Below, piece by piece: positions 1-64,000 of a DNA stretch of 64,000 nt. Positions within the stretch are counted from its first letter, which is position 1. Each line of letters starts with the position of its first letter. Source of the DNA: an uncultured Rhodospirillaceae bacterium (GTDB lineage Bacteria; Pseudomonadota; Alphaproteobacteria; Rhodospirillales; Defluviicoccaceae); NCBI GenBank assembly GCA_964460955.1, contig CAYWRP010000002.1:12654-76653 (forward strand). The letters are read 5' to 3'. Made by a program: the position numbers and the translations under genes. The notes beneath the pieces were generated by a model. It saw only the letters and a program-made list of their open reading frames with translations. It had not been told where the DNA came from and ran no database searches.

Positions 1-742
1 ACAGGACAACTTGGCGCACCGCTTCCGGCGTCTTGAGTTCGGCTTCGCTGCGGACGATGTAGCGCCGCTTGCCCTCCTCGACATCGCCCGCGGTCAGCGA
101 AATATTCTCGGTGCGCAGGGCGGCCAGAACGTCGGGAATGGTGAGGCCGTATTTGACGAGGCTGGTCGGCTCGACAATGACCTTCAATTCGCGTTCCTGA
201 CCGCCGAATACATTGACGCGGCTGATTCCCGGCGCCCGCTCCAGGCGGTCGCGAAGCACCTCCTTGGCGAAATCGCCATAGGTATGCACCGGCCTCTCGT
301 TGCCCTCGGCGCGGCGCAGGATGAACCAGGCGATGGCTTGATCGTCGCTGCCGGCGGTGTCGAGCGACGGCTCGTCGGCTTCCTCCGGATAGCCGTCCAC
401 TTGATCGAGCCGGTTGGCGACGAGCAGCAGCGCCTTGTCCATGTTCTGGCCGACGGCGAACTCGAGCGTGATCTCGGCGCTGCCATCCTTGGACTCGCTG
501 CGCATTTCCTCGAGCCCTTCGAGCCCGCGCAGCACTTCCTCCTGGCGGATGACGACTTCGCGCTCCGTTTCGGCCGGGGCGGCGCCCGGCCAGTTGGTGC
601 GGATACTGATGACGGGCTGCGACAGATCGGGTGTCAGTTGAATCGGGATCGCCTGCAAGGCGACGATACCGAACAGGATGATCATCAACACCCCCGCCAG
701 AACGGCGGTCGGGCGCTCTATGGCAAGGCGTACCGGGTTCAT
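1..742 (-). CDS. RND efflux permease (AcrB/AcrD/AcrF family), N-terminal part; runs off the window's left edge
   Basis: Not in the ORF track (no stop in window). Manual translation from ATG at 742: MNPVRLAIERPTAVLAGVLMIILFGIVALQAIPIQLTPDLSQPVISIRTNWPGAAPAETEREV, a typical RND N-terminus. ATGA overlap with the MFP stop at 739-741. Confidence 0.9.
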   Translation of the reverse strand, partial: MNPVRLAIERPTAVLAGVLMIILFGIVALQAIPIQLTPDLSQPVISIRTNWPGAAPAETEREVVIRQEEVLRGLEGLEEMRSESKDGSAEITLEFAVGQNMDKALLLVANRLDQVDGYPEEADEPSLDTAGSDDQAIAWFILRRAEGNERPVHTYGDFAKEVLRDRLERAPGISRVNVFGGQERELKVIVEPTSLVKYGLTIPDVLAALRTENISLTAGDVEEGKRRYIVRSEAELKTPEAVRQVVL

Positions 743-1860
743 CCCTGTGGTGGGTTCCCCACCGCGATGGGTTGACCCGGATACAGGCGTTCGTTGCCGC
801 GAACGACCACGAGGTCCTCCTCCGCCAGTCCGTCGCGCACCACGAAGCGGGTGCCGATGGCATCGCCGATGCTTACCGGCCGCAACTGGGCGGTCCCGTC
901 GTCGCCGACAACGAATACTTCGTAGCGCCCCCCCCGATGCAGCACGGCGTCCTTGTGCACGGTCAGCACGTCGCGCTCGCGACCAAGAGGAACATGGATA
1001 ATAACATCCTGGTTGGCCGCGAAGTCATTGTCGGCCGCCAAATCGGCGACGAGGCGTACCACCCGGGTTCTTGTTTGCGGGTTTTCCTCCGGCAGGACGG
1101 CGCGCACCGTCGCCGTGACGCGGGTGCCCGCGATCTCAGCGCCGACGGTGGCGCCGGGCGTCAGCGCGTTGAGCCGAGTGCCGGGCACGTCGGCCTCGAT
1201 CTCCAGGGCCGAATCGTCGACAAGCCGGACAATCGGATCGCCGACGTCGATATATTCGCCAACCTCCGCGTGCGTGTATGTGACGACGCCGTCATAAGGC
1301 GCCCGGATTCGCGCGTCTTCGAGGGCGATTTCGGCCAAATGGGCTTGCGCGCGGGCGCGCGCGAGGTTGCCCCGCGCTCCGGCCAGCCGCGAGCGGGCGA
1401 TCTGCACTTCGCGCGCCTTATCGTCGAACTGACCGAGGCTGAAGGCGGGGGATTCGCGGAGGCCGGCGAGACGCTCGTATTCTTGGCGCCGCAGATCGAG
1501 TTCGGCCTGCGCCGCGGTGACGGCGGCGGCGGCGGCTTCCGCTTCGGCGACCCTCAGATCGCGCTCGGCGGTTAACCGATCGATGTTGAGCCTGGCGATC
1601 ACGTCACCGGCGGCGACCCGGTCGCCGACATCGACCGAGAGCGCTTCGACGAGTCCGTCGGCGCGGGCGGCGACATCGCCGGCCTGGTTGGCGATCAGTC
1701 GGCCGATCACCGGGATCGTCTGCTCGGCGGTCTCAGTCCGCACGGGATCGACGCGGACAACGGTCGGCTGTTCGGCCGTCGCCGCCAGCGAGGCGCCGGC
1801 GCAGACACCGACCAGGATCACGACGGCCGCCAAGACCCGTCTGAAAAGCCTAACTTCCAT
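739..1860 (-). CDS. RND efflux periplasmic adaptor (membrane fusion protein)
   Basis: N-terminal hydrophobic segment, lipoyl-like VDVGDRVAAGDVIARL, coiled-coil hairpin, IRAPYDGVV, C-terminal LVVVRGNERL; coupled to the RND permease. Confidence 0.92.
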   Translation of the reverse strand: MEVRLFRRVLAAVVILVGVCAGASLAATAEQPTVVRVDPVRTETAEQTIPVIGRLIANQAGDVAARADGLVEALSVDVGDRVAAGDVIARLNIDRLTAERDLRVAEAEAAAAAVTAAQAELDLRRQEYERLAGLRESPAFSLGQFDDKAREVQIARSRLAGARGNLARARAQAHLAEIALEDARIRAPYDGVVTYTHAEVGEYIDVGDPIVRLVDDSALEIEADVPGTRLNALTPGATVGAEIAGTRVTATVRAVLPEENPQTRTRVVRLVADLAADNDFAANQDVIIHVPLGRERDVLTVHKDAVLHRGGRYEVFVVGDDGTAQLRPVSIGDAIGTRFVVRDGLAEEDLVVVRGNERLYPGQPIAVGNPPQG

Positions 1861-2233
1861 CGAACACTATCTACCCTGTCCGGCCCGGGTTGGGGTGCCA
1901 ATGTCATCAGCCACGGCCGATAACGGTGGCAATATCCGAGCGGCGCCATGGGCCCGTTAAGCACCACCCTCGCTGGCGTAGATCTAGGTCGGGCGGCGAA
2001 TGACCACAACGCCGCCGCGTTCACAACGCCGAGCGTTCGATGCGCAGATGACGGTTTTTTGATTAGTGCCCGCTCCTTGCTTCGGTTTCTCGCTTCCCGT
2101 TCATGGGATGCGAGGATTGCGAGCCGTGTCTGGTGGCCGCCCGATGCTTCTTGTGACGCACCTCAGGTTTGAACGGTTGCGGCCGACAGGAACTCATCGC
2201 TTGCGCCAGTCAATCCACGGCCATCTGGTCAGG

Positions 2234-4972
2234 TCATGGCGCGCTCCTCGCCGAGCTTGCCCCGTCGATCGCCAGCCGCCGCATCTTTTTTTCGAAACCG
2301 ATGACGATGTAGATAACAAGGCCAACCAACATGATGGATGCCCAGTCGGCAAGGCCGATGGGGGCGGTGTGGAACAGGAGGTTCATCGTCGGCAGATAGG
2401 TGAACAGCAACTGGGCGACGACCATGGCGCCGATGCCGCCCCACACCCACAGGTTGCTGAACAGCCCCAACTGGAACATCGACAGTCTCAGCGAACGGCA
2501 GTTCAACAGGTAAAACGCCTGGCCGACGGCGAAAACATTGACGGCGATCGTTCGCGCCTCGGCGTCGGTGGCATCGTTGTATAGCGCCAATTCGAACAGG
2601 CCGAAGGAGCCTGCCAGGAGCATGAGCCCGACAAGCAGGACGCGGAAACCCAACTCGCTGGAAAGGATGGGAGCGCCCGGATCGCGAGGCGGGCGCTCCA
2701 TGATGCCAATCTCGCGCGGCTCGAAGGCCAATGGGAGACCAAGAAACACGGCGGTGGTCATGTTGATCCACAGGGCCTGGACGGGCAACACGGGGAGTGT
2801 CGCGCCGACGAACACGGCGGCCAGAATCACCAAGCCTTGCCCGGCGTTGGTCGGCAGGATCCAGGTGATGAACTTGATCAGATTATCAAACACGCTGCGG
2901 CCTTCCTCGACCGCGGCCTCGATGGTGGCGAAGTTATCGTCGGTCAGCACCATGCCGGCGGCCTCCTTGGCCACATCGGTGCCGGTAATGCCCATGGCGA
3001 CGCCGATGTCGGCCCGTCGCAGGGCCGGTGCGTCGTTGACGCCGTCGCCTGTCATCGCCACGACGTGACCGCGCGCCTGAAGTGCCTCCACCAACCGGAG
3101 CTTCTGCTCGGGTGTCACCCGCGCGAACACGGCCGTATCTTCCACAAAAGCGGTCAATTCCGCGTCCGACATCGCCTCGATGTCTCTGCCCGTGATGGCG
3201 GCTGCTGGTCGGCCTCCGGGACCGCCGGCGTCCAAACCGATCTGGCCGGCGATGGCTGCGGCCGTGCCAGCGTGATCGCCGGTGATCATCTTCACTCGGA
3301 TGCCGGCGTCATGGCACGCGCGCACCGCGCGCACCGCCTCCTCGCGGGGCGGATCGATCATTCCTTGCAGACCGAGAAAGGTTAGCCCCGAAAGCACACT
3401 CTCATGATCGATCGACGTTGCGCCCGCCGACAACTCTCGGCGGGCGAATGCCAGCACGCGCAACCCCTGAGCCGCCATTTGGTCGACCTGCCGGTGGATG
3501 GCGTCGACATCCAGATCCATCCTTTCCCCAGTCGCTCTCAGAACGCGATTGGAACGCTGCAGGAGGCTTTCCACCGATCCCTTCAGATAGGCGACACGGG
3601 GCTGATCTGGTCCGGCGTCATGCAGTATCGCCATATACTGGTGCCGCGACTCGAACGGAATCGCGTCCAGACGGAGCTGCTCCCTGTGTAACGTCTCTGG
3701 CGAAAGACCAGCCTTGGATGCCGATACGACCAGGGCGCCTTCGGTGGGGTCGCCCTCGATCCGCCAGCCTTCCTCCCCGTGCCTCAGCGAGGAATCGTTA
3801 CAGAGCAGGCCCGCGTGCAGACATTCGAGCAATGCCGGGTTGGCCTGAGGGTCGATGACGCTATCGGATCGCCGGAATTCGCCCTCGGGCGCATAGCCAA
3901 TGCCGGAGACAGTGAACAAGCCGTCGCCCGCCCAAATCTCCTGCACGGTCATTTCGTTGCGGGTGAGGGTGCCAGTCTTGTCGGAGCAGATCACCGTGGT
4001 GCTGCCCAGGGTCTCCACCGCCGGCAGCTTGCGGATAATGGCATGACGCTTTGCCATCCTGGTGACGCCGATGGCCAGGGTGATCGTCAGCACCGCCGGC
4101 AGACCCTCCGGGATCATCGCCACTGCCAAGGCGACCGCGGCCATGAAGGTGCCAACCCAGGGATCACCGTGCCACAGCCCGACCAGAAAGGTGATGGCGG
4201 CCAGACCCAGGATGGCATAAAGCAGGATACGGCTGAACCGAGCAACCTTGCGGGTCAGAGGGGTGGCCAGCACTTCCGCCGTTGCGATCATCTCCGAGAT
4301 CCGGCCGATTTCAGTGCCGTCGCCGGTTGCCGCTACAACGCCCAAACCGGTCCCGTAGGTGATCAAGGTAGACGAGTATGTCATGTTCACCCGGTCGGCC
4401 AACGGGGTGTCGTGTTCCAGAGTGCCGGTGCGCTTATGGACCGGCACCGACTCGCCGGTGAGCGCGGATTCGTCGACCTGGAGTTCGCGGGTACGAAGCA
4501 GCCTAAGATCGGCCGGCACCTTGTCTCCGGATTGCAGCAGCACGAGGTCGCCGGGCACCAACTCGCTCGAATCGACACGCCGGCGCTCGCCCGCCCGCAG
4601 CACGGTGGCCTCGGTCTTCATCGCCTTCGCTAGCGCCTCAATGGCGCTCAGCGCCTTGCTTTCCTGGAGGAAGCCGATAATGGAATTGAGCACGACCACG
4701 CCGAGGATAACCCCGGAATCAACCCATTCACCCAGGAACGCGGTAATCAGCGTCGCCGCGAGCAGGATGTAGACCAGCGCCTGGTGGAACTGGAGCAAGA
4801 AGCGGACCACCGGCCCGTGCCCTTTGCGCATGGTGAGGGCATTGGGTCCGAACTGTTCCTGGCGGCGTTCCACCTCGAAGCTGTCCAGTCCCTTGTCGGG
4901 ATTGGTGTCGAGAAGATCGAGGATCTCTTCAGCCGGCAAATGGTGACAGTGTTTGTCCAGGATGGTTTGCAT
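2234..4972 (-). CDS. P2-type cation-transporting P-type ATPase (CtpF/PMA1-like)
   Basis: DESALTGES, IPEGLP, phosphorylation motif ICSDKTGTLT, KGSVE, MITGDH, MTGDGVNDAPAL; 912 aa. Confidence 0.95.
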   Translation of the reverse strand: MQTILDKHCHHLPAEEILDLLDTNPDKGLDSFEVERRQEQFGPNALTMRKGHGPVVRFLLQFHQALVYILLAATLITAFLGEWVDSGVILGVVVLNSIIGFLQESKALSAIEALAKAMKTEATVLRAGERRRVDSSELVPGDLVLLQSGDKVPADLRLLRTRELQVDESALTGESVPVHKRTGTLEHDTPLADRVNMTYSSTLITYGTGLGVVAATGDGTEIGRISEMIATAEVLATPLTRKVARFSRILLYAILGLAAITFLVGLWHGDPWVGTFMAAVALAVAMIPEGLPAVLTITLAIGVTRMAKRHAIIRKLPAVETLGSTTVICSDKTGTLTRNEMTVQEIWAGDGLFTVSGIGYAPEGEFRRSDSVIDPQANPALLECLHAGLLCNDSSLRHGEEGWRIEGDPTEGALVVSASKAGLSPETLHREQLRLDAIPFESRHQYMAILHDAGPDQPRVAYLKGSVESLLQRSNRVLRATGERMDLDVDAIHRQVDQMAAQGLRVLAFARRELSAGATSIDHESVLSGLTFLGLQGMIDPPREEAVRAVRACHDAGIRVKMITGDHAGTAAAIAGQIGLDAGGPGGRPAAAITGRDIEAMSDAELTAFVEDTAVFARVTPEQKLRLVEALQARGHVVAMTGDGVNDAPALRRADIGVAMGITGTDVAKEAAGMVLTDDNFATIEAAVEEGRSVFDNLIKFITWILPTNAGQGLVILAAVFVGATLPVLPVQALWINMTTAVFLGLPLAFEPREIGIMERPPRDPGAPILSSELGFRVLLVGLMLLAGSFGLFELALYNDATDAEARTIAVNVFAVGQAFYLLNCRSLRLSMFQLGLFSNLWVWGGIGAMVVAQLLFTYLPTMNLLFHTAPIGLADWASIMLVGLVIYIVIGFEKKMRRLAIDGASSARSAP

Positions 4973-5116
4973 GGGCGAGGGAATCCCTTAACGATTGCCT
5001 GGAGATTGGTCCGTATCGGGTCGCGCGCCGGAACCCACGCTTTCGGTCGCATTACCGGTTTCGTGGCTGGTCAAGACAAACTGTCGCCAACTGTCGCCGC
5101 CAATCGAGAGGGTTGC

Positions 5117-6046
5117 TTATGGCGTTTCAAGCGTGACCGGCGATACGAAGCCTCGTGGTTTAATGGCGAGGACGGAGCAGTCCACACGCTGCAAAATCTC
5201 CTCGGCGGTATTGCCAATGATCATTCCCGCCAGCCCGGTTCGGCAGACAGTGCCCATGATGACCACTTCTACGTTCTTTTCCTTGGCAAGCTTTGGGAGC
5301 ACTTCCCAGGTCTCGCCCTTGATAAGGTGAACATTCATCTCCGGGGCGACGCGGTGAAACTTGGCCACGAGGTTGTTCAAGCCGTCTTTATGGCGTGTTT
5401 CTATCTCGGATACGTATTTGGCGACATCGGCGTGGCTTACCGACAAGAAAGGAGAATGCCTTAGGGTTTCCTCGTATGGCACGGACCAAGCATGAACCAC
5501 GTGCAGGGGGCATTCCTCCAGTATGGAAAGAGAGGTTGCCAGTTCCATGATCGTCGTGTTCAAGGCTTGCCCCTCGCTTTCCGCGGCCTCCGGGTCGACG
5601 GCTGCGAGAATACTGCCGGTCGTCTCGCCCAGTCTCGGGCTGATCATCCAGACGGGACACGGGCACTTGCGCATCAATTTCATGTCGGTGCTGCTGAAAA
5701 GAAGCAACTCCGAACTGCTCGACTCCTGCGTTTTCATGACGAGGTCATGTCCGTCACGAAGTACCTGCTTGATGATCTCGATGAAGGCCTTGCCGACGAG
5801 GACACGTGTCTCGACCATCAGGCCCTGCTTGCGGGCGGGCTCGATGAGGATCTTGAGCTGTTCCTCGAGGGCAAGAACGATTTCATCCAGCAATTGGTGG
5901 ACGGATTGTTTGTGTTCCCTCTCTTGGCAAACCGCAACGGTGAGCCGGGCCGCGTTGTCCGAGGCAAGCTGGACCGCCCGTTCAAGGGCTTTATCGTCGC
6001 CGGACGCGGTGGCCGGAACGACGAGAATATTCTTGAATCTCTGCAT
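5117..6046 (-). CDS. Tandem-domain universal stress protein (UspE-like)
   Basis: Starts FKNILVV; two USP domains; LMRKCPCPVW and VIMGTVCRTGLAGMIIGNTAEEILQRVDCSVLAIKP signature; RBS-like AGAGGT upstream. Confidence 0.93.
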   Translation of the reverse strand: MQRFKNILVVPATASGDDKALERAVQLASDNAARLTVAVCQEREHKQSVHQLLDEIVLALEEQLKILIEPARKQGLMVETRVLVGKAFIEIIKQVLRDGHDLVMKTQESSSSELLLFSSTDMKLMRKCPCPVWMISPRLGETTGSILAAVDPEAAESEGQALNTTIMELATSLSILEECPLHVVHAWSVPYEETLRHSPFLSVSHADVAKYVSEIETRHKDGLNNLVAKFHRVAPEMNVHLIKGETWEVLPKLAKEKNVEVVIMGTVCRTGLAGMIIGNTAEEILQRVDCSVLAIKPRGFVSPVTLETP

Positions 6047-6572
6047 GGCTCACTACCTCTTCCGATTTTGGTTCGATCGAGACAATGCCCATTTATCATA
6101 TGCGGTTTTGAAGCTGGAGTCTTTGAAATGAGCGCGCTGTTCAGTCAGCCAGTGAACTGGTTCCGATTTCGAACAGACACATGTATCTGGCCCGATGGGG
6201 TTAAGGGCATCCTTAAGCCGGCGCGAATGCGCGAGATTGAGATCATCGCTGGATAACCGCGGAATATCGCTACAGGCCACACTCGGGACCTGGCCATGGA
6301 AGTCGGAGCGCCGGTTGTCACCTCCATCCGACAGCCGCCTTCTGCAACGCTCTCAACAACGACCGAAGACAATACGAAGACGTCCCAGGGTTGGGGGGGC
6401 GGGAACCCGCTTCAGTCCCTTGCCACAGCCCGCTTGACATCGCGACCGCGGGACGTTGCTTCGGCGTCAAGTCGATTATTTCTGGCCAAGCCATCCATAT
6501 GTTCCTTATATCAGGGGCAAAATAACGTTAATCAATGCGCGACAGACGTCCAGGAACGAGAGCGGCGACTGA

Positions 6573-7502
6573 ATGATAACCCGACTATACACGCACGGCA
6601 TTTGTGAAAAGCACGAGATGGGAGACTGGCACCCGGAGTCGCCGGCACGGCTGCAAGCCATTCTTCGTACGCTTGGTTCCAGTGAGTTCGCCGAACTGGA
6701 CCGCCGCGAGGCGCCGTTGGGAACGTTCAAGCAGATCGAACGGGTGCACGCGCCCTACTATGTCGAGTCACTGTTCGAAAACGTACCGGCCCACGGCCAC
6801 GTGCATCTCGACCCCGACACGGCGATCAACCCGTCCTCGGGCGACGCGGCGCTGCGCGCCGTTGGTGCGTTATGCGAAGCGGTCGACGCCGTGGTCACCG
6901 GCGAGGCCAACAACGCCTTTTGCGCGGTGCGCCCACCCGGGCATCACGCCGAATCCTCCGCCGCGATGGGCTTCTGTCTGTTCAACAACATCGCCATCGG
7001 CGCCGAGCACGCGCGCCACGCGCACGGTCTCGAACGCGTCGCGATGGTCGACTTCGATGTCCATCACGGCAATGGCACGCAGAACCACGTCTTTCGCTAC
7101 CGCGACCTCTTCTATGCCTCCAGCCACCAGTGGCCCTGCTATCCGGGGACCGGCATGGAGCACGAGACGGGCGTGTTCAACAATATTTGCAACGTCACGT
7201 TGCCGCCGGGGAGCGGGTCGGATGAGTTCCGGCAAGGCTATCTGGAACGCATCCTCCCGGCATTGCGCACCTTTCGGCCGGAACTCATTCTGGTCTCGGC
7301 CGGATTCGACGCCCATGTCCGCGATCCCCTCGCCCAGCTTCGCGTGGAAACCGAGGATTTCGCCTGGATCACGCGGCAACTGATGGATGTCGCCGACGAC
7401 CTGTGCCAGGGGCGCATCGTGTCGACCCTCGAGGGCGGTTACGACCTGCAGGCGCTGGCGGCCAGCGCGGGGGTTCACGTCCGCGTGCTGATGGGGCATT
7501 AG
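6573..7502 (+). CDS. Histone deacetylase-family (AcuC-like) Zn amidohydrolase
   Basis: HPESPARL, RPPGHHAE, DFDVHHGNGT, SAGFDAH and LEGGY motifs. Confidence 0.93.
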   Translation: MITRLYTHGICEKHEMGDWHPESPARLQAILRTLGSSEFAELDRREAPLGTFKQIERVHAPYYVESLFENVPAHGHVHLDPDTAINPSSGDAALRAVGALCEAVDAVVTGEANNAFCAVRPPGHHAESSAAMGFCLFNNIAIGAEHARHAHGLERVAMVDFDVHHGNGTQNHVFRYRDLFYASSHQWPCYPGTGMEHETGVFNNICNVTLPPGSGSDEFRQGYLERILPALRTFRPELILVSAGFDAHVRDPLAQLRVETEDFAWITRQLMDVADDLCQGRIVSTLEGGYDLQALAASAGVHVRVLMGH

Positions 7503-7736
7503 CCGCCCGGTCGACCGACGACCTTCGCGGGCCGCCGTCATTCTCGCCCCGCGCCGTGTCGACATTCCTGCAAGGTCGGATCGGTCGTGACATTTATGTC
7601 GCGGCAGCGGTGCGCAATCCGCTCACGGCCCTTGCAACAATTCGAAAAAATCGCGAAAACTCACCATTCGAGGACGTCAGCGCGGCACAAACCGAAACCG
7701 TGCCCGGCAATCGAAAAAATCTGGACCAACAAGGCC

Positions 7737-7988
7737 GTGACCACAGAAACGCCCCAACGCGACATCGCTGACATGAGCTTCGAGGAGGCACTCGCCGAAC
7801 TCGAGGCCATCGTTCGCGGCCTCGAAAGTGGCGAGACCAAGCTCGAAGAGGCCGTCACCGCCTACGAACGCGGGTCTTCTTTGAAGGAGCATTGCGAAGC
7901 GAAGCTGCGCGACGCCCAGTTGCGGGTCGAACAAATCTCCGTCAAGGCGGACGGCGAGGTGACCGCCGAGCCGATCAATCTCGATTGA
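7737..7988 (+). CDS. xseB: Exodeoxyribonuclease VII small subunit
   Basis: MSFEEALAELEAIVRGLESGETKLEEAVTAYERG...CEAKLRDAQLRVEQI; start placed at GTG 7737 (ATG 7773 is an alternative); precedes ispA-dxs. Confidence 0.92.
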   Translation: MTTETPQRDIADMSFEEALAELEAIVRGLESGETKLEEAVTAYERGSSLKEHCEAKLRDAQLRVEQISVKADGEVTAEPINLD

Positions 7989-7993
7989 AACCG

Positions 7994-8884
7994 ATGGCGT
8001 TCGATATCCGGTCCGCGATGGCGGGAAACGCCCGCGACGTCGATGGCATGCTCGATGCCCTGCTGCCGATGCGGCCCGATCCGGAGGCGCGACTCATGGA
8101 AGCCATCCGATACGCCACCTTGTCCGGCGGCAAACGGGTGCGGCCGTTTCTCGTCGTCTGCAGCGCCGATTTGTTCGGGGTAAAAAAGGAGCGCGCGCTG
8201 CGGGTCGCCGCCTCCATCGAGATGATCCACTGCTATTCGCTGATTCACGACGATCTGCCGGCGATGGACAATGACGAGGTGCGCCGCGGCCTGCCGACCT
8301 GCCACGTCAAGTTCGACGAGGCGACGGCGATCCTTGCCGGCGACGCCCTGCTGACGCGCGCTTTCGAGGTCCTTGCCGAGGATGCGACGCACCCCGACCC
8401 GCGGGTGCGCAGCGACCTCGTCGTCTCCGTTGCCAGGGCGGCGGGCGGTAATGGCATGGTGGGCGGCCAGATGCTCGACCTGATGGCGGAAACGGAAGCC
8501 CTGGAAATGGCGGCGGTGACCCGGCTGCAGCGGATGAAGACCGGCGCGCTGATCGCCACGTCGTGCGAGGCGGGGGCGATCCTCGGAAAGGCGAGCGAAC
8601 AGGCCCGCCACGCGCTGCTCGCCTATGCCCATGACCTCGGGCTTGCATTCCAGATCGTCGACGACCTCCTCGACGCGGAGGGCGACGCGGCGGTCGTCGG
8701 CAAGAAAACGGGTAAGGATAGCGGTGCTGGCAAGGCGACCTTCGTTTCGCTGATGGGCCTGGATCGCGCCCGCCACCAGTCACGCATTTTGGCCCAACAG
8801 GCGGTCGACCACCTGGACATATTCAACACCGCCGCCGACGCGCTGCGCGCCCTAGCATGGTTTGTGGTCGACAGAGAGCATTGA
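7994..8884 (+). CDS. ispA: Farnesyl diphosphate synthase / geranyltranstransferase
   Basis: GGKRVRP, SLIHDDLPAMDNDEVRRGLPT, KTGAL and FQIVDDLLD aspartate-rich motifs; start trimmed to ATG 7994. Confidence 0.95.
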   Translation: MAFDIRSAMAGNARDVDGMLDALLPMRPDPEARLMEAIRYATLSGGKRVRPFLVVCSADLFGVKKERALRVAASIEMIHCYSLIHDDLPAMDNDEVRRGLPTCHVKFDEATAILAGDALLTRAFEVLAEDATHPDPRVRSDLVVSVARAAGGNGMVGGQMLDLMAETEALEMAAVTRLQRMKTGALIATSCEAGAILGKASEQARHALLAYAHDLGLAFQIVDDLLDAEGDAAVVGKKTGKDSGAGKATFVSLMGLDRARHQSRILAQQAVDHLDIFNTAADALRALAWFVVDREH

Positions 8885-8973
8885 AGTGGGTTATCCGGAC
8901 AATCATGTCCTGGAAATTGTTTTGTTAATGGGTCCCGACGGATAACAATGGGCGAACGGTAAGGAGAGGCCAC

Positions 8974-10899
8974 TTGTCGACAGCAGAAAAAACCCCGCTT
9001 CTCGATCGCATCCAGGACCCGAGCGGTTTGCGCCAGTTCACGGAAGACAAGCTTCCGGCGTTGGCCGACGAGATCCGCCAGGAGACCATCCGCACGGTCT
9101 CGTTCACGGGCGGACACCTCGGCGCCAGCCTGGGCGTGGTCGAGTTGACGGTGGCGCTGCACTATGTCTTCGACACGCCGTTCGACCGGCTCGTTTGGGA
9201 CGTCGGCCATCAGGCCTATCCGCACAAGATCATCACCGGGCGCCGCGACCAGATGCACACCCTGCGCCAGGGCAACGGGCTTTCCGGGTTCACCAAGCGC
9301 TCCGAGAGCATTTACGATCCGTTCGGCGCCGCGCACACGTCGACGTCGATTTCCGCCGCCCTCGGCATGGCGGTGGCGCGCGATTTCGATGGCGACGACA
9401 AGCATGTCATCGCGGTGATCGGCGACGGGGCGATGAGCGCCGGGATGGCGTACGAGGCGATGAACAACGCCGGGTCGATGGATTCGCGGCTGATCGTCAT
9501 TCTCAACGACAACGACATGTCCATCGCGCCGCCGGTCGGCGCCATGAGCGCCTACCTGTCGGCGCTGATCTCTTCGCGGCCCTATCGCTCGATCCGCCAT
9601 GTCCTGGCCGACCTCGCCGACCGTTTCCCGCGCGGGCTCAAGGTCGCCGCCCGGCGCGCCGAGGAGTACGCCCGCGGCCTGGTCACCGGCGGCACCCTGT
9701 TCGAGGAACTGGGCTTCTACTACGTCGGCCCGCTCGACGGCCACAATTTCGAGCACCTGCTGCCAGTGCTCAAGAACCTGCGCGAGCACCGCCAGCCGGG
9801 GCCGATCCTGCTGCACGTGGTGACACGCAAGGGGCACGGCTACCCGCCCGCCGAGCAGTCGCCGGACAAGTACCACGGGGTGAGCAAGTTCGACGTCGTC
9901 ACCGGCGTTCAGGTCAAACCGTCGGCGAAGGCGCCGAGCTATACCAGCGTGTTTTCCAGGGCGCTGATCGCCGAGGCCGAGCGGGACGACAAAGTCGTGG
10001 CGATCACCGCCGCGATGCCGGCCGGCACCGGCCTCGATAAGTTTGAAAAGCGATTTCCCAAGCGATTCTTCGATGTCGGCATCGCCGAGCAGCACGCGGT
10101 GACCTTCGCCGCCGGGCTGGCGACGGAAGGCTATAAGCCGTTCGCCGCCATTTACTCGACGTTCCTGCAGCGCGCCTACGACCAACTGGTGCACGATGTG
10201 GCGCTGCAGTCGCTGCCGGTGCGCTTCGCCATCGATCGCGCTGGCCTCGTCGGCGCGGACGGGGCGACCCACGCCGGCGCCTTCGACTTGGCGTATCTTT
10301 GCTGCCTGCCCAACATGGTGGTCATGGCCGCCGCCGATGAGTTGGACCTGACACACATGGTGGCGACCGCCGCCGCCATCGACGACCGGCCGAGCGCGTT
10401 CCGCTATCCGCGCGGCGAAGGCGTCGGCCTCGAGCTGCCGGATCGTTGCACGCCGCTGGAAATCGGTAAGGGGCGGATCATCCAGGAAGGCTCGAAGATC
10501 GCCATCCTCAGCCTCGGCGGTCGGCTCGCCGAGGCCCGCATCGCCGCCGAATCCTTAAGCGCGCACGGCCTGTCGACGACCATCGCCGATGCGCGGTTCG
10601 CCAAGCCGCTGGATGTCGAATTGATCCGGCTGCTCGCCCGCGAGCATCAGGTGCTGATCACCATCGAGGAGGGCGCCGCCGGCGGTTTCGGGGCGCATGT
10701 GCTGCATTTCATGGCCGGCGATGGGCTGCTGGATAATGGCCTGCGGGTGCGGACGATGACGCTCCCCGACTTCTACATCGATCAGGACAAGCCGGAAAAA
10801 CAATACGATATCGCCGGGCTGAACGCGCCGCACATCGTCGCCACGGCGCTCAAGGCGCTTGGCATGGAAGCGGCGGCGGAAGCCGCGGTGCGCGCGTAA
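8974..10899 (+). CDS. dxs: 1-deoxy-D-xylulose-5-phosphate synthase
   Basis: [61 protein letters not shown]; TTG start after GGAGA. Confidence 0.97.
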
Positions 10900-10920
10900 A
10901 ACCGCCAGCCGCGGCCGACG

Positions 10921-11676
10921 GTGGCCCAACGCGGCCGCGTCGACCAGCTGCTCGTCGATCGCGGCCTCGCCGAAAGCCGCGCCCGAGCCCAGGCCCTGGT
11001 GCTGGCCGGCAAGGTCTATTCGGGCACCAGGCGTCTCGACAAACCGGGCCATCCGATTCCCCTCGACGCACCGCTCTCCGTCAAGGGGGAGGACCATCCG
11101 TGGGTTTCCCGAGGCGGTGTCAAGTTGGCGCACGCGCTGGCACGGTTCGGGCTGTCGCCGGCGGGATGCGTCGCCCTCGACATCGGGGCCTCGACCGGCG
11201 GCTTCACCGATGTCCTCCTCGCAAACGGCGCGGCGAAGGTCTACGCCGTCGACGTCGGCCACGGTCAGCTGGCGTGGAAACTGCGCCAGGACCCCCGCGT
11301 CGTCGTGCTGGAGAAGACCAACGCCCGTTACCTCTCCCGCGCGGAAGTGCCTGACGCCATCGGCTTTCTCACCTGCGATGCCAGCTTCATCGGGCTGACG
11401 ACCGTGCTCGCCGCCCCCCTGGCGCTGTGCGGTCCCGGGGCGCGTCTGGTGGCGCTGATCAAGCCGCAGTTCGAGGCCGGCCCGGCGGCGGTCGCCAAGG
11501 GCGGCGTCGTGCGCGACGAGGCGGTCCGGCAACAGGCCTGCCAGCGCATCCAGGACTGGCTCGACGCGCGGCCTGACTGGCGGGTGTTGGGGCTAACCGA
11601 AAGTCCCATCGCCGGGCCTGAGGGAAACATCGAATACCTGATCGCCGCCGAGAAGTCGGCGGCGGCCGATTCCTGA
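10921..11676 (+). CDS. tlyA: TlyA-family rRNA methyltransferase/hemolysin
   Basis: S4-like RVDQLLVDRGLAESRARAQ, WVSRGGVKL, LDIGASTGGFTD, VDVGHGQL, LIKPQFEAG. Confidence 0.94.
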   Translation: MAQRGRVDQLLVDRGLAESRARAQALVLAGKVYSGTRRLDKPGHPIPLDAPLSVKGEDHPWVSRGGVKLAHALARFGLSPAGCVALDIGASTGGFTDVLLANGAAKVYAVDVGHGQLAWKLRQDPRVVVLEKTNARYLSRAEVPDAIGFLTCDASFIGLTTVLAAPLALCGPGARLVALIKPQFEAGPAAVAKGGVVRDEAVRQQACQRIQDWLDARPDWRVLGLTESPIAGPEGNIEYLIAAEKSAAADS

Positions 11677-11682
11677 AACCGC

Positions 11683-12753
11683 TCAGCCGCACTGCGCCTT
11701 GTGGCGCAGCAGGTGGTCGGCGAGGGCGATCGCCGCCATCGCCTCGGCGACCGGCACGCCGCGGATGGCGACACAGGGGTCGTGGCGGCCCTTGGTGGCG
11801 ATCTCGGTCTCGGCGCCGCCCTTGGTGACGGTCGGTTGCGGCGATAGGATGGAACTGGTCGGCTTGATGGCGAGGCGGACGACGATGTCCTGGCCGGTCG
11901 CGATGCCGCCAAGGACGCCGCCGGCGTGGTTGGACAGAAAGACCGGCCGGCCGTCTTGCATGCGCATGGCGTCGTTGTTTTCCGGGCCGGTGCGGGCGGC
12001 GGCGGCGAACCCGGCGCCGATCTCGACCCCCTTGACCGCCGGGATCGACATCATCGCCTTGGCGAGATCGGCATCGAGGCGGTCGAACACCGGCTCGCCG
12101 AGACCGGCCGTAACACCGGAGGCGACGACATGGACAATCCCGCCGGCGGAGGATCCGGCCTTGCGGATCCCGTCGAGGTAGGCCTCCCAGGCCGCCGCCG
12201 CCTCGGCGTCCGGACACCAGAACGGGTTGCGGTCGACCTCGGCCCAGTCCCAGCGCGTCGGATCAATGGCGTGCGGGCCCATCTGCACCAGCGCGCCGCG
12301 AATGGCGACGCCGTCGCCCAGCACCTTGCGGGCGATGGCGCCGGCGGCGACACGCACCGCCGTCTCCCGGGCGCTCGACCGCCCGCCGCCGCGATAGTCG
12401 CGCAGCCCGTACTTCCGGTCGTAGGTGAAATCGGCGTGGCCCGGGCGGTAGGTCTCCATGATCGCCGAGTAATCCTTCGAGCGCGCATCGGCGTTTTCGA
12501 TCAGCAGGCCGATCGGCGCCCCCGTCGTCACCCCCTCGAAGACGCCGGAAAGAATCCGCACCTGGTCGGGCTCTCGGCGCTGGGTGGTGTGGCGGCTCTG
12601 GCCCGGCCGCCGGCGATCGAGATGGACCTGGATGTCGGCCTCGCTCAAGGCAAGGCGCGGCGGCACACCGTCGACGATGCCGCCGATCGCCGGGCCGTGG
12701 CTCTCGCCGAAGGTGGTGAGGCGGAACAGGGAGCCGAAACTGTTTCCGGGCAT
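11683..12753 (-). CDS. aroC: Chorismate synthase
   Basis: [42 protein letters not shown]. Confidence 0.97.
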
Positions 12754-12785
12754 GGGTCCCTAGCCGGCGTTCGCGGCGGCCGTGC

Positions 12786-13598
12786 TCAAACCGTCGAAAT
12801 GTCGGGAGCGTCGACCGCCTTCATGCCGACGACGTGGTAGCCGCAGTCGACATGGTGAACCTCGCCGGTGACCCCGCTCGAGAGATCGCTGAGCAGATAA
12901 AGGCCCGACCGCCCGACATCGTCGAGGCTGACGTTGCGTCGCAGCGGCGAGTTGAGCTGATTCCATTTCATGATATAGCGGAAGTCGCCGATGCCGGATG
13001 CCGCTAGCGTCTTCATGGGGCCGGCGGACAAGGCGTTGACGCGGATATTGGCGCGGCCGAGATCCTCGGCCAGGTAGCGGACGCTCGCTTCCAGGGCCGC
13101 CTTGGCGACGCCCATGACGTTGTAATGCGGGGTGACCCGCTCGGCGCCGAGATAGGTCAAGGTAAGCAGGCTGCCGCCGTTCGCCATCAGCGGTTCGGCC
13201 CGCTGGCAGAGCTGGGTGAAGGAAAAGCAGGAGATTCGCAGCGAGTCGGCGAAATTCTCGAGCGTCGTGTCGACGTAGCGGCCCTTCAGCTGCTCCTTGT
13301 CGGAATAGGCGATGGCATGGACAAGGAAGTCGATACCGCCCCAGCGATCCTTCAGGGTAGCGAAAACGGCGTCCATGCTGGCGTCCTCACAGACGTCGCA
13401 TGGCAGCACGATGTCGCAGCCGACGCTCTCGGCCAACGGGACAACCCGCTTGCGCAAGGCATCTCCCTGGTACGTCAGGGCGACGTCGCCGCCGGCGGCG
13501 CATACGGTCTGGGTGATGGCCCAGGCAATGGAGCGCTCGTTGGCGACGCCCATGATCAGGCCGCGCTTGCCGCTCATCAATCCGTTCGTGGGTGTCAT
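12786..13598 (-). CDS. fabI: Enoyl-ACP reductase FabI
   Basis: GLIMGVANERSIAWAI, YNVMGVAKAALEASVRY, VNALSAGPMKTLAASGI. Confidence 0.96.
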   Translation of the reverse strand: MTPTNGLMSGKRGLIMGVANERSIAWAITQTVCAAGGDVALTYQGDALRKRVVPLAESVGCDIVLPCDVCEDASMDAVFATLKDRWGGIDFLVHAIAYSDKEQLKGRYVDTTLENFADSLRISCFSFTQLCQRAEPLMANGGSLLTLTYLGAERVTPHYNVMGVAKAALEASVRYLAEDLGRANIRVNALSAGPMKTLAASGIGDFRYIMKWNQLNSPLRRNVSLDDVGRSGLYLLSDLSSGVTGEVHHVDCGYHVVGMKAVDAPDISTV

Positions 13599-13731
13599 TC
13601 CGTCTTTCCGATAAGGCGAGGCGTCAAGAGGAGGGGAGCGATAAGCCTGTCATCGTATCGAAACGCGCGTGGGTGACAAGCCTCCATTTCCCCAAGCGGC
13701 GACCGGTGAAACCGGCACGGCGCGTGGCGGC

Positions 13732-14067
13732 CTAGTGCCGAGGCTCACCGCGCAGTCGGGCGCGGATCTCGGCGCGCATCGGCTCCGGCAGCGAATCGAT
13801 GGTCCGTTCGACGGACTTCAGCGCCCGGCGCGTCGTGTACAGCTGGTCGAGAAGGGAAAGAATCAACGCCAACGTATCGTCATTCACCAGCAGATGCCGG
13901 CGCAGGTCGATGATCAGGGCGATCCGCGCCCGGTCCGTATCATCGAACAGAAAGTCCTCCGCCGTCTCCTCGGGACGCACCCAGCGATGGGCAATCCAGT
14001 TCGAAAGCTCGCCGGTCTCGATGTGGTAAAGCTCGACAACCTGTTTGAAAGTGAACGTTTTCTGCAT
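13732..14067 (-). CDS. cbpM: Chaperone modulator CbpM-like (MerR-type HTH)
   Basis: WIAHRWVRP...FDDTDRARIALIIDLRRHLLVNDDTLALILSLLDQL; TGATG overlap with the cbpA stop at 14067-14069. Confidence 0.8.
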   Translation of the reverse strand: MQKTFTFKQVVELYHIETGELSNWIAHRWVRPEETAEDFLFDDTDRARIALIIDLRRHLLVNDDTLALILSLLDQLYTTRRALKSVERTIDSLPEPMRAEIRARLRGEPRH

Positions 14068-14969
14068 CAATTCCCCCGAACCCGATAGGGGTGTGCCTTG
14101 CTCCAGTTTTCGAGGAAAGCACGAAGCTCATCGTCCGGCTTGTCGGGCAGCATGACCTTGATCGTCACATACTGGTCGCCGCGCGACCGACGGTCGGCGC
14201 TGGGGACTCCCTTGCCACGGATGCGCATCCGCGTTCCGGTATTGGTTCCAGGCGGCACGGTCAGGTTGACCGAGCCGTCGACGGTCGGCACGGCGACCTT
14301 GCCGCCCAGCACCGCTTCCGGAAGCGTGACCGGCAGTTCGGCAACGATGTCGTCGCCCTCGCGGGCGAAGGTCGGGTGCGGCCGCACGCTCAACTCGATG
14401 AACAGGTCGCCCGGCGGCCCATCCGTCGGGCTCGGCATCCCCTGGCCTTTCAGCCGGAGGACCTGTCCGTCGCGGCTGCCGGGCGGAATGGTGACGGTGA
14501 TCCTGCGCCCGTCGTGGAGAACCACCGGCCGTTGCGCGCCGTTGATGGCGTCGAGGAAATCGACCGAAACGCGCTGCTGGACGTCCGTCCCGCGGGCCTT
14601 TCGCTGGTCCCGCCGCATGCCCCGAAAGAGGTTGGCGAAAATATCCTCCGTGCCGCCCATGTCGCGAAACGACCAGGTGCTTTCGGTGTAGCGATCGCCT
14701 TGACCGGCCTCGGCGAAGTCGCGATAGAACTGGCGTTCCATTTTCGGCGCGCCGCTGGCGTCGATCTCGCTGGCATCGTATTTCTTCTTGCGATCCGGCT
14801 CGTCGAGAAACTCGTAGGCGGTGGAGATTTCTTTGAACCGATCTTCCGCCTTCTTGTCGCCGGGATGCAAATCGGGGTGATGATCGCGCGCCAAGCGACG
14901 GAATGCCTTTTTCACCTCGGCGATGTCGGCGCCCTTGCTCACGCCAAGCACTTCGTAGGGGTCGCGCAT
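14067..14969 (-). CDS. cbpA: DnaJ-class chaperone without Zn finger (CbpA-like)
   Basis: MRDPYEVLGV J-domain with HPD motif, DnaJ C-terminal LRLKGQG and GDLFIE, no CxxCxGxG repeats; start trimmed to ATG 14969. Confidence 0.88.
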   Translation of the reverse strand: MRDPYEVLGVSKGADIAEVKKAFRRLARDHHPDLHPGDKKAEDRFKEISTAYEFLDEPDRKKKYDASEIDASGAPKMERQFYRDFAEAGQGDRYTESTWSFRDMGGTEDIFANLFRGMRRDQRKARGTDVQQRVSVDFLDAINGAQRPVVLHDGRRITVTIPPGSRDGQVLRLKGQGMPSPTDGPPGDLFIELSVRPHPTFAREGDDIVAELPVTLPEAVLGGKVAVPTVDGSVNLTVPPGTNTGTRMRIRGKGVPSADRRSRGDQYVTIKVMLPDKPDDELRAFLENWSKAHPYRVRGN

Positions 14970-15038
14970 CTGGATATCCGCCTGCCCGAAAGTTATGGTG
15001 ACCGCTTTGGGAGGGCTGTGGTCGGCCGTCGAGCTTCG

Positions 15039-15066
15039 ACATAAGTCGATCGGTCGCGAACGCAAG
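15039..15066 (-). promoter_or_regulatory. Candidate RpoH (sigma32) promoter for cbpA-cbpM
   Basis: Minus strand reads CTTG-N17-CTTATGT, matching the alphaproteobacterial RpoH consensus CTTG-N17/18-CYTATNT, about 70 bp upstream of a chaperone operon. Confidence 0.6.
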
Positions 15067-15151
15067 ACGCACTTTCCCCGGCGCGCCGCCGCCTGGACTC
15101 CGGGCCGCCGCTGACCGCCGAAAGCCTTAATCTAGGAGCCTGCCATCCGCC

Positions 15152-15742
15152 ATGAGCACCGACCACCGATCCGACCCGTTCGCCCGCTTCGCCTCCTGGT
15201 TCGCCGAGGCGGAAGCAAACGAACTCAACGATCCCAACGCGATGACGCTGGCGACGGCGACGGCGGAGGGCATGCCGTCGGCGCGCATGGTCCTTCTCAA
15301 GGAGGTCGATGCGCGCGGCTTCGTATTCTATACTAATCTCGAAAGTAGGAAGGCTTCGGAAACGCGGGCGAATCCGGTGGCAGCGCTCTGCTTTCACTGG
15401 AAGACCCTGCGCCGCCAGGTGCGCGTCGAGGGCGGGATCGAGCCGGTCTCGGCGGCGGAAGCCGACGCCTACTTCGCCACCCGCGCGCGGATCAGCCAGA
15501 TCGGCGCCTGGGCGTCCAGGCAATCGCAACCGCTGAAGGGCCGTTTCGAGTTGGAGGCACAAGTCGCCAAGTACACGGCGAAGTTCCACATCGGTGCGGT
15601 GCCCCGGCCGCCGCATTGGTCCGGCTACCGGGTGATGCCGGCGCGCATCGAGTTCTGGGAGGACCGGCCGTTTCGCCTGCACATGCGCTGTCTCTATGTG
15701 CGCGACGGCGACGGGTGGCGGAGCGAGGAGTTGTATCCGTGA
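15152..15742 (+). CDS. pdxH: Pyridoxamine 5'-phosphate oxidase
   Basis: [62 protein letters not shown]. Confidence 0.96.
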
Positions 15743-16689
15743 CGGCGATGATGCCGTTCTCCAACGATCACGCCAACGCCGGCCTGACGCTCGATTCCGC
15801 CAGGGCGAACCGCTGGAAACGCCGCGCCGCGTACGCCTCGTTGGGCGTCGCCGGTTTCCTCATCGCCATCAAGCTCGGCGCCTGGATCGCCACCGGCGCC
15901 GTCACCCTGCTGTCGACGATGATCGATTCGCTGCTCGATCTCACCGCCTCGGCGGTCAATCTCATCGCCATCCGCCACGCGACGCAACCGGCCGACCGCG
16001 AACACCGGTTCGGTCACGGCAAGGCGGAGCCGCTCGCCGGACTGGCGCAAGCGGCGTTCATCACCGGCTCGGCGGCATTTCTGATATTCGAGGCGGGGGA
16101 TCGCCTTTTGCGGCCGACGATGGTCAGCAACACCGATGTTGGCGTCGCGGTGATGCTGATCTCCATCGTTTGCACGCTTGCCCTGGTGCTGTTTCAAGGC
16201 TGGGTCGTTCGCCGCACCGGCTCCATCGTCATCAGCGCCGATTCGCTGCACTACCGGGCCGACCTCCTGGTCAACGCCAGCGTCATCGTCGCCCTGGTGC
16301 TGGCGAGTGAACTCGGCTGGGTCTACGTCGATCCCCTTTTCGCCATCGCCATCGCCGTCTACATCGTCTATGGCGCGTCGGGCATCTTCCGCGCCAGCCT
16401 CGATCAGCTGATGGACCACGAATTGCCGGAGGAACAACGCCAGGTGATCCGCAAACTCGCGTTCGCCGACAGCCGGGTGATCGACGTTCATGACCTGCGG
16501 TCGCGCCGCTCCGGCACGACGACATTCATTCAACTGCACCTGGAACTGGCCCCGGACATGCCCCTTTTGCAGGCGCACGACATCGCCGACGCGGTCATGG
16601 CCTCCATCGGCAAGGCGTTTCCGAACGCGGAAATCCTGATTCACCAGGACCCCTACGGCGTCAACGAGGCGCGTCCGCAATTCGATTGA
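15739..16689 (+). CDS. fieF: Cation diffusion facilitator transporter (FieF-like)
   Basis: [41 protein letters not shown]; GTGA overlap with the pdxH stop. Confidence 0.9.
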
Positions 16690-16764
16690 GTCCGTTCCGG
16701 AATTCCGGCTTTCGTGGTGCGGCCATGGGGAGTAGGGTCGCTGCGACACGGGAGGCGCATTTCT

Positions 16765-18321
16765 ATGTTGGTTGAGGATCAAAGCGAGGTCATGGCGTTC
16801 CTGGCGCGCCCGGAGACGTATGGCCCGACGGTGCACGATATCGACCGGGTCGACACGCACGCCTCGGCCGTGTTCCTCGCCGGCGATCGCGCCTACAAGC
16901 TGAAGCGAGCGGTCAAGTACCCGTATCTCGACTATTCGACCCTGGACAAGCGGGAGAAATACTGCCGCGCCGAGGTGGCGGTCAACCGACGGACGGCGCC
17001 GAGCATTTATCGGTGCGTCCGCGCCGTGACACGCGAGGACGACGGCGGAATGCGGTTCGACGGCGACGGGACGGTGCTCGACTGGGTGGTCGAGATGACC
17101 CGCTTTCCCCAGGACGCGATTTTCGACCATCTGGCCGACGGCGGCGTGCTGGACCGCTTCGCCATGGAGCATCTGGCCGACTGCATCGCCCGGTTCCATG
17201 CCAACGCCGAGGTCAAGGAGGCCGGCGACGGCGTCCGGCTGATCGGCCGCGTGTTGGAGAGCAATCGGTCCTCCTTCGCCGAGCTTCCCGAGGGCATTCT
17301 TGAGACCGACGCCGTCGACCGCCTCGACCGCGAGTCCGCCGCCTCGCTGGCGCGCGTCGCGCCGATCCTCGACGGCCGCGCCCGGGAGGGCAAGGTGCGC
17401 CACTGCCACGGCGATTTGCACCTGCGCAATATCGTCGCCCACGAAGGGGAACCGGTGCTGTTCGATGCCATCGAGTTCGACCCCGCTTTGGCCGACATCG
17501 ACGTCCTCTACGATCTCGCGTTCCTCGTCATGGACCTGGAATACCGCCGCATGCGGCCGCTGGCGAGCATCGTGTTGAACCGCTATTTCGACGTTACCGG
17601 AGACGCCGCCGGCCTCGCCGCGATGCCGCTGTTTCTGTCGGTTCGCGCCGCCATTCGCAGCCATATTAGCGCCATGGCGGCCGCCAATCAGACGGATCCG
17701 GATGCTGCGGCGGCGGAGCGGGACGCCGCGCGCCGCTATCTCGATCTGGCGCTCCATTATCTACAGCGGCCGGAGCCCGGTCTGATCGCCGTCGGCGGCT
17801 TTTCCGGCAGCGGCAAGTCGCGCCTGGCGCGCGATCTCGCCCCCCGGGTGGCGGCACCGGTCGGCGCCCGGGTGGTGCGGACCGACGCCACCCGCAAGCG
17901 GCTGTCAGGGGTCGGCATGCTGACCCGGCTCGGCAGCGGCGGCTATACCGAGGCAATGAACGCGCGAACCTACGAGGCGGTGTTCGAGGAAACGGCGGCC
18001 GTCCTGGCCGGCGGGCATCCGGTGATCGCCGACGCGGTTTTCCTGAAGTCGGAGGAGAGGCGGCGCATCGAGGCGGTGGCGGGGGAAGCCGGCGTGCCGT
18101 TCCACGCGCTTTGGCTGGAAACCGCACCGGAAATCTTGGAAGACCGTGTCGGCCGGCGCAAGATGAATGCCTCGGACGCGACACCGGTGGTCGTCCGCAT
18201 GCAACTCGAGTCCGACCTGAGTGACCTGCGGTGGCCGCGCGTCGATAGCTCGGGCACGGAAGCCGAGACGATGGACAAGGCGCTGGCCATCCTGGATCTC
18301 CCGTCCGGCCAAGAAGGCTAG
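16765..18321 (+). CDS. Bifunctional aminoglycoside-phosphotransferase-like kinase / P-loop (AAA_33) protein
   Basis: THASAVFL, AYKLKRAV, RHCHGDLHLRNI, FDAIEF, DVLYDLAFL N-domain; Walker A GGFSGSGKS C-domain; start trimmed to ATG 16765 after GGAGG. Confidence 0.88.
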   Translation: MLVEDQSEVMAFLARPETYGPTVHDIDRVDTHASAVFLAGDRAYKLKRAVKYPYLDYSTLDKREKYCRAEVAVNRRTAPSIYRCVRAVTREDDGGMRFDGDGTVLDWVVEMTRFPQDAIFDHLADGGVLDRFAMEHLADCIARFHANAEVKEAGDGVRLIGRVLESNRSSFAELPEGILETDAVDRLDRESAASLARVAPILDGRAREGKVRHCHGDLHLRNIVAHEGEPVLFDAIEFDPALADIDVLYDLAFLVMDLEYRRMRPLASIVLNRYFDVTGDAAGLAAMPLFLSVRAAIRSHISAMAAANQTDPDAAAAERDAARRYLDLALHYLQRPEPGLIAVGGFSGSGKSRLARDLAPRVAAPVGARVVRTDATRKRLSGVGMLTRLGSGGYTEAMNARTYEAVFEETAAVLAGGHPVIADAVFLKSEERRRIEAVAGEAGVPFHALWLETAPEILEDRVGRRKMNASDATPVVVRMQLESDLSDLRWPRVDSSGTEAETMDKALAILDLPSGQEG

Positions 18322-18354
18322 ACGCGGCCCGCAACTTTTAAGGACAGGCGAAAG

Positions 18355-19098
18355 ATGACGGAGGAGCGAACCCGAACCGTGATCATCACCGGTGCGAGCC
18401 GGGGGATTGGCCACGAGACGGCGAAAATCTTTCTCGAACGTGGCTGGCGCATCCTCACCTGCTCGCGCGACGTGGTGCCCGAGGCATGCAAGCGCGATCC
18501 CAACTGGACCTGCCACATTCCGACCGACCTCGCTGACGCCGACAGCGTCGCCGCCTTCATCAAGGAGGCCAACCAGGTGCTGGGGCGGGAGCCCCTGCAC
18601 GCGCTGGTCAACAACGCCGGGATGTCGCCGAAGACGCCTTACAAGGAGCGCCTCGGCTGCCTGAACGGTGATTTCGACGCCTGGCGGGCGGTATTCGAGT
18701 TGAACTTCTACGCCCCCTTGAAGCTGGCGCGCGGGTTCGCCGGCGCCCTGCATCGCGGCAAGGGGGCGGTGGTCAACGTCACCTCGATCGCCGGCCACGC
18801 TGTCCATCCCTTCGCCGGGTCGGCCTATTCGATCTCCAAGGCGGCGCTGTCGGCACTCACGCGGGAGCTGGCGCATGAATGTGCGGCGCTCAACATCCGT
18901 GTCAACGCCGTCTGTCCCGGCGAGATCGAAACCGAGATGATCCAGCCGGAATACGAGATGCTGATCCCGCGCATCCCGATGGAACGGATGGGCAGCCCGC
19001 TCGACGTCGCCAATGCGATCTATTTTCTCGCGTCGCCGGAAGCCGGTTACATCACCGGCACGGAGATGTGGATCACCGGCGGCCAGCACTTGTATTAG
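18355..19098 (+). CDS. Short-chain dehydrogenase, FixR-like subfamily
   Basis: TGASRGIG, LVNNAG, YSISK catalytic YxxxK; SPKTP, SIAGxxVHPFAGxAY and GGQHL segments recalled from Bradyrhizobium FixR-type SDRs. Confidence 0.85.
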   Translation: MTEERTRTVIITGASRGIGHETAKIFLERGWRILTCSRDVVPEACKRDPNWTCHIPTDLADADSVAAFIKEANQVLGREPLHALVNNAGMSPKTPYKERLGCLNGDFDAWRAVFELNFYAPLKLARGFAGALHRGKGAVVNVTSIAGHAVHPFAGSAYSISKAALSALTRELAHECAALNIRVNAVCPGEIETEMIQPEYEMLIPRIPMERMGSPLDVANAIYFLASPEAGYITGTEMWITGGQHLY

Positions 19099-19144
19099 CG
19101 CGGCCGTGCGCTCCGGCGCGGCGCGTTGACCGGCCGGTGGTGTC

Positions 19145-19969
19145 TTATGAACCCATCTCCGATCGGCGCGCGTCCTTCAGCGTTCCGCCCGGCAAGAACC
19201 ATTTCAACCCCGCGGCCAGGGCAACGACGCGGCCGATGACCAGCAGGGTCGGCGCCGCGAGGTCAAGCCGTTCGATGATCTCCGGCAACTTGGCGAGCGT
19301 TGTCGTTAACGCTTGCTGATCGGGGCGCGTGCCGTTGACGATCGCCGCCGCCGGCGTTTCCGCCGGCAAGCCGTGCGCAATCAACTCGTCGGCGATCTTG
19401 CGCGCATTGGTCCGCCCCATGTAGATGACCAGCGTCGTCTCGGGGTCGGCGAGGCCGGCCCAGTCGAGTTCGAGGGGCGCGTCGTTCATGCTATGGCCGG
19501 TGACGTAGCGGACGCTATGGGCCAGCCCGCGATGCGTCAACGGGATCCCCGCGTACGCCGCGCAGCCGGATGCCGAGGTGATCCCGGGAACGATTTCAAA
19601 GGGGATGCCATGCGCCGCCAGGTGCTCCGCTTCCTCGCCGCCGCGGCCGAACAGGAACGGATCGCCGCCCTTGAGGCGGATGACACGGTGGCCGGCCAGC
19701 GCCAGTTTGACCAGCAGGGCGTTGATTTCCGGTTGCGGCATGTAATGCTTGCGGGCGATCTTGCCGGCGAAGATCTGCGTCGCGCCGGGTCGGATGAGGC
19801 GGCGGATTTCCGTCGAGACGAGGCGGTCGTAGACCACCACGTCGGCCTCGGCGATCAGCCGCGCCGCCTTCACCGTCAACAGGTCGGGATCGCCCGGCCC
19901 GGCGCCGATCAGGTAAACGGGCTGCGTCTTGCCCGTGCGTTCGTCATGTTCCGCGTGACGTTCGGTCAT
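19145..19969 (-). CDS. cobA: Uroporphyrinogen-III C-methyltransferase (SUMT; CobA/CysG-A)
   Basis: YLIGAGPGDPDLLTVKA, VVYDRLV, RLKGGDPFLFGRGGEE, VPGITSA. Confidence 0.94.
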   Translation of the reverse strand: MTERHAEHDERTGKTQPVYLIGAGPGDPDLLTVKAARLIAEADVVVYDRLVSTEIRRLIRPGATQIFAGKIARKHYMPQPEINALLVKLALAGHRVIRLKGGDPFLFGRGGEEAEHLAAHGIPFEIVPGITSASGCAAYAGIPLTHRGLAHSVRYVTGHSMNDAPLELDWAGLADPETTLVIYMGRTNARKIADELIAHGLPAETPAAAIVNGTRPDQQALTTTLAKLPEIIERLDLAAPTLLVIGRVVALAAGLKWFLPGGTLKDARRSEMGS

Positions 19970-20148
19970 CTCGCGTTGCTCTCAAGCGGGCGTGCCCACC
20001 GCTGGCCCTAATTGCCGCCCGCCGGGCCATTGTTTGACCCGGTCCTCGTCGTAAAAGGTTGCGCCGCGACGCCGGCTATTCTTAAAACCGAGAATAGTTC
20101 CAACGAAGCGTTTCGCAACGCCAAACCTGCGGAGAGGAGATATCCCCC

Positions 20149-21288
20149 ATGACGCGCGGATCGCAACGGCATGATTCCAGGCGGGGTTGGCTTGTCGCCT
20201 GGCTGGTCTGCGTCGCCTTCATGGTTTTCGCGATGGTTGTCATCGGCGGATTGACCCGACTGACCGGATCGGGGCTGTCGATGGTCGATTGGCGGCCGAT
20301 AACCGGCTGGTTGCCGCCGATGACGGAGGCCGAATGGCGGGCCGTTTTCGATGCGTATCGCCAGTTTCCCGAGTACCGGCACGTCAACACCGGCATGACG
20401 CTGGCGGAATTCAAGGGGATTTTCTGGCTGGAATACATTCACCGATTGTGGGGCCGCCTGATCGGTGTCGTCTTTTTCGTGCCGTTCGCCGTGTTCGCGG
20501 TCCGCGGCTGGATCGACCGTGCCCTGGCGTCGAGGCTGGCCGTGCTGTTCGTTCTCGGCGGGCTGCAGGGGCTTGTCGGCTGGCTGATGGTCAAGAGCGG
20601 GCTTGTCGACCGCCCGGAGGTCAGCCACTTTCGCCTGGCGGCGCATTTCGCGTTGGCGCTGGCCATCCACGGCGGGCTCGTTTGGATTATCCTCACGCTG
20701 CTGCGGCCTCCGGCGACGGCCGGAATGGCTCTGCCGGCGGCGACCGCCGCGCCGCGCCGGACCAGCCTCGTCGTCTGCGGGCTGGTTTTCGCCACCGCGC
20801 TGTACGGTGCTTTCGTCGCCGGCCTTGACGCGGGACTGGCATTCAACACCTTCCCGCTCATGGACGGCCGGTTCATCCCCGTCGGCGTGATCAGCGACGA
20901 TCCATGGTATGGCAATTTCTTCAATAACATCGCGACGGTCCAGTTCCTCCATCGGCTGCTCGCGTTCGTAACCCTGGGTGCGATCCTGGTTCTCGCTTGG
21001 CGATGCCGGCGGCCGGCGGGTGGTTCGCCGATGCTGCGCCTAGTTGGATCGGCGATGGTCGTCTGGGTGTTGATTCAGATCGGGCTCGGCGCGACAACCG
21101 TCGTCTTGGGCGTGCCGACCGCCGCCGCGTCGGCACATCAGGCGGGCGGCCTTGTATTATGGACACTGGCGCTTTGGGTGGCCTACGAAGCGCGCGATGC
21201 CGGCCGACGGCGGGATGCGGCGCCGGCCTGGCGGTCGCAACGGGTGGGTGCGTCGGTGCGCCCCGAGCAACCGCCGGCGATTCGATAG
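20149..21288 (+). CDS. ctaA: Heme A synthase (COX15/CtaA)
   Basis: GGLTRLTGSGLSM, EFKGIFWLEYIHRLWGR, RLAAH, QFLHR, ASAHQ (four conserved His); multi-TM; RBS GAGAGGAG. Confidence 0.94.
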   Translation: MTRGSQRHDSRRGWLVAWLVCVAFMVFAMVVIGGLTRLTGSGLSMVDWRPITGWLPPMTEAEWRAVFDAYRQFPEYRHVNTGMTLAEFKGIFWLEYIHRLWGRLIGVVFFVPFAVFAVRGWIDRALASRLAVLFVLGGLQGLVGWLMVKSGLVDRPEVSHFRLAAHFALALAIHGGLVWIILTLLRPPATAGMALPAATAAPRRTSLVVCGLVFATALYGAFVAGLDAGLAFNTFPLMDGRFIPVGVISDDPWYGNFFNNIATVQFLHRLLAFVTLGAILVLAWRCRRPAGGSPMLRLVGSAMVVWVLIQIGLGATTVVLGVPTAAASAHQAGGLVLWTLALWVAYEARDAGRRRDAAPAWRSQRVGASVRPEQPPAIR

Positions 21289-21484
21289 TCGGCGGCGTGT
21301 GCGATTTGTCGCAGATCCGTTCGCGATTTACCGATATACAGAGACTATATTCGAACTGGCGGAAACAGGGTTCCGGGTCGCAACCAAGGTGTCGCCAACC
21401 GCCGCCGGCGCGCCGGAACGACCTTGGCTCAGAAACGTGGAAGCGTGGAGAGTGAGGCTTAGGACGGGATATTTGATCAAGCGC

Positions 21485-22960
21485 ATGAAACTGATCCTTG
21501 CATGTTTTTTGACCCTTGGCGTCGGTTTCGGGGTTTTCCCGGCCCTCAACGCCTGCACCGATCACAGCGTTGGTGTCGAACGCTTCACGGAAGCGGTCGG
21601 CCTCGATCCGTATCAGGTTTCGGATGACGCCAATCAGGAACTCCGGCGGTTCGACACCGTTTTCGCGTTGTACGCGTCGGATCCCGGCAACACGCGTCAG
21701 CTGAAGCATTTCCGCGACGGCTTCAAACGCATTCGCAATGCCTATGTCGAGCCGGTGGATGAAGCGATCCTGATCAGCGCCGCGATCGAGGCGGTCGAGC
21801 ATGAGGAGCCGCAGCCCGCGTCCCTGCCGGCGCGGGTGATCGTCGGCCGCGCTCTCGATGCGATGACCGCGTCGCTCGATCCGCACTCCGACTATCTCGA
21901 TCCCGAGGAACTCGCCGAGACGGAGATGATCACCAGCGGCCGTTTCGGCGGTCTTGGCATCCAGGTGACGGAACAGGACGGGCTGATCAAGGTTATCGCG
22001 CCGATCGACGGCACGCCGGCCGCGCGGTCCGGGTTGCGTTCCGGCGACCTGATTACCCACCTCGACGGTCAATCGGTCCTGGATCTCAGTCTGCGCGAGT
22101 CGGTCAACTACATGCGTGGCGAACCGGGGACGAGCATCCGGCTGACCATCGACCGGAACGATCGGCGCCCCTTCGACGTCACCATCACCCGGGCGATTAT
22201 CGTCATCGAGCCGGTGCGGTGGCGGGTGGAGGGCGACATCGGCTATGTCCGCGTCGTCAGCTTTTCCAATAACGCCGCGCAACAGCTCGAGGAAGCGCTG
22301 CGCGACATCCGCACCCGCCTTGGCGATGATCTCGCGGGCTTGGTGCTCGATCTCCGCAACAATCCTGGCGGCCTTCTCGACCAGTCGTTGGCCGTCGCCG
22401 ATACCTTCCTCGTCGACGGGCCGATCGTCTCGGTGCGGGGGCGGGACGGTGACCGTGGCCGGGCATTCTCGGCCGGTGCCGGCGAGATTGGCGAGGATAT
22501 TCCCGTCGTCGTCCTCATCAACCGCGGCTCCGCGTCGGCGTCGGAGATCGTCGCCGCCGCCCTGCGCGATCACAAGCGGGCGACCGTCATCGGCACACGG
22601 TCGTTCGGCAAGGGCACCGTGCAGACGATGATGCGGCTTCCCGAGGAAGGGGCGCTGAAGCTGACGACCGCGCTCTACTACGGCCCCAGCGGGCGGACCA
22701 TTCAGGCCTTGGGCGTGCAGCCGCACATCCAGTTGACCGGCGGCGAGGAGATCGATGCCGACCTCGACGAAGCCCACCTGCCGAACGCTTTTCCGGCCGA
22801 GGAAACCGAGGTTGTCCAGCCGCAAGCCCGGGTGGATGTCGCCACCTGCCCTGCTATCGGCGACGAGGAGGATCGCCCGCTCGGCTGCGCCATCGCCATC
22901 CTCGAGGCGGGGTCGGCCGAACAATTCCTCGCCGCGCGCGGCATGTCGACAAAGCTATAG
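21485..22960 (+). CDS. S41 carboxyl-terminal processing protease
   Basis: LDPHSDY, FGGLGIQV PDZ domain, LDLRNNPGG, GSASASEIVA, GTRSFGKGTVQ (Ser/Lys dyad); start uncertain (GTG 21452 or ATG 21485). Confidence 0.92.
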   Translation: MKLILACFLTLGVGFGVFPALNACTDHSVGVERFTEAVGLDPYQVSDDANQELRRFDTVFALYASDPGNTRQLKHFRDGFKRIRNAYVEPVDEAILISAAIEAVEHEEPQPASLPARVIVGRALDAMTASLDPHSDYLDPEELAETEMITSGRFGGLGIQVTEQDGLIKVIAPIDGTPAARSGLRSGDLITHLDGQSVLDLSLRESVNYMRGEPGTSIRLTIDRNDRRPFDVTITRAIIVIEPVRWRVEGDIGYVRVVSFSNNAAQQLEEALRDIRTRLGDDLAGLVLDLRNNPGGLLDQSLAVADTFLVDGPIVSVRGRDGDRGRAFSAGAGEIGEDIPVVVLINRGSASASEIVAAALRDHKRATVIGTRSFGKGTVQTMMRLPEEGALKLTTALYYGPSGRTIQALGVQPHIQLTGGEEIDADLDEAHLPNAFPAEETEVVQPQARVDVATCPAIGDEEDRPLGCAIAILEAGSAEQFLAARGMSTKL

Positions 22961-23009
22961 GAGGGATGCCAACGCTCTACCGCGAATAGCGTGGCATGCG
23001 CGAAGATCT

Positions 23010-23591
23010 TCAGCGATCGTTGCGTCGTTCGGAGCGGAGCAGGGCACGTGTCGTCTGGCGGAGAAGAGCGGTGAACCGCGGATCGTTGCGCCCGTCGGCG
23101 CTCGTCACGTGGCCGGCGACCTGCGAGACGGCCTGGTCGTTGGCGCACAGGGTGGCGAGAATATCGACACGGCCATCCGCCTGCGGCGCGCCGCCCGGTT
23201 CCGGCGACGCGGTCTCGCAGGGCCGTCGATCCCCGCCGTTGAAGGAGACGAAGGCGCGCACCGATTTGTCACCCGCCGACGCCGCGCTGGTCGTATAGAC
23301 CGGCATCGCCGTCCAGGTGGTGGCCTGGGTCATTTCCGAGATGACGACGTCCACCAACGCCGTCGACGGGCCGCCGAATGGCGCGCCGCTAATCTCCACG
23401 TACAGGCCGCCCGCCGCCATCGGCGCCTGCACGAACCGCCAGACATCCCCGGTCTCGATCAGGGTGGCGGTGGTCGGCTGATCCTCGCAGGCCGTCGCCA
23501 TGACGGCGGCGAGCAACAGACCCGTAACGGCGAATATACGCTGGAAGGTCCTGCATTCGCGTCGTTTTAGCGGCGGAGAAGCTGCGTTCAT
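23010..23591 (-). CDS. Hypothetical lipoprotein
   Basis: Basic N-region, hydrophobic stretch and ATAC lipobox-like motif (GLLLAAVMATACEDQ); no family recognised. Confidence 0.65.
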   Translation of the reverse strand: MNAASPPLKRRECRTFQRIFAVTGLLLAAVMATACEDQPTTATLIETGDVWRFVQAPMAAGGLYVEISGAPFGGPSTALVDVVISEMTQATTWTAMPVYTTSAASAGDKSVRAFVSFNGGDRRPCETASPEPGGAPQADGRVDILATLCANDQAVSQVAGHVTSADGRNDPRFTALLRQTTRALLRSERRNDR

Positions 23592-23931
23592 GCTCGTCAA
23601 GACCCCTTCGTAAACTCGTTAAACGATGAGAAACAGTGATCGGGGCCGCCGACCTTCGCGTCGACCCGAACTTTTTCCCTAGCCGATGTTTCCGTCGCAT
23701 GCAACGCGCTCATCCTCTTGCCGTCGCGGTGATGAAGGCGTTTACTGGGCGCACGCTAACGATAAGGGGGTCGAATGGTCGCCGATGCGAAAACACTCAT
23801 TTTGGTGACCCGCGGCTTCTGCGATCAAAGCGGCTCATCTAGACGCAAGGCACGACGGTAAGCGATCTGAACGATAACCGCCGAAGGCACGAACAGGTGT
23901 GTGAAGCCGGGGATAGCGAGGGACATCGAGG

Positions 23932-24687
23932 ATGATGGTTAATCGGAAAGCGCTGACACGGCGAACGATCCTGGCCGGGCTCGGCTTGGCCGCCGCGGCG
24001 ACCGGCGTGGCCGGTCCGGCGGCGGCGTTCCCTGCCCGCCTCGCGTCACCCGCGCCGCGCCGGAGCGGCACATCGGCGATGCTGATCGCTTCGGGTGATA
24101 TCGCGGCGGGCTTGAAGGAAGCGCTGCGGGTCGGCACCGAAAAGGTGGTGGCGCAACTCGGCACCGATGGCGGGTTTCTCAACGATCCGGCGGTGCATAT
24201 CCCGCTGCCGCCGGGCCTGGAGCAGGTGCAGACGGCCCTCGGTACCGTTGGCATGGCTTCGCTCGCCGATGAGGTCGAGGTCAAGCTCAACGAGGCGGCG
24301 GAGGCGGCGACGCCAAAGGCGGAAGCGATCTTCATGGAGGCGATCAACGCCATGACGGTGGAGGACGCGACGGGCATTCTCAACGGCCCCGACGACGCGG
24401 CGACACAGTATTTCCGCGAGGCGATGTCTCCCAGCCTGAAAGAGGAGATGCGCCCCGTGGTCGACGCCAGTCTCAATGAGGTCGGCGCCGTGCAGGCCTA
24501 CGACGCGATGATCGCCGAGTATGAGACGATTCCGTTCATGCCCGACGCGAAAGCCGAACTCACCGACTACGGGCTGGAGCAAACCCTCGACGGAATCTTC
24601 TACTACGTCGCCGAGCAGGAACGCGCCATCCGCGCCAATCCGGCGGCGCGCACCACCGATCTGCTGAAGCAGGTATTCGGCGGCTAG
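23932..24687 (+). CDS. DUF4197 family protein with Tat-like signal
   Basis: LTRRTILAG twin-arginine signal; GLKEALRVG, GGFLNDPAVHIPLP, NEAAEAA, ILNGPDDAATQYF, IRANPAARTTDLLKQVFG. Confidence 0.88.
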   Translation: MMVNRKALTRRTILAGLGLAAAATGVAGPAAAFPARLASPAPRRSGTSAMLIASGDIAAGLKEALRVGTEKVVAQLGTDGGFLNDPAVHIPLPPGLEQVQTALGTVGMASLADEVEVKLNEAAEAATPKAEAIFMEAINAMTVEDATGILNGPDDAATQYFREAMSPSLKEEMRPVVDASLNEVGAVQAYDAMIAEYETIPFMPDAKAELTDYGLEQTLDGIFYYVAEQERAIRANPAARTTDLLKQVFGG

Positions 24688-24740
24688 GAACGTTTTGGTC
24701 AGCGCCTTTTCCGGAGCGGGACTGAGTCGAAGCGCCGTCG

Positions 24741-25391
24741 ATGCTGGAAACCGCCCTCGTCTCGTTCACCACCTTTTTCGTCACCGTCGGGCCGATCGAG
24801 GCGGCGGTCATCTTCGCCGCCCTGACGCGCGCCGCCAGCCGCCACCAGCGCCGCCTGATGGCCTTCAAGGCGGCCGTGATCGCGACGACCATCCTGCTCG
24901 TCTTCGCCTTCGTCGGCGAAATCCTTCTCGAACAGTTGGGCGTCTCGCTGGCCGCCTTGCGGGTCGCCGGCGGGATCATTCTGCTGCTGATCGGCATGGA
25001 CATGATCTTCGCCCGCGCGTCCGGCGGCCTGTCGCCGACCCCGACGGAAGCCGCGGAGGCCGGGCACAAGGACGATATCTCCGTTTTTCCCCTCGCCACG
25101 CCGCTGATCGCCGGCCCTGGCACCATGAGCGCGGCGATCCTCCTGGCGGCGAATACCGAGGGCGATGTGTTGCTGTTCGCTGTCGTCATCGCGGCGCTGC
25201 TGGTCGTCATGGCGATCACCCTGGCGCTGCTGCTCCTGGCGACGCACCTGCAGGAACTGCTCGGCGTCACGGCGAACATGGTGATCACGCGGGTGATGGG
25301 CATCCTGCTCGCGGCGTTGGCGGTGCAATCCATCATCGATGGCGTCGTGCAAAGCAAGCTGTACCCGGTGGGCGCCGGTGTTGTCGGTTAG
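24741..25391 (+). CDS. MarC-family integral membrane protein
   Basis: FFVTVGPIE, LRVAGGIILLLIG, VFPLATPLIAGPG, RVMGILLAALAVQ. Confidence 0.92.
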   Translation: MLETALVSFTTFFVTVGPIEAAVIFAALTRAASRHQRRLMAFKAAVIATTILLVFAFVGEILLEQLGVSLAALRVAGGIILLLIGMDMIFARASGGLSPTPTEAAEAGHKDDISVFPLATPLIAGPGTMSAAILLAANTEGDVLLFAVVIAALLVVMAITLALLLLATHLQELLGVTANMVITRVMGILLAALAVQSIIDGVVQSKLYPVGAGVVG

Positions 25392-25401
25392 AAGCGTGCC
25401 G

Positions 25402-25752
25402 ATGCTGACGATCCGTTTCGTCTCCTCCCGGCTCGACAAGACGGTGACGGTCGAGACAGCGGACGGCCCGCGCCCGACACTCCTCGCCATCGCCAAGCAG
25501 CATGGCGTCCCCGTCCTGTTCAATTGCCAATCGGGGGCGTGTGGCGCCTGCCTGGTTTCGGTCACCGATCCCTCCACCGATGCCGCCGGCTTGGCGCCGC
25601 CGGCGGATCAGGAGCGCCTTTTCCTCGCCGCCACCGACAACCTTCGGGTCGAACGGGGGGCCGATATCCCGCATTACCGTCTCGCCTGCGTGGCGACCCT
25701 CGGCGAGGGGAGTATCCTCGTTCGATTCTCGAACCGGGTTCGATTTACGTAA
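25402..25752 (+). CDS. 2Fe-2S ferredoxin
   Basis: NCQSGACGAC (CX4CX2C) plus distal RLAC; TLLAIAKQHGV. Confidence 0.88.
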   Translation: MLTIRFVSSRLDKTVTVETADGPRPTLLAIAKQHGVPVLFNCQSGACGACLVSVTDPSTDAAGLAPPADQERLFLAATDNLRVERGADIPHYRLACVATLGEGSILVRFSNRVRFT

Positions 25753-25757
25753 CTGCC

Positions 25758-26390
25758 CTACGCCTGGGCGCTGGGGCGGGCGCTGACGGCATGGTACCAG
25801 CGGCTTGCCCTGGCCGCCTCGGCGGGCAGGGTGATGTCGAGCCAGCCGGCAAAGTCGACCACCACCAGGGCGAGGATGTCGGCCGCCGTGAAGCGGTCGC
25901 CGGCGAGATAGTCCTGACCTTCCAGGAGGGTATCGAGATGGGCGAGAAAGCGCGCGGCGCGCACCTTGCCGCGCTCGGCGAGCGCCGGAATCTGCGCGTA
26001 GTCGTCGGGCCCGGTCAGCGCGCGGTCCTTCAACCGCGCCGCCGAATTGCGCAGCGCCTCGGCAATGGCGTTCCAGCCATCGCTTTCGATATGCCAGATG
26101 CGGTCGGCGATGACGGCCTTTTCCAGCGGCGTCGTCCCGAGAAGCGGCGGTTCGGGGTGGGTCTCCTCGAGGTAACGCCAGCAGGCCTGCGTCGAGGTGA
26201 GCCTGACACCCTCATCCGTCTCCAAGACGGGGACGGTACAGTGGGGATTGATCCGCCGGAAGTCCGGCGACAGGTGTTCGCCCTCGCGCAGCGCGACCTG
26301 CACCACCGGCACGTCGATCGCCTTTTCAGCCAGGAAAATGCGCACCAGGCGCGGGCTGGGCGCGGTCGAACAGTCATAGAATCGCATCAT
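25758..26390 (-). CDS. Glutathione S-transferase family protein
   Basis: APSPRLVRIFLAEK, INPHCTVPVLE, YLAGDRFTAADI. Confidence 0.92.
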   Translation of the reverse strand: MMRFYDCSTAPSPRLVRIFLAEKAIDVPVVQVALREGEHLSPDFRRINPHCTVPVLETDEGVRLTSTQACWRYLEETHPEPPLLGTTPLEKAVIADRIWHIESDGWNAIAEALRNSAARLKDRALTGPDDYAQIPALAERGKVRAARFLAHLDTLLEGQDYLAGDRFTAADILALVVVDFAGWLDITLPAEAARASRWYHAVSARPSAQA

Positions 26391-26437
26391 TCTGGCCTCC
26401 CTCTCATCTCCGCTGCGGCGAGATCCCTGCGTTATAG

Positions 26438-26454
26438 GGCGAACCAGGTGCCAA
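26438..26454 (-). promoter_or_regulatory. Candidate sigma54 -24/-12 promoter facing the GST gene
   Basis: Minus strand TTGGCACCTGGTTCGCC = GG-N10-GC with TGGCAC intact; three deviations from YTGGCACG-N4-TTGCW. Confidence 0.35.
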
Positions 26455-26563
26455 GCGGCGTCACGTTTCGGTTATGTCCGCCGCAAGGGGGCACGGCGTC
26501 TCCGCATCGCGCTGTCAAAAGCTGTACCCACTTGGCGCAGGCTGCCTCACCGGGGAACATTGG

Positions 26564-26579
26564 CAATCGGTACCGATTG
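26564..26579. promoter_or_regulatory. Perfect 16-bp palindrome (operator-like)
   Basis: CAATCGGTACCGATTG is its own reverse complement; lies in the divergent GST/ParB-like intergenic region. Confidence 0.6.
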
Positions 26580-26684
26580 ATCTGGAATCACATCCGTCGA
26601 TGACTTTTCCCGATCGAGATTTCATGATGCATGGATGGCAATGGTGCGGCATTCCGGGCGATGATGAGTCGAGGGGGATCGTGT

Positions 26685-27119
26685 ATGGACCGCGACAGTC
26701 CGGTCGAAGCGCCATCCGAGACCCGTTTCCCCCCGCGTCAGCGTGTCACCCGGGCGGAAGATCTCGACAAGATTGTCTTCGTCGATGACATGGCCGAGGT
26801 CGACGTGGCGGTTGACGCGCTGGATATCCTGCCGTTGAAAAACGCCGAGCGCAGCGACAGCGCGCGGTTGCGAAAACTGATGCATGCCATCCGTTTCCAT
26901 GGCTACAGCAGCGTCGAGCCGGTGATCGTCCGTGTCGGCCGCCAGGGGCGCTGGGTGGTTGTCGACGGCGGCCACCGGCTAACGGCGGCGCGTCGCGTCG
27001 CCGGCGAGTTCTTCGCCAACCTGTTCGGGCGCAAGGTTGGCGACATCCATTTCCTCGTCTATCGAACGCCCTTGAGCAAAACCGCCGCCGGCGCAACGGG
27101 GACCGACAGCGGCGAGTGA
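26685..27119 (+). CDS. Stand-alone ParB/Srx N-terminal-domain protein
   Basis: LRKLMHAIRFHGYSSVEPVIVR and WVVVDGGHRLTAA (ParB box I/II-like); no HTH; RBS GAGGGGG before ATG 26685 (ORF track start 26631). Confidence 0.78.
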   Translation: MDRDSPVEAPSETRFPPRQRVTRAEDLDKIVFVDDMAEVDVAVDALDILPLKNAERSDSARLRKLMHAIRFHGYSSVEPVIVRVGRQGRWVVVDGGHRLTAARRVAGEFFANLFGRKVGDIHFLVYRTPLSKTAAGATGTDSGE

Positions 27120-27147
27120 GCTTTGCCAAGCGGTTTCGCGGCGAGGG

Positions 27148-28005
27148 CTATGGTGCCGCGGCTTCCTCGGCCACCGCGAGGACTTCCTCCGGTGTCAGGC
27201 CGCGCTGGCGCAGGCTGCGAATGCTGAGGCCGTCGGCGCGCTTGGCCAGCCGCCGGCCCTCGGCGTCGCGGCAGAGCGGATGGTGATGCCAGGTCGGCGG
27301 CGCGAGGTCGAGGAGCGCGTAAAGCATGCGATGGATATGCGTCGCCTCGAACAGATCGTCGCCGCGGGTCACCAGGGTCACCCCCTGTGCCGCGTCGTCG
27401 ACGACCACCGCCAGGTGATAGCCGGTGCCGAGGTCCTTGCGCGCCAGGACGACATCGCCGGTCTGCGCCAGCGAGCACGTTTGCGCGCCATGGCGGCGAT
27501 CCGTCCAATCAAGGGGGCCGGCCAGGGCCTGCGCGCGGGCGCTGTCGAGGCGAATGGCGTAGCCGGACCCGTTCGCGAGCCGGCGTTGGCGCTCGTCCAC
27601 GGGAAGCGCCCGGCAGCGCCCGGGATAGATGTCCGCGCCATCGGTCGGTGAGCCGTGCGGGGCGCCCGCCGCGGCGGCGATTTCAGCCTGGATTTCCTTG
27701 CGTGTGCAAAAGCAGGGATAGGTGACGCCAACCGCTTCCAGGCGGGCGAGGGCGGCCCGGTAGTGCGCCAGGCGTTCGGATTGCCGCAAGACGGGTGTCT
27801 CCCAGCGCAAGCCCAGCCAAGCCAGGTCTTCGAGGTTGCGGGCGAGGTACGTCTCGTGGCAGCGCGCGCCATCGATATCCTCGACGCGGACGAGGAATCG
27901 GCCGCCCGCCCTCAGGGCCGCCTGATGGGCGAACACGGCCGAATAGGCGTGGCCGATATGCAGGTCGCCGGTGGGACTGGGCGCGAAGCGGGTGACGACC
28001 GTCAT
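27148..28005 (-). CDS. gluQ: tRNA glutamyl-Q(34) synthetase
   Basis: RFAPSPTGDLHIGH, RVEDID, Zn-site YPCFCTR, RGDDL, RLAKR; lacks the GltX anticodon-binding domain. Confidence 0.92.
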   Translation of the reverse strand: MTVVTRFAPSPTGDLHIGHAYSAVFAHQAALRAGGRFLVRVEDIDGARCHETYLARNLEDLAWLGLRWETPVLRQSERLAHYRAALARLEAVGVTYPCFCTRKEIQAEIAAAAGAPHGSPTDGADIYPGRCRALPVDERQRRLANGSGYAIRLDSARAQALAGPLDWTDRRHGAQTCSLAQTGDVVLARKDLGTGYHLAVVVDDAAQGVTLVTRGDDLFEATHIHRMLYALLDLAPPTWHHHPLCRDAEGRRLAKRADGLSIRSLRQRGLTPEEVLAVAEEAAAP

Positions 28006-28036
28006 CGCTGGGTCGCCGGCTGCGGTCCGCGCCCGC

Positions 28037-28339
28037 TCACTCGGTGGGGCGGGTTTCGAAGGCGGCTGTCTCCGGCGGCGGGCAGGGCTTTGGGGTCACC
28101 GCCGTGACATGCGCCGCCGGCGGCCCCTTCCAGCAGGCGGCGAGCATCGTCTCCACCGCCTCCGGCACGCCGGCGAAGACTGCTTCGACGGTGCCGTCGC
28201 TGCGGTTGCGTACCCAGCCGGCGAGACCCAGTTCGCGCGCGCAGTCGCTGGTCCAACCGCGGTACCAGACACCCTGCACGCGTCCTTCGATGCGCACGTG
28301 GACGGCTTTCGTCTCGTTGTCGTCGCTCGGTTTGCTCAT
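28037..28339 (-). CDS. acyP: Acylphosphatase
   Basis: IEGRVQGVWYR, GWVRNRSDGTVEA, WKGPPAAHV; start trimmed to ATG 28339. Confidence 0.93.
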   Translation of the reverse strand: MSKPSDDNETKAVHVRIEGRVQGVWYRGWTSDCARELGLAGWVRNRSDGTVEAVFAGVPEAVETMLAACWKGPPAAHVTAVTPKPCPPPETAAFETRPTE

Positions 28340-28362
28340 TCCCGTCTCGTCTCTGGTCGGCT

Positions 28363-28403
28363 TTGTTGCGCGCAGTGTTATCAATTCCGGCGGCGCGCAA
28401 CAA
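28363..28403. repeat. Perfect 11-bp inverted repeat (hairpin) between glpR and acyP
   Basis: TTGTTGCGCGC (28363-28373) / GCGCGCAACAA (28393-28403), 19-nt loop. Confidence 0.7.
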
Positions 28404-28451
28404 CCGCCGGCCGGCTGCTCGCCGGCGCCGCTCGGCGAAGCCTGAAGTCGA

Positions 28452-29237
28452 TCACGCCTCGTTTCCTGCGGGACCTTCGTCCGCGACATGCAGTTCGACA
28501 TCCGCATCGGCGACTATCTGCGCCATCCCGGGCGGCGGCGGTCGGTCCGTGAACAAGGCATGGATATCGTTCAGATGGCATACCGTGGCGAGGGCGCGGC
28601 GGCCGAATTTCGAATGGTCGGCGGCGAGACAGACGTAGCGCGACTGCTCGACAATGGCGCGCGAGACGCCAACCTCCGGCAGGTCGAAATCCCGCAAGGT
28701 GCCGTCGGCGTCGATCCCGGAAATGCCGATGACACCGAAATCCACCTTGAACTGGCGCACGCATTCCGTCGCCATTTCCCCGGTGATCCCGAGATCGCGG
28801 GCACGCACGTTGCCGCCGGTGACGATGATTTCGCAGTCGCCATTGCGCCCCAGGATCGTTGCCACGTTCAGGTTGTTGGTGATCACCCGCAGTCCGCGGT
28901 GGTGGACGAGTTGGCGGGCGATTTCCTCATTGGTGGTGCCGATGTTGATGAACAGGGAGGCCTCGTCGGGAATGTGCCGGGCGACCAGCGTGGCAATGCG
29001 TTTCTTTTCCTCCGGGCGCAGCACTTGACGGGTCGCGTAGTCGATGTTCACGGCGCTCGACGGCCATCCTGCGCCGCCATGGTAGCGCCGCAGCAGACCC
29101 TGCTCGCAGAGCTGATTAATGTCGCGGCGGATGGTTTGCTGGGTGACGTCGAATCGTTCGGCCAGATTCTCGATCTCGACAAACCCCATATGACGGGCCA
29201 ATTCGAGGATTTGCGCCTGTCGCGGGTTCAGATTCAT
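28452..29237 (-). CDS. glpR: DeoR/GlpR-family transcriptional repressor
   Basis: RQAQILE, FDVTQQTIRRD, RRYHGGA, FINIGTT, ITNNL, DFGVIGISGIDADG, ADHSKFGR. Confidence 0.9.
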   Translation of the reverse strand: MNLNPRQAQILELARHMGFVEIENLAERFDVTQQTIRRDINQLCEQGLLRRYHGGAGWPSSAVNIDYATRQVLRPEEKKRIATLVARHIPDEASLFINIGTTNEEIARQLVHHRGLRVITNNLNVATILGRNGDCEIIVTGGNVRARDLGITGEMATECVRQFKVDFGVIGISGIDADGTLRDFDLPEVGVSRAIVEQSRYVCLAADHSKFGRRALATVCHLNDIHALFTDRPPPPGMAQIVADADVELHVADEGPAGNEA

Positions 29238-29290
29238 CGTTTTGGCCCCCCTTGGGCTTTCACGGAGTGGGCGGCGAAGGTTTTACCCAC

Positions 29291-29304
29291 TTGATCAGGA
29301 TCCA
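29291..29304. promoter_or_regulatory. FNR/FixK-like box upstream of glpR
   Basis: TTGAT-CAGG-ATCCA, one mismatch to TTGAT-N4-ATCAA, centred about 60 bp upstream of the glpR ATG. Confidence 0.4.
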
Positions 29305-29461
29305 AAGTCGCCGATTTAGACTTACCCTGACCATATAGGCTCGTTTGTATGCGCGAAAATGAGAAAAATGAACGGAAATCGGCTGTTTTCGTGTTTCATT
29401 GCAACGGAAACGCGCCAGCACACCCGAGTCCGCGTGCGCGGAAGCGGCCGCCCGGCATCGA

Positions 29462-29490
29462 TTGACACGCACCGGTCGGGTTTGTAGAAG
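29462..29490 (+). promoter_or_regulatory. sigma70 promoter of tRNA-Ser
   Basis: TTGACA-N17-TAGAAG, 31 bp upstream of the tRNA 5' end. Confidence 0.65.
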
Positions 29491-29521
29491 CGTCGCTTCG
29501 CATGTATGCTGTCGCGGTTGC

Positions 29522-29611
29522 GGATGGGTGGCCGAGTGGCTGAAGGCGCTCCCCTGCTAAGGGAGTATAGGTTAATCCCTATCGAGGGTTCGAATCCCTC
29601 CCCATCCGCCA
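29522..29611 (+). tRNA. tRNA-Ser(GCT)
   Basis: Acceptor GGATGGG/CCCATCC, discriminator G, encoded CCA; anticodon stem CTCCC/GGGAG with loop CT-GCT-AA; long variable arm ATAGG/CCTAT; T-arm GAGGG-TTCGAAT-CCCTC. Confidence 0.98.
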
Positions 29612-29629
29612 CCTACGTCGCAGGTCGGG

Positions 29630-29654
29630 CACAGAGTGATCGATCTACTCTGTG
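29630..29654. terminator. Hairpin between tRNA-Ser and the convergent ABC operon
   Basis: CACAGAGT (29630-29637) / ACTCTGTG (29647-29654), followed by a short T-rich run. Confidence 0.5.
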
Positions 29655-29694
29655 GGCGGGTTGTTTGTGGCGTTGCGCGGAGTCACGAGGGGCG

Positions 29695-30429
29695 TCAGGT
29701 ACTCTGGCGCGACGCTCGGCCGGGCCCGTCTTCGCCGTCCAGGCGCCCGTCTCGCAGCCGGAAGATTCGGTCGAACCGGTCGAAGATCTTGTCATCGTGG
29801 GTGACAGCGATGATCGCGGTCTCCTGCTCGGCGGCAAGTTTGCGGAGCAGGTCCATGACGATCCCGGCACGTTCGGAATCTAGCGCGGCGGTCGGCTCGT
29901 CCGCCAGAATGATTTTGGGTCTGTTTGCGAGCGCCCGAGCGATCGCGACCCGCTGTGCCTCTCCGCCCGAAAGTTGAGAGGGCATCGCGTGCTTCCGATG
30001 GCCGATCTGCAAGTAATCGAGAAGTTCCTCCGAACGCTTGATACCCTGCTCGCGTGACAGGCCGGCAAGTTGCAGGACGACGGCGACATTGTCGGTGGCG
30101 GTGAGAAAGGCCAGCAGATTGTGCGTCTGGAAAATGAAGCCGATCTTGTCTAGGCGTAGACGGCGCAGGTCGCGCCTCAGCCAGTGGTCGTCGTAGACCA
30201 CCTCGCCGTCGATACTCATCCATCCCTCGTTCGGCTCGAGGATTGCCCCGATGACGTTGAGCAGCGTGGTCTTGCCGGAGCCCGAGGGTCCAAGGAGGCC
30301 CACCACCTCGCCCCGCGCCACGTGCAATGAGACGTCGCGAAGTGCATCGACGCGCATCTCGTCCTCGCCGAAATGCTTGCTGATCCCGCTCAGTTCGACC
30401 AGCGGGTGACGTTCGAGGGTTTGCGCCAT
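29695..30429 (-). CDS. ABC exporter ATP-binding subunit (MacB/LolD-like)
   Basis: GPSGSGKTT, GFIFQ, LSGGEAQRVAIARAL, ILADEPTAALD, VTHD. Confidence 0.95.
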   Translation of the reverse strand: MAQTLERHPLVELSGISKHFGEDEMRVDALRDVSLHVARGEVVGLLGPSGSGKTTLLNVIGAILEPNEGWMSIDGEVVYDDHWLRRDLRRLRLDKIGFIFQTHNLLAFLTATDNVAVVLQLAGLSREQGIKRSEELLDYLQIGHRKHAMPSQLSGGEAQRVAIARALANRPKIILADEPTAALDSERAGIVMDLLRKLAAEQETAIIAVTHDDKIFDRFDRIFRLRDGRLDGEDGPGRASRQST

Positions 30430-30433
30430 GCCG

Positions 30434-31573
30434 TTATCCGGTCAACGCCTGGGACGGGTCAATGCGCAATGCCGCGCGCACGCCAAGCAGGCTCGCCAGC
30501 AGGCAAACCAGCACCACGACACCGAATAGCATCGCGATGTCGCCGCGCGCCATCACGATGCCACGGGGGAAATAGCCTTTCAACGCATAGACCAGAGCGG
30601 CACCGACAATAAATCCGGTGACACCCATCAGCAAAGCCTGTTGCAGGATGAGGCCGACAATGGTGCGGTCTGGCGCGCCTATCAACTTGAGTGTCGCGAT
30701 CTCCCTGACCTTTTCCATTGTGAAAGTATAGATGATGAGGGCAATGATCACCGCCGAGACGACGGTGAGCACGCTCATGAAAAGACCGAGTTGGCGGCGC
30801 GCCCGCTTGATGACGGTGAGCGACAGTAATCGCGACTGTTGCTCGTCCGTCAGCACCGAAAGATGCTTCCAGCGGCGGATGGTGTCGGCCACCTCGGCGG
30901 CCGAGAAATTCGGTCGGATACGGGCCACCACGGCGTTAACGAGATTGGTCGGCGTGCGCTGCAGTCCGCGCGCCGCTTCCCTGCGCGCGACCGGCGGCGC
31001 CAACTCGAACTGCAGGTCTTGTGCGTCTTGCAGTGACATAAAGACGATCGAATCCCCCGAGCGATTGACGACGCCGGATGTCATGCCGACGACGGTGTAC
31101 TCGCGGCTTTGTTGGCCGAGACGCAGTGTGTCACCGACCTCAAGGCCGGTCGCGCGGTCGGCGACCAACTCATAGTGATCGCGGGTGATCGGGCGACCTT
31201 CAACGATATGCCGGGGGCCGCCTGGGTATCCGGGCTCATAACCCACGATCAATAGCTGTAACTTGCGCGCGCCATGTTGCAACTGCATGTTCTGCAAGGT
31301 GATGGCACCGGCCTCGGTGACGCCATTGATGCGCGCCACCATCTCTCGCGTGTCGGCAGGGATGCGCGAGGATTCCGCGAAAGGGCCGTTGGTCCCGGTT
31401 TCGACGACCCAAAGATCCGCTCCAATAGCTTCGCTGAGCGCCAGCGATTCGGCGATTTGTCCGCGATAAATGCCGGCCATCGTGATCACCACGGCGAGCA
31501 GCAGGCTCAGGCCGAGACAGGTCATCAGGAAGCGTCCCAGCTTGTGCCGGACATCGCGCCAGGCAAGGTTCAT
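30434..31573 (-). CDS. ABC exporter permease (FtsX/MacB family)
   Basis: MNLAWRDV N-terminal TM, periplasmic domain, C-terminal REIATLKLIGA with 3 TMs. Confidence 0.92.
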   Translation of the reverse strand: MNLAWRDVRHKLGRFLMTCLGLSLLLAVVITMAGIYRGQIAESLALSEAIGADLWVVETGTNGPFAESSRIPADTREMVARINGVTEAGAITLQNMQLQHGARKLQLLIVGYEPGYPGGPRHIVEGRPITRDHYELVADRATGLEVGDTLRLGQQSREYTVVGMTSGVVNRSGDSIVFMSLQDAQDLQFELAPPVARREAARGLQRTPTNLVNAVVARIRPNFSAAEVADTIRRWKHLSVLTDEQQSRLLSLTVIKRARRQLGLFMSVLTVVSAVIIALIIYTFTMEKVREIATLKLIGAPDRTIVGLILQQALLMGVTGFIVGAALVYALKGYFPRGIVMARGDIAMLFGVVVLVCLLASLLGVRAALRIDPSQALTG

Positions 31574-32742
31574 TCCGACTCCTTCCCGGCCGCGATGACG
31601 GCCCGATCTCCCTCCTCAAGTCCCGTCGTGGGGCTTTTGACGACCTTCGCGCCTTCGGGCACGCCGCCGACGATCTCGACCCAGCCGTCGAGCGTGCGGT
31701 GCCCAATGGTTATTCTGCGCTGTTTCAGACGGCCATCCTCGACCGTCCAGGCCGTCGCTTTCTTCGGCGTAATGTCGCTCAGGGCGTTCATCGGGACGAG
31801 ACGAGCGTTCGGTAGCGTCGCGACGGTGATCAGCACTTCGGCCTGCTCGCCAAGATGAAATGCCAGCGGGCAGCCGCCGCACCGGACATAGACCCTGTAT
31901 TCCTCGTTGACGCGATCGCTTTCGATCTCGATGCGCACGACCGTCGCTGGAATGTGCAGCTCCGGCGCCGAGCGGCGGGTAACCTCCGCCGACTGGCCGA
32001 CCTCGATCGCGCCTGCCCGCGCTTCGTCGATATAGGTGAGCGCCCAGATCGTTTCGGGATCGACCACGGTGAAGACCGGTTCATTTGCGGCAAGGGCCGA
32101 GCCGAGGTCGCTGTGCAGCTTGATCACGAGGCCTTCATAGGGGGCATATAGGCTGTGTTTTTCGAGCCCGGCCTCCTCTAGAGCCAGCGCCGCCCGTGCT
32201 TGCCGGAGATTGGCCTTCGCCATGTTCACGCTGCTGCGGGCCTGGGCGAGCTCCGCTCTGGCGATCTCGAACGCTGCCTGGGCTTCGTCGGCCAACTGTT
32301 GCGAGGTCGTCCCGCGCCGCAAGAGATCCTGCTGGCGTTCGTTGGTCAGTGACTTCTCTTTCAGTACGGCCCCCGCGCGCTCGGCATTCGCCGTTGCCTG
32401 CTCGACGCCAGCCGCAGCCTGAGTGACGGCGGCCTGGGCCTGGGAAACACGCGCCTCCTGCTCCCGGCTATCAAGCCGGGCGAGCAATTCGCCTTTTTTC
32501 ACGCTGTCGCCATGGTCGGCGTGCAGCTTGACGAGGGTTCCCGCGCTTTCGAAACCGATGTCCGATCGGACCTGTGCTTCGACCGTTCCGAGGCCAAAAA
32601 CCTGGATCGGCACGTCGCGTTCAATCCTCGCGACCTGTACCGTTACGGGCTTCAGGAGCCATAACCACGCGCCAGCCGCGACGCTCGCTGCGACGAGGAG
32701 AAAGACCGTTAATCGCAGCCGGGCCCTTGGTGTCACTCGCAC
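31570..32742 (-). CDS. Membrane fusion protein of the ABC exporter
   Basis: TM anchor, VFGLGTVEA, ADHGDSVKKGELLARL, LYAPYEGLV; ATGA-type overlap with the permease start. Confidence 0.92.
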   Translation of the reverse strand: MRVTPRARLRLTVFLLVAASVAAGAWLWLLKPVTVQVARIERDVPIQVFGLGTVEAQVRSDIGFESAGTLVKLHADHGDSVKKGELLARLDSREQEARVSQAQAAVTQAAAGVEQATANAERAGAVLKEKSLTNERQQDLLRRGTTSQQLADEAQAAFEIARAELAQARSSVNMAKANLRQARAALALEEAGLEKHSLYAPYEGLVIKLHSDLGSALAANEPVFTVVDPETIWALTYIDEARAGAIEVGQSAEVTRRSAPELHIPATVVRIEIESDRVNEEYRVYVRCGGCPLAFHLGEQAEVLITVATLPNARLVPMNALSDITPKKATAWTVEDGRLKQRRITIGHRTLDGWVEIVGGVPEGAKVVKSPTTGLEEGDRAVIAAGKESE

Positions 32743-32795
32743 GCGCGCTCAGCCTCGGCAAAATACGTTCACGAAGGATATTGTCCGCCGCCTCG

Positions 32796-32809
32796 GTGAC
32801 CTTAGTCAA
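32796..32809 (-). promoter_or_regulatory. CRP/FNR-family-like box upstream of the islet ABC operon
   Basis: Minus strand TTGAC-TAAG-GTCAC, one mismatch to TTGAC-N4-GTCAA, centred about 60 bp upstream of the MFP start. Confidence 0.4.
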
Positions 32810-32860
32810 AGCGAGAGTAGGGGAATGTTGAAAAAAACCATAAATACCTGACCACAGCCG

Positions 32861-32874
32861 CTCCCCATCCGCCA
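32861..32874 (+). repeat. att-like copy of the tRNA-Ser 3' end
   Basis: CTCCCCATCCGCCA, identical to 29598-29611. Confidence 0.85.
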
Positions 32875-33046
32875 TCAGGCGCAGGTTCGCGACAGGTCGT
32901 CGGGCTTCGTCAACCTCGCCATCGCTGGTCCGCGCCGTGTTTTCCCGACGCGTCGTGCCGGCTCTCCGTATGAAGGACACCCCGGGTGGGAAGGCGCAGC
33001 CCACGCGGGGTAACAACCGCGCGTGGCCCAGGCGGCGTATATTTCC

Positions 33047-33803
33047 TCAGTCCGTTGCTTTCCTGGCGATGTAGTAACCGTAGCCGTAGTAGTGCTTGTA
33101 CTGCTCGTACAGGGAAATCTCGCGCTTTTCGGCCTCAAACGATTGCTCGCGACGCGTCGGCGTTTCCATGCGCGTCCAGAAATCCGGCGAACCGCCGCTC
33201 CAGGGGGCGGTAGTAATTTTCAAGCCAGCACTGCTCCGGCAGGACAAAGTATGCCAGGGGCGAGAACCCATGGTTTTCGAGGGTCGCCATCTTCGCCGAT
33301 GCCGTATCGATCCCGCTGTATTCTTGCGCCCAGTGGTCCTGCAATTTCGTGGGCCGTTCCCGCGTCAGCCAGGTGATCTCGGATACGGCGAGGATGCCGC
33401 CCCGCTTGAGGTGTTTCCGCCACGCCGCGACGCCGTTTTCGAACCCGATATTGTAGATCGCGCCTTCGGACCAGATGGCGTCGAGTTCCGCGTCAGCGAA
33501 TGGCAGCGCGTCCATCGATGTTGCGAGCGTCTTGATCCGGTCCGCGATGCCGGCGCGCGCGGCGTCGGCTTCGAGCGTGGCGAGGAATTCCGGGATGAAA
33601 TCCACGGCCGTGATGTGCGCGTCGAGGTGCCGCGCCAGAACGAGCGTGGAAGCGCCGGTGCCGCAACCGATGTCGGCGATTCTGAGATTCTTGGCCGCCG
33701 AAAGACCCGACAGCGTGATCGACATCCGGGTTTCCGCCTCGCCACCGGGACCCTGGCGGGCCGCGTCCTTATGCAGATCGACGAGCAGCCGAAGGTCGTC
33801 CAT
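33047..33803 (-). pseudogene. Class I SAM-dependent methyltransferase with a +1 frameshift near its 3' end
   Basis: IADIGCGTG and IWSEGAIY motifs. Frame stops at ATC GTT TGA (33135); removing one T gives IVEAEKREISLYEQYKHYYGYGYYIARKATD* ending at 33047, the expected family tail. May be a sequencing error. Confidence 0.8.
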
Positions 33804-33907
33804 GTTGAAATTCCGCCATGGCGCGAGGCGAATGGCCTGTTTTCGAGCCGGTCACGACGGCAACCGGCGAAGCCGCGCGGCCGCCGCACACGCAGCCGTA
33901 AGGACAT

Positions 33908-33945
33908 AAAAAAACGGGGCGAACGTCTCATTAACGGCCGCCCCG
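33908..33945 (-). terminator. Rho-independent terminator after the phasin gene
   Basis: CGGGGCG/CGCCCCG stem followed by T7 on the minus strand. Confidence 0.75.
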
Positions 33946-33984
33946 ATCTCGGGTCTTGAGAGAGTGTAATGTCCCGGAAGGACG

Positions 33985-34461
33985 TTACGACTGCTTCATC
34001 TTGAGAGCCGCCGCCTTGATCTCGTCGAGGCTTTCGGTGATGCGGTTCTTCATCGTGTCGGTAACTTCTTCATTCGCCTTGGTGACCATTTCGGCCAGTT
34101 CGCGCATGTTGGACAGCGCTTTTTCGACGGCGGTCTTGGCGAGGTCGGCCTGCTTCGCGGCGACCTGCGGCGGCGACGGCTCTTTCATCATCTCGTCCAT
34201 CGCGGCGCGGGTCTCGTTCATCGTCTCCTGGAAGATTTCCGCCTGGCGCTTGGCGACGGCCTGCATGCCTTCGTAGGCAACCCGATTGGCCGCGGTCAGG
34301 GCTTCCAGATTCTTTTTCTGGCCGGCGACGATGGCGTCCATGTCGACACCCGGCATGTTCAAATTCTTCATGCTTTTCGAGAACTCATCGACCATCTTGG
34401 TCGGATCGAAGTCCTTCATGTATTTGGTAATATCGAAGAAGTTTTCGGGAAGGTTGGCCAT
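33985..34461 (-). CDS. phaP: Phasin (PHA granule-associated protein)
   Basis: DMDAIVAGQKKNLEALTAAN...EGMQAVAKRQAEIF...KALSNMRELAEM; strong RBS GAGGAG before ATG 34461. Confidence 0.9.
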   Translation of the reverse strand: MANLPENFFDITKYMKDFDPTKMVDEFSKSMKNLNMPGVDMDAIVAGQKKNLEALTAANRVAYEGMQAVAKRQAEIFQETMNETRAAMDEMMKEPSPPQVAAKQADLAKTAVEKALSNMRELAEMVTKANEEVTDTMKNRITESLDEIKAAALKMKQS

Positions 34462-34554
34462 TGGTTGATTCTCCTCTCTCCGCAGTTCTCTCGCGAAGTC
34501 CATAACTAATTTATGCCGCCACTATGATCCGCCGATGCGCCGCCTGTCAACACG

Positions 34555-34594
34555 TTTTGTGCATCGCACAAAAAGTTTTTGCTGCAGTGCAACA
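34555..34594. promoter_or_regulatory. Two PhaR-type operators upstream of the phasin gene
   Basis: TTTTGTGC-ATC-GCACAAAA (34555-34573) and TGCTGCAGTGCAACA (34580-34594), both TGC-N3-GCA, just upstream of a minus-strand TTGACA at 34545-34550. Confidence 0.7.
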
Positions 34595-34622
34595 TTTTGG
34601 ATTGTAGATTGATTTTAAACAT

Positions 34623-34653
34623 AAAAAAAGCCGCCCTGAGGCGAGCGGGCGAC
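34623..34653 (-). terminator. Rho-independent terminator after the ybjN-proC-tetR run
   Basis: Minus strand GTCGCCC...GGGCGGC stem followed by T7. Confidence 0.65.
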
Positions 34654-34746
34654 ACCGGCAAGGATTGCATCGCAACAGGCGGAGAGAAACCCCGAACGCC
34701 TAGCGTCGAATCAGTGCGCTACGTCGATGGATGGAATGGCGTGGCG

Positions 34747-35412
34747 CTAGGCGGGATCGGGCGGCATGTCGCCGCCTTCGGCGAACGGTGGCGCGCCTTC
34801 CGAGATTTCACCACGCGCCGATGCGCGCGAATGATCGCCGCCCATGATCGGCGCCAAGCGCTGCGCCACCGTCTCGGCGCGCCGCAGATCACGGTCGAGC
34901 GCCGCCATCGTCCGCGCCAGATCGGCGCTGTCGTCCGTCAGCCAAGTCCGCAGGACGTTGGCGTAAACGAGGCCCAGGCCCTTGATGCGCAGACCGCCAG
35001 CGGGGCCGTTGGCGGAAATCCCGGCGGCTTCCAACATCCACGCCATGGCCTGACCGAACGCCGGCAGGGCGGCGACGGCCGAGATCGGATCTAGCGGCGC
35101 TTCCCGCAGGATTCGCACCACGCCTTCGCGGTGCGCCTGCAAGGCATCGAACCGGCGCATCATGATATCGAAAAGGCGATCGCGCGGCGCCGCATCGTCG
35201 GCGACGCCGCCGGCGAGCACGGCGCGGTCGTGATGCGCGAAGATCCGGCACAGGACGTGCGCCTTGGTGGGAAACAGCGCATAGGCCTCCGTCAGCGAGG
35301 CGCCGGCGCGCTTGGCGACGTCGCCTAGAGAAAACCGGTTCCAGCCATCCTCGTCGGCCAACTCGAGAGCCGCCGTAACGAGGCGGGTTTCAAGATCGTT
35401 ATCAGCGGTCAT
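34747..35412 (-). CDS. TetR-family transcriptional regulator
   Basis: LVTAALELADEDGWNRFSLGDVAKRAGASLTEAYALFPTK HTH; RDRLFDIMMRRFDAL. Confidence 0.85.
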   Translation of the reverse strand: MTADNDLETRLVTAALELADEDGWNRFSLGDVAKRAGASLTEAYALFPTKAHVLCRIFAHHDRAVLAGGVADDAAPRDRLFDIMMRRFDALQAHREGVVRILREAPLDPISAVAALPAFGQAMAWMLEAAGISANGPAGGLRIKGLGLVYANVLRTWLTDDSADLARTMAALDRDLRRAETVAQRLAPIMGGDHSRASARGEISEGAPPFAEGGDMPPDPA

Positions 35413-35522
35413 AACGCACTCCCTTACGCCGGTTGTCCTCTCCCCTTGATCATAGTTATCCGAAGCGCCGCTAGAAACCCTCCTCTGCCGACTCCAGGAT
35501 ACGCCCTTCCGGCCGCTATGCC

Positions 35523-36338
35523 TTACCCCGCCATTTCCCGAGACCGCGCCGTCGCCGCCGCGACCGCGTTTTGCATAAGCCGTTGGAGATCTTGATCCGC
35601 CATCAGCACCGCCAAGGCGGCAGCCGTCACGCCGTTGGGGCTGGTCACTTTCTCGCGCAAAAGGGCCGGTGTTTCATCCGAGCGCAGCAGCAAATCCCCG
35701 GCGCCGGCGAGGGTTTGCCGAGCCAGATGGTCGGCCACCGAGGCCGGCAGACCGGCCGCGATCCCGGCCGCGGCAAGGCATTCGGCGAGGTGAAACAGAT
35801 AGGCCGGCCCGCTGCCGGAAACCGCCGTCGCCGCATCCATCAGCGCTTCGTCATCCAGCCAGGCGACGTCGCCGACGGCCCGCATCAACTCCTCGCCCGA
35901 CGCACGGGCCGCCGCCGAAATGCCGGCGCGCGCGCACAGCACCGTCATGCCGCGACCGATCGACGCCGGTGTGTTCGGCATGGCGCGGATGACAGCGGAT
36001 TGCGGGGCAAGCCCTTCGCACAGGGTCGTCAGACGGATGCCGGCGGCGACGGACAGGAGGATGGCGCCGGCATCGATGAAGCGACGGTAGGAAGCCAGGA
36101 CAGCGCTGATCAGCGGTGGTTTGACGGCGAGGACGACGCTTTCCGGCGCCAGCGTTTCCGGCAGCTGATCCGCTGCGGCGACGACGCCGACAGCGAAGCG
36201 TTGGCCGAGCATGGCTCCCCGCGCCGGATCGGGCTCGATCACGCAAATCGACGCGGCGTCGCGGCCTCGACCGATCCAGCCCGCGATCAGCGCGCTGCCC
36301 ATGTTGCCGCCACCGACAATGACCGTCGACCCGGACAT
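35523..36338 (-). CDS. proC: Pyrroline-5-carboxylate reductase
   Basis: VGGGNMGSA, LAVKP, RAMPNTP, TAVSGSGPAY, LREKVTSPNGVT. Confidence 0.95.
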   Translation of the reverse strand: MSGSTVIVGGGNMGSALIAGWIGRGRDAASICVIEPDPARGAMLGQRFAVGVVAAADQLPETLAPESVVLAVKPPLISAVLASYRRFIDAGAILLSVAAGIRLTTLCEGLAPQSAVIRAMPNTPASIGRGMTVLCARAGISAAARASGEELMRAVGDVAWLDDEALMDAATAVSGSGPAYLFHLAECLAAAGIAAGLPASVADHLARQTLAGAGDLLLRSDETPALLREKVTSPNGVTAAALAVLMADQDLQRLMQNAVAAATARSREMAG

Positions 36339-36353
36339 CGCCGAACCGTTCCC

Positions 36354-36854
36354 CTATGCTTCGCCGACGGTTTCGATCATCGCCGCCGCGAGGGCGTCTT
36401 CGGCGGACCGTCCGCCCCAGATGACATATTGAATGGCGGGATAGAATCGGTCGCACTCTTCGATCGCCGAGGCAATCACGTCCTCGATCTGTTCGACGCT
36501 TGGACCGAAGGTGCCGCGCAGGGGCAGGGCGTGACGGAAGGCGAGCAGGTTTTCCTCGCGCCAGATACAGAAGTGGCCGAGCCAGACCTTCTCGTTGATC
36601 AGCCCCAACAGCACGCACACTTCCATCCGGCGGTCCGCCGGCACACGAATATCAAGCGCCACCGTGCAGTGCATCGCGTCGGCGGCATCACCCATCGAGC
36701 AGTAGAAGTTGTGGTCGCACCACCGGCCGGGGATCTGCACCGCGATTTCCGATTCGCTGAGGCGGTCGCAGATCCAATCGTTGGCGATCACCAGATCCTC
36801 GATGACGTCGAGGGCGGTTTGTCCGTTGGGCTCAGGCATTTGAAGTAGGGCCAT
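36354..36854 (-). CDS. YbjN-domain protein
   Basis: LDVIEDL...DRLSESEIAVQIPGRW...LINEKVWLGHFCIW...ECDRFYPAIQYVIWGG; usual neighbour of proC in alphaproteobacteria. Confidence 0.82.
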   Translation of the reverse strand: MALLQMPEPNGQTALDVIEDLVIANDWICDRLSESEIAVQIPGRWCDHNFYCSMGDAADAMHCTVALDIRVPADRRMEVCVLLGLINEKVWLGHFCIWREENLLAFRHALPLRGTFGPSVEQIEDVIASAIEECDRFYPAIQYVIWGGRSAEDALAAAMIETVGEA

Positions 36855-37130
36855 CGCTCGCCTCTCCTGCTCAAAAGACAGCAATTTGTCGGACGGAAAA
36901 TTAGACGGTCATCCCCTGTGGTTATTAAGCCCCATATTTTGCTAGTTCTAAGGCTTGTAGCTACCATCATTAGTCTGCCAAACCGTCCAATTCACCGCAA
37001 GAACCGATCATCGCCGCGGCGGCGGAAGTCATCGCGAGCCGCGGCGATTGGCGGGGGCATGTCGGGGGATCCTAGGCGGACATCTGAAAAAATCCTGTTA
37101 ACCGGGGCGCGACGACAGTCGGGCGCGGCG

Positions 37131-37412
37131 CTATTCGGCGGAGGTTTTCTTGCGGCTCGTCCGAGGCTTATCCAGTTTCTGTTCGAGCTCCGCGACGCGC
37201 GCTTCGAGCGCTTCCTGGGCGGCGCGGGCATTCGCCGCCATTTCCTGGACGGCGTCGAATTCTTCGCGGGTGACCAGATCGAAATCGGCGGCCAAGCGCT
37301 CGATACGCTGGCGAACGAGCGAATCGATCTCCTGCTTGACGCCGACGACGGTCGACGCAGCGCTGGTCGCGACCCGGGCCACATCCTGGAGGAGGCGGTT
37401 ACTGGTTTGCAT
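37131..37412 (-). CDS. ubiK: Accessory factor UbiK (BMFP family)
   Basis: LLQDVARVATSAAS...DLVTREEFDAVQEMAANAR...LEARVAELE; divergent from lgt. Confidence 0.85.
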   Translation of the reverse strand: MQTSNRLLQDVARVATSAASTVVGVKQEIDSLVRQRIERLAADFDLVTREEFDAVQEMAANARAAQEALEARVAELEQKLDKPRTSRKKTSAE

Positions 37413-37593
37413 CCGATGAAGCTCCTCCGCTTTCTGGTTGCATATTATTAGTTGGTCAAATATGCGGCGTTCCGGGCGACGATGCAATGCCTTCGCTTGC
37501 CGGGTGATTTCGCCCCGCCTATAAGCCTTGGCTTCGTTCGCGGGCAGCGACGACCGCGCAGGCGACAGCCACTAAAGGGAGCCGGGTAGCGTC

Positions 37594-38391
37594 ATGACCT
37601 TCGTAATTCCCTATCCGACGATCGATCCGGTGTTGTTCGAAGTCGGGCCCTTCGCGGTGCGATGGTATGCCCTTGCGTACCTGTTCGGCATTCTGCTGGC
37701 ATGGCGTTATGCCCGCTGGCTGACCAAGCGGTCGCCCGGTGGTGCGTTGCGGCCGGAGGATATCGACGATTTCCTGGTCTGGGCCACCTTGGGCGTGATC
37801 CTCGGCGGCCGTCTCGGCTATGTCTTCTTCTACAAGCCGGAGTTCTTTCTCGACGATCCCCTGGCCGCCCTGCAAATCTGGCGCGGCGGCATGTCGTTCC
37901 ATGGCGGCTTGCTCGGTGTCATCGTCGCTGGTTGGCTCTACGCCGTCCGCCGTCCGCTGGCCAAGGGCGCCTTCGCCGACGTGTTGTTCTGCGCCGCGCC
38001 GATCGGCCTTTTCCTCGGTCGCGTCGCCAATTTCATCAATGGCGAGCTGGCCGGCCGGGTAACCGATGTGCCGTGGGCGATGGTGTTCCCGGGTTACGGA
38101 CCGGAGCCGCGCCATCCGAGCCAGCTCTACCAGGCGGCGCTCGAGGGGCTGGCGCTGTTCGTGATCCTCCATGTCCTGTGGCGCCAGGACGCGGTCCGCG
38201 AGCGGCCGGGGACGCTCTCGGCGGCATTCCTGATCGGCTATGGGGCGTTCCGTTCCATCGGTGAGCTGTTCCGCCAGCCGGATGCCCATCTCGGCTTCCT
38301 CTTCGCGGGGGTGACCATGGGCCAGCTGCTATCCTGGCCGATGGTGTTTTCCGGCATCCTGCTGCTCTTCTTTGCGTGGCGGCGGGAGTGA
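37594..38391 (+). CDS. lgt: Prolipoprotein diacylglyceryl transferase
   Basis: VRWYALAY, ILGGRLGY, GGMSFHGG, GRVANFINGEL, RHPSQLY, TMGQLLS. Confidence 0.96.
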   Translation: MTFVIPYPTIDPVLFEVGPFAVRWYALAYLFGILLAWRYARWLTKRSPGGALRPEDIDDFLVWATLGVILGGRLGYVFFYKPEFFLDDPLAALQIWRGGMSFHGGLLGVIVAGWLYAVRRPLAKGAFADVLFCAAPIGLFLGRVANFINGELAGRVTDVPWAMVFPGYGPEPRHPSQLYQAALEGLALFVILHVLWRQDAVRERPGTLSAAFLIGYGAFRSIGELFRQPDAHLGFLFAGVTMGQLLSWPMVFSGILLLFFAWRRE

Positions 38392-39482
38392 GGGGCCGGG
38401 ACGCTTCGGCGCCGCTGCTCGGTATTCTGCGTGCGCGCATCCGCGCCCAGGGGCCGATCAGTGTCGGCCAATACATGGCCGCGGCGTTGTTCGAGCCGGG
38501 AGTCGGCTACTACGCGACCAAGGATCCGCTGGGCCAGGCGGGCGATTTCATCACCGCGCCGGAGATCAGCCAGATCTTCGGCGAACTGATCGGGCTTTGG
38601 TCTGTTTCCGTCTGGGAGGCGATGGGGGCGCCCGATCCGCTGTTATGGATCGAACTCGGGCCGGGGCGCGGAACGCTCTTCGCCGACGCGCTGCGGGCGG
38701 TCGGCCAGGCGTCTCCGGCCTTTGCCGCCGCGGTCCGTCTGCATTTGGTGGAGGGCAGCGCACCGCTGCGGGCGCGCCAGCGGCAGGCGCTTGCCCGCCG
38801 GGTCGCGGCCGAGCGCATCGCGTGGCACGACGAGTTTCACCAGGTGCCGCCGGGGCCGGCGCTCATCATCGCCAACGAGTTCGTCGATGCATTGCCGGTC
38901 GAACAGATCGTCCGTACCGCCGAGGGCTGGCGCGAACGGCGCATCGGCGTCGCCGAGGATGGCGCGTTGATGTTCACCCTGGGCGAGCCGGCCGCCGCGG
39001 CGATACCGGACGACCTCGCCGACGCCAGGGAGGGCAGCGTGTTCGAGCGCTGTCCGGCCGGCGAGGCGCTGGCATCGGCGATCGCCGCCCGGCTGACGGC
39101 GGCCGGCGGCGCCGCACTCTTGATCGACTATGGCGACGCCCCGTCCGGGCTTGGCGATACCCTGCAGGCGGTGCGGGGTCATCGAAAATGGCCGGTCCTG
39201 GCCGAGCCGGGGACGGCGGATCTGACCCATCAGGTGGATTTCGCGGCGCTTCGCCGGGCGGCGGAGGCGGCCGGCGGGCGAGTATACGGGCCGCTGCCGC
39301 AGGGGCTGTTTCTCGGCCGGCTGGGGATCGAGGCGCGCGCCCGGGCGCTGGCCGACGATCACCGCGAAGAGGACCGCGTGATGGCCGGCGTTCACCGCCT
39401 CATTCATCCGCGGCGCATGGGCGTGCTTTTCAAGGCGCTTTCGATCGCCGATCCCGCCTTGCAGCCGCCGCCTGGATTCTAG
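38388..39482 (+). CDS. MidA/NDUFAF7-family SAM-dependent methyltransferase
   Basis: GYYATKDPLGQAGDFITAPEISQIFGEL, IELGPGRGTL, ANEFVDALP, IDYG, ADLTHQVDF, MGVLFK; GTGA overlap with the lgt stop. Confidence 0.92.
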   Translation: MRGRDASAPLLGILRARIRAQGPISVGQYMAAALFEPGVGYYATKDPLGQAGDFITAPEISQIFGELIGLWSVSVWEAMGAPDPLLWIELGPGRGTLFADALRAVGQASPAFAAAVRLHLVEGSAPLRARQRQALARRVAAERIAWHDEFHQVPPGPALIIANEFVDALPVEQIVRTAEGWRERRIGVAEDGALMFTLGEPAAAAIPDDLADAREGSVFERCPAGEALASAIAARLTAAGGAALLIDYGDAPSGLGDTLQAVRGHRKWPVLAEPGTADLTHQVDFAALRRAAEAAGGRVYGPLPQGLFLGRLGIEARARALADDHREEDRVMAGVHRLIHPRRMGVLFKALSIADPALQPPPGF

Positions 39483-39485
39483 GGG

Positions 39486-39911
39486 TTAGGCGGCCTCGTT
39501 AGCATTGTGGGTCAACGCGCCAAGGTACGGCTTCAGCTTCATGTCCACCGTCATCACGTGGACGAGCAGCCAGTCGGCGACGAAATCGTAGAATGCCTCG
39601 ACGTCGAACGTGTCGGGGTCGTTGGCATACGCCGTTTCGAACGACCGCAGCTTCGCCGACAGTTCACGGTGGAGACGTTGATGCGCCGCGAAACCCGGGT
39701 AGTGGGCGGCCTGCATCAGCGCTTCCTCGCGGCGGAAATGGACGCGTGTGTAGTCGACCAGCCCCGACAGCACCCGGCCGATGGCGGCATCGTCGTCACC
39801 GGCGATCGACATGAAGTGCAGGCAGTTCAGCATATCGATGAGCTTCTTATGGTCGGCGTCGATGCTGGGAACGCCGAGGCTCAGATTGTCCCGCCACCGG
39901 AACAGCGCCAT
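39486..39911 (-). CDS. Bacteriohemerythrin (single domain)
   Basis: All di-iron ligands seen: DADH, HFRREE, HQRLH, WLLVHVMTVD; RBS AAGGAG before ATG 39911. Confidence 0.93.
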   Translation of the reverse strand: MALFRWRDNLSLGVPSIDADHKKLIDMLNCLHFMSIAGDDDAAIGRVLSGLVDYTRVHFRREEALMQAAHYPGFAAHQRLHRELSAKLRSFETAYANDPDTFDVEAFYDFVADWLLVHVMTVDMKLKPYLGALTHNANEAA

Positions 39912-40183
39912 CAGGTATCTCCTTGTGACCGTTTCTTTTTTCGTTATCAACCAAGCGGTGATTATGGCTAAACCACTGCGAGTTTATCGTGTATTATTGC
40001 AAAATTGTTGCGGGCTTTCCAGCAATTTCGCTCAAGAGGGTCAGTACCCCGGTTCCCGGTGCCGTCAGGTGGCGCGCGGCATGCCATGCTCTAGCGCGAG
40101 CGGATCGTTCAGGTCTTCATGTTCAAGGGGTGTGCTAATGCCCCTTTATCCACCGTGCCGCTTGCCGCTATAGAGGGGATGTC

Positions 40184-40954
40184 ATGATGTTGACCGCCGA
40201 TGCCTTGAGCGACGCCAAGCCGTTGCGCCATGCCTTCTTCACCCGCGAGGGTGGGGTGAGCGACGGCATTTACGCCTCGTTGAATTGCGGGCTCGGCTCG
40301 GGTGACGAAGCGGCTCACGTGCACGCCAACCGGGCCCGCGCGCTGCGGCGCCTGGGCATGCCGGAAGGCGCGTTGACCACGGCCTATCAAATCCATTCGG
40401 CCGACGTCGCCGTCGTCGAGGAACCCTGGCGGGAAACGAGCCGGCCGAAACTGGATGCCATGGTCACCGACCGGCCGGGCATCGCGCTCGGCATCCTGAC
40501 CGCCGACTGCGCGCCCGTGCTGCTCGCCGACCCGCGAGCCGGGGTGGTCGGCGCGGCGCACGCCGGATGGCGCGGCGCCACCGCCGGCATCCTCGAGGCG
40601 ACGGTTTCGAGGATGGAGGCGCTGGGTGCTGATCGGGCGTCCGTCGCCGCCGCCGTCGGCCCCTGCATCCACCAGCCATCCTACGAGGTGGGGCCCGAGT
40701 TCCACCAGGCGGTAACCGCCGCCGATCCGGGCCATGGCGACTTTTTCACCCCGGCCCGGCGGCAGGGGCATCACATGTTTGACCTGCCCGGCTACATCGG
40801 CCGGCGCCTGGACCAGCTCGGCTTGGCGGCGTGCGAAATCTTGCCGCACGATACGTGTGCCGACGCGGCGCGTTTCTTCAGCTACCGGCGCACCACACTG
40901 AACGGCGGTGGCGATTACGGCCGCCTGCTTTCCGTCATCGCGCTGGCCGACTGA
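40184..40954 (+). CDS. pgeF: PgeF/YfiH purine nucleoside phosphorylase-like protein
   Basis: FFTREGGVS, YASLNCG, QIHSA, LTADCAPVL, AAHAGWRG, GPCI, FFSYRR. Confidence 0.94.
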   Translation: MMLTADALSDAKPLRHAFFTREGGVSDGIYASLNCGLGSGDEAAHVHANRARALRRLGMPEGALTTAYQIHSADVAVVEEPWRETSRPKLDAMVTDRPGIALGILTADCAPVLLADPRAGVVGAAHAGWRGATAGILEATVSRMEALGADRASVAAAVGPCIHQPSYEVGPEFHQAVTAADPGHGDFFTPARRQGHHMFDLPGYIGRRLDQLGLAACEILPHDTCADAARFFSYRRTTLNGGGDYGRLLSVIALAD

Positions 40955-40961
40955 GCGGCGG

Positions 40962-42116
40962 ATGGTGCTGCATTTTCCGGCCGAGGAATTCGCCGGACGC
41001 CGTCAGCGCGCGGTCGCGGCGATGGCGGAGGCGGGGTTGGACGGGCTGCTGCTGTTCCGCCAGGAGAGCCTGTACTATCTCACCGGCTACGACACCTTCG
41101 GCTGGGTCTTCTTCCAGTGCCTGTTTCTGGGCGCCGACGGGCGAATGGTGCTGCTGACGCGGGCGCCCGATCTTCGCCAGGCCCAACAGACCTCGGACAT
41201 TGCCGATATCCGCATCTGGACCGACGAGGGCGCCGCCGATCCGGCTGGCCACCTTCGGACCATTCTCGATCAACAGGGCTGCCGGGGCCAAACACTGGGC
41301 GTCGAATGGGACGCGTATGGGCTGACGGCGGCCCGCGGACAGGCGCTCGCCGCGGCGTTGGCGGGCTTCTGCAGATTGGCCGATGCGTCTCTCCTCGTCT
41401 CCCGTCTGCGCCTGCGCAAATCGGCGGCGGAACTCGCCTACCACCGTGACGCGGCGGCCCTGTGCGACGCGGCCTATCGCGCCGCGATCGCCACCGCGCG
41501 TCCCGGCGTCGGGGAGTCCGAGGTGCTTGCCGCCATGCAAGGGGCCATGCTCAAGGCGGGCGGCGACTTTCCGGCCAACCCGATCATCATCGGTTCCGGC
41601 GAGGCGGCTCTGCTCTGCCGCTATCACACCGGCCGTCGGCGCCTCGCCGCGAACGATCAACTCACCTTGGAATGGGCCGGCGTTTACCGCCACTATCATG
41701 CCTGCCTGATGCGCACGCTGATCTTCGGCACCGCATCGCCGGCGCGGCGCGCGATGTACTCGGCGGCGGCCGAGGCGCTGGAGGCGGCGGTGTCGGCTTT
41801 GCGGCCGGGCCTCAGGGCCGGCGATGCCTTCGAGGCGCATGCGCGCATCCTCGATGCCGCCGGTTACCGGAAGGCGCGGATGAACGCCTGTGGCTACAGC
41901 CTCGGCGCCACCTTTCCGCCGCACTGGATGGACTGGCCGATGCTGTTTCGCGGCTGCGATACGCCGCTGGCGCCGGACATGGTATTTTTTGTCCACATCA
42001 TTATTTTTGATTCCGAGACGGGGCTGGCGATGACCCTCGGACGAAGCGTCCTCATTGAGGAAACCGGCCCCGTCGCGTTGACCCAGTCTCCGGAGCAACT
42101 GGTCGAGATCACCTGA
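40962..42116 (+). CDS. M24/creatinase-fold hydrolase (Xaa-Pro peptidase family; EutD/DoeA-like)
   Basis: Creatinase N-domain YYLTGY; pita-bread domain, but the canonical D,D,H,E,E metal ligands are not conserved; start trimmed to ATG 40962. Confidence 0.82.
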   Translation: MVLHFPAEEFAGRRQRAVAAMAEAGLDGLLLFRQESLYYLTGYDTFGWVFFQCLFLGADGRMVLLTRAPDLRQAQQTSDIADIRIWTDEGAADPAGHLRTILDQQGCRGQTLGVEWDAYGLTAARGQALAAALAGFCRLADASLLVSRLRLRKSAAELAYHRDAAALCDAAYRAAIATARPGVGESEVLAAMQGAMLKAGGDFPANPIIIGSGEAALLCRYHTGRRRLAANDQLTLEWAGVYRHYHACLMRTLIFGTASPARRAMYSAAAEALEAAVSALRPGLRAGDAFEAHARILDAAGYRKARMNACGYSLGATFPPHWMDWPMLFRGCDTPLAPDMVFFVHIIIFDSETGLAMTLGRSVLIEETGPVALTQSPEQLVEIT

Positions 42117-42125
42117 CAGGCAAGG

Positions 42126-42194
42126 ATGCCCTATCTCATTCAGCTACTCGCATTCACGCTCATCGGTCTTGTCGCGACGTGCGCATTGATGTAG
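42126..42194 (+). CDS. Candidate 22-aa hydrophobic small protein
   Basis: ATG...TAG gives MPYLIQLLAFTLIGLVATCALM, 9 bp after the M24 stop, preceded by CAGGCAAGG. Confidence 0.3.
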   Translation: MPYLIQLLAFTLIGLVATCALM

Positions 42195-42335
42195 GCGACT
42201 TTACAATTCAGCGACTCCGTTGATATTGTCCGCCTGCGTGTGAGATCAGCGATAATGAGAACGAAAATTACCGGTGCTCGCCAGCGGCCGGCCCCAGAGC
42301 GGGACGTTGCCGGGCCACGAGCGAATTAACGTCGT

Positions 42336-43271
42336 ATGAAAATCGTCGCCTGTAACAGCAACCGCCCCCTCGCCGAGGCAATCTCCGCCTATCTCAACAT
42401 TCCCTTGGCGAAGGCGAGCATCCGGCGCTTCTCCGATCTCGAGGTGTTCGTCGAGATCCTGGAGAATGTGCGCGGCGAGGATGTGTTCGTCATTCAATCG
42501 ACTTCGTATCCCGCCAACGACAATCTGATGGAGCTGCTGATCACGCTGGACGCGCTGCGTCGCGGATCGGCGCAGCGAATTACCACCGTCATTCCCTACT
42601 ACGGCTACGCCCGGCAGGATCGCAAGTCGGGGCCGCGGACGCCGATCTCCGCCAAGCTGCTCGCCAATCTGATCACCGTCGCCGGAGCCGACCGCGTTTT
42701 GACGCTGGACCTGCATGCGGGGCAAATTCAGGGCTTTTTCGACATTCCGCTGGACAACCTCTATGCGATGCCGGTGTTCATCCGGGATATCAAGGAGCGG
42801 TTCGGCGGCAACGATCTGATGATCGTCTCGCCGGACATCGGCGGCGTGTTTCGCGCCCGCAACCTGGCCAAGCCGTTTGGCAGCGATCTGGCAATCGTCG
42901 ACAAACGCCGGGTCAAGGCGGGCGTGTCGGAGGTCATGCACATCATCGGTGACGTCAAGGACCGCAAGTGCATCCTGGTCGACGATATCGTCGATTCGGC
43001 CGGCACGCTTTGCAACGCGGCGACGGCGTTGATGGACGCAGGCGCGGCGAGCGTCTCCGCCTACGTGACGCACGGTGTCTTGTCGGGGGGGGCGGTGGCC
43101 AGGGTCGGCGCCTCGAAGATCGAGCACATGATCATTACCGACAGCATCATGGCGACGGAGGCGGTCCGCCTGTCGGACACCATCGAGCAGGTGACGATCG
43201 CGCCCCTGATCGCCGAGGCGATGATGCGCATCAGCGAGGAGACGTCCGTTTCCTCGCTATTCGACATTTAG
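42336..43271 (+). CDS. prs: Ribose-phosphate pyrophosphokinase
   Basis: [49 protein letters not shown]. Confidence 0.97.
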
Positions 43272-43366
43272 CCACGCACGGGTTAACACGCCGTCGCCAA
43301 GGGCGGCGAGGCACGGCGGGTGCAAGCGAAGACGCCCGCCGATCAGGTATTGAGGAGAGACGTGAC

Positions 43367-43978
43367 ATGAGTGATGCACCGGAAATGATCGCCGAGCGCC
43401 GCGATCGCGTGAAGAAAGGGGGAGCCCGCGAGACGCGTCGCCACGGCCGCGTACCGGGCGTTCTCTACGGCAACAACCTGCCGTCTGTCGCCATCTCCGT
43501 GCCGTTCGAACCGCTGCAGAAGGGGATCATGACGCAAGGCTTCATGAGCCATCCGTTGGATCTGAAGCTGGACGGCGAGACGATCCGGGTGCTGCCTCGG
43601 TCGGTTCAGCGCCACCCGGTGACCGACTTCGCCATCCATGTCGATTTCCTGCGCATCAGCGGCACGGGCATGCTGACCATCGATGTCCCGGTCGTCTGCG
43701 ACAACGCTGAGAAGAGCCCGGGGATCAAGCGCGGCGGCATTCTCAACCAGATCCACGCGACCCTGGAAGTGGTCTGCCCGGCGATGGCCGTTCCGGATTC
43801 CCTGCATGTGGATCTGACCGGGCTGACGCTGGGTGACGTGTTGCCGGCCTCGGCCGTCAAACTGCCGCCGGGGGTCAGGTTGACTATGCAGGATCCGAGC
43901 GAGCCGATCGTCTCCATCGCGCCGCCGATCACCGGCGAAAGGGCGGAAGCGGAGCCCGAGGCCGAGGAAGTCGAGTAG
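43367..43978 (+). CDS. rplY: 50S ribosomal protein L25 / general stress protein Ctc
   Basis: GRVPGVLYG, VQRHPVT, HVDFLR, SPGIKRGGIL; RBS GAGGAG; start trimmed to ATG 43367. Confidence 0.94.
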   Translation: MSDAPEMIAERRDRVKKGGARETRRHGRVPGVLYGNNLPSVAISVPFEPLQKGIMTQGFMSHPLDLKLDGETIRVLPRSVQRHPVTDFAIHVDFLRISGTGMLTIDVPVVCDNAEKSPGIKRGGILNQIHATLEVVCPAMAVPDSLHVDLTGLTLGDVLPASAVKLPPGVRLTMQDPSEPIVSIAPPITGERAEAEPEAEEVE

Positions 43979-44046
43979 GCGTCTCTCTTCTCGATCGCCC
44001 GGTTCGTCCTCGCCACGCGTGGTTTTTCTGAGAAAGGCGGCTTTCC

Positions 44047-44697
44047 GTGAGCGCACCGGACCTGCTGCTCGTCGGGCTTGGCAATCCCGGGCGCGCCTAT
44101 GCCGGCAATCGGCACAACATCGGTTTCATGGCGATCGACCGCATCATCGAGGTCTTCCGGCTTGCTGGAGGCCGGTCCCGTTTTTCCGGTGAAGTGTCGT
44201 CCGGCACCATCGCCGGTCGGTCGGTGATGGCGCTGAAGCCGATGACCTACATGAACGAATCGGGACGCGCGGTCGGCGCCGCCTGCCGCTTCTTCAAGCT
44301 GCCGAACGAGGCGGTGTTCGTCTTCCATGACGAGATGGATCTCGCCGCCGGTAAGGTCCGCGTGAAACAGGGGGGTGGCAACGCCGGGCACCGCGGCTTG
44401 AAGAGCATCGATGCGCACATCGGCCCTAACTATCATCGGATCCGGCTTGGCGTCGGGCATCCTGGAGACAAGCAGCAGGTCATTGGCCATGTCTTGAAGG
44501 ATTTCGCCAAGGCGGACGAGGCGTGGCTGACGCCGCTCCTCGACGCCGTCGCCGAAAACATGCCGATGCTTCTCGACGGCGATCCGGGCGGCTACATGAA
44601 CCGGGTCGCGCTCGCCGTCAATCCGCCGAAACCGAAGGCGGAGGCGACTGGGCAGCCGGCCCGGAAGGCGAACGAGGAGGCCGACGGTGGGGTTTAA
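44047..44697 (+). CDS. pth: Peptidyl-tRNA hydrolase
   Basis: [50 protein letters not shown]. Confidence 0.96.
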
Positions 44698-45784
44698 TTG
44701 CGGGCTGGTCGGCCTGCCGAACGTCGGCAAGTCGACCCTGTTCAACGCCTTGACGGCGACCGCGGCGGCAGCGGCCGAGAACTTTCCCTTCTGCACCATC
44801 GAGCCGAATATCGGCCGCGTGCCGGTGCCGGACGCGCGGCTGGCCAAGCTCGGCGAGCTTTCCAAGTCGGCGAAGGTGGTGCCGACGCAGCTCGAGTTCG
44901 TCGACATCGCGGGCCTCGTGGCCGGCGCCAGCAAGGGCGAGGGGCTTGGCAACCAGTTCCTCGGCCACATCCGCGAGGTGGACGCCATTGTCCAGGTGGT
45001 GCGCTGTTTCGAGGACGCTGACGTCACCCACGTCGCCGGTTCGGTCGACCCGGTGCGCGATATCGAGGTGATCGAGACCGAGCTGATGCTGGCCGACCTG
45101 GAAAGCCTCGAAAAGCGCATCCCGGCGCTGACGAAGAAGGTGCGCGGCAGCGACGCCGAGGCAAAGGCGACCTTGGCTTTGTGCGAACGGGCGTTGGCGG
45201 TGTTGCAGGAGGGCAAGCCGGCCAGCACGACGCCGGTCGATGAGGAGGAACGGAAACGCTTTCGCGGTCTCGGGCTGATCACCGCCAAACCGACCCTCTA
45301 TGCCTGCAATGTCGACGAGGCGTCCGCCGCCACGGGCAACGCGTTCACCGAGGCGGTGGCGGCACGCGCGGCGGCCGCCGGCATGCAGTCGGTGGTCATC
45401 TCGGCGCGCATCGAAGCCGAGGCGGCCGAACTGCCGCTAGCCGAGCGGATGGAGTTTCTCGCCTCCCTCGACCTCGCCGAGACCGGCCTCGACCGGGTGA
45501 TTCGTGCCGGCCATGCGCTGCTCGAGCTGATCACGTTCTTCACCACCGGGCCGAAGGAATCCCGCGCCTGGACGGTGCGCGAGGGCGCCAAGGCACCGGC
45601 CGCCGCCGGCGTTATCCACAGCGATTTCGAGCGCGGCTTCATCCGCGCCGAGACCATCGCCTATGACGATTTCGTCGCCTGCGGCGGCGAGGCGGGGGCG
45701 CGCGAGGCCGGCAAGATGCGCTCGGAAGGCCGCGACTACGTGGTGCGCGACGGCGACGTGATGCTGTTCCGCTTCAACGTCTAG
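44687..45784 (+). CDS. ychF: Redox-regulated ATPase YchF
   Basis: [59 protein letters not shown]. Confidence 0.97.
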
Positions 45785-46239
45785 GCCGATTCGCCGAGCT
45801 TTTCCGTGCCGACCAGGAAATGCGCGTGCGCGGCGGCGACGGGGCGGCCGGGGTCCTTCTGCCACGCATCGACGCGGACGTTGGCGATTTTCCGGCCCTG
45901 CTTGACCACCTGGCCGCGGGCGAAGGTATCGGTGGCGAGCACTGGCCGCAGGTAGTCCACCGACAGGTTGACGATCTTCGGGATCGCCGCCGGCTTCGCC
46001 TCGTAGATCAGATGCAGGATCGCCGCGTGTTCGAGCAGCGCGCCGATGACGCCGCCGTGCAGCGCGCCGAGGATCGCGTTGCCGACGTTGATGGGGCGGA
46101 ACCTGAGGATGGTCAGCAGACCCTGCTCATCGATCGCCGCTTCGAGGCCGATGGTCCGGGCGTACGGAATCGCTTCGTTGACGCGGCGGATCGCCTCGGC
46201 GTCGCCCTGCGTCAGCGCGGCATGCAGCGGCGGATTCAT
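45781..46239 (-). CDS. PaaI-family (hotdog) thioesterase
   Basis: IPYARTIG, NVGNAILGALHGGVIGALLE, NLSVDYLRP; ATGA overlap with the upstream paralogue. Confidence 0.88.
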   Translation of the reverse strand: MNPPLHAALTQGDAEAIRRVNEAIPYARTIGLEAAIDEQGLLTILRFRPINVGNAILGALHGGVIGALLEHAAILHLIYEAKPAAIPKIVNLSVDYLRPVLATDTFARGQVVKQGRKIANVRVDAWQKDPGRPVAAAHAHFLVGTEKLGESA

Positions 46240-46709
46240 GACGTCTCCGGCAGGTCGGCGCCGGCGGTCGTATAGCCGGTGGAGCCGATCATGAACGAAC
46301 CGGTACAGTTGGCGATCGGATCGGTGGCGGACTCGTGGTAGGCGACGCCGTGCACGAAGGCGACATGGGTCGTCACCGTGTGGCATTCGGCGGCGGCGCG
46401 GATCATCGCCCCCGGTGTCGCCGGGCGCAGGTAGTCGATCCGCAGGTCCAGCGTGGCGACCGGCGTTCCCTCCGGTGTCGACGCCATGACGACGAGGCCG
46501 CCGAGCGAGTCGAGCAGGGCGGTGATGACGCCGCCATGCACGACACCGGTGCGCGTATCGCCGACGAGGTCCTCCCGGTAGGGAATGCTCATGGCGCCCT
46601 TGCCGTGTTTCAGGTGGATGATCTTCATGCCCAGCGCTTGGCAATGGGGGAGATTCTCGAACGCCCTGCGGCAGCGCCCCAAGTCCGCAAGTTGTTGATC
46701 ACGAGCCAT
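46236..46709 (-). CDS. PaaI-family (hotdog) thioesterase
   Basis: PHCQALGM, GVVHGGVITALLD, TLDLRIDYLRPA. Confidence 0.9.
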   Translation of the reverse strand: MARDQQLADLGRCRRAFENLPHCQALGMKIIHLKHGKGAMSIPYREDLVGDTRTGVVHGGVITALLDSLGGLVVMASTPEGTPVATLDLRIDYLRPATPGAMIRAAAECHTVTTHVAFVHGVAYHESATDPIANCTGSFMIGSTGYTTAGADLPETS

Positions 46710-46850
46710 GTTTGCATCCCGATAGGAATTGATCTCGACGGCTTCGGCGGATTTCGTTCATAGTCCCGCGGTGCGGAAACCGGATGATACCATGCCGGCG
46801 TCGGCGTTTGACAAGCGGCCGTGCGGGCAGAGAGGAATAAGGACACTGCA

Positions 46851-47522
46851 ATGGGTACGCACCTGACATTGACCAGCGGCGACGGCCACACGCTCGACGC
46901 CTACCGAGCCGACCCCGAGGGCGAGCCCAAGGGCGGAGTGGTTGTCATTCAGGAAGTCTTCGGTGTCAACGCACACATTCGCGCCGTCGTCGACGGGTTC
47001 GCCGCCGACGGCTACACGGCGATCGCGCCGGCCCTGTTCGACCGCGTGCGCCGCGGCGTCGATCTCGGCTACGACGAGGAGGGCATCACCACCGGCCGCG
47101 CGTTGGTGGCGGAACTCGGCTGGGAGAACCCGACGACCGACGTCTGGGCGGCGGCGAAGGCGCTGCATCCGGCCGGGAGCGTCGGCGTTGTCGGGTACTG
47201 CTGGGGCGGCACCGTCGACTGGCTCGCCGCCTGCCGCCTCGACGTCGCCTGTGTCTCGGCCTACTACGGCCGGCAGATCATCGATTTCAAGGACGAAAAG
47301 CCGAACTGCCCGGCGATCATGCACTTCGGTGCCGAGGATCCGCTGATTCCGATGGAAACGGTGGAGGCCGTACGGGCCGCCTATCCGGATGTTCCGACCT
47401 ATATTTACGAAGGAGCCGGTCACGGCTTCAATTGCGATGCGCGCGCCGACTATCGGCCCGAGAGCGCGGCGTTGGCCCGCGAACGAACCTTGGCCTTGCT
47501 CGCCGATAACCTTGTCGGCTGA
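46851..47522 (+). CDS. Dienelactone hydrolase family protein
   Basis: VIQEVFGVN, nucleophile GYCWGG, HFGAED, YEGAGHGF; start trimmed to ATG 46851. Confidence 0.93.
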   Translation: MGTHLTLTSGDGHTLDAYRADPEGEPKGGVVVIQEVFGVNAHIRAVVDGFAADGYTAIAPALFDRVRRGVDLGYDEEGITTGRALVAELGWENPTTDVWAAAKALHPAGSVGVVGYCWGGTVDWLAACRLDVACVSAYYGRQIIDFKDEKPNCPAIMHFGAEDPLIPMETVEAVRAAYPDVPTYIYEGAGHGFNCDARADYRPESAALARERTLALLADNLVG

Positions 47523-47563
47523 CAGTGCCGGCGGGTGGCAGCCGTCATATCACTTGCCTGGGA

Positions 47564-48958
47564 ATGCCAATGCCCTTCGATCTGCGACACCTGATTGACG
47601 CCCGCCACGCGGAGAAGGTTCCGCTGTTCGACCGCCACCTCAACGGCCAGTTGGTCCGTGTGCTCCGCACCCTTGGCTTCGATGCGGATTATGTGCGCGG
47701 CGAGGGGCCCTACCTTTTCGACCGCGAGGGGCGCAAATACCTCGATCTTTTGAGCGGGTTCGGCGTGTTCGCCATGGGCCGCAACCATCCGACCATCCGC
47801 CAGGCACTGCATCAGGTGCTCGACGCCGAGCTGGCCGGCATGGTGCAGCTCGACGTATCGCTGCTCGCCGGGCTGCTGGCGGAGGCGCTTGTCCAACAGA
47901 TGCCTTGGCTCGACAAGGCCTTCTTCTGCAACTCCGGCGCCGAGGCAGTGGAGGCGGCCATCAAGTTCGCCCGAATGGCGACAAGGCGGTCGAAGATCGT
48001 CTATTGCGATCATGGCTACCATGGCCTGACCTATGGCGCGTTGTCGGTGACGGGCGACGAAAGCGTCCGTGCCGGTTTCGAGCCGCTGGTCGGCGACTGC
48101 GTTCGCGTCTCCTTCTCGGATACGGTGGCGCTGGAGCGGGCCCTTGCCGGTGGCGACGTGGCGGCGTTCATCGTCGAGCCGATCCAGGGCAAGGGAGTCA
48201 ATCTGCCGGCCGACAGCTATCTGCGGGATGCGCAAGCCCTATGCCGCAAGCATGGCGCGTTGTTTGTCTGCGACGAGATCCAGACCGGGATGGGCCGCAC
48301 CGGGCGCTTCCTCACCGGCGAGCACTGGGGCCTGGAGCCGGACATGGTGCTGCTCGCCAAGGCGCTGTCTGGCGGTTTTGTCGCCGTCGGAGCGGTGATC
48401 ATGCGGCGGGCCATTTTCGACAAGGTCTTCGACCGCATGGACAAGGCCGTCGTCCATGGCTCTACGTTTTCGAAGAACGACATGGCGATGGCGGCCGGGC
48501 TCGCCACTCTGCACGTCTTCGAGGAGGAAAACCTGGTGGCGCGGGCGGCCGAGCAGGGCGAGAAGCTGCAAGGCGCCTTGCGCGAGCGGCTGGCCGGCCT
48601 CGAGTATGTCGCCGACATCCGCGGCAAGGGGCTGATGATCGGCATCGAGTTCGGTGCGCCAAGGAGCATCAAGCTGCGCGCCGCCTTCGGCTTCATCGAG
48701 AAGGCCAATGCCGGGTTGTTCTGCCAGTTGATCCTCATCCCACTGTTCAAAGAGCACCACATCCTGGCACAGGTCGCCGGGGCGAAGATGCCGGTGATCA
48801 AGATCCTGCCGCCCTACGTGATCGACGATGCGGATGTCGACTGGATCGCCTCGGGCTTCGCGCAGACCATCCGCGACTGCCAGCGGCTGGACACCATCTG
48901 GGACCTCGGGCGCACGCTGGCCGGCCATGCGCTGAGCGCGAAGACCGCGAGCCGCTGA
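47564..48958 (+). CDS. hpnO: Class III PLP aminotransferase, HpnO-like (aminohopanoid synthesis)
   Basis: YLDLLSGFGVFAMGRNHP, CNSGAEAVE, DEIQTGMGRTG, LAKALSGG, VHGSTF, KILPP; the N- and C-terminal extensions resemble HpnO as I recall it. Confidence 0.72.
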   Translation: MPMPFDLRHLIDARHAEKVPLFDRHLNGQLVRVLRTLGFDADYVRGEGPYLFDREGRKYLDLLSGFGVFAMGRNHPTIRQALHQVLDAELAGMVQLDVSLLAGLLAEALVQQMPWLDKAFFCNSGAEAVEAAIKFARMATRRSKIVYCDHGYHGLTYGALSVTGDESVRAGFEPLVGDCVRVSFSDTVALERALAGGDVAAFIVEPIQGKGVNLPADSYLRDAQALCRKHGALFVCDEIQTGMGRTGRFLTGEHWGLEPDMVLLAKALSGGFVAVGAVIMRRAIFDKVFDRMDKAVVHGSTFSKNDMAMAAGLATLHVFEEENLVARAAEQGEKLQGALRERLAGLEYVADIRGKGLMIGIEFGAPRSIKLRAAFGFIEKANAGLFCQLILIPLFKEHHILAQVAGAKMPVIKILPPYVIDDADVDWIASGFAQTIRDCQRLDTIWDLGRTLAGHALSAKTASR

Positions 48959-49374
48959 GCCTCGCGCCGGACGTACTCCTCGCGCGCGGTGGCTGGCCGG
49001 GACATTCCTGGTCACTCGCCGGCCTCCACCGCCGCCGGCTCATCGATCGTTTCGGCCATCGTCGCCGCGATGCGGTATCGAAGCGCCAGGGCTTGAGGGA
49101 TTGATTCGAACAGGTTGTCATTGGTGACGAACAGACCGGCGATGCCATGGTGTCAGCCCGGAGTGTGTCTTGACCGGACCGCGAGGAGAAAGAGATCGAG
49201 GGACCGCTTTCGAAGGATGACGAAGATTCGGTTTCCTCGCCTGTCGCGTTAATGTCGCCACCACGGACGAGGAACCGTAAGGGGCGGCGGATTTTGTGCG
49301 TTTGCCAGCCGCATTGACAGCGCGGCATGGCTTGACGGAAAAGAGCCAACGCCAACGGCACGCAAAAAGGTCGC

Positions 49375-51435
49375 ATGAAACGAACCAACCGCTCGACGCG
49401 CACGCCGGACACGACGGTCCGGCGGCCAAAGCGCCGGTCGAACAACGATCCCACGCCGCGCGGCTCGACGACCAAGCCGGCGCGCCGGCGCCGCGTGCCG
49501 GTGACGCCGCCGCGCAAGCCTTTATGGCGCCGGTGGTTGTGGCCGTTGACCAAGTGGAGCCTGGTCGCGGCGATCTGGGTGGTGATCGCCGTCGGCGGCC
49601 TCATTGCCTGGTATGCGCGAGACCTGCCCAGCGTGGAAACGGCGCTGGAACCGTCGCGCCGGCCATCGGTCTCCGTGCTCGCCGCCGACGGTAGCCTGAT
49701 CGGCACGGTCGGCGATTATTTCGGTCGCGCGGTGCGGGTCGACGAGTTGCCGCCGGCCTTGCCGCAGGCCGTGATGGCGGTGGAGGATCGTCGCTTCTAC
49801 GACCACTTCGGGGTCGATCCGATCGGCATCCTGCGCGCCGCCGTGGCCAACGTGCAGGCGGGGGCGGTGATCCAGGGCGGCAGCACCATTACCCAGCAGG
49901 CGGCGAAGAACCTGTTTCTGTCGCCCGAACGCACCTTCAAGCGCAAGGCGCAGGAATTGCTGCTGGCGCTGTGGCTCGAGCACAAGTTCACCAAGGATCA
50001 GATCCTGTCGGTCTATCTTAACAGAGCCTACTTCGGCGCTGGCGCCTACGGAGTTGACGCGGCGTCGCAGAAGTTTTTCGACCGCCCGGTGACGCGCATC
50101 ACCACCTACCAGGCGGCGATGCTGGCCGGTCTTCTGAAGGCGCCGTCGCGCTACAATCCGCTCTCGAGTCCGGTGCTCGCCGATCAGCGGGCTCGCTTTG
50201 CGTTGGCGCGCATGGTTGATGCCGGCTTCTTGACCGAGGAGGAGGCGGATGCGGCGGTTAGGCTCGGCCGCACGGCCGGCCAGGCGCGCCAGCGGATCGT
50301 CGTCGGCCGCTATTTCATCGACTGGATCTCTTCCCGGCTCGCCGACATCCGATCGGCGGCGGATCGGAACCGCGACCTGACCATCCGAACCACCCTTGAC
50401 CGGCGGCTGCAGCGGATCGCCGAATCGCACGTCTCGCGCTTCCTGAACGAACGCGGCTCGACGCTGCGGGTCGAACAGGGTGCGTTGGTGGCGACCGATC
50501 TCAACGGCGCGGTGCGGGCCATGGTCGGCGGTCGCGATTACCGGAAAAGCGCCTTCAATCGCGTCACCCAGGCCGTTCGCCAGCCGGGATCGGCGTTCAA
50601 GCCCATCGTCTATGCCGCCGGGCTCGAATCCGGGCTCACGCCGGACTCACGGATGGTGGATGCACCATTGCAACTCGCAAACTGGAGCCCCGGCAACTTT
50701 TCCGGCCAATACCAGGGGGAGATGTCGCTGCGCGATGCCTTCGCCGGGTCGGTGAATACGATCGCCGTCCGGGTCGGTCAGCACGCGGAGATCAGCCGCG
50801 TCATCGATGTTGCCCGGCGCCTCGGCATCTCCGCCGATCTGACGCCGACACCCAGCCTGGCGCTCGGCTCCAGTGGCGTTACGCTGCTGGAGTTGACAGG
50901 CGCCTATACCGCCTTTGCCAATGGCGGCATCGGCGTCTGGGCCTACGGGATCGAGAGTATCTACGACAGCGATGGGGTGGTTCTGTTCACGCGCAGCGGT
51001 TCCGGCGCGGGGCGCGTTCTGTCGCCGCGACATGCGGCGGAAATTTCGGGCATGCTGGCATACGCCGTGCGGTCCGGGACCGGCCGAGCGGCGCGCCTCG
51101 AACGCCCCGTCGCCGGCAAGACGGGGACCAGCCAGAATTTCCGCGACGCCTGGTTCGTTGGTTTCACGGCCGACCTCGTGGCCGGTGTGTGGGTCGGCAA
51201 CGACGATGACCAACCGATGAAACAGGTGACCGGCAGTGGCCTGCCGGCGCGGATCTGGCAAGCCTTCATGACGGATGCGGAAGCCGGGGGGCCATCGCGG
51301 CAGTTGGTCGCCCTGACCAATTACACACCGCAACCGCCCGCGCAATCGCAAGCACAGCGTCCGGTGACGTCACCGCAAAAGCAGCCCGCGGACCCCGACC
51401 TCTGGGACCGCATCCGCAGCTTCTTTGGCAACTAA
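49375..51435 (+). CDS. Class A penicillin-binding protein (PBP1A family)
   Basis: Basic N-tail plus TM; TGase EDRRFYDH, QGGSTITQQ, RKAQE; TPase PGSAFK, SVN, KTG. Confidence 0.95.
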   Translation: MKRTNRSTRTPDTTVRRPKRRSNNDPTPRGSTTKPARRRRVPVTPPRKPLWRRWLWPLTKWSLVAAIWVVIAVGGLIAWYARDLPSVETALEPSRRPSVSVLAADGSLIGTVGDYFGRAVRVDELPPALPQAVMAVEDRRFYDHFGVDPIGILRAAVANVQAGAVIQGGSTITQQAAKNLFLSPERTFKRKAQELLLALWLEHKFTKDQILSVYLNRAYFGAGAYGVDAASQKFFDRPVTRITTYQAAMLAGLLKAPSRYNPLSSPVLADQRARFALARMVDAGFLTEEEADAAVRLGRTAGQARQRIVVGRYFIDWISSRLADIRSAADRNRDLTIRTTLDRRLQRIAESHVSRFLNERGSTLRVEQGALVATDLNGAVRAMVGGRDYRKSAFNRVTQAVRQPGSAFKPIVYAAGLESGLTPDSRMVDAPLQLANWSPGNFSGQYQGEMSLRDAFAGSVNTIAVRVGQHAEISRVIDVARRLGISADLTPTPSLALGSSGVTLLELTGAYTAFANGGIGVWAYGIESIYDSDGVVLFTRSGSGAGRVLSPRHAAEISGMLAYAVRSGTGRAARLERPVAGKTGTSQNFRDAWFVGFTADLVAGVWVGNDDDQPMKQVTGSGLPARIWQAFMTDAEAGGPSRQLVALTNYTPQPPAQSQAQRPVTSPQKQPADPDLWDRIRSFFGN

Positions 51436-51471
51436 CTCCCCAAAGGGGGCGCGCCCGGACCGGTCGAACGT

Positions 51472-51708
51472 TTAGGCGCGCCAGAAGGGTTTCTGTGCTT
51501 CCGCGATGGCGGTAGCGCGGTCGATTCCAATGTCGACAAGGATCCGATCGTCGAGGGCGAGCAGCCGCCGACGCTCGGCGGCGCGGTCCTGCCATGCGCC
51601 GATCCAGTCGACAAGGCGAATGAGAAAATCTTTTGTTAGAAAACGTGGCGGCGCCGTCTCGGCGGCGGCGATTTGGGCGCCCATCAAAGGGGCTCGAAGG
51701 GTCGACAT
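51472..51708 (-). CDS. DUF1127 (YjiS-like) small protein
   Basis: ERRRLLALDDRILVDIGIDR...EAQKPFWR; RBS GGAG before ATG 51708; divergent from a LysR gene. Confidence 0.88.
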   Translation of the reverse strand: MSTLRAPLMGAQIAAAETAPPRFLTKDFLIRLVDWIGAWQDRAAERRRLLALDDRILVDIGIDRATAIAEAQKPFWRA

Positions 51709-51864
51709 GCTCCACTCCAAAGACAAAACCGGTTCAATTTCCGTTATAATTGCCAAAGATGTTTCCATCTTTACACTGATTGAGGCTAAAGATACGGTCC
51801 TTGACGCGGGCTGACAAACGATGTTTTGTTCGCTTCGAATTAGGAAAATTCATGTGAGGCTCTG

Positions 51865-52827
51865 GTGTCCCGCCCCCTGCCGCCGTTGAACGCGGTGCGC
51901 GCCTTCGAAGCCGCGGCGCGTCATCTCAGCTTCACCCGCGCCGCCGAAGAATTGCACGTCACCCAGGCGGCGATCAGCCATCAGGTGAAGGGCTTGGAAA
52001 GTCATCTCGGCGTGCGGCTGTTTCGCCGGTTGAACAAGGCGCTCATGCTCACCGACGCGGCGCAGACCTTCTATCCCATTGCCCGCGACGCGCTCGACGC
52101 GCTCGCCGAGGGGGCGGCGCGGATCCGCGCCGAGGAAGCGGGCGCGCCGTTGACGGTCAGCACGCTGCCCTCTTTCGCCGCCAAGTGGCTGATGCCGCGG
52201 CTCGGCCATTTCCAGGAACAGCACCCGGAAATCGATCTGCGGATCTCGGCGATGGAGCGCGCCGTCGATTTCAGCCGGGAGTCGGTTGACGTCGGAGTGC
52301 GATTCGGCAGTGGCCGCTGGCCGGGCCTGTACACGGAGAAGGTCTCCGACGAGGCGGTGATTCCCGTCTGCAGTCCCGCTCTCGCCGGCCGCCTGAAACA
52401 ACCGGGCGACCTGGCGCGGGTCATGCTGCTGCACGACGAGATGCTGATGCCGGATGGTCTGCATGCCCTTGAAGGATTTCCGACGTGGCCCTCCTGGCTT
52501 GCCGCCTTCGGGGTCCACGGCGTCGATCCGCATCGCGGGCAGCGCTACAGCCATACTCATCTGCTGTTGCAGGCGGCCATCGACGGGCGCGGTGTCGCGC
52601 TCGGCTGCGCGGTCCTCGTCGCCGACGATGTCGCCGCCGGCCGCCTGGCGGTTCCGTTTCCGCTCCCGCTGCCCACCGACTGTGTCTACACGCTGGTCTG
52701 CCTGCCGAGCGCGGCGGAACAGCCGCGGGTAAAGGCATTCTGGCAATGGCTCAAGGCGGAAATGGAAGCGATGCCGCGCCTCGCCGAGGGTGTCGCCCCG
52801 GTCGGCCGGCGAACGGCTGCTCCGTGA
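51865..52827 (+). CDS. GcvA-like LysR transcriptional regulator
   Basis: LPPLNAVRAFEAAARHLSFTRAAEELHVTQAAISHQVK, WLMPRL, QAAIDGRGVAL. Confidence 0.93.
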   Translation: MSRPLPPLNAVRAFEAAARHLSFTRAAEELHVTQAAISHQVKGLESHLGVRLFRRLNKALMLTDAAQTFYPIARDALDALAEGAARIRAEEAGAPLTVSTLPSFAAKWLMPRLGHFQEQHPEIDLRISAMERAVDFSRESVDVGVRFGSGRWPGLYTEKVSDEAVIPVCSPALAGRLKQPGDLARVMLLHDEMLMPDGLHALEGFPTWPSWLAAFGVHGVDPHRGQRYSHTHLLLQAAIDGRGVALGCAVLVADDVAAGRLAVPFPLPLPTDCVYTLVCLPSAAEQPRVKAFWQWLKAEMEAMPRLAEGVAPVGRRTAAP

Positions 52828-52909
52828 GCCGGAGCCGCACGCCTCGACGGGCGGTGTCGGGTCTGCCACCTGTGCACAAGCTTCGATCCGCTGCCTGGAG
52901 CAAAGGGCG

Positions 52910-53815
52910 TTGATCGGCGCCATCTCCCGACTGCCGAAACCGGTCGCGGCGGCGCTTGCCATGATCGGCGCCTGCGCGGCGTTCGCCGTCATGATGGTGC
53001 TGGTCCGCTTCAGCACCGAAACGTTGCATCCCCTGCAGACGGTCTTCTTCCGCAACCTGTTCGGCCTCGCCTTCATGCTGCCGTGGCTGGTCCGGGTCGG
53101 CCCCGCGGCGCTGCGAACCAAACGCCCGTGGGCCCATCTGGCGCGGGCGACGTGCGGCCTGGTGGCGATGATGTGCCTGTTCACGGCCGTCGGTGGCCTG
53201 CCGCTGGCGGAGGTCACCGCGATCACGTTCGCCGCCCCCCTGTTCGCCACCGTCGGCGCCGCGCTGATCCTTCGCGAGACGGTGCGGTTGCGGCGGTGGA
53301 CAGCGACGGTGATCGGTTTCGCCGGAGTCCTCATCATCCTGAGACCCGGCGCCGAAGCTTTGCATCCGCTCGCCCTCGTCGCGCTCGGCGCGGCGGCGTT
53401 CATGGCGGTGGCGATGCTTTTCATCAAGTCGTTGTCGCGGACCGAGCACCCCAATGCGATCGTCGTCACCTTTGGCCTGCTGATGACGCCCTTGTCGCTG
53501 ATCCCGGCTTTGTTCGTGTGGCAGACTCCGACGGCGTCGGAGTGGGCCATCCTGGTCTGCATCGGCGCGGCGGCGACCGTCGGGCAGGTGCTGCTGACGC
53601 GCGCTTTCAGAAGCGCCGACGCCTCGGCGGTGGCGCCGTTCGATTTTTCGCGTCTCGTCTTCGTGTCGATCCTGGCATCAGTATTTTTTGGCGAAACCTC
53701 GGATCTCTGGACCTGGGTCGGCGCGGCGGTCATCGTCTCGGCGACCGTCTATATCGCCCACCGAGAAGCGGTCGCGGGCCGGCGCAAACGGGCGGCGGTG
53801 GCGGACTATTCCTGA
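52910..53815 (+). CDS. EamA/DMT-family transporter
   Basis: About 10 TMs; QTVFFRNLFG, LPLAEVTAITFAAPLF, IILRPG, ASAVAPFDF; start estimated at TTG 52910. Confidence 0.88.
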   Translation: MIGAISRLPKPVAAALAMIGACAAFAVMMVLVRFSTETLHPLQTVFFRNLFGLAFMLPWLVRVGPAALRTKRPWAHLARATCGLVAMMCLFTAVGGLPLAEVTAITFAAPLFATVGAALILRETVRLRRWTATVIGFAGVLIILRPGAEALHPLALVALGAAAFMAVAMLFIKSLSRTEHPNAIVVTFGLLMTPLSLIPALFVWQTPTASEWAILVCIGAAATVGQVLLTRAFRSADASAVAPFDFSRLVFVSILASVFFGETSDLWTWVGAAVIVSATVYIAHREAVAGRRKRAAVADYS

Positions 53816-54195
53816 TGGCGTGCGTCGTAAGCCGGGGTAGCGCCCGCCAATACGCCTCGCGCGCGTTCGAGATGCGCGTCGGTGATGTGGGGCGCCACCG
53901 CCTGGATGGCCAGGGTGAGAACCGCCAGATCATCGGTGTAGCCGAAGCCGGCGATAAGGTCCGGAATCATGTCGGCGGGAACGACGAAATAGGCCAGCGC
54001 GGCGAACAGCGTCGCTTTCACGCCCAGCGGCGTATCCGGGTCGATGGCGGAGAAATAGCAGGCGACGAGGCGGTCGAGAAAAGGCACCTTGCCGGCGACG
54101 CGGCGGGCCTTGGCCCAAAATCCGCGTTTGACGTACGCTTCCTGCCCGGGCACGGGAATGAGGGCGCGGGAAACGGCGTAGGGATCGATGCGCAT
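53806..54195 (-). CDS. YkvA/DUF1232 family protein
   Basis: FWAKARRVAGKVPF...ALAYFVVPADMIPDLIAGFGYTDD; RBS GGAGG before ATG 54195. Confidence 0.88.
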   Translation of the reverse strand: MRIDPYAVSRALIPVPGQEAYVKRGFWAKARRVAGKVPFLDRLVACYFSAIDPDTPLGVKATLFAALAYFVVPADMIPDLIAGFGYTDDLAVLTLAIQAVAPHITDAHLERARGVLAGATPAYDARHQE

Positions 54196-54418
54196 GGCGG
54201 TGTCCTCCATACGCCAAGACATGGAACCTATTCCGGTCGACTGCAACGCTTGGCATCCCGGCTCCCGGGCCACCGGCGGGCTCGGCGGAGGGTGGCTCCC
54301 CACGCGGGGTGCAACCGTAGGGCAAGAGGCTTGAAAAAGCCCTGAAGAGGGTTCAGGACAATGGGATCCCTCTCGACCTGGTCGGAAAAACGGTGACGCT
54401 GGCAAGGATGGTGAGACG

Positions 54419-56212
54419 ATGACGACCTACGTGGCCCCCATCCGCGACATGCGGTTCGTACTCGAAGACCTGTGCGGGATCGACCGGATCGCCCAATTGC
54501 CGGGGCTCGAGGACACGTCGCCGGATGTCGTTTGGGCGGTCCTCGAGGAAGCGGCACGGATGTCGGAAGAGGTTCTGGCGCCGATCAATCAACAAGGCGA
54601 CCGGGAGGGTTCGATACTCGTTGACGGCGCGGTGCGGACCCCGTCGGCGTGGAAGAAGGCGTATCGAATCTTCATCGATGGCGGTTGGAACGGGGCGGCG
54701 TTCGATCCCGAATACGGCGGCATGGGACTGCCTTGGACCGTCAATTCGGCGGCCCAGGAAATGTTTCACGCCGCCAACATGTCTTTCTCCGTATGCGCGC
54801 TGCTGAACCAAGGGGCCATCGAGGCGATCAGCCTGAATGGATCGAATGAATTGAAGACGCGGTTTCTGCCGAAGATGGTTTCGGGGGAATGGACCGGCAC
54901 GATGAACCTTACCGAGCCGCAGGCGGGATCCGACCTCGGCGCCGTGCGGACCCGCGCCGAGAAGCGGGGCGATCATTACGTCATCACCGGCCAGAAAATG
55001 TACATCACCTACGGTGACCACGATCTGACCGAGAATATCATCCATCTGCTGCTGGCCCGTACAGCGGACGCGCCGCCCGGCGTCAAGGGCATTTCCATGT
55101 TCGTGGTACCGAAAGTTCTCGTTGGCGATGACGGATCGCTGCTTGAGCGCAATGACATCCAATGCGTCTCCCTGGAGCACAAGCTCGGCCTTCACGCCAG
55201 TCCGACGGCGCTGTTGGCCTATGGTGAGAACGGCGGCGCCGTCGGCTACCTGGTCGGCGAGGAGAACCGGGGCCTCGCCTATATGTTCGTGATGATGAAC
55301 ATGGCGCGCCTCGCCGTCGGCATTCAGGGGTTGGCGATCGCCGAGCGCGCCTACCAGCAAGCCCGCGCCTATGCCCTTGAGCGCATCCAGGGGCACCCCC
55401 CCGGCTTCGAAGACGAGGCACGGGTGCCGATCATCGAACATCCGGATGTGCGGCGGATGCTGATGACGATGAAGGCGAGCATCGAGGCGATGCGGGCCGT
55501 GGCCTACGACACGGCGCGCTCGGTTGATTTTTCGCATAGCCACGGCGAGCCGGCGGTGCGCGATCATCACCAAAGACGCGTCGAGTTCCTGACCCCGATC
55601 GTCAAGGGGTGGTTGACCGAGCTTTCCGTCGAGCTCACCTCGCTCGGCCTGCAGGTGCACGGTGGCATGGGGTATATCGAGGATACCGGCGCCAGTCAGC
55701 ATTACCGCGACGCCCGCGTCACGACGATCTACGAGGGCACCACCGCCATTCAGGCGAACGATCTCGTCGGGCGAAAGATCGTTCGCGACGGCGGTGCTGT
55801 CCTGCGGGGCATCATCGCCGATATCCGCGCCCTCGAAGCTGAACTCGCCGCCACCGCCGACCCCACCGACGCCGCCCTGGGGGGCGCGTTGACCGCCGGT
55901 GGCGATGCACTCGCGGAGGTCGGCGAGTGGATCCTTGAGGTCTCGAAAACGGACCCCAGGCAGCCGGCGGCGGTTGCCGTGCCGACCCTGCGGTTGGTGG
56001 GAACCGTGGTCGGCGGCTATCAGATGGCGCACGCCGCGATCGCCGCGCGGACGAAATTGGCGACCCATCCAAGCGATGCCGATTTTCTGGAAGCGAAAAT
56101 CGCCACCGCCCGCTTCTACGCCGAGCAGATCATGCCGCAGGTGAACACGCTGGTGCCGATCATCGTTCACGGCTCGCAATCCGTCCTATCGCTCCGCCGC
56201 GAACAGTTCTGA
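54419..56212 (+). CDS. Acyl-CoA dehydrogenase (about 600-aa type with C-terminal extension)
   Basis: YVAPIRDMRFVL, GTMNLTEPQAGSDL, KMYITYG, EHKLGLHASPT, QVHGGMGY, IYEGTTAIQANDL. Confidence 0.94.
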   Translation: MTTYVAPIRDMRFVLEDLCGIDRIAQLPGLEDTSPDVVWAVLEEAARMSEEVLAPINQQGDREGSILVDGAVRTPSAWKKAYRIFIDGGWNGAAFDPEYGGMGLPWTVNSAAQEMFHAANMSFSVCALLNQGAIEAISLNGSNELKTRFLPKMVSGEWTGTMNLTEPQAGSDLGAVRTRAEKRGDHYVITGQKMYITYGDHDLTENIIHLLLARTADAPPGVKGISMFVVPKVLVGDDGSLLERNDIQCVSLEHKLGLHASPTALLAYGENGGAVGYLVGEENRGLAYMFVMMNMARLAVGIQGLAIAERAYQQARAYALERIQGHPPGFEDEARVPIIEHPDVRRMLMTMKASIEAMRAVAYDTARSVDFSHSHGEPAVRDHHQRRVEFLTPIVKGWLTELSVELTSLGLQVHGGMGYIEDTGASQHYRDARVTTIYEGTTAIQANDLVGRKIVRDGGAVLRGIIADIRALEAELAATADPTDAALGGALTAGGDALAEVGEWILEVSKTDPRQPAAVAVPTLRLVGTVVGGYQMAHAAIAARTKLATHPSDADFLEAKIATARFYAEQIMPQVNTLVPIIVHGSQSVLSLRREQF

Positions 56213-56237
56213 TCGGACGGCGGCCGTCGGCCTGATA

Positions 56238-57206
56238 TCAGAAACGGGTCTTGGTTTCCTCGGTCGCCTCGATCAGGGCGGCCTGAAGACCGGGATCGTT
56301 GGCCGAATGGCCGGCATCGGGAATGACCTCGAGCCTGGCCGCCGGCCACCGTTCGGCCAGCGTGTAGACGTTCTTCAGCGGACAGACGACGTCGTAGCGG
56401 CCTTGCACGATGATGCCCTTGATGTGCTTGTACTGCCCGTAATTCTCGAGGATCTCGTTATCGGCGAGGAAGGCGTTGTTGATGAAGTAGTGCGCCTCGA
56501 TGCGTGCCAGGGCCAGCGAATGATGCCGGTTTTCGGCATACGCGGCGCCGCTCGTCCCGACGCGCGGGATCAAGCTGGAACACGACGCCTCGTAACGCGT
56601 CCACATCGAGGCGGCGGTGTTGTGGACCAGGGGATCCGGATCCATCAGCCGTTTGTAATAGGAGTGCAGCAGGTTTGCCCGTTCCTCCGGCGGCACCAGC
56701 CCCGCGAACTCCTTCCAGTTTTCGGGAAAGAAGTTGCGCATCCCATGAAAGAACCAGTCGATTTCGCGCGCCGTTCCGAGAAAGACGCCCCGCAGAATCA
56801 GACTGATGCAACGTTCCGGGTGGTGGATCGCGTAGACCAGGGCCAGCGTGGCGCCCCAGGAACCGCCGAAAAGCACCCAGCGGTCGACGTCGAGATGACG
56901 ACGCAAGCGCTCAAGATCCGAGACCAGGTGGGCGGTGGTGTTGTTGATGGTTTCGGCGATCGGCGACGAGCGGCCGCAACCGCGTTGATCGAGAATAATA
57001 ATGCGGAAATATCGCGGGTCGAAAAAGCGCCGGTGCATGGCCGAGGCGCCGGCGCCCGGGCCGCCATGCAGGAAGACGATGGGAATCCCGTTCGGATTGC
57101 CGCTTTCTTCCCAATACATGACATGGCGGTCGTCGAGCGTTAAATAACCCGAGCGGTTCGGACGAATATCGGGAAAAAGCGTCGCCCGCGACGGTCTGTC
57201 GATCAT
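56238..57206 (-). CDS. pip: Proline iminopeptidase
   Basis: LHGGPG, DQRGCGRS, nucleophile GGSWG, QGRYD, AGHS. Confidence 0.94.
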   Translation of the reverse strand: MIDRPSRATLFPDIRPNRSGYLTLDDRHVMYWEESGNPNGIPIVFLHGGPGAGASAMHRRFFDPRYFRIIILDQRGCGRSSPIAETINNTTAHLVSDLERLRRHLDVDRWVLFGGSWGATLALVYAIHHPERCISLILRGVFLGTAREIDWFFHGMRNFFPENWKEFAGLVPPEERANLLHSYYKRLMDPDPLVHNTAASMWTRYEASCSSLIPRVGTSGAAYAENRHHSLALARIEAHYFINNAFLADNEILENYGQYKHIKGIIVQGRYDVVCPLKNVYTLAERWPAARLEVIPDAGHSANDPGLQAALIEATEETKTRF

Positions 57207-57277
57207 TCCGTGCGCGTCCCGGCCGGATCAGGTGTTGCAGTCGCGCAAACAACTCGGCAGCGGTTCGAGGTCGCCAT

Positions 57278-58177
57278 ATGATCGCAAAAACCTCATGGTC
57301 TGTTTTGAGAGCGTATTTCAGGCCTGCACGCGCGGATTTCGAGCCGTTTTACGATGCCGCCGCGGGACTCGTTAACAAGTTTTGCATCATCTCTACCACA
57401 GTTCTGTTCGCTCTGATTTTTAATTCTGCCGCGTGCAATGCCGAGGCCGAACCGGCCACCGCCGCCGAGGCGACAGCAATCGTCGCCTCGATCATCGACG
57501 GCGATACGGTGGTTCTGAAGGAACCGATCAAGGGCGCGCGGGAAGTGCGGCTGGTCGGCATACAGGCGCCGAAGCTGCCACTCGACCGGCCCAATTTCCG
57601 CAAGTGGCCGCTTGCCGACCAGGCGCATGACAGGATCGCCGAGTTGAGCGCCGGACGTTCGTTCCAGCTGAAGTTCACCGGCAGGGATCGCGATCGGCAT
57701 GGGCGGTTGCTGGCACACATGTTCCGCGACGACGGTTTGTGGCTGCAAGGCGCCATGATGCAGGCGGGATTGGCGCGAGTCTACACCTTCGCCGATAACC
57801 CGGCCTTCGCGGATGCCCTGTTGGAACTGGAACGGGCGGCGCGGACCGACGAGCGGGGGATCTGGGGCCATCCTTATTATGTCATCCGTACGCCGACGGA
57901 GGTCCGCTATGACATCGGCACGTTCCAGATCGTCGAAGGCAGCGTTCTCAAGGCGGCGCGGGTCGGCCAATGGGTGTACCTGAATTTCGGGCCGAATTGG
58001 CGCACGGACTTCACCGTTTCCGTCAATGCCAACGACCTCGCGTCGTTCGAGGCGGCGGGCCTCGATCCGCCGCGGATGTCGGGCGCGCGGATTCGTGTCC
58101 GCGGCTGGGTCGAAGACCGCAACGGGCCGATGATCACCCTCGATCATCCGCAACCCCTGGAAGTGATAGATCCATAG
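57278..58177 (+). CDS. Thermonuclease (SNase)-fold protein with extra C-terminal domain
   Basis: IDGDT, VRLVGIQAP, DRHGRLLAH, GLARVY, RGIW, then about 95 aa starting GTFQIVEG...YLNFG...RVRGW; hydrophobic segment near the N-terminus; start uncertain. Confidence 0.85.
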   Translation: MIAKTSWSVLRAYFRPARADFEPFYDAAAGLVNKFCIISTTVLFALIFNSAACNAEAEPATAAEATAIVASIIDGDTVVLKEPIKGAREVRLVGIQAPKLPLDRPNFRKWPLADQAHDRIAELSAGRSFQLKFTGRDRDRHGRLLAHMFRDDGLWLQGAMMQAGLARVYTFADNPAFADALLELERAARTDERGIWGHPYYVIRTPTEVRYDIGTFQIVEGSVLKAARVGQWVYLNFGPNWRTDFTVSVNANDLASFEAAGLDPPRMSGARIRVRGWVEDRNGPMITLDHPQPLEVIDP

Positions 58178-58195
58178 GCTGTCGGCGGCCCCTTC

Positions 58196-58660
58196 CTACA
58201 GCGCGAGGAAAGCGGCGTCGGCGGGAACCGAGGCGAAGAACGTCACCGCGCCGGTGACTTCCGCCGCAACGTCGTCACGAAGATCCGCCGCTTCGATGTC
58301 GCTGGCGCGCAGCCCCATCTCGCAGACCAGGAAGCGGACGCCAAGCGCGGCGCATGCGCCCAACAGTTCCTCGAAGCCGGCGACACCGCGCCGACGATTT
58401 GTGGCGTCGGTCTCCACCGCCGGCGTGCCGTCTTCGCCGCACATCGCCGCCCAGCCCGGCCGACCGTCGTCGCCGCGGCGGGTCAGCGCGCGGCAGGCCT
58501 GCAGGGTGAAAAAGATCGTGCACGGCTTGCCAAGGGCGGCCTGGCTCGCGGCCAGAACAAGGGCGTAATGAACCCGTTCGAAGGCACCTGAGAGGGCGAC
58601 GATGGCCATCGCTTGCGGCCCGCCGAGCGTGCCGTCGTCGGCGCCGTCAATCTCCGTCAT
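58196..58660 (-). CDS. DsrE/DsrF-like family protein
   Basis: AIVALSGAFERVHYALVLAA...TIFFT...FEELL...GVRFLVCEMGL (conserved Cys); 14-nt overlap with the moeB end. Confidence 0.75.
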   Translation of the reverse strand: MTEIDGADDGTLGGPQAMAIVALSGAFERVHYALVLAASQAALGKPCTIFFTLQACRALTRRGDDGRPGWAAMCGEDGTPAVETDATNRRRGVAGFEELLGACAALGVRFLVCEMGLRASDIEAADLRDDVAAEVTGAVTFFASVPADAAFLAL

Positions 58661-59456
58661 GGCCGCCAAGGTCGACGATGCTGGGGGCGTCGCCGCACAG
58701 CGGGCAGCCGGGATCGGGCGGCACCCGGATGCGGCGGAACGTCCCCGACAAGGCGTCCGCCAGGAGGAGCCAACCGGCGAGACTGTCGCCAATGCCGAGG
58801 ATCTCCTTGATGACCTCCGTCGCTTGCAACGAGCCGACAACGCCGCAAAAGGCGCCCATGACGCCCGCCTCGGCGCAGGAAGGCGCGGCGTCGGCGCCCG
58901 GCGGATGACCATACAGGCATCGGTAACAGGGGGTGCGATTGCCATCACGGTCGTGTCGACGGAAGGTGGCGACTTGGCCGTCGAACCGCAGGATGGCGCC
59001 GGAGACGAGGGGGACATCGGCGAGGTAGCAGGCGTCGTTGACGAGAAAGCGGGTCTCGAAATTGTCCGACCCGTCGGCGACGATGCGATAGCCGGCGATA
59101 AGGTCGGGGGCGTTGCCGGCGTTCAACCGGTGGCGATGGCGGATCACCGTCGTTCCGGGGTTGATGCGGGCGATCGTCTCGGCGGCACTGTCCACCTTCG
59201 GCTGGCCGATGGCGCTGGTGCCGTGAATCACCTGGCGCTGCAGGTTCGTCAGGTCGACGGTATCGTCGTCGACAATGCCGAGGGTGCCGACGCCGGCGGC
59301 GGCGAGATAGAGCAGTAGCGGCGAGCCCAGGCCGCCGGCGCCGACGACGAGAACGCGGGCCTCGCGGAGCCGGGCCTGGCCGATGCCGCCGATCTCGGGC
59401 AGGATGATGTGGCGGGCATAACGGCGCAGCTCGTCATCGGTGAACGTGGCGGCCAT
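58647..59456 (-). CDS. moeB: MoeB/ThiF/HesA E1-like adenylyltransferase
   Basis: RYARHIIL, GAGGLGS, NLQRQ, DGSDNF, CYRC and CPLC Zn pairs, SCAEAG; no rhodanese domain. Confidence 0.9.
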   Translation of the reverse strand: MAATFTDDELRRYARHIILPEIGGIGQARLREARVLVVGAGGLGSPLLLYLAAAGVGTLGIVDDDTVDLTNLQRQVIHGTSAIGQPKVDSAAETIARINPGTTVIRHRHRLNAGNAPDLIAGYRIVADGSDNFETRFLVNDACYLADVPLVSGAILRFDGQVATFRRHDRDGNRTPCYRCLYGHPPGADAAPSCAEAGVMGAFCGVVGSLQATEVIKEILGIGDSLAGWLLLADALSGTFRRIRVPPDPGCPLCGDAPSIVDLGGHDGD

Positions 59457-59488
59457 CTCCGGAAAAGAGGCGAACGAGCCGCCGGCTG

Positions 59489-60478
59489 TCAAGCCGTCCC
59501 GAGGCCATCGAAAAGCGGCGTCGACAGGTAGCGCTCGGCGAAAGACGGCAGGATCACGACAATCCGCTTATCGGCGAACCGCTCCCGCGTCCCAACCTCG
59601 ACCGCCGCAGCGAGGGCGGCGCCCGACGAGATGCCGACGGGCAGCCCCTCCAGTTTGGCGACCTTGCGCGCCATGGCGAATGCCGTCTCATTGCCGATCT
59701 TGATTACTTCGTCGATCAGATCGGTCTGCAGCACACCGGGGATGAAGCCGGCGCCGATCCCCTGGATCTTGTGCGGCCCGGGCACGCCGCCCGACAACAC
59801 GGGGCTGTCTTCCGGCTCCACGGCGATCATCTTCAGGTCCGGGTTGCGCTTCTTGAGGACCTCGCCGCAGCCGGTCAACGTGCCGCCCGTGCCGACGCCG
59901 CTGATCAAGGCGTCGATCCGACCTCCGGTGTCGCGCCAGATCTCCTCGGCGGTGGTGTGGCGATGCACTTCCGGGTTGGCGGAATTGCTGAACTGCTGCA
60001 GCATGTAGGCGTTGGGGACGCTGTTGACCAACTCCTGCGCCTTGGCAACCGCGCCCGGCATACCCTTGGCCGCGGGCGTGAGAACGATTTCCGCCCCCAA
60101 CAATGCCAACATCTTGCGCCGCTCGACGGCCATGCTTTCCGGCATGGTCAGCATCAGCCGATAACCGCGCGCCGCGCAGACGAAAGCCAGGGCGATGCCG
60201 GTATTGCCGGACGTCGGTTCGATCAGCGTCGCGTCCGGGGCCAACTGGCCGCTCGCTTCGGCGGCCTCGATCATCGCCAAGCCGATGCGGTCCTTCACCG
60301 AGCTCAGCGGATTGAAGAACTCGCACTTCCCCAGCAGTTCGGCGGGGCAGCTGGTCTCGTGGGCGAGTTTCCTCAAGCGCACCAGGGGAGTGTTGCCGAT
60401 CGTATTAAGGATCGACTCGTGGATGTGCTCTTCCGATGAGCTGTTTTCCGACGTCATCGGCAAATGTTGCGCGGTCAT
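59489..60478 (-). CDS. cysK: Cysteine synthase A (O-acetylserine sulfhydrylase)
   Basis: IGNTPLV, NPLSSVKDRI (PLP Lys), PTSGNTG, GVGTGGT, GPHKIQGIG, GISSGA. Confidence 0.96.
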   Translation of the reverse strand: MTAQHLPMTSENSSSEEHIHESILNTIGNTPLVRLRKLAHETSCPAELLGKCEFFNPLSSVKDRIGLAMIEAAEASGQLAPDATLIEPTSGNTGIALAFVCAARGYRLMLTMPESMAVERRKMLALLGAEIVLTPAAKGMPGAVAKAQELVNSVPNAYMLQQFSNSANPEVHRHTTAEEIWRDTGGRIDALISGVGTGGTLTGCGEVLKKRNPDLKMIAVEPEDSPVLSGGVPGPHKIQGIGAGFIPGVLQTDLIDEVIKIGNETAFAMARKVAKLEGLPVGISSGAALAAAVEVGTRERFADKRIVVILPSFAERYLSTPLFDGLGTA

Positions 60479-60566
60479 GGCGTTTCGTCCCAGTCCTTTT
60501 CGTTCCCTCGCTCGGCCCGGCATTCCGGGAAACGGTATCGATCCGGCTGGCGAGGCGCGAACGCGT

Positions 60567-61022
60567 TCAAATCGAGAAGTCCAGATTGCTCCGACCCTCG
60601 CTCCGGATGCCAGCCAAATGTGCCTTATCGCACAAATCATCCAGCGTTACGTTATCGAGTTGCGTCAATACATTATCTGTCAGCTGACGCCAGAGCGGCC
60701 GGACCACCTGGCGGGCCAGCACCGACCCGGTTTCTTCCTCAAGAACATCGTTCTCTGCGTCGCCGTTACGGACGATGCGGACGATCTGGCCGACCGTAAT
60801 GCGCCGACGCTCGCGCGCCAGTCGATAGCCGCCGCGCGGGCCGCGCACGCCGACCAGGACACCATGGCGCACGAGATCCTGAAGCGCTTGTTCGAGGTAG
60901 CGGCGCGGTATTCCCTGACGCCGGGTGATTTCTCGGCTTTGCACGGGCTCGGCGCCGGCGTGAAAGGCGATGTCCAGCACCGCTTCGATGGTGAACAAGG
61001 CTTTACGCGATAATCGTATCAT
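60567..61022 (-). CDS. Rrf2-family regulator, Cys-poor (CymR-like)
   Basis: YLEQ...GVRGPRGGYRLAR wHTH; only one Cys, so no IscR/NsrR three-Cys cluster; C-terminus SNLDFSI. Confidence 0.9.
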   Translation of the reverse strand: MIRLSRKALFTIEAVLDIAFHAGAEPVQSREITRRQGIPRRYLEQALQDLVRHGVLVGVRGPRGGYRLARERRRITVGQIVRIVRNGDAENDVLEEETGSVLARQVVRPLWRQLTDNVLTQLDNVTLDDLCDKAHLAGIRSEGRSNLDFSI

Positions 61023-61037
61023 CCTTGACGCACGTCC

Positions 61038-61508
61038 TTATTCCGACTCTTCGACGGTGAGGCCGGTCGAGCCGAACCCGTTGACGGATCGTTGCGTGCC
61101 GTCCAACGCCGCGACTTCGCGCCATTCGGCGGTGCAAACGGGCGCGAAGACGAGTTGGGCGATCCGCATGCCGCGTTCGACATCGAATACCCGGTCACCG
61201 AAATTGATCATCACCACGGAAATTTCGCCGCGGTAATCGGCGTCGATGGTTCCGGGCGCATTGAGGACGGTCAGTCCATGCTTGGCGGCAAGGCCAGACC
61301 GGGGCCGCACCTGGGCCTCGTAACCCTTCGGAATGGCGACGGCGATTCCCGTCGGGATCCACGCGCGCGCGCCGGGGCGGATCGAGACGGTCTCTCCGGT
61401 CGCGGCCAGCAGATCCATGCCGGCGCTCAGTTCCGTTGCGTATCGCGGCAGCGGCAGGTCCTGGGCATGGCCCAGCCGAACGATTTCGACGTTCAATGGG
61501 GCTGGCAT
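61038..61508 (-). CDS. dut: dUTP diphosphatase
   Basis: SAGMDL, RPRSG, NAPGTIDADYRGE, RIAQ, GFGSTG. Confidence 0.96.
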   Translation of the reverse strand: MPAPLNVEIVRLGHAQDLPLPRYATELSAGMDLLAATGETVSIRPGARAWIPTGIAVAIPKGYEAQVRPRSGLAAKHGLTVLNAPGTIDADYRGEISVVMINFGDRVFDVERGMRIAQLVFAPVCTAEWREVAALDGTQRSVNGFGSTGLTVEESE

Positions 61509-62713
61509 GGCGCTTCCAGATGGTCGGCGATTCGCTCCGCGAGCCGGTTGGCGACGTTTTCTTTGCTCATCGCCGGCCAGGCCTCGACGCCGGCGGCGGA
61601 GATCAGGTTGATCGTGTTGGCGTCACCGCCGAAGGTTCCGCTCGCCGCCGAGACGTCGTTGGCGAGAATCCAGTCGCATCCCTTGCTCAGCCGTTTTTGC
61701 GTTGCGTGGGCGACGAGATCGGAGGTCTCGGCGGCGAAACCGACGACGATCGTCGGCCGGCGATTTCCGGCGCGCGAGAGGGTGGCGAGGATGTCCGGGT
61801 TCTCGGCCAGTGTTAGGGCCGGTGGGGCGCCGCCTTCCTGTTTCTTCATCTTCTGTTCCGCCAGTTCGGCCGGCCGCCAGTCGCTCACCGCCGCCGCGCA
61901 GACGGCAATGTCCCGCGGCAGCGCGGCCTCGCAGGCCTCCAACATCTCGCGTGCCGTCTCGACATGGATGACGTGCACACCGACGGGGTCGGCAATCGCC
62001 ACCGGACCGGAAACCAGCGTTGTTTCGGCGCCGAGACGGGCCAGCGCGGCGGCGATGGCATGGCCCTGTCGACCGGACGATTGATTGGAAAGGAACCGCA
62101 CCGGGTCGATCGGCTCGCGGGTCGGCCCACTCGTCACCAGCGCGCGTCGGCCGGCGAGACGATCGCCGCAACGTAACAAGTCGGTAATCGCGGCCAGAAT
62201 CTGCGGAGGCTCGGCCATGCGGCCGAAGCCCCATTCGCCGCAGGCCATGTCACCCTCGTTGGGGCCGACGAAGTGGATGCCGCGTTCTTCCAGCGTCCGC
62301 AGATTGGCTTGCGTCGCCGCGTGTTCCCACATGCGCACGTTCATCGCCGGCGCCGCGAGGACGCGTTTGTCGGTGGCCAGCAGCGTCGTCGTCGCCAGAT
62401 CGTCGGCCATTCCCGCCGCCGTTCGGGCGAGCAGATCGGCCGTCGCCGGCGCGATGACGACCAAGTCGGCCTCTCGCGACAGCCGGATGTGCCCCATCTC
62501 GCTCTCGTCGGTGAGCGAGAACAGATCCTGGTAGACCTTGTTTTCGGTGAGCGCGGCGATGGCGAGCGGTGCGACGAACTGACTGCCGCCGGTTGTCAGG
62601 ATGCACCGGCATTGCCCCCCCGCCTCGCGAATCAGGCGGATCAGTTCGAGGCTCTTGTAGGCGGCGATGCCGCCTGAGATGATCAATAAGATGGTTCTAC
62701 CGGCAAGCTTCAT
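61493..62713 (-). CDS. coaBC: Phosphopantothenoylcysteine decarboxylase/synthase
   Basis: SGGIAAYK, HIRL, APAMNVRMW, TSGPTREPIDPVRFLSNQSSGRQG, AAVSDW, VGFAAET; start trimmed to ATG 62713. Confidence 0.96.
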   Translation of the reverse strand: MKLAGRTILLIISGGIAAYKSLELIRLIREAGGQCRCILTTGGSQFVAPLAIAALTENKVYQDLFSLTDESEMGHIRLSREADLVVIAPATADLLARTAAGMADDLATTTLLATDKRVLAAPAMNVRMWEHAATQANLRTLEERGIHFVGPNEGDMACGEWGFGRMAEPPQILAAITDLLRCGDRLAGRRALVTSGPTREPIDPVRFLSNQSSGRQGHAIAAALARLGAETTLVSGPVAIADPVGVHVIHVETAREMLEACEAALPRDIAVCAAAVSDWRPAELAEQKMKKQEGGAPPALTLAENPDILATLSRAGNRRPTIVVGFAAETSDLVAHATQKRLSKGCDWILANDVSAASGTFGGDANTINLISAAGVEAWPAMSKENVANRLAERIADHLEAPCQPH

Positions 62714-62867
62714 CGTCGCCACATGATTAACGGTGCCATACTGTAGAAGAAATGGGCACGCGCGGCGTTCAAGGCAAGCGCGCTTTTGCATGTGCGAAAA
62801 AGCGGCAGGCAGTCGATGCCGCCGACCGATTACCGGCCACGCCGCATCAGGGGGGCGCTTCTCGTGC

Positions 62868-63647
62868 TTAAGTTCGCCAGGCCGAGTGAATGGCGACGAT
62901 GCCGCCGGAGAGGTTGCGATACCGCACTTGCCCGAAGCCGGCCGCCTCGATCATTTCGGCGAAGCGCCGCTGCGGCGGGAACTGTCGAATGCTTTCGGCA
63001 AGATAGACATAGGCCTCGCGGTTGCGGGCGACGATGGAACCGAGCGCCGGGAGGACGGAGAAGGAATACCGGTCATAGAGGCTGTCGAGCAGGGGCAGGG
63101 CGACGGCGCTGAATTCGAGGCAGAGGAAACGCCCGCCGGGCTTGAGCACCCGCCGCGCCTCCGTCAACGCCCGGTCGACATGGGTGACATTGCGCATGCA
63201 AAACGCCGTGGTATAGGCATCGACGCTGCCACTCGCCACCGGGAGGCGTTCAGCATCGCCGCAGGCCCAGGCAATACCGATGCCGGCCGCCCGATCAACC
63301 AGCCGGTCCCGCCCGGTGAACAGCATCCTCTCGTTAATGTCCATGACGACGACGTCGGCGCGGCGTTCGCGTATTCGCTGCGCGATGTCCCCCGTTCCGC
63401 CGCCGACGTCGAGAACGGTTTGCCCCGGTCGGGGATTGAGCCAATCGATCATCGCCGCTTTCCAGAGGCGATGCGCGCCGAGGCTCATCAGATCGTTCAT
63501 CAGATCGTATCGGCTGGCGACGCCGTCGAACACGTCACGGACGAAACCGGATTTCTCGTTGGCCGATACCGTCTTGAACCCGAAATGGGTCGTCTCGGTG
63601 GCCGGTTCTGATTGCCTATTCCTATCGGATGAGGATGCCGTCGACAT
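62868..63647 (-). CDS. ubiE: UbiE/MenG C-methyltransferase
   Basis: THFGF, VFDGVASRYDLMNDLMS, LDVGGGTGD, RRVLKPGG, YLAESI; start uncertain (63647 or 63674). Confidence 0.94.
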   Translation of the reverse strand: MSTASSSDRNRQSEPATETTHFGFKTVSANEKSGFVRDVFDGVASRYDLMNDLMSLGAHRLWKAAMIDWLNPRPGQTVLDVGGGTGDIAQRIRERRADVVVMDINERMLFTGRDRLVDRAAGIGIAWACGDAERLPVASGSVDAYTTAFCMRNVTHVDRALTEARRVLKPGGRFLCLEFSAVALPLLDSLYDRYSFSVLPALGSIVARNREAYVYLAESIRQFPPQRRFAEMIEAAGFGQVRYRNLSGGIVAIHSAWRT

Positions 63648-63693
63648 GGGGCGGAAGATATCGCAACGCCCCATTTCGTGCTAGCTGATTGTC

Positions 63694-64000
63694 ATGCCGG
63701 AGTTGCCGGAAGTCGAAACCACACGTCGCGGCCTCGTTGCCGCCCTCGTCGGCTCGGTGGTCGAGGCGGTCGTCTGCCGCCGGCCGGATCTGCGCTTCCC
63801 GCTTCCGGTGCGGTTCGCCGAGCGGGTGGCGGGGCGGCGCTGCGAGGGGATCGAACGGCTCGGCAAGTTTCTGCTGATCCGCCTCGAGGGCGGATTGGTC
63901 TGGATCGCGCACCTCGGCATGTCCGGGCGATTCCGCATTCTCGACGCCTGGCCGCCGGCCAAGGATCCGCACGATCACGTTCTCATCCGAGCCGGCAACG
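63694..64000 (+). CDS. mutM: Formamidopyrimidine-DNA glycosylase, N-terminal part; runs off the right edge
   Basis: Manual translation [14 protein letters not shown]...RLGKFLL...HLGMSG; not in the ORF track because there is no stop in the window. Confidence 0.95.

Follow-up and report, generated by a model that had tools for sequence, protein, structure and literature searches.

An islet at tRNA-Ser(GCT) in a Defluviicoccus genome: a pump operon between two copies of a tRNA 3' end, probably a CIME-type insert

Introduction

How does a single pump operon, with no integrase beside it, come to lie between two copies of the 3' end of a tRNA gene? The question is raised by a 64,000-nucleotide stretch of an alphaproteobacterial Defluviicoccus genome (hereafter the window), for which an earlier note, made from the sequence alone, had proposed either an island reduced by the loss of its integrase or a minimal cassette mobilised in trans. 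Here we ask what the islet contains, whether a second copy of it exists at another site, and which kind of recombination could have placed it there.

Results

ARAGORN finds a single tRNA in the window, an intact tRNA-Ser(GCT) at 29522-29611 on the + strand, which is the putative integration target; its native upstream region holds the motif ttgtagaagcg, common to relatives of the same family. The last 14 nt of the tRNA, CCA included, read CTCCCCATCCGCCA at 29598-29611 and recur exactly at 32861-32874, both on the + strand, just as the earlier note had claimed. We take the left copy as a candidate attL core and the right copy, which would be a displaced tRNA 3'-end fragment, as the corresponding attR core. 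The motif CGCAGGT follows at 29619-29625, 7 nt past the left copy, and again at 32880-32886, 5 nt past the right, again as described before. The exact repeat is short, at 14 nt; when extended, it matches at 15 of 16 positions. With one mismatch tolerated, the chance expectation for such a match is 0.04. Moreover, the note had held beforehand that a 14-mer common throughout the genome would speak against insertion, and we find no copies beyond this pair: the count of CTCCCCATCCGCCA in the entire 3.23-Mb assembly is two, 3.3 kb apart in direct orientation. The window holds no additional degenerate copies of the tRNA end, and only tRNA-Ser(GCT) among the 40 tRNAs of the genome has a 3'-end repeat of at least 12 nt within 30 kb downstream.

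Between the two copies lie three real genes, all on the - strand and with pump domains only, together with the cassette's own upstream region, so that the content listed in the earlier note stands. They encode an ABC ATPase of 244 aa (29695-30429; PF00005), a MacB-type permease of 379 aa (30434-31573; MacB_PCD, PF12704, and FtsX, PF02687) and a membrane-fusion (periplasmic adaptor) protein, or MFP, of 390 aa (31570-32742; HlyD_3 and HlyD_D23, PF13437/PF16576, with TIGR01730 above its cut-off). The start of the permease gene overlaps the MFP stop by 4 nt, and the genes of the operon overlap or abut. The nearest NCBIfam models of the ATPase are DevA, LolD and MacB, every score being under cut-off, and the PDB sequence matches are 7w78 and MacB 5nik. 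With its MacB_PCD and FtsX permease, ABC ATPase and MFP adaptor, the operon is that of a tripartite exporter of the MacB type; the islet encodes no outer-membrane channel, and the exporter would need one from the host. A domain search of the islet's open reading frames returned no integrase, excisionase or conjugation genes.

The non-coding ends are part of the unit as well. The left one (29612-29694, + strand) holds the CGCAGGT motif and a hairpin, and is partly conserved with the sister islet described below. The hairpin that had been noted before is indeed present at 29630-29654, with arms 29630-29637 pairing with 29647-29654, but in comparison with shuffled sequence its folding is no better on the + strand (z -0.6) and gains only modestly on the - strand (z -2.0). 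The upstream region of the operon (32743-32860, - strand) is conserved with the sister islet almost to the repeat and carries a promoter-like site (-35 TTGACT starting at 32809, -10 GACAAT ending at 32780), a TTGA-N6-TCA box and an A-rich right-end box. As to the GC and codon profile, for which the note had called, the islet has a GC content of 62.7% and the genome one of 64.7%, which places the islet at the 23rd percentile among segments of its size. Its GC3 is similar to that of neighbouring genes; the composition is not atypical and gives no signal.

The sister islet (L171, GCA_964561005.1) lies in an unrelated metagenome-assembled genome (MAG) and aligns with window positions 29518-32819 at 82.8% DNA identity, pump genes and both non-coding ends included. 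It is placed behind a tRNA-Ser(GGA) just as the window's islet is behind tRNA-Ser(GCT). At the far end stands GGTTCCCGATCCCTCTCCCTCCGCCA, against GGTTCGAATCCCTCCCCCTCCGCCA in its own tRNA, a match at 22 of 26 positions with the last 10 exact, and its flanks past the repeat are unrelated to those of the window. The 3' ends of the two tRNAs, GCT and GGA, have one difference in the last 25 nt. Across the two genomes the cassette proteins share 82-88% identity, compared with 61% for XerD and 54% for XerC, and even within the genus XerD identity is only 64-66%; the cassette is far more similar than the housekeeping genes. The same geometry at another tRNA, a repeat that follows its own tRNA and unrelated flanks together argue that a recombinase-free unit has entered the conserved 3' segment of tRNA-Ser at least twice. 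With a dS of about 0.4-0.6 between the islets, these events are not recent. Since dN/dS is 0.10-0.26 in the same comparison and all three genes are intact, the operon is under purifying selection and its cargo functional.

Relatives of the operon are patchily placed. It is missing from 17 of 18 other genomes of the genus, and the one carrier (G009) has it elsewhere, among IS elements. The ABC genes stand at tRNA-Ser(GCT) in no relative examined; the earlier note had named their presence there without the repeat as a finding that would count against insertion. The operon is widely exchanged: at 73-81% nucleotide identity it occurs in unrelated contexts (Dichotomicrobium, Halomonas sp. A3H3 and many contigs from metagenomes), and plasmids of Alphaproteobacteria carry it at 65-69%; no relatives of the permease were found on viral contigs. 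Two distant homologues of the operon adjoin a tRNA-Thr and a tRNA-Lys (L081, L082); they have no repeats, and we treat them as coincidence. The neighbours of the operon elsewhere hint, tentatively, that its substrate might have to do with metal or oxyanion stress.

A search for the empty site through tRNA-Ser(GCT) loci and both flank genes found none. Around tRNA-Ser(GCT) there is no synteny in 16 genomes of the genus, and core synteny resumes at a phasin gene at 33985. The left-flank DeoR gene has metagenome relatives that are all at most 65% identical, none of them adjoining a tRNA-Ser, and an exact look-up returned nothing; the nearest relative of the right-flank methyltransferase is 86% identical and stands in a different context. 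For both flank genes, the nearest relatives are too distant or otherwise placed. A functional link between this methyltransferase and the cassette was rejected, as the methyltransferases found with the cassette at other loci (L205, L173) bear no relation to that of the window.

Which enzyme could have served the two junctions? The genome has two PF00589 proteins, XerD and XerC, both on other contigs; there is no other tyrosine integrase in the assembly and no PF00589 match in the islet, which the search proposed in the earlier note thus leaves integrase-less. Both recombinases score far under the cut-offs of integron-integrase models. Nor does the genome G028, host of another islet, hold any tyrosine recombinase other than an XerC/XerD-like pair, so that this applies to two of four host assemblies. 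The genome of the window also encodes one large serine recombinase, unlinked, on the 2-kb contig C138, with no link to tRNA-Ser. Its relatives in Defluviicoccus vanus and a Rhodospirillales MAG sit in primase-bearing elements with no tRNA nearby; we rejected it as the helper and regard it as a weak lead only. A relative combining these ends with an integrase turned up neither in the window's genome, G401, G149 or G028, nor near tRNA-Ser(GCT) in relatives, the matches in G149 being two islets only. Because no helper enzyme is visible in the assembly, the islet is probably fixed for now.

A clean unit bounded by att sites, carrying one operon, had been thought unusual; that view did not hold. 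The same order has three more such islets without an integrase, 1.9-2.6 kb long and with tRNA-Ser repeats of 16-17 nt, two in G149 and one in G028, and the type is known as CIME (PMC5704250). The islets of G149, at tRNA-Ser(TGA) and tRNA-Ser(GCT), agree only over 57 nt on the left and about 97 nt on the right; the cargo in between is unrelated. The islet of G028 (L251) retains a decayed remnant, about 70 aa long, of a large serine recombinase. A working recombinase is absent from all five small tRNA-Ser islets seen, and in all five the repeats, of 14-17 nt, end exactly at CCA. Larger islands of the same order at tRNA-Ser(TGA) (L252, and G264 in L253-L256) have repeats of about 60 nt, the whole 3' half of the tRNA; in the G264 island an integrase of 341 aa adjoins the tRNA.

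Of 16 contexts of the cassette, 4 show direct repeats on either side, and an inverted-orientation control never exceeded 12 nt. At L214 repeats of some 45 nt stand on both sides of the cassette. At L177 a thiolase gene's 3' end is present on both sides, in copies of 348 nt that are 88% identical and are the only two in that genome, an arrangement that looks more like homologous (Campbell-type) than att recombination; a tyrosine integrase gene stands 1.2 kb past the repeat. An accretion model for L177 was rejected, there being no third copy of the thiolase repeat past the nearby integrase.

Discussion

Our analysis makes it likely that 29612-32874 is a discrete, horizontally acquired insert of the CIME type in the 3' end of tRNA-Ser(GCT), moved in trans or in cis. 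The earlier proposal of a reduced island or trans-mobilised cassette is thereby borne out, in that the matching repeat of the sister islet at tRNA-Ser(GGA) points to site-specific insertion. Against this reading weigh the failure to find an empty site or an integrase-bearing relative of like ends, the ordinary composition, the shortness of the exact repeat, the age of the events and the thiolase repeats at L177. How could a unit like this move? We infer a recombinase whose crossover falls in the final 14-17 nt of the tRNA (the 3' strand of the T-stem, the acceptor stem and CCA), which would regenerate the tRNA at the left junction and leave the displaced 3' fragment at the right one, the 14-nt repeats being the functional att sites. 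An insert without recombinase or transfer functions would contribute its two att sites only, and another element would have to supply the enzyme, either in trans or, once accretion has put the two in tandem, in cis. We would then expect an empty site in the window's species to read tRNA-Ser(GCT) followed directly by TCAGGCGCAGGTTCGCG, and one in the species of the sister islet to read tRNA-Ser(GGA) followed by CCAACTCCATG.

Could the 3.3-kb unit never have moved at all, each tRNA-Ser having received its own full integrase-bearing island, of which decay on the spot left the pump operon? CIMEs arise as a rule by decay (PMC5704250), the recombinase remnant at L251 would fit it, and a dS of 0.4-0.6 makes both islets old. 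However, two independent decays would have had to arrive at an identical minimal unit, with homologous non-coding stretches on the left and right reaching up to the repeat, behind two tRNAs that differ, and five out of five small tRNA-Ser islets are without a working recombinase; we consider this course of events unlikely. Alternatively, no dedicated integrase need be involved if the cassette loops out between its flanking repeats as a circle and, once transferred, re-enters by homologous or short-homology (Campbell-type) recombination at any conserved segment that it carries, in this case the tRNA-Ser 3' end. The thiolase copies at L177, the ~45-nt repeats at L214 and the four contexts with direct repeats, set against an inverted control of at most 12 nt, are in keeping with such a course, and the single difference between the GCT and GGA ends would supply the shared homology. 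Yet 14-26 nt is very short for RecA-type recombination, repeats of 14-17 nt that end exactly at CCA in five islets better fit a fixed crossover site, and L177 itself has a tyrosine integrase gene close past its repeat, all of which leaves this route improbable in our estimate.

That the 14-nt repeat is a chance match in ordinary chromosomal DNA would agree with its shortness and with the unremarkable composition. This is already contradicted by the uniqueness of the repeat (two copies in 3.2 Mb, close together and in direct orientation), by a sister locus whose repeat co-varies with its own tRNA, and by the survey of 40 tRNAs; with the operon missing from 17 of the 18 other genomes of the genus as well, we give a chance match hardly any credence.

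More generally, we offer as a speculation the idea that in Defluviicoccus and its alphaproteobacterial relatives tRNA-Ser genes, whichever the isoacceptor, are a shared docking site for a family of recombinase-less cassettes. It is suggested by the same pump cassette at tRNA-Ser(GCT) and tRNA-Ser(GGA) in two genomes, by the G149 islets that have only their ends in common, and by the two host assemblies limited to an XerC/XerD-like pair. Equally speculative is the further supposition that such docked cassettes are units of 2-3 kb with one or two operons and with the terminal 14-17 nt of the tRNA at either end, and that a recombinase encoded elsewhere inserts and exchanges them. The working logic would resemble that of integrons or pseudo-SCC elements, and, if true, many such cassettes at tRNA-Ser would be a sign that Alphaproteobacteria have a trans-acting recombinase system not recognised so far.

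With two physically delimited copies, a complete efflux-pump operon would seem to move between distant bacteria as a 3-kb unit, consisting of the cargo, two tRNA-derived junctions and nothing else. Island-finding programs that are keyed to an integrase or to an unusual composition miss such units. The glycogen-accumulating organism Defluviicoccus lives in wastewater plants, in which stress from metals and toxicants is common.

How does the islet compare with known systems? Like MacAB-TolC, DevBCA and LolCDE (MacB-type, type VII), its pump combines a MacB periplasmic core and FtsX permease with an ABC ATPase and an HlyD-type adaptor. However, E. coli MacB is a fusion, whereas the islet's ATPase and permease are separate polypeptides, all equivalog scores lie under their cut-offs, and the unit has no outer-membrane gene. 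It is not an integron gene cassette: there is no IntI match, and the repeats are tRNA 3' ends rather than attC. With classical tRNA islands and prophages it shares the tRNA regenerated at one end, the 3'-end direct repeat at the other, and an accessory, patchily distributed cargo. It differs from them in being a 3.3-kb, one-operon unit with neither a tyrosine integrase within nor an atypical composition, and, where the tRNA-Ser(TGA) islands duplicate the whole ~60-nt 3' half of the tRNA, the islets here duplicate only 14-17 nt. The pseudo-SCC elements at rlmH (orfX) of staphylococci are recombinase-less cassettes with direct repeats of about 15 bp whose recombinase is encoded elsewhere. The islet resembles them in lacking a recombinase and in its repeats of similar length at the 3' end of a conserved gene, but their recombinases are the large serine enzymes CcrAB/CcrC and their target is a protein gene. 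To our knowledge there is no cognate ICE, IME or integrase for the islet. Closest are the CIMEs, cis-mobilizable elements such as those related to ICESt1/ICESt3 of Streptococcus thermophilus (defined in PMC5704250 and PMC6323972). Like them, the islet appears to have an attL and an attR on its two sides, in the 3' end of its target gene, carries cargo only, has no integrase, excisionase or conjugation genes inside, and would be expected to move only with a helper's integrase. CIMEs are documented mainly in Firmicutes and with a known cognate ICE, whereas here the host is an alphaproteobacterial Defluviicoccus, the unit occupies two different tRNA-Ser isoacceptors, and any mobilisation of it is putative. 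The integrase-less islet is thus of a kind already described, CIME-like.

Results

Our analysis confirms that the last 14 nt of tRNA-Ser(GCT), the sole tRNA gene in the window (29522-29611, + strand), are duplicated exactly on the same strand, as the earlier note had claimed: CTCCCCATCCGCCA stands at 29598-29611 and again at 32861-32874, and when the repeat is extended 15 of 16 positions agree. Dinucleotide-preserving shuffles give an expectation of 0.04 matches even with one mismatch, no additional degenerate copy of the tRNA end was found within the window, and the suggested genome-wide search for the 14-mer returned this pair only, in an assembly of 3.23 Mb (145 contigs, 98% complete). Moreover, tRNA-Ser(GCT) is alone among the genome's 40 tRNA genes in having its 3' end recur (at least 12 nt, at most 30 kb downstream). 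The motif CGCAGGT follows both copies as described, 7 nt and 5 nt past CCA respectively.

The copies enclose, again as claimed, only a pump operon of three real genes on the - strand: a HlyD-type membrane-fusion protein (MFP; 31570-32742), a permease with MacB periplasmic core and FtsX domains (30434-31573) and an ABC ATPase (29695-30429). The MFP gene shares 4 nt with the permease gene, a gap of 4 nt separates permease from ATPase, and the islet holds no ORF besides them. The upstream region and hairpin ascribed to the islet fared unequally, since a promoter-like site (TTGACT-18 nt-GACAAT) does lie inside it upstream of the MFP gene, whereas the hairpin (29630-29654) is real but statistically unremarkable. 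A conserved TTGA-N6-TCA box, predicted to be of FNR/Crp type, also lies upstream of the MFP gene (32780-32809, - strand); at L213, a locus carrying the pump cassette in another genome, it is the perfect TTGATCTCTATCAA, and the upstream region at another such locus, L214, carries it as well. Other genomes repeatedly have genes for cNMP-binding regulators next to the cassette; the islet in the window has none.

A genome search for tyrosine integrases, as had been advised, found two PF00589 proteins only, both encoded on other contigs: XerD, above the TIGR02225 cut-off, and XerC, assigned by its best model with a score just under that model's cut-off. Comparison with relatives, likewise recommended, found no other genome of the genus, Defluviicoccus, with the operon at this tRNA. 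The operon occurs in one of 18 other same-genus genomes, at 76% nucleotide identity and away from the tRNA; that copy (L079 5547-8541, from a Defluviicoccus sp. MAG) has apparently frameshifted MFP and ATPase genes and sits amid IS elements (DDE_Tnp_1_4, IS1595) and ZIP transporter genes. The best MFP matches elsewhere in the order are about 50% identical. None of the window's neighbour genes lies within 10 kb of tRNA-Ser(GCT) in 16 same-genus genomes, where the tRNA 3' end is conserved and the downstream sequences all differ, and synteny with the genus is not regained before the phasin gene at 33985. The proposed GC profile gave no signal of atypical base composition, the islet having 62.7% GC vs 64.7% for the genome (23rd percentile).

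Both flanks hold accessory genes. Just outside the right repeat, a class I SAM methyltransferase gene (33047-33803, - strand), accessory in the genus with a best match of 35-39% in the family, is frameshifted: its ORF breaks off at 33135 following ...SRAIV, with the last ~29 codons (EAEKREISLYEQYKHYYGYGYYIARKATD) read in another frame as far as 33047. Homologues have about 251 aa in nearly all matches listed, and the gene is either a pseudogene or misassembled in a run of T. Left of the tRNA, a DeoR regulator gene (28452-29237, - strand) is also accessory: nothing in the genus matches it at the DNA level, genera elsewhere in the family reach about 70% nucleotide identity, and contig C81 of the same genome carries a paralogue. 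No close relative turned up in searches with this gene.

The closest MFP in a collection of 5.8 billion proteins (81% identity) lies at L171, a sister islet on a 6.5-kb contig of an NCBI MAG (G401). L171 aligns with window positions 29518-32819 at 82.8% identity, through tRNA, left spacer, three genes and upstream region, and the alignment ends about 40 nt before the right repeat. Its tRNA is another gene, tRNA-Ser(GGA), convergent with the ATPase gene as in the window. About 50 nt past the end of homology stands GGTTCCCGATCCCTCTCCCTCCGCCA, a copy of the 3' end of L171's own tRNA, GGTTCGAATCCCTCCCCCTCCGCCA (22 of 26 positions match, the last 10 exactly). The repeat reads ...CCCTCCGCCA at L171 and ...CCCATCCGCCA in the window; since the former matches the 3' end of tRNA-Ser(GGA) itself, the repeat co-varies with its tRNA. 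Beyond it lie Rieske oxygenase and LysR regulator genes, to which nothing corresponds near the window's islet or near the window genome's own tRNA-Ser(GGA). Between the two genomes XerD is 61% and XerC 54% identical, and the pump proteins 82-88%; XerD is only 64-66% identical even between same-genus genomes. By these measures the two genomes are not close. The three pump genes show dN/dS of 0.10-0.26 at dS of 0.4-0.6, so the cargo is functional and the two copies are not recent.

A search for the tRNA-Ser 3' end through 401 genomes of the order, among them that of the window, gave three further small same-strand repeat pairs. Two are in genome G149, at tRNA-Ser(TGA) (L249 4131-6848; 2.6 kb, a methyltransferase and a metallo-beta-lactamase-fold protein) and at tRNA-Ser(GCT) (L250 3542-5509; 1.9 kb, two unknown ORFs); the third is at tRNA-Ser(TGA) in G028, a genome of the window's family (2.4 kb, an SDR, a TetR regulator and a recombinase remnant). 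All three repeats span 17 nt and end at CCA; two pairs are exact and one has a single mismatch, and no integrase lies in any of the three islets. The window's islet likewise lacks an integrase, and such a unit is less unusual than the earlier note had held. The two G149 islets are alike at their ends only: on the tRNA side over 57 nt, part of a 91-nt match at 97% identity, and ahead of the right repeat over about 97 nt (81% identity). The intervening cargo is unrelated, a cassette-like architecture, and G149 holds no third copy of these ends. Larger tRNA-Ser(TGA) islands in the order duplicate the entire tRNA 3' half (~60 nt), the one in G264 with a 341-aa tyrosine integrase adjoining the tRNA, and are a different crossover class.

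Discussion

How could a unit without an integrase come to lie behind two different tRNA genes? The same minimal unit between a tRNA-Ser end and its repeat, at two tRNAs in two genomes, bears the hallmark of site-specific insertion. Only one position distinguishes the 3' 25 nt of the two tRNAs, so one recombinase could serve both sites. No helper recombinase was identified in the window genome, G401 or G028: G028, like the window's genome, has two PF00589 matches only, and G401 has two further integrases, which adjoin tRNA-Val and tRNA-Arg. Contig C138 of the window genome (2079 bp) encodes a large serine recombinase that is complete at 441 aa (Resolvase, Recombinase and Zn ribbon). Defluviicoccus vanus has a protein 85% identical to it, and its family, highly conserved and very abundant, numbers thousands of proteins (closest ~80% identical). 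A decayed fragment of a homologue (80% nucleotide identity) lies inside the G028 islet, and on two long contigs recombinases of this type form part of a DUF2924-recombinase-small-ORF module, within primase-bearing elements that have no tRNA close by. As a candidate helper it is a weak lead.

A less likely reading is that the cassette was inserted by a recombinase-free, Campbell-type route. Together with about 110 nt upstream of it, the operon recurs at 73-81% nucleotide identity in many unrelated places, including Dichotomicrobium MAGs, the gammaproteobacterium Halomonas sp. A3H3 and numerous metagenome contigs, and at 65-69% on alphaproteobacterial plasmids. Of 16 contexts examined, four show direct repeats on either side of it: the two tRNA-Ser islets, L177 and L214. 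Repeats in the inverted control were at most 12 nt long. The Campbell-type route draws support from L177, where 348-nt, 88%-identical direct copies of a thiolase gene's 3' end (8197-8570 and 11705-12057) surround the cassette. The contig holds this repeat twice only, a 79% thiolase paralog lies on another contig, no third flanking copy was found in that genome, and a tyrosine integrase gene lies 1.2 kb outside the repeat. At L214 the cassette lies between ~45-nt repeats (560-610 and 4215-4265; 15 nt exact) beside an IS5-type transposase, each repeat a hairpin plus ...CCCCCGCAACCA, with an ambiguous likeness to an initiator-tRNA 3' end. Recurrent neighbours of the cassette (Crp-type regulators, PadR, chromate and MOT1-type transporters, CDF, ZIP, P-type ATPase and ars genes) hint at a role in metal or oxyanion stress.

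Two aspects of the islet are noteworthy: one integrase-less unit has been caught at two different tRNA-Ser isoacceptors, and there is a local family of integrase-less tRNA-Ser islets with conserved ends and variable cargo. With att-type bounding repeats and neither integrase nor transfer genes between them, the islet has both structural features of a cis-mobilizable element (CIME), a type defined in PMC5704250; on that reading it would derive from an ICE or IME and may be mobilisable. The islet is not an integron cassette. From the classical tRNA island it differs in having no integrase and no atypical composition.

Follow-up and report, generated by a model that had tools for sequence, protein, structure and literature searches.

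In an uncultured Rhodospirillaceae bacterium, the gene of a MoeB/ThiF-type E1-like enzyme is directly followed by the gene of a small DsrE-like protein, which raises the question of whether this protein brings sulfur to MoeB. In the window, as the whole analysed stretch of 64,000 nucleotides is called here, cysK and moeB are separated by 32 nt and the DsrE-like gene overlaps moeB by 14 nt, its ATG lying within the 3′ end of moeB (read ATGACGGAGATTGA). An initial annotation had described this layout, and its coordinates were verified. It identified the three genes correctly, but overlooked the gene of an Rrf2-family regulator, which is located just upstream of cysK and belongs to the same conserved block (Table 1). 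On its other side, the DsrE-like gene is flanked by a convergent SNase-like gene. No tusA, hdr or dsr genes were found at the DsrE-like locus, and a scan for promoters and terminators gave counts at or below the level of shuffled sequences.

Table 1. Genes of the moeB locus and of the conserved block upstream of it, with the basis of each assignment.
Feature	Position in the window	Strand	Basis
cysK, O-acetylserine sulfhydrylase A type, 329 aa	59489-60478	minus	PALP; TIGR01139
moeB, MoeB/ThiF-type E1-like adenylyltransferase, 269 aa, without rhodanese domain	58647-59456	minus	PF00899, NF004281
DsrE-like gene, predicted DsrE-fold protein, 154 aa	58196-58660	minus	PF13686, AF2 model, Foldseek
Rrf2-family regulator, 151 aa	60567-61022	minus	PF02082 (97 bits)
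dut (dUTPase), in conserved upstream block	61038-61508	minus	PF00692 (108.7 bits) and synteny
coaBC (Dfp), in conserved upstream block	61493-62791	minus	PF04127, PF02441 and synteny

The sole Pfam domain of MoeB is ThiF (PF00899; 256 bits, residues 13-252), and no match to PF00581 was found. The protein ends after the second CxxC motif, and its alignment with the MoeZ model, which has 392 positions, covers only 12-262. It passes the MoeB subfamily model NF004281 (307.5 bits, cut-off 266), and its score of 225 with the stricter model TIGR02355 falls short of the cut-off of 376.55; therefore, MoeB and ThiF are indistinguishable here. Five Cys columns, those of both CxxC zinc motifs and of the loop Cys194, are conserved in all 115 orthologues. 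The genome is 98% complete and contains a single match to PF00899, so that MoeB, as its only ThiF-family or E1-like enzyme, has to act on MoaD (Moco) and probably also on ThiS (thiamine). The absence of moaD and thiS from the window, pointed out in the initial annotation, holds in a profile search with PF02597; both matches of the genome are on other contigs (C57, where moaD-moaE is located, and C12). The carriers of the genome are thus MoaD and ThiS only, both encoded off the moeB contig. A search for a hidden ubiquitin-like carrier among the open reading frames with a GG end near the operon found none, the sole nearby frame of this kind being antisense to moeB.

The description of the locus as a rhodanese-free relay does not agree with the content of the genome, which includes seven rhodanese domains in five genes, three TusA genes and about five class-V cysteine desulfurases; in addition, contig C67 carries other DsrE-family genes in tandem. 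Proteobacterial MoeB proteins commonly have no rhodanese domain, as is the case for MoeB and ThiF of E. coli. Such an enzyme being ordinary in proteobacteria, there is no gap for a relay to fill. In E. coli, the MoeB-MoaD and ThiF-ThiS pairs obtain sulfur in trans from IscS, with TusA or YnjE, and through the rhodanese domain of ThiI. The system described here is similar in having a rhodanese-less E1 with two CxxC motifs, carriers encoded elsewhere and, as proposed below, a separate protein as the donor. It differs in the predicted translational coupling of a DsrE-fold gene to moeB; neither MoeB nor ThiF of E. coli is known to have a DsrE-fold partner.

The small protein matches the Pfam family DrsE_2 (PF13686; 37.8 bits, cut-off 25) as a divergent member, its paralogues reaching 150-183 bits, and a look-up in the ESM Atlas again led to the DrsE_2 family. 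The score with the DsrE2 equivalog NF047629 was 45.1 bits, below the cut-off of 210. The best Foldseek matches of an AF2 model (pLDDT 93.7) were 2qs7 (E 9e-9), then 3pnx, 3mc3, 2hy5 and 1jx7, and a DsrE-type alpha/beta fold can be predicted with confidence. The structure 2qs7 is that of DsrE2B (Mcup_0682) and 3mc3 that of DsrE3A (Mcup_0681), both of Sulfolobales. A profile comparison with PDB sequences also retrieved 2qs7 (E 4e-14) with its Cys aligned. The conservation of the Cys in the VCEM motif, noticed earlier, was confirmed by the alignment, where Cys113 is the single invariant Cys in all 31 orthologues; H31-Y32-A33, F50-F51, W70 and E114 are further invariant residues of the clade. The counterparts of Cys113 are the Cys of 2qs7, that of 3pnx and, according to a weak alignment (domain E-value >1), the first Cys of C-x7-C in 3mc3. 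As judged by alignment, Cys113 occupies the active-site position of the DsrE family. Relatives of the protein are labelled 'peroxiredoxin family protein' by JGI, which is an automatic name and not a test.

Proteins DsrE2B/DsrE3A, DsrEFH and TusBCD are sulfur or thiosulfonate carriers between proteins (PMC4175335, PMC11094781); their genes accompany those of TusA, Hdr or Dsr, and they function in sulfur oxidation or tRNA thiolation. The MoeB-linked protein resembles DsrE2B and DsrE3A in its predicted fold and in the placement of the active-site Cys at the same strand-to-helix junction. Unlike these relatives, its clade adjoins moeB, has no TusA beside it and falls well short of the DsrE2 equivalog cut-off; TusA and the Dsr or Hdr systems, to which the DsrE2 group is genetically linked (PMC4175335), are not encountered here. 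In contrast to the DsrEFH and TusBCD heterohexamers, the locus contains a single gene and not three adjacent paralogous subunits. The DrsE_2 paralogues are found beside or fused to TusA, rhodanese and sulfur-assimilation genes, which indicates that the fold is used in sulfur trafficking.

In a public genome collection, moeB and the DsrE-like gene were adjacent on the same strand in all 32 alphaproteobacterial loci. In a sample of 400 Alphaproteobacteria stratified by family, the same was true for 64 of the 66 genomes with a DsrE-like orthologue; all 66 encode MoeB and 62 encode MoaE, and the gene was found in none of the 117 MoeB-less genomes. The DsrE-like gene is thus tied to moeB, as had been anticipated. 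Roughly one sixth of the sampled Alphaproteobacteria have its moeB-linked form, and the pair spans about 37 GTDB families of the class; a cultured species that carries it is Magnetospirillum fulvum (L020). At least four different genes precede the pair, with cysK in 57, dut in 19, coaBC in two and unrelated genes in 13 of 97 pairs, and the junction is an overlap of 1-14 nt in 58 of them. The arrangement is far beyond chance, since it is found in about 96 other loci; all the pairs are from one class, and shared descent therefore accounts for part of the synteny. From the gene arrangement, moeB and the DsrE-like gene are predicted to be a translationally coupled pair.

The DsrE-like gene is accessory and dispensable, because rrf2-cysK-moeB is retained in many relatives that do not have it and its presence is not reflected in any residue of MoeB: a search for MoeB columns separating enzymes with and without the partner found none. 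The gene is absent from about 218 of the 284 sampled MoeB-bearing Alphaproteobacteria. Inspection of the 20 best-matching genomes without it revealed an operon that was otherwise much alike (cysK-moeB kept in 17) and no sulfur-related substitute downstream of moeB. Parsimony on the MoeB tree requires at least 11 gains or losses, only two of which are forced by well-supported branches. Fusions of MoeB with the DsrE-like protein were not found by a word-based search for longer proteins, and in a profile search among 1.84 billion representatives the best 150 of 1370 matches were all 217 aa or shorter. Two open frames of 489 and 492 aa (L050 and L062), considered as fusions, were rejected as alternative-frame artefacts of high-GC DNA.

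CysK scores 443.9 bits with the NCBIfam model TIGR01139 (cysK; cut-off 350.95) and below the cut-offs of the CysM models, and by these profiles it is an ordinary type-A enzyme. Its gene adjoins moeB also where the DsrE-like gene is absent, and is not directly upstream of moeB in at least 34 of the 97 pairs. It is linked to the Rrf2 regulator and not to the DsrE-like gene, and the connection of the small protein to cysteine synthesis drawn in the initial annotation is weak. The Rrf2 regulator has a single Cys, without the Fe-S ligand set, and ends in DFSI; a D-[FY]-x-I C-terminus is present in 52 of 53 orthologues. It is thus a candidate member of a regulatory pair of the CymR-CysK type, in which an Rrf2 protein that is encoded beside cysK and has no Fe-S cysteines can insert a C-terminal Ile tail into CysK; its score with the CymR model is 68 against a cut-off of 195, and the IscR model was also below its cut-off. 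The operon is probably under sulfur-status control through this putative CysK-docking regulator.

The chances seem to be about equal for and against the small protein being a sulfur carrier of the DsrE fold and a partner of MoeB, as an optional persulfide donor for MoeB-bound MoaD and ThiS. It would probably be an accessory that improves the sulfur supply and not an obligatory part. A more specific version is proposed tentatively, with a likelihood somewhat short of even: the protein would bind MoeB and act as a dedicated persulfide donor, or carrier of the acyl-persulfide intermediate, in the thiocarboxylation of MoaD and ThiS. In the mechanism envisaged for an optional donor, a cysteine desulfurase would load Cys113 with a persulfide, possibly a thiosulfonate, perhaps with one of the three TusA proteins as intermediary. 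The loaded Cys113 would attack the acyl-adenylate of MoaD or ThiS on MoeB, and the acyl-persulfide would then be reduced to the thiocarboxylate. The same task falls to the fused rhodanese domain in MoeZ, MOCS3 and Uba4, and to IscS with TusA or YnjE in E. coli.

The best surviving alternative, unlikely but of appreciable weight, is that of a general assimilatory carrier or buffer of persulfide or thiosulfonate, which would belong to an Rrf2/CysK sulfur regulon and feed CysK or several acceptors, its position after moeB being a matter of operon history. The operon does include cysK and a regulator of the predicted CysK-docking type, but the many pairs without upstream cysK have not released the gene from moeB, from which it is parted in two of the 66 genomes only, and the overlap of its start with the moeB stop also argues for MoeB. 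A phylum-level genome search found a related DrsE_2 clade with TusA within cysH-...-cysD-cysN clusters of another family of the same phylum, which favours a general carrier, as do the missing co-adaptation of MoeB and the repeated loss of the gene; the MoeB-linked clade, contrary to such paralogues, has no TusA alongside.

It is rather improbable that the function of the protein, redox or other, is unrelated and that it stays next to moeB by inheritance, in the same way as the functionally unrelated coaBC and dut stay adjacent across the same genomes. The evidence for the link is gene context, which suits this explanation, but the pair persists where rearrangements have taken coaBC, dut and cysK away, and the 'peroxiredoxin' label is automatic. 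Moreover, all characterised DsrE-fold members use the aligned Cys to handle sulfur (PMC4175335, PMC11094781). A CysO-type route making cysteine from a protein thiocarboxylate, included among the options of the initial annotation and suggested by a cysteine synthase adjoining an E1-like enzyme, was rejected as highly improbable, given a CysK that scores above the cut-off of the type-A model and below those of the CysM models, a window without CysO, Mec or any CysO-like carrier or JAMM gene, a genome with MoaD and ThiS as its only carriers, and the many pairs without cysK. The only clear Prok-JAB gene of the genome is on contig C31.

The preferred reading, a sulfur donor working with MoeB, can be compared with two known arrangements. 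In MoeZ, MOCS3 and Uba4, the E1 has a fused rhodanese domain as the sulfur-transfer module. A persulfide module would be attached to the E1 in both cases, by fusion there and by gene coupling here; unlike the rhodanese domain, the proposed module has a predicted DsrE fold, forms a polypeptide of its own and can be missing from close relatives. In Thermus thermophilus, TtuC is one E1 common to TtuB, MoaD and ThiS and is aided by the separate rhodanese-like TtuD. The present system likewise combines a single E1 for several carriers with a separate putative helper, but the helper would be of the DsrE fold, while TtuD is a rhodanese, and a third carrier of the TtuB type is absent.

A search of the accessible literature gave no study that connects DsrE-type proteins with MoeB, ThiF, MoaD or thiocarboxylates, in line with the initial annotation, whose author knew of no description of the pairing. 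The sulfur route to MoeB- and ThiF-bound carriers is settled for few model organisms only (IscS, TusA, YnjE, ThiI, fused rhodanese), and a conserved, apparently coupled DsrE-fold partner is a concrete testable donor candidate in a large group of Alphaproteobacteria. Should the dedicated donor role prove true, Moco or thiamine biosynthesis would gain its first known DsrE-fold protein, one that evolved independently to do what the rhodanese domain does in MoeZ, MOCS3 and Uba4, and the DsrE family would extend from sulfur oxidation and tRNA thiolation to cofactor biosynthesis. If the link is merely regulatory, the locus would place cofactor sulfur activation under a cysteine-sensing regulator.

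The genes around moeB are arranged as listed in the table. The initial annotation had described the cysK-moeB-dsrE-like run accurately, but had left out the gene of an Rrf2-family regulator. The DsrE-like gene has its ATG inside the 3′ end of moeB, 14 nt before that gene's close.

Genes of the moeB block in the window
Gene	Position	Strand	Remark
coaBC	61493-62791	minus	
dut	61038-61508	minus	
Rrf2-family regulator	60567-61022	minus	
cysK	59489-60478	minus	
moeB	58647-59456	minus	spacer from cysK, 32 nt
DsrE-like gene	58196-58660	minus	154 aa
SNase-like gene	57278-58177	plus	convergent; ends the block

The MoeB protein comprises 269 aa, with ThiF as the sole domain and a C-terminus just past the second CxxC motif. 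Its score clears the cut-off of NF004281, the MoeB subfamily model, and its match to the MoeZ model is confined to the E1 portion; it therefore has no rhodanese domain, as the initial annotation had claimed. MoeB without a rhodanese domain is the ordinary form in proteobacteria. The genome, which is 98% complete, contains a single ThiF-family gene, the moeB of the window, and two genes of the ThiS/MoaD family, both located on other contigs, so that the window indeed lacks them: moaD adjoins moaE on contig C57, and thiS forms one ORF with thiG on contig C12. Since MoeB is the only ThiF-family protein, and MoaD and ThiS are the only carriers, the housekeeping activation of MoaD must fall to MoeB, as probably does that of ThiS. 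The MoaD protein (L002:1501-1755, plus strand) ends in GGSRR rather than GG, and thus cleavage must expose the GG end; of 19 relatives compared, 13 have a GG end, four have 2-3 extra Arg/Gly-rich residues and two are in-frame MoaD-MoaE fusions. A gene of a Prok-JAB protease is present on contig C31 of the same genome. The thiS-thiG ORF (L003:706-1785, minus strand, 359 aa) comprises ThiS with a GGG end, a linker of ~17 residues and then ThiG; judging by this arrangement, the ThiS C-terminus would need processing before adenylation by MoeB. In a single genome, an apparent start of thiC (thiamine pyrimidine synthesis), recognised by eye from its N-terminal sequence, adjoins the moeB-DsrE-like pair in divergent orientation (L050:2-403, minus strand).

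The DsrE-like protein passes the Pfam DrsE_2 model weakly (37.8 bits; cut-off 25) and is far under the cut-off of the curated DsrE2 equivalog (45 bits vs 210). Alignment of 31 orthologues revealed 12 invariant positions, of which Cys113 of the VCEM motif, noted earlier as conserved, is the sole cysteine; it is directly followed by an invariant Glu. The best structural matches of an AlphaFold2 model made from this alignment (mean pLDDT 93.7, pTM 0.86) are all DsrE-family proteins: 2qs7 (SSO1126, DsrE2B type), 3pnx, 3mc3 (DsrE3A type), 2hy5 (DsrEFH) and 1jx7 (YchN). A profile search of PDB sequences aligned Cys113 to cysteines of 2qs7 and 3pnx and, in a weak alignment, to the leading cysteine of C-x7-C in 3mc3, which Liu et al. 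2014 (PMC4175335) give as the active-site position of the DsrE3A group. These results identify the small protein as a genuine, if divergent, member of the DsrE fold that retains the cysteine at the sulfur-carrying position.

Public genome contigs yielded 33 loci, labelled mostly Rhodospirillales, Defluviicoccus, Magnetovibrio or Magnetospirillum fulvum, with moeB immediately upstream on the same strand in 32 of 32 alphaproteobacterial loci. The pair on one contig with the label 'uncultured Mycobacteriaceae' (L028, CAZTNV010000080.1) is of typical alphaproteobacterial type, its MoeB being 63% identical to that of the window; the contig was probably misbinned or mislabelled. A profile search of a stratified sample of 400 alphaproteobacterial genomes gave bimodal scores, above 100 bits in 66 genomes and at most 69 bits for every other match. 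The 66 genomes are spread over ~37 GTDB families, and moeB is directly upstream in 64, the exceptions (L046 in genome G141 and L102 in genome G211) having it at another place. Co-occurrence, proposed as a check of the relay, was observed: MoeB is present in all 66 carriers, and the 117 genomes that lack a MoeB match all lack the DsrE-like gene as well. MoaE, for Moco synthesis, was found in 62 carriers, the other four being assemblies of 62-91% completeness. Among 97 pairs, including that of the window, the genes overlap by 1-14 nt in 58 (modes 8 and 11 nt), and nearly all junctions are within 35 nt. The upstream neighbour of moeB in these pairs is cysK (57), dut (19), coaBC (2) or an unrelated gene (13; flank unavailable in 6), which indicates that moeB and the DsrE-like gene move as a unit.

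CysK scores above the NCBI cysK equivalog cut-off (443.9 bits; cut-off 350.95) and fails the CysM models, and a CysO-type cysteine route is thus not supported. The Rrf2 protein has one cysteine only and therefore cannot hold the usual Fe-S cluster; its C-terminus is DFSI, and a D-[FY]-x-I C-terminus occurs in 52 of 53 Rrf2 orthologues of related loci. In serine acetyltransferase-CysK and CymR-CysK, C-terminal isoleucine tails dock in the CysK active site. The resemblance of the Rrf2 tail to them suggests a sensing complex of the CymR-CysK type. It is with the Rrf2 regulator that cysK goes, not with the DsrE-like gene; most simply, Rrf2 and CysK would form a cysteine-sensing module that controls moeB and its partner at the transcriptional level as well.

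The genome of the window has three other DsrE-family genes, two of which are in tandem (C67:3076-3839, C66:13202-13507), making the MoeB-linked protein one of at least four with this fold. Alphaproteobacterial paralogues (at most 69 bits) adjoin TusA at three loci (L104-L106), two of which (L105, L106) also have an adjacent YeeE-type sulfur transporter. In Victivallales, a homologue comes last in an 818-aa fused protein (L036:4021-6474), as a DrsE_2 domain behind CoA-disulfide-reductase, rhodanese and TusA. In another family of the same phylum, with ~2-Mb genomes (L149-L174), a DrsE_2 gene is adjacent to tusA in 25 of 26 loci, and 15 of these pairs lie within an assimilatory sulfate-reduction cluster, cysH-drsE_2-tusA-cysD-cysN; we know of no described role for them. 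These neighbours and fusions indicate that the wider family serves sulfur trafficking, including that of assimilatory sulfur, mostly alongside TusA. The main rival explanation, a general assimilatory sulfur carrier within the same regulon, fits such relatives and is possible, if rather unlikely; unlike them, the moeB-linked clade has moeB, not TusA, as its constant neighbour.

The DsrE-like gene is optional, being absent from ~218 of 284 MoeB-positive genomes (one, G240, is flagged unpublished, which affects this count only). Among 20 unpartnered genomes inspected (MoeB 58-66% identical to that of the window), 17 keep cysK-moeB, mostly with coaBC, dut and rrf2 upstream; downstream of moeB is a convergent dehydrogenase or secreted protein, and no other sulfur carrier follows moeB in any of the 20. 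Unpartnered enzymes are scattered over a MoeB tree of 115 sequences, in which parsimony requires at least 11 gains or losses of the DsrE-like gene, two of them forced by well-supported branches. No MoeB alignment column divides partnered from unpartnered enzymes, and no MoeB-DsrE fusion was found, either by a word-based search for longer proteins or among the best 150 of 1370 profile matches, none of which exceeds 217 aa. Mere co-inheritance with moeB is quite improbable.

The conserved gene coupling, the DsrE fold, the invariant cysteine and MoeB as the sole E1 are observed. The relay had been proposed as possibly rhodanese-free, which does not hold for the genome: it encodes seven rhodanese domains across five genes, three TusA genes and ~5 class-V cysteine desulfurases. 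In the proposed mechanism, Cys113 would be loaded with sulfane sulfur by a desulfurase, possibly via TusA, and would hand it to MoaD or ThiS, adenylated on MoeB; the thiocarboxylate would then arise by reduction. We see about an even chance that the DsrE-like protein passes sulfur on in this way, a delivery performed in MoeZ, MOCS3 and Uba4 by their own rhodanese domain. The literature search found no paper in which a DsrE-type protein is tied to MoeB, ThiF, MoaD or the formation of thiocarboxylates, nor one combining "thiocarboxylate" with "DsrE", and the DsrE classifications of Liu 2014 (PMC4175335) and Tanabe 2024 do not mention a moeB-linked group; the initial annotation, too, had been aware of no account of the pairing. 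It would represent a relay that brings sulfur to an E1-like enzyme through a DsrE-fold protein, where a rhodanese is expected.

What the first reader, a model, noticed from the sequence alone, without database searches (positions are those of the whole stretch)
59489..61022. Rrf2 regulator ends in a CysK-docking-like tail (DFSI) directly upstream of cysK
Seen: AGC AAT CTG GAC TTC TCG ATT TGA gives ...SNLDFSI-COOH on an Rrf2 with a single Cys, about 90 bp upstream of cysK. Known: CysK binds partners through a C-terminal Ile inserted in its active site (CysE tails, B. subtilis CymR ending MFYI, CdiA-CT ending GYGI), and O-acetylserine dissociates these complexes. Inference: an alphaproteobacterial CymR-CysK-type cysteine sensor, encoded in one run with its partner and with cysteine/sulfur consumers (coaBC upstream, moeB-dsrE downstream). 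This is the best candidate for an under-described regulatory system in the window.
Basis: partly seen in the sequence, partly recalled or inferred. Interest (0 to 1): 0.7.

Follow-up and report, generated by a model that had tools for sequence, protein, structure and literature searches.

The report
Alphaproteobacterial Rrf2 regulator with CysK-docking tail
A small DNA-binding regulator encoded just upstream of cysteine synthase (CysK) ends in a conserved peptide (…DFSI) of the kind that plugs into the CysK active site, and across Alphaproteobacteria this tail is kept only where that CysK is kept, so it is very probably an undescribed CymR-like sensor of cysteine and sulfur status.

Summary
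Window 60567-61022 (-) encodes a 151-aa Rrf2 protein with one Cys. It ends in …SNLDFSI and lies 88 bp upstream of a genuine cysK (59489-60478).

- Across 169 syntenic loci (coaBC-dut-rrf2-cysK-moeB) from about 80 alphaproteobacterial families, 161 proteins end in [DN]-[FY]-x-Ile-COOH.
- The tail codons vary synonymously. The preceding linker is variable, and AlphaFold2 predicts it to be disordered.
- All 161 tail-bearing genomes keep the orthologous CysK: 154 adjacent and 7 moved elsewhere in the genome.
- All five genomes that lost this CysK (four independent events) also lost the tail, although dut, coaBC or moeB remain. There is one counter-example.
- DFSI is identical to the M. tuberculosis CysE peptide crystallised in CysK1 (PDB 2Q3C). 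CysK1 is the closest solved relative of this CysK.
- The genome's own CysE lacks a terminal Ile, as do 34 of 39 CysE sampled in the class.

The protein fails the CymR and IscR equivalog models. It works like CymR without belonging to that family. No operator was found in the window; a palindrome seen in relatives is only tentative. I found no published description.

The parts
60567..61022 (-). rrf2 gene: 151-aa Rrf2-family regulator without an Fe-S ligand set, ending ...SNLDFSI
   Evidence: ORF and translation. PF02082 97 bits, TIGR00738 96.5 bits. AF2 model mean pLDDT 88; Foldseek TM 0.65-0.9 to IscR and CymR structures.
60798..61022 (-). N-terminal winged helix-turn-helix DNA-binding domain (about residues 1-75)
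   Evidence: AF2 elements H6-20, H29-36, H40-52, E56-59, E65-68 with pLDDT 84-97. Many invariant columns, e.g. I38 P39 R41 Y42 L43 E44 Q45 and G61 P62 G64 G65 Y66. Aligns to the E. coli IscR DNA-binding domain.
60630..60632 (-). Codon of Cys131, the only cysteine, in the last helix (…DDLC…)
   Evidence: Translation. Cys in 165/169 orthologues, but S/V/Y in four. It cannot make an IscR/NsrR-type cluster site alone.
60585..60614 (-). Flexible linker, residues 137-146 (AGIRSEGRSN)
   Evidence: Sequence-variable across orthologues. Mean pLDDT is 57 for residues 141-150.
60570..60584 (-). C-terminal tail L147-D148-F149-S150-I151: proposed CysK active-site docking peptide
   Evidence: Motif [LIVMA]-[DN]-[FY]-x-I-COOH in 161/169 orthologues, Ile invariant. 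Synonymous codon variation and all three stop codons. pLDDT below 50. Identical to Mtb CysE DFSI in PDB 2Q3C. Co-lost with CysK.
60479..60566 (.). 88-bp rrf2-cysK spacer; no recognisable operator, promoter, terminator or RNA element
   Evidence: Best candidate-operator PWM score is 3.9 bits. No sigma-70-like site or terminator. No Rfam hit. RNA fold z-score -0.11.
59489..60478 (-). cysK: O-acetylserine sulfhydrylase A, the proposed partner
   Evidence: TIGR01139 443.9 bits. Best PDB relative is Mtb CysK1 2q3b/2q3c, E 4e-118, 60% identity. TSGNT, QQF, GVGTGGT and IQGIGAGF motifs retained, unlike the two paralogues on C38 and C5.
58647..59492 (-). MoeB/ThiF-type adenylyltransferase; conserved neighbour, not the tail's partner
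   Evidence: PF00899 255.8 bits, NF004281 307 bits. Still present next to tail-less rrf2 in L147 and L164, and absent from loci L208-L215 that keep the tail.
58196..58720 (-). DsrE2-like small protein (start uncertain)
   Evidence: PF13686 37 bits, NF047629 44.5 bits, below its cut-off. Conserved downstream of moeB in many loci.
61038..61508 (-). dut (dUTPase), 15 bp upstream of rrf2
   Evidence: PF00692 108.7 bits. Conserved directly upstream of rrf2 across the class.
61493..62791 (-). coaBC (phosphopantothenoylcysteine synthetase/decarboxylase)
   Evidence: PF04127 227 bits and PF02441 98.5 bits. Conserved upstream of dut across the class.

Best explanation
The gene encodes a cluster-less, dimeric Rrf2 transcription factor. 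A flexible 10-residue linker carries its free C-terminal peptide (L-D-F-S-I-COOH). The proposal is that this peptide inserts into the active site of the CysK encoded next door. The Ile carboxylate would occupy the substrate-carboxylate site (TSGNT loop and Gln of QQF), and the Phe would occupy the conserved hydrophobic channel, exactly as CysE and CymR tails do. The resulting Rrf2-CysK complex would sense O-acetylserine (OAS). When sulfide or cysteine is plentiful and OAS is low, CysK holds the regulator and the complex most likely binds DNA and represses cysteine and sulfur-assimilation genes. When OAS accumulates it competes for the active site, releases the tail, and the genes are derepressed.

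Shown here: the Rrf2 fold; the absence of Fe-S ligands; tail conservation at protein level; a disordered linker and tail; a CysK with an intact peptide-binding surface; and co-retention and co-loss of the tail with this particular CysK across the class.

Inferred: physical binding, OAS sensitivity, the direction of the effect on DNA binding, and the regulon.
For: (1) Tail conservation. All 120 closest clusters end DF[S/T/I]I. All 80 species loci from Rhodospirillales are exactly 151 aa and end [LIVMHY]-[DN]-[FY]-x-I. In the 50%-identity representatives the tail persists down to 37% identity, while the preceding 8-10 residues are unrelated. Of 169 syntenic loci, 161 have the strict motif.
(2) Selection acts on the protein, not the DNA. 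Codon use is GAC/GAT 40/38, TTC/TTT 58/18, ATC/ATT/ATA 48/29/3, and all three stop codons occur.
(3) Phylogenetic profile. All 161 tail-bearing genomes have the orthologous CysK (154 adjacent). In seven the gene has moved, is still 66-70% identical, and the tail is kept. The five genomes whose locus lacks cysK and whose best CysK hit is a paralogue of 47% identity or less (none at all in the incomplete G143) have all lost the tail. These represent four independent events in families f76, f42, f145 and f157, and tail-plus-cysK sister genomes exist in f42 and f157. dut, coaBC or moeB persist in those loci, so CysK is the correlated partner.
(4) AF2. The core 1-136 has high pLDDT; residues 147-151 score below 50. 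A conserved but disordered terminus is typical of a docking motif.
(5) DFSI is the native Mtb CysE tail solved in CysK1 (PDB 2Q3C; PMC9547175). Mtb CysK1 is the best PDB hit of this CysK, and the contact motifs are identical. The two paralogous CysKs in the genome have altered GIGAG loops.
(6) Precedent. The S. aureus CymR decapeptide ...MFYI binds the CysK active site with KD 25 nM, shown by X-ray, with the aromatic residue at -2 in a conserved channel (bioRxiv 10.1101/2024.09.19.614015).
(7) The pocket has no competing CysE ligand. The genome's own CysE ends ...HASDRS, and 34 of 39 sampled alphaproteobacterial CysE lack a terminal Ile.
(8) It is the only open frame in the genome that ends with the motif.
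Against: No binding, OAS response or DNA target has been measured, and no multimer model could be run. One genome (L154/G373) keeps an adjacent orthologous cysK but its Rrf2 ends ...DAVAHL, with no frameshift rescue. Two others have weaker variants, HFDI and TFEI. The regulator gene survives intact in genomes that lost CysK and the tail, so CysK cannot be an obligatory co-repressor everywhere. No operator was found in the window's own locus. The palindrome found in relatives is only modestly supported, with p about 0.01-0.05 against column-permuted matrices. The protein scores below the CymR equivalog cut-off and is slightly closer to IscR. Cys131 is nearly invariant (165/169), so a thiol-based input cannot be excluded.
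Confidence: 0.65

Rival explanations
1. The tail does dock into CysK, but the logic differs from CymR. Either the regulator acts mainly as a CysE-like inhibitor or buffer of CysK activity, or CysK sequesters the regulator away from DNA (anti-repressor direction), or binding merely protects the regulator from proteolysis.
For: The tail is CysE-like (D-F-x-I; identical to Mtb CysE DFSI), not CymR-like (M-F-Y-I). CysE in these genomes lacks the tail, leaving an enzyme-regulatory role vacant. The Rrf2 gene stays intact in genomes without CysK, so it can work without CysK.
Against: A transcription factor encoded 1:1 in an operon is a poor stoichiometric inhibitor of an abundant enzyme. The only studied Rrf2-CysK pair uses CysK as co-repressor. 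Nothing here discriminates the direction of the effect.
Confidence: 0.2
2. The conserved tail has nothing to do with CysK. It is a C-terminal degron, an intramolecular or dimer contact, or a docking site for another protein, and its match to CysK-binding peptides is coincidental.
For: No interaction data exist. One orthologue with an adjacent cysK lacks the tail (L154). Conserved hydrophobic C-termini can act as protease tags (general knowledge).
Against: The tail is lost in exactly those genomes that lost the orthologous CysK (5/5). It is kept when cysK merely moved (7/7). dut, coaBC and moeB remain beside the tail-less genes. AF2 does not pack the tail against the fold. The tail is identical to a peptide crystallised in the closest solved CysK.
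Confidence: 0.07
3. It is an ordinary IscR-like or thiol-redox Rrf2 regulator that senses through Cys131, and its position next to cysK is only inherited synteny.
For: The best HMM and structural matches are IscR (TIGR02010 85.7 bits; 4chu E 1e-19). Cys131 is conserved in 165/169. Single-Cys Rrf2 redox sensors exist, e.g. SaCymR, SaiR and HypR (PMC11672702).
Against: It scores far below the IscR cut-offs (207.55 and 275) and has none of the three cluster cysteines. The genome has a separate IscR-like Rrf2 next to cysE-nifS/suf. Four orthologues lack the Cys, three of them with the tail intact. This reading does not explain the tail or its co-loss with CysK.
Confidence: 0.06

Closest known systems
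CymR-CysK regulatory complex of Bacillus subtilis and Staphylococcus aureus (Rrf2 family; NCBIfam NF047409; PDB 2y75, 3t8r/3t8t)
   Same: Both are cluster-less Rrf2 dimers of about 140-150 aa. Both have a short flexible C-terminus ending aromatic-x-Ile-COOH, with the aromatic residue at -2 and Ile at 0. For CymR this is shown to sit in the CysK active site. The proposed OAS-sensitive complex controlling cysteine metabolism is the same.
   Different: It is not an orthologue: NF047409 68 bits against 195, 26-31% identity, and slightly closer to IscR. The tail is D-F-S/T-I, not M-F-Y-I. The gene sits directly upstream of cysK in a class-wide coaBC-dut-rrf2-cysK-moeB array. The conserved Cys lies in the C-terminal helix rather than in the wHTH. 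Binding, operator and regulon are untested.
Cysteine synthase complex: CysE C-terminal tail in CysK (e.g. M. tuberculosis CysE DFSI in CysK1, PDB 2Q3C; H. influenzae and S. aureus CysE peptides)
   Same: The last four residues are identical to the Mtb CysE tail. The partner CysK is most similar to Mtb CysK1. The D-[FY]-x-I pattern equals S. aureus CysE ...DDYII.
   Different: The carrier is a transcription factor, not serine acetyltransferase. In this genome and in most sampled Alphaproteobacteria, CysE itself lacks the terminal Ile.
IscR (TIGR02010, PDB 4chu/4hf0)
   Same: Best sequence and structure match for the wHTH plus dimerisation-helix fold.
   Different: It has no Cys92/98/104-His107-type ligand set, scores below the equivalog cut-off, and is not next to isc/suf genes. 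The genome's real IscR-like gene is elsewhere, at C27:3637-4155.
Other CysK clients with C-terminal Ile (CdiA-CT of E. coli 536)
   Same: They use a terminal Ile to plug the CysK active site (PMC5562914, abstract).

Membership tests
Rrf2 family (PF02082 / TIGR00738) | HMM match above the curated cut-off | tested here: met
   PF02082 97.1 bits (cut-off 30); TIGR00738 96.5 bits (cut-off 73.3).
Rrf2 family (PF02082 / TIGR00738) | wHTH plus long dimerisation-helix fold | tested here: met
   AF2 pLDDT 88. Foldseek top hits are IscR, CymR, NsrR and RsrR, with probability 1.00 and TM 0.6-0.9.
CymR (NCBIfam NF047409, equivalog) | HMM score at or above 195 bits | tested here: not met
   68.1 bits. It is therefore not filed as a CymR orthologue.
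CymR (functional definition) | No Fe-S cluster ligand set | tested here: met
   One Cys only (C131). No Cys in the region that aligns to the IscR cluster loop.
CymR (functional definition) | C-terminal aromatic-x-Ile tail on a flexible linker | tested here: met
   ...LDFSI. The motif is conserved in 161/169 orthologues. Linker and tail have low pLDDT.
CymR (functional definition) | Physical complex with CysK, dissociated by O-acetylserine | not testable with these tools
   Only indirect support: co-retention and co-loss of the tail with the orthologous CysK.
CymR (functional definition) | Operator sites upstream of cysteine or sulfur genes | tested here: inconclusive
   A palindrome of about TGTrwnAAw-N6-wTTnwyACA occurs in about 30/107 rrf2-cysK spacers of relatives. 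A matching site lies upstream of the DUF2849-sulfite reductase operon in the window's own genome. Cross-validated enrichment gives only p about 0.01-0.05. There is no site in the window's own spacer.
IscR (TIGR02010 / NF008110) | HMM above cut-off, three Cys ligands, linkage to isc/suf | tested here: not met
   85.7 bits against 207.55, and 79.6 against 275. One Cys. Its neighbours are dut and cysK. A separate IscR-like gene sits beside cysE-nifS on contig C27.
CysK-binding C-terminal-Ile clients (CysE, CymR, CdiA-CT) | Invariant terminal Ile with free carboxylate, and a hydrophobic or aromatic residue at -2 | tested here: met
   Ile in 161/161 and F/Y in 161/161 tail-bearing orthologues. The tail is identical to Mtb CysE DFSI.
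CysK (TIGR01139), as competent partner | Equivalog score plus an intact peptide-binding surface (TSGNT loop, QQF, GTGGT, QGIGAGF) | tested here: met
   443.9 bits (cut-off 350.95). 60% identity to Mtb CysK1. All four motifs are present. The paralogues on C38 and C5 differ in the GIGAG loop.

The most novel reading that the evidence does not exclude
In Alphaproteobacteria the classical CysE-CysK cysteine synthase complex is largely absent, since CysE has no Ile tail. The CysK docking pocket has instead been taken over by a transcription factor that independently evolved a CysE-type tail. The Rrf2-CysK pair, inherited with the ancient coaBC-dut-rrf2-cysK array, would then be the class-wide master sensor of O-acetylserine and sulfide supply. 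It would also explain pleiotropic, non-auxotrophic cysK phenotypes such as those of the Azospirillum brasilense cysK-A mutant.
Probability: 0.4. Interest if true: 0.75.

Novelty: new variant of a known kind. Interest (0 to 1): 0.6.

Why it matters
How Alphaproteobacteria sense cysteine and sulfur status is poorly defined. This class includes rhizobia-like plant associates, Azospirillum, magnetotactic bacteria and many marine lineages. This finding gives a concrete, testable candidate: a regulator present in about half of the sampled genomes of the class (201 of 401; 149 of 308 genera), always in the same locus, whose tail co-evolves with one particular CysK. It would extend CysK 'moonlighting' as a transcriptional co-sensor from Firmicutes to a major Gram-negative class. 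It would show that a CysE-type tail can be carried by a regulator while CysE itself has none. It would also offer an explanation for the pleiotropic phenotypes of the A. brasilense cysK-A mutant, whose gene is flanked by this regulator (PMC12811640). The tail sequences are in addition natural CysK-binding peptides of the kind used as leads for CysK inhibitors.

Tried and rejected
- Operator in the window. The position weight matrix (PWM) learned from relatives scores at most 3.9 bits in the 88-bp spacer and at most 10.4 bits anywhere in 58000-64000; that best hit lies inside conserved rrf2 coding sequence. The consensus promoter/terminator scan was uninformative. There was no Rfam hit and no unusual RNA fold in the spacer.
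- k-mer enrichment in the rrf2-cysK spacers at first only recovered the tail codons and the cysK N-terminal codons.
- The palindromic motif from EM is real-looking in Azospirillum and Magnetospirillum, but only weakly transferable. Hits upstream of cysI in other genomes are not controlled for AT-rich promoters. I report it only as a candidate.
- Complementarity idea (either CysE or the Rrf2 carries the tail): rejected as a rule. CysE lacks Ile in 27/30 genomes with the Rrf2, and also in 7/9 genomes without it. The two f76 genomes with a tail-less Rrf2 do have Ile-tailed CysE.
- Frameshift rescue of the tail-less L154 protein: no DFxI in another frame.
- MppG (RSP_2888) of Rhodobacter sphaeroides appeared in a literature search for Rrf2 plus O-acetylserine. 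It is RirA-like, controls photopigment genes and is unrelated.
- Searches for a published alphaproteobacterial counterpart found none. Rodionov 2006 covers only RirA, NsrR and IscR.
- Outside the class: a phylum-level search with the most distant representative found hits only within Alphaproteobacteria. The 38%-identical representative P0174 has the same ubiE-ubiB-dut-rrf2-cysK-thiF synteny.
Full report
**1. The observation**

Window 60567..61022 on the minus strand is an ATG-started ORF of 151 codons. Its product ends ...DDLCDKAHLAGIRSEGRSNLDFSI. It is an Rrf2-family protein: PF02082 97 bits, TIGR00738 96.5 bits, both above cut-off. It has a single cysteine, C131.

After an 88-bp gap (60479..60566) comes cysK at 59489..60478, which matches TIGR01139 at 443.9 bits against a cut-off of 350.95. 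On the same strand:
- Upstream lie coaBC (61493..62791) and dut (61038..61508); dut ends 15 bp before rrf2.
- Downstream lies a MoeB/ThiF adenylyltransferase (58647..59492, overlapping the cysK stop by 4 nt), followed by a DsrE2-like ORF.

**2. Is the tail more than chance?**

A single tetrapeptide in one genome proves nothing. Among 23,931 open frames of 70 aa or more in the genome it is the only one ending [DN][FYW]xI. The evidence lies in its conservation:
- The 120 closest protein clusters (69-100% identity) all end DF[S/T/I]I.
- Eighty species-level loci from Rhodospirillales (Azospirillum, Magnetospirillum, Nitrospirillum, Caenispirillum, Defluviicoccus, Stellaceae and others; 61-72% identity) all encode exactly 151 aa and all end [LIVMHY]-[DN]-[FY]-x-I.
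- Among 50%-identity representatives from 1.8 billion proteins, the full-length hits down to 37% identity still end D-[FY]-x-I, while the 8-10 residues before the motif are unrelated in sequence. The hits without the tail mostly look like fragments or frameshifted products.
- The tail codons vary synonymously: GAC/GAT 40/38, TTC/TTT 58/18, ATC/ATT/ATA 48/29/3, and all three stop codons occur. Selection therefore acts on the peptide and not on an overlapping DNA element.

**3. Distribution**

In an even sample of 401 alphaproteobacterial genomes, 201 (149 of 308 genera) have a homologue at E of 1e-15 or better. I fetched 80 of these loci from about 77 different families, plus 8 more divergent ones. 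Nearly all show the same array coaBC-dut-rrf2-cysK(-moeB(-dsrE)). The most distant representative, P0174 at 38% identity, sits in ubiE-ubiB-dut-rrf2-cysK-thiF. A phylum-level search found no hits outside the class. This is therefore an ancient, class-wide orthologous group and not a local curiosity.

**4. The natural experiment**

I pooled 169 loci: the window, L001-080, L086-165 and L208-215. Of these, 161 proteins carry the strict motif [DN][FY]xI.
- All 161 tail-bearing genomes keep the orthologous CysK.
  - In 154 it is adjacent.
  - In 7 it has moved elsewhere (6 cases) or lies 3 kb downstream (L064), at 66-70% identity. These are G315, G281, G773, G774, G775, G776 and G656.
- Five genomes have a locus without cysK: L121/G370, L161/G074, L163/G344, L164/G300 and L147/G143.
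  - Their best CysK-like hit anywhere is only a 38-47% paralogue (none in the 81%-complete G143).
  - All five have lost the tail; they end HAAI, RVVA, GGQA, DLAS and IEGP.
  - They fall in four families (f76, f42, f145, f157). Two of these families also contain sampled genomes with both tail and cysK (L111, L106), so these are at least four independent losses.
  - In L147 and L164 moeB now follows rrf2 directly. coaBC remains in all five loci and dut in four. In L208-L215 moeB is absent from the locus but the tail is kept. The tail therefore tracks CysK and not any other neighbour.
- The exceptions are one tail-less protein beside an orthologous cysK (L154...DAVAHL, no frameshift rescue) and two weaker variants (HFDI, TFEI).
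- The naive Fisher test on adjacency alone gives p = 3.7e-5. The genome-level table is much sharper, but no test corrected for phylogeny was run.

**5. Structure**

AlphaFold2 on a 46-sequence alignment gives a confident Rrf2 core (pLDDT above 90 for most of residues 1-136). The linker scores lower (mean 57 for residues 141-150), and residues 147-151 score below 50. This is the signature of a conserved but unstructured docking peptide. Foldseek places the model with IscR (31-34% identity), CymR (26-31%), NsrR and RsrR.

**6. The partner**

The best solved relative of this CysK is M. tuberculosis CysK1 (2q3b/2q3c/2q3d, E 4e-118, 60% identity). 2Q3C is CysK1 with the tetrapeptide DFSI, the native C-terminus of Mtb CysE (PMC9547175). 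The window's tail has the same four residues.

The motifs that contact tail peptides in S. aureus CysK are all present: the TSGNT loop, the Gln-Phe of QQF, the GTGGT loop, and Q-G-I-G-A-G-F (for the contacts; for the alignment). The genome's two paralogous CysKs differ here:
- The C38 paralogue (41% identity) has IQGWTPDF plus a 16-residue insertion.
- The C5 paralogue (39% identity) has SEGIGQGR and TAGNT.

That an Rrf2 tail can occupy this pocket is no longer hypothetical. The S. aureus CymR decapeptide EDLDGYMFYI binds SaCysK with KD 25 nM, and the crystal structure shows Ile in the substrate-carboxylate site and the -2 aromatic residue in a conserved channel (bioRxiv 10.1101/2024.09.19.614015).

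**7. CysE**

The genome's only good CysE (contig C27:2779-3576) ends ...PRHASDRS. In 30 other alphaproteobacterial genomes with the Rrf2, 27 best CysE hits lack a terminal Ile. Two of the three that have one (…DQRI, …DHRI) belong to the f76 genomes whose Rrf2 lost its tail. In 9 genomes without the Rrf2, 7 CysE also lack Ile. The absence of the CysE tail is therefore a class trait and not a strict complement of the Rrf2 tail. It does mean that in most of these organisms the regulator, and not CysE, is the obvious ligand for the CysK pocket.

**8. How it most likely works**

By analogy with CymR, and consistent with everything above, the regulator dimer is tethered to CysK through its tails when the active site is free of OAS. 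The complex is the DNA-binding (repressing) form. OAS accumulation under sulfide limitation displaces the tails and derepresses the targets.

The DNA side is the weak part.
- Alignments of the rrf2-cysK spacers of the Azospirillum and Magnetospirillum groups show a palindrome, for example GTAGTTAA-CGTC-TTAACTAC.
- A palindrome-constrained EM finds about TGTrwnAAw-N6-wTTnwyACA in roughly 30 of 107 spacers. The gamma x IC statistic is 4.9, against 2.1-2.6 in shuffles.
- A matrix trained only on Rhodospirillales is modestly enriched in other families' spacers and in upstream regions of cysI, with p about 0.01-0.05 against column-permuted matrices.
- In the window's own genome the sixth-best strict site lies just upstream of the DUF2849-sulfite reductase operon.
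- The window's own spacer has no such site. In many genomes the spacer is too short for a promoter, so rrf2 and cysK are probably often co-transcribed with coaBC-dut.

I regard the operator as a lead only.

**9. Rivals**

- The direction or purpose of the interaction may differ: enzyme inhibition, sequestration or stabilisation. The intact rrf2 in CysK-less genomes shows that the regulator can function without CysK.
- A CysK-independent role for the tail (degron, other partner) is hard to reconcile with the co-loss pattern.
- A purely IscR-like or thiol-redox role is not supported. The protein has no cluster ligands, scores below the IscR cut-offs, and the genome has a separate IscR-like gene next to cysE-nifS/suf. 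However, Cys131 is conserved in 165/169 and could add a redox input.

**10. Comparison with the known**

In mechanism it resembles CymR-CysK. In membership it is an Rrf2 protein but not a CymR equivalog (68 bits against 195) and not an IscR. It differs from CymR in tail chemistry (CysE-type D-F-x-I), in gene arrangement, in taxon, and in the absence of a competing CysE tail.

I found no paper describing it. The A. brasilense cysK-A study only notes an 'Rfr2 family transcriptional regulator' next to the gene. It reports a pleiotropic, non-auxotrophic mutant (PMC12811640), which a regulatory role of CysK-A could explain.

Earlier notes of this scan reached CymR-like readings for the same operon in other genomes, and report tail-bearing Rrf2 proteins in other phyla. 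I treated these as leads only.

**11. Verdict**

It is a new variant of a known kind of system. It is moderately to highly interesting, because it gives a class-wide, directly testable candidate for cysteine and sulfur sensing in Alphaproteobacteria.

Noticed in passing
own genome contig C27:2779-5327 (outside the window): cysE (265 aa, ends ...PRHASDRS, no terminal Ile) is followed by a second, IscR-like Rrf2 gene (172 aa) and a NifS/SufS-like gene. Most sampled alphaproteobacterial CysE (34/39) lack the Ile needed for the classical cysteine synthase complex.
   Followed up: partly
own genome C38:~6812-7819 and C5:10420-11352: Two CysK paralogues (41% and 39% identity). The C38 copy has a 16-residue insertion and IQGWTPDF in place of IQGIGAGF. 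It resembles the 'CysK-B'/Brucella abortus type reported not to bind CysE tails.
   Followed up: partly
L038, L068, L054, L037, L046, L060 and others (rrf2-cysK spacers); own genome C63:3438-3463: A candidate operator palindrome of about TGTrwnAAw-N6-wTTnwyACA lies upstream of cysK in Azospirillum, Magnetospirillum and other groups. One site lies upstream of the DUF2849-sulfite reductase operon of the window's genome. Statistical support is weak.
   Followed up: partly
own genome C5:54369-54394: The best genome-wide match to that palindrome (ATTGTAGAAAGAGAGAAATTTACATA) lies upstream of a small secreted protein, followed by a chromate-transporter (ChrA-family) gene. Its relation to sulfur control is unknown.
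   Followed up: no
window 58196-59492: The moeB-like gene overlaps the cysK stop by 4 nt, and a DsrE2-like ORF overlaps the moeB 3' end, with no ubiquitin-like sulfur carrier in sight. The moeB-dsrE pair is conserved in many but not all loci, and it persists where cysK is lost.
   Followed up: partly
window 61493-61508 and 61023-61037: coaBC and dut overlap by 16 nt, and dut ends 15 bp before rrf2. No promoter-like site was found, which suggests that rrf2 (and perhaps cysK) is read through from the housekeeping coaBC-dut unit.
   Followed up: partly
L011:5457-5866 and L046:5457-5669: These unusually long rrf2-cysK spacers contain short tandem duplications, e.g. GTGACGGCCGATAACGGCCCACTGGTT twice in L011 and CTGATGTCCTGGG twice just after the stop in L046.
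   Followed up: no
L121/L161 (genomes G370, G074): In family f76 the Rrf2 has lost its tail and the orthologous CysK is gone, while CysE carries an enterobacterial-type Ile tail (…DHRI, …DQRI). This may be a switch back to a classical CysE-CysK arrangement with a different CysK.
   Followed up: partly
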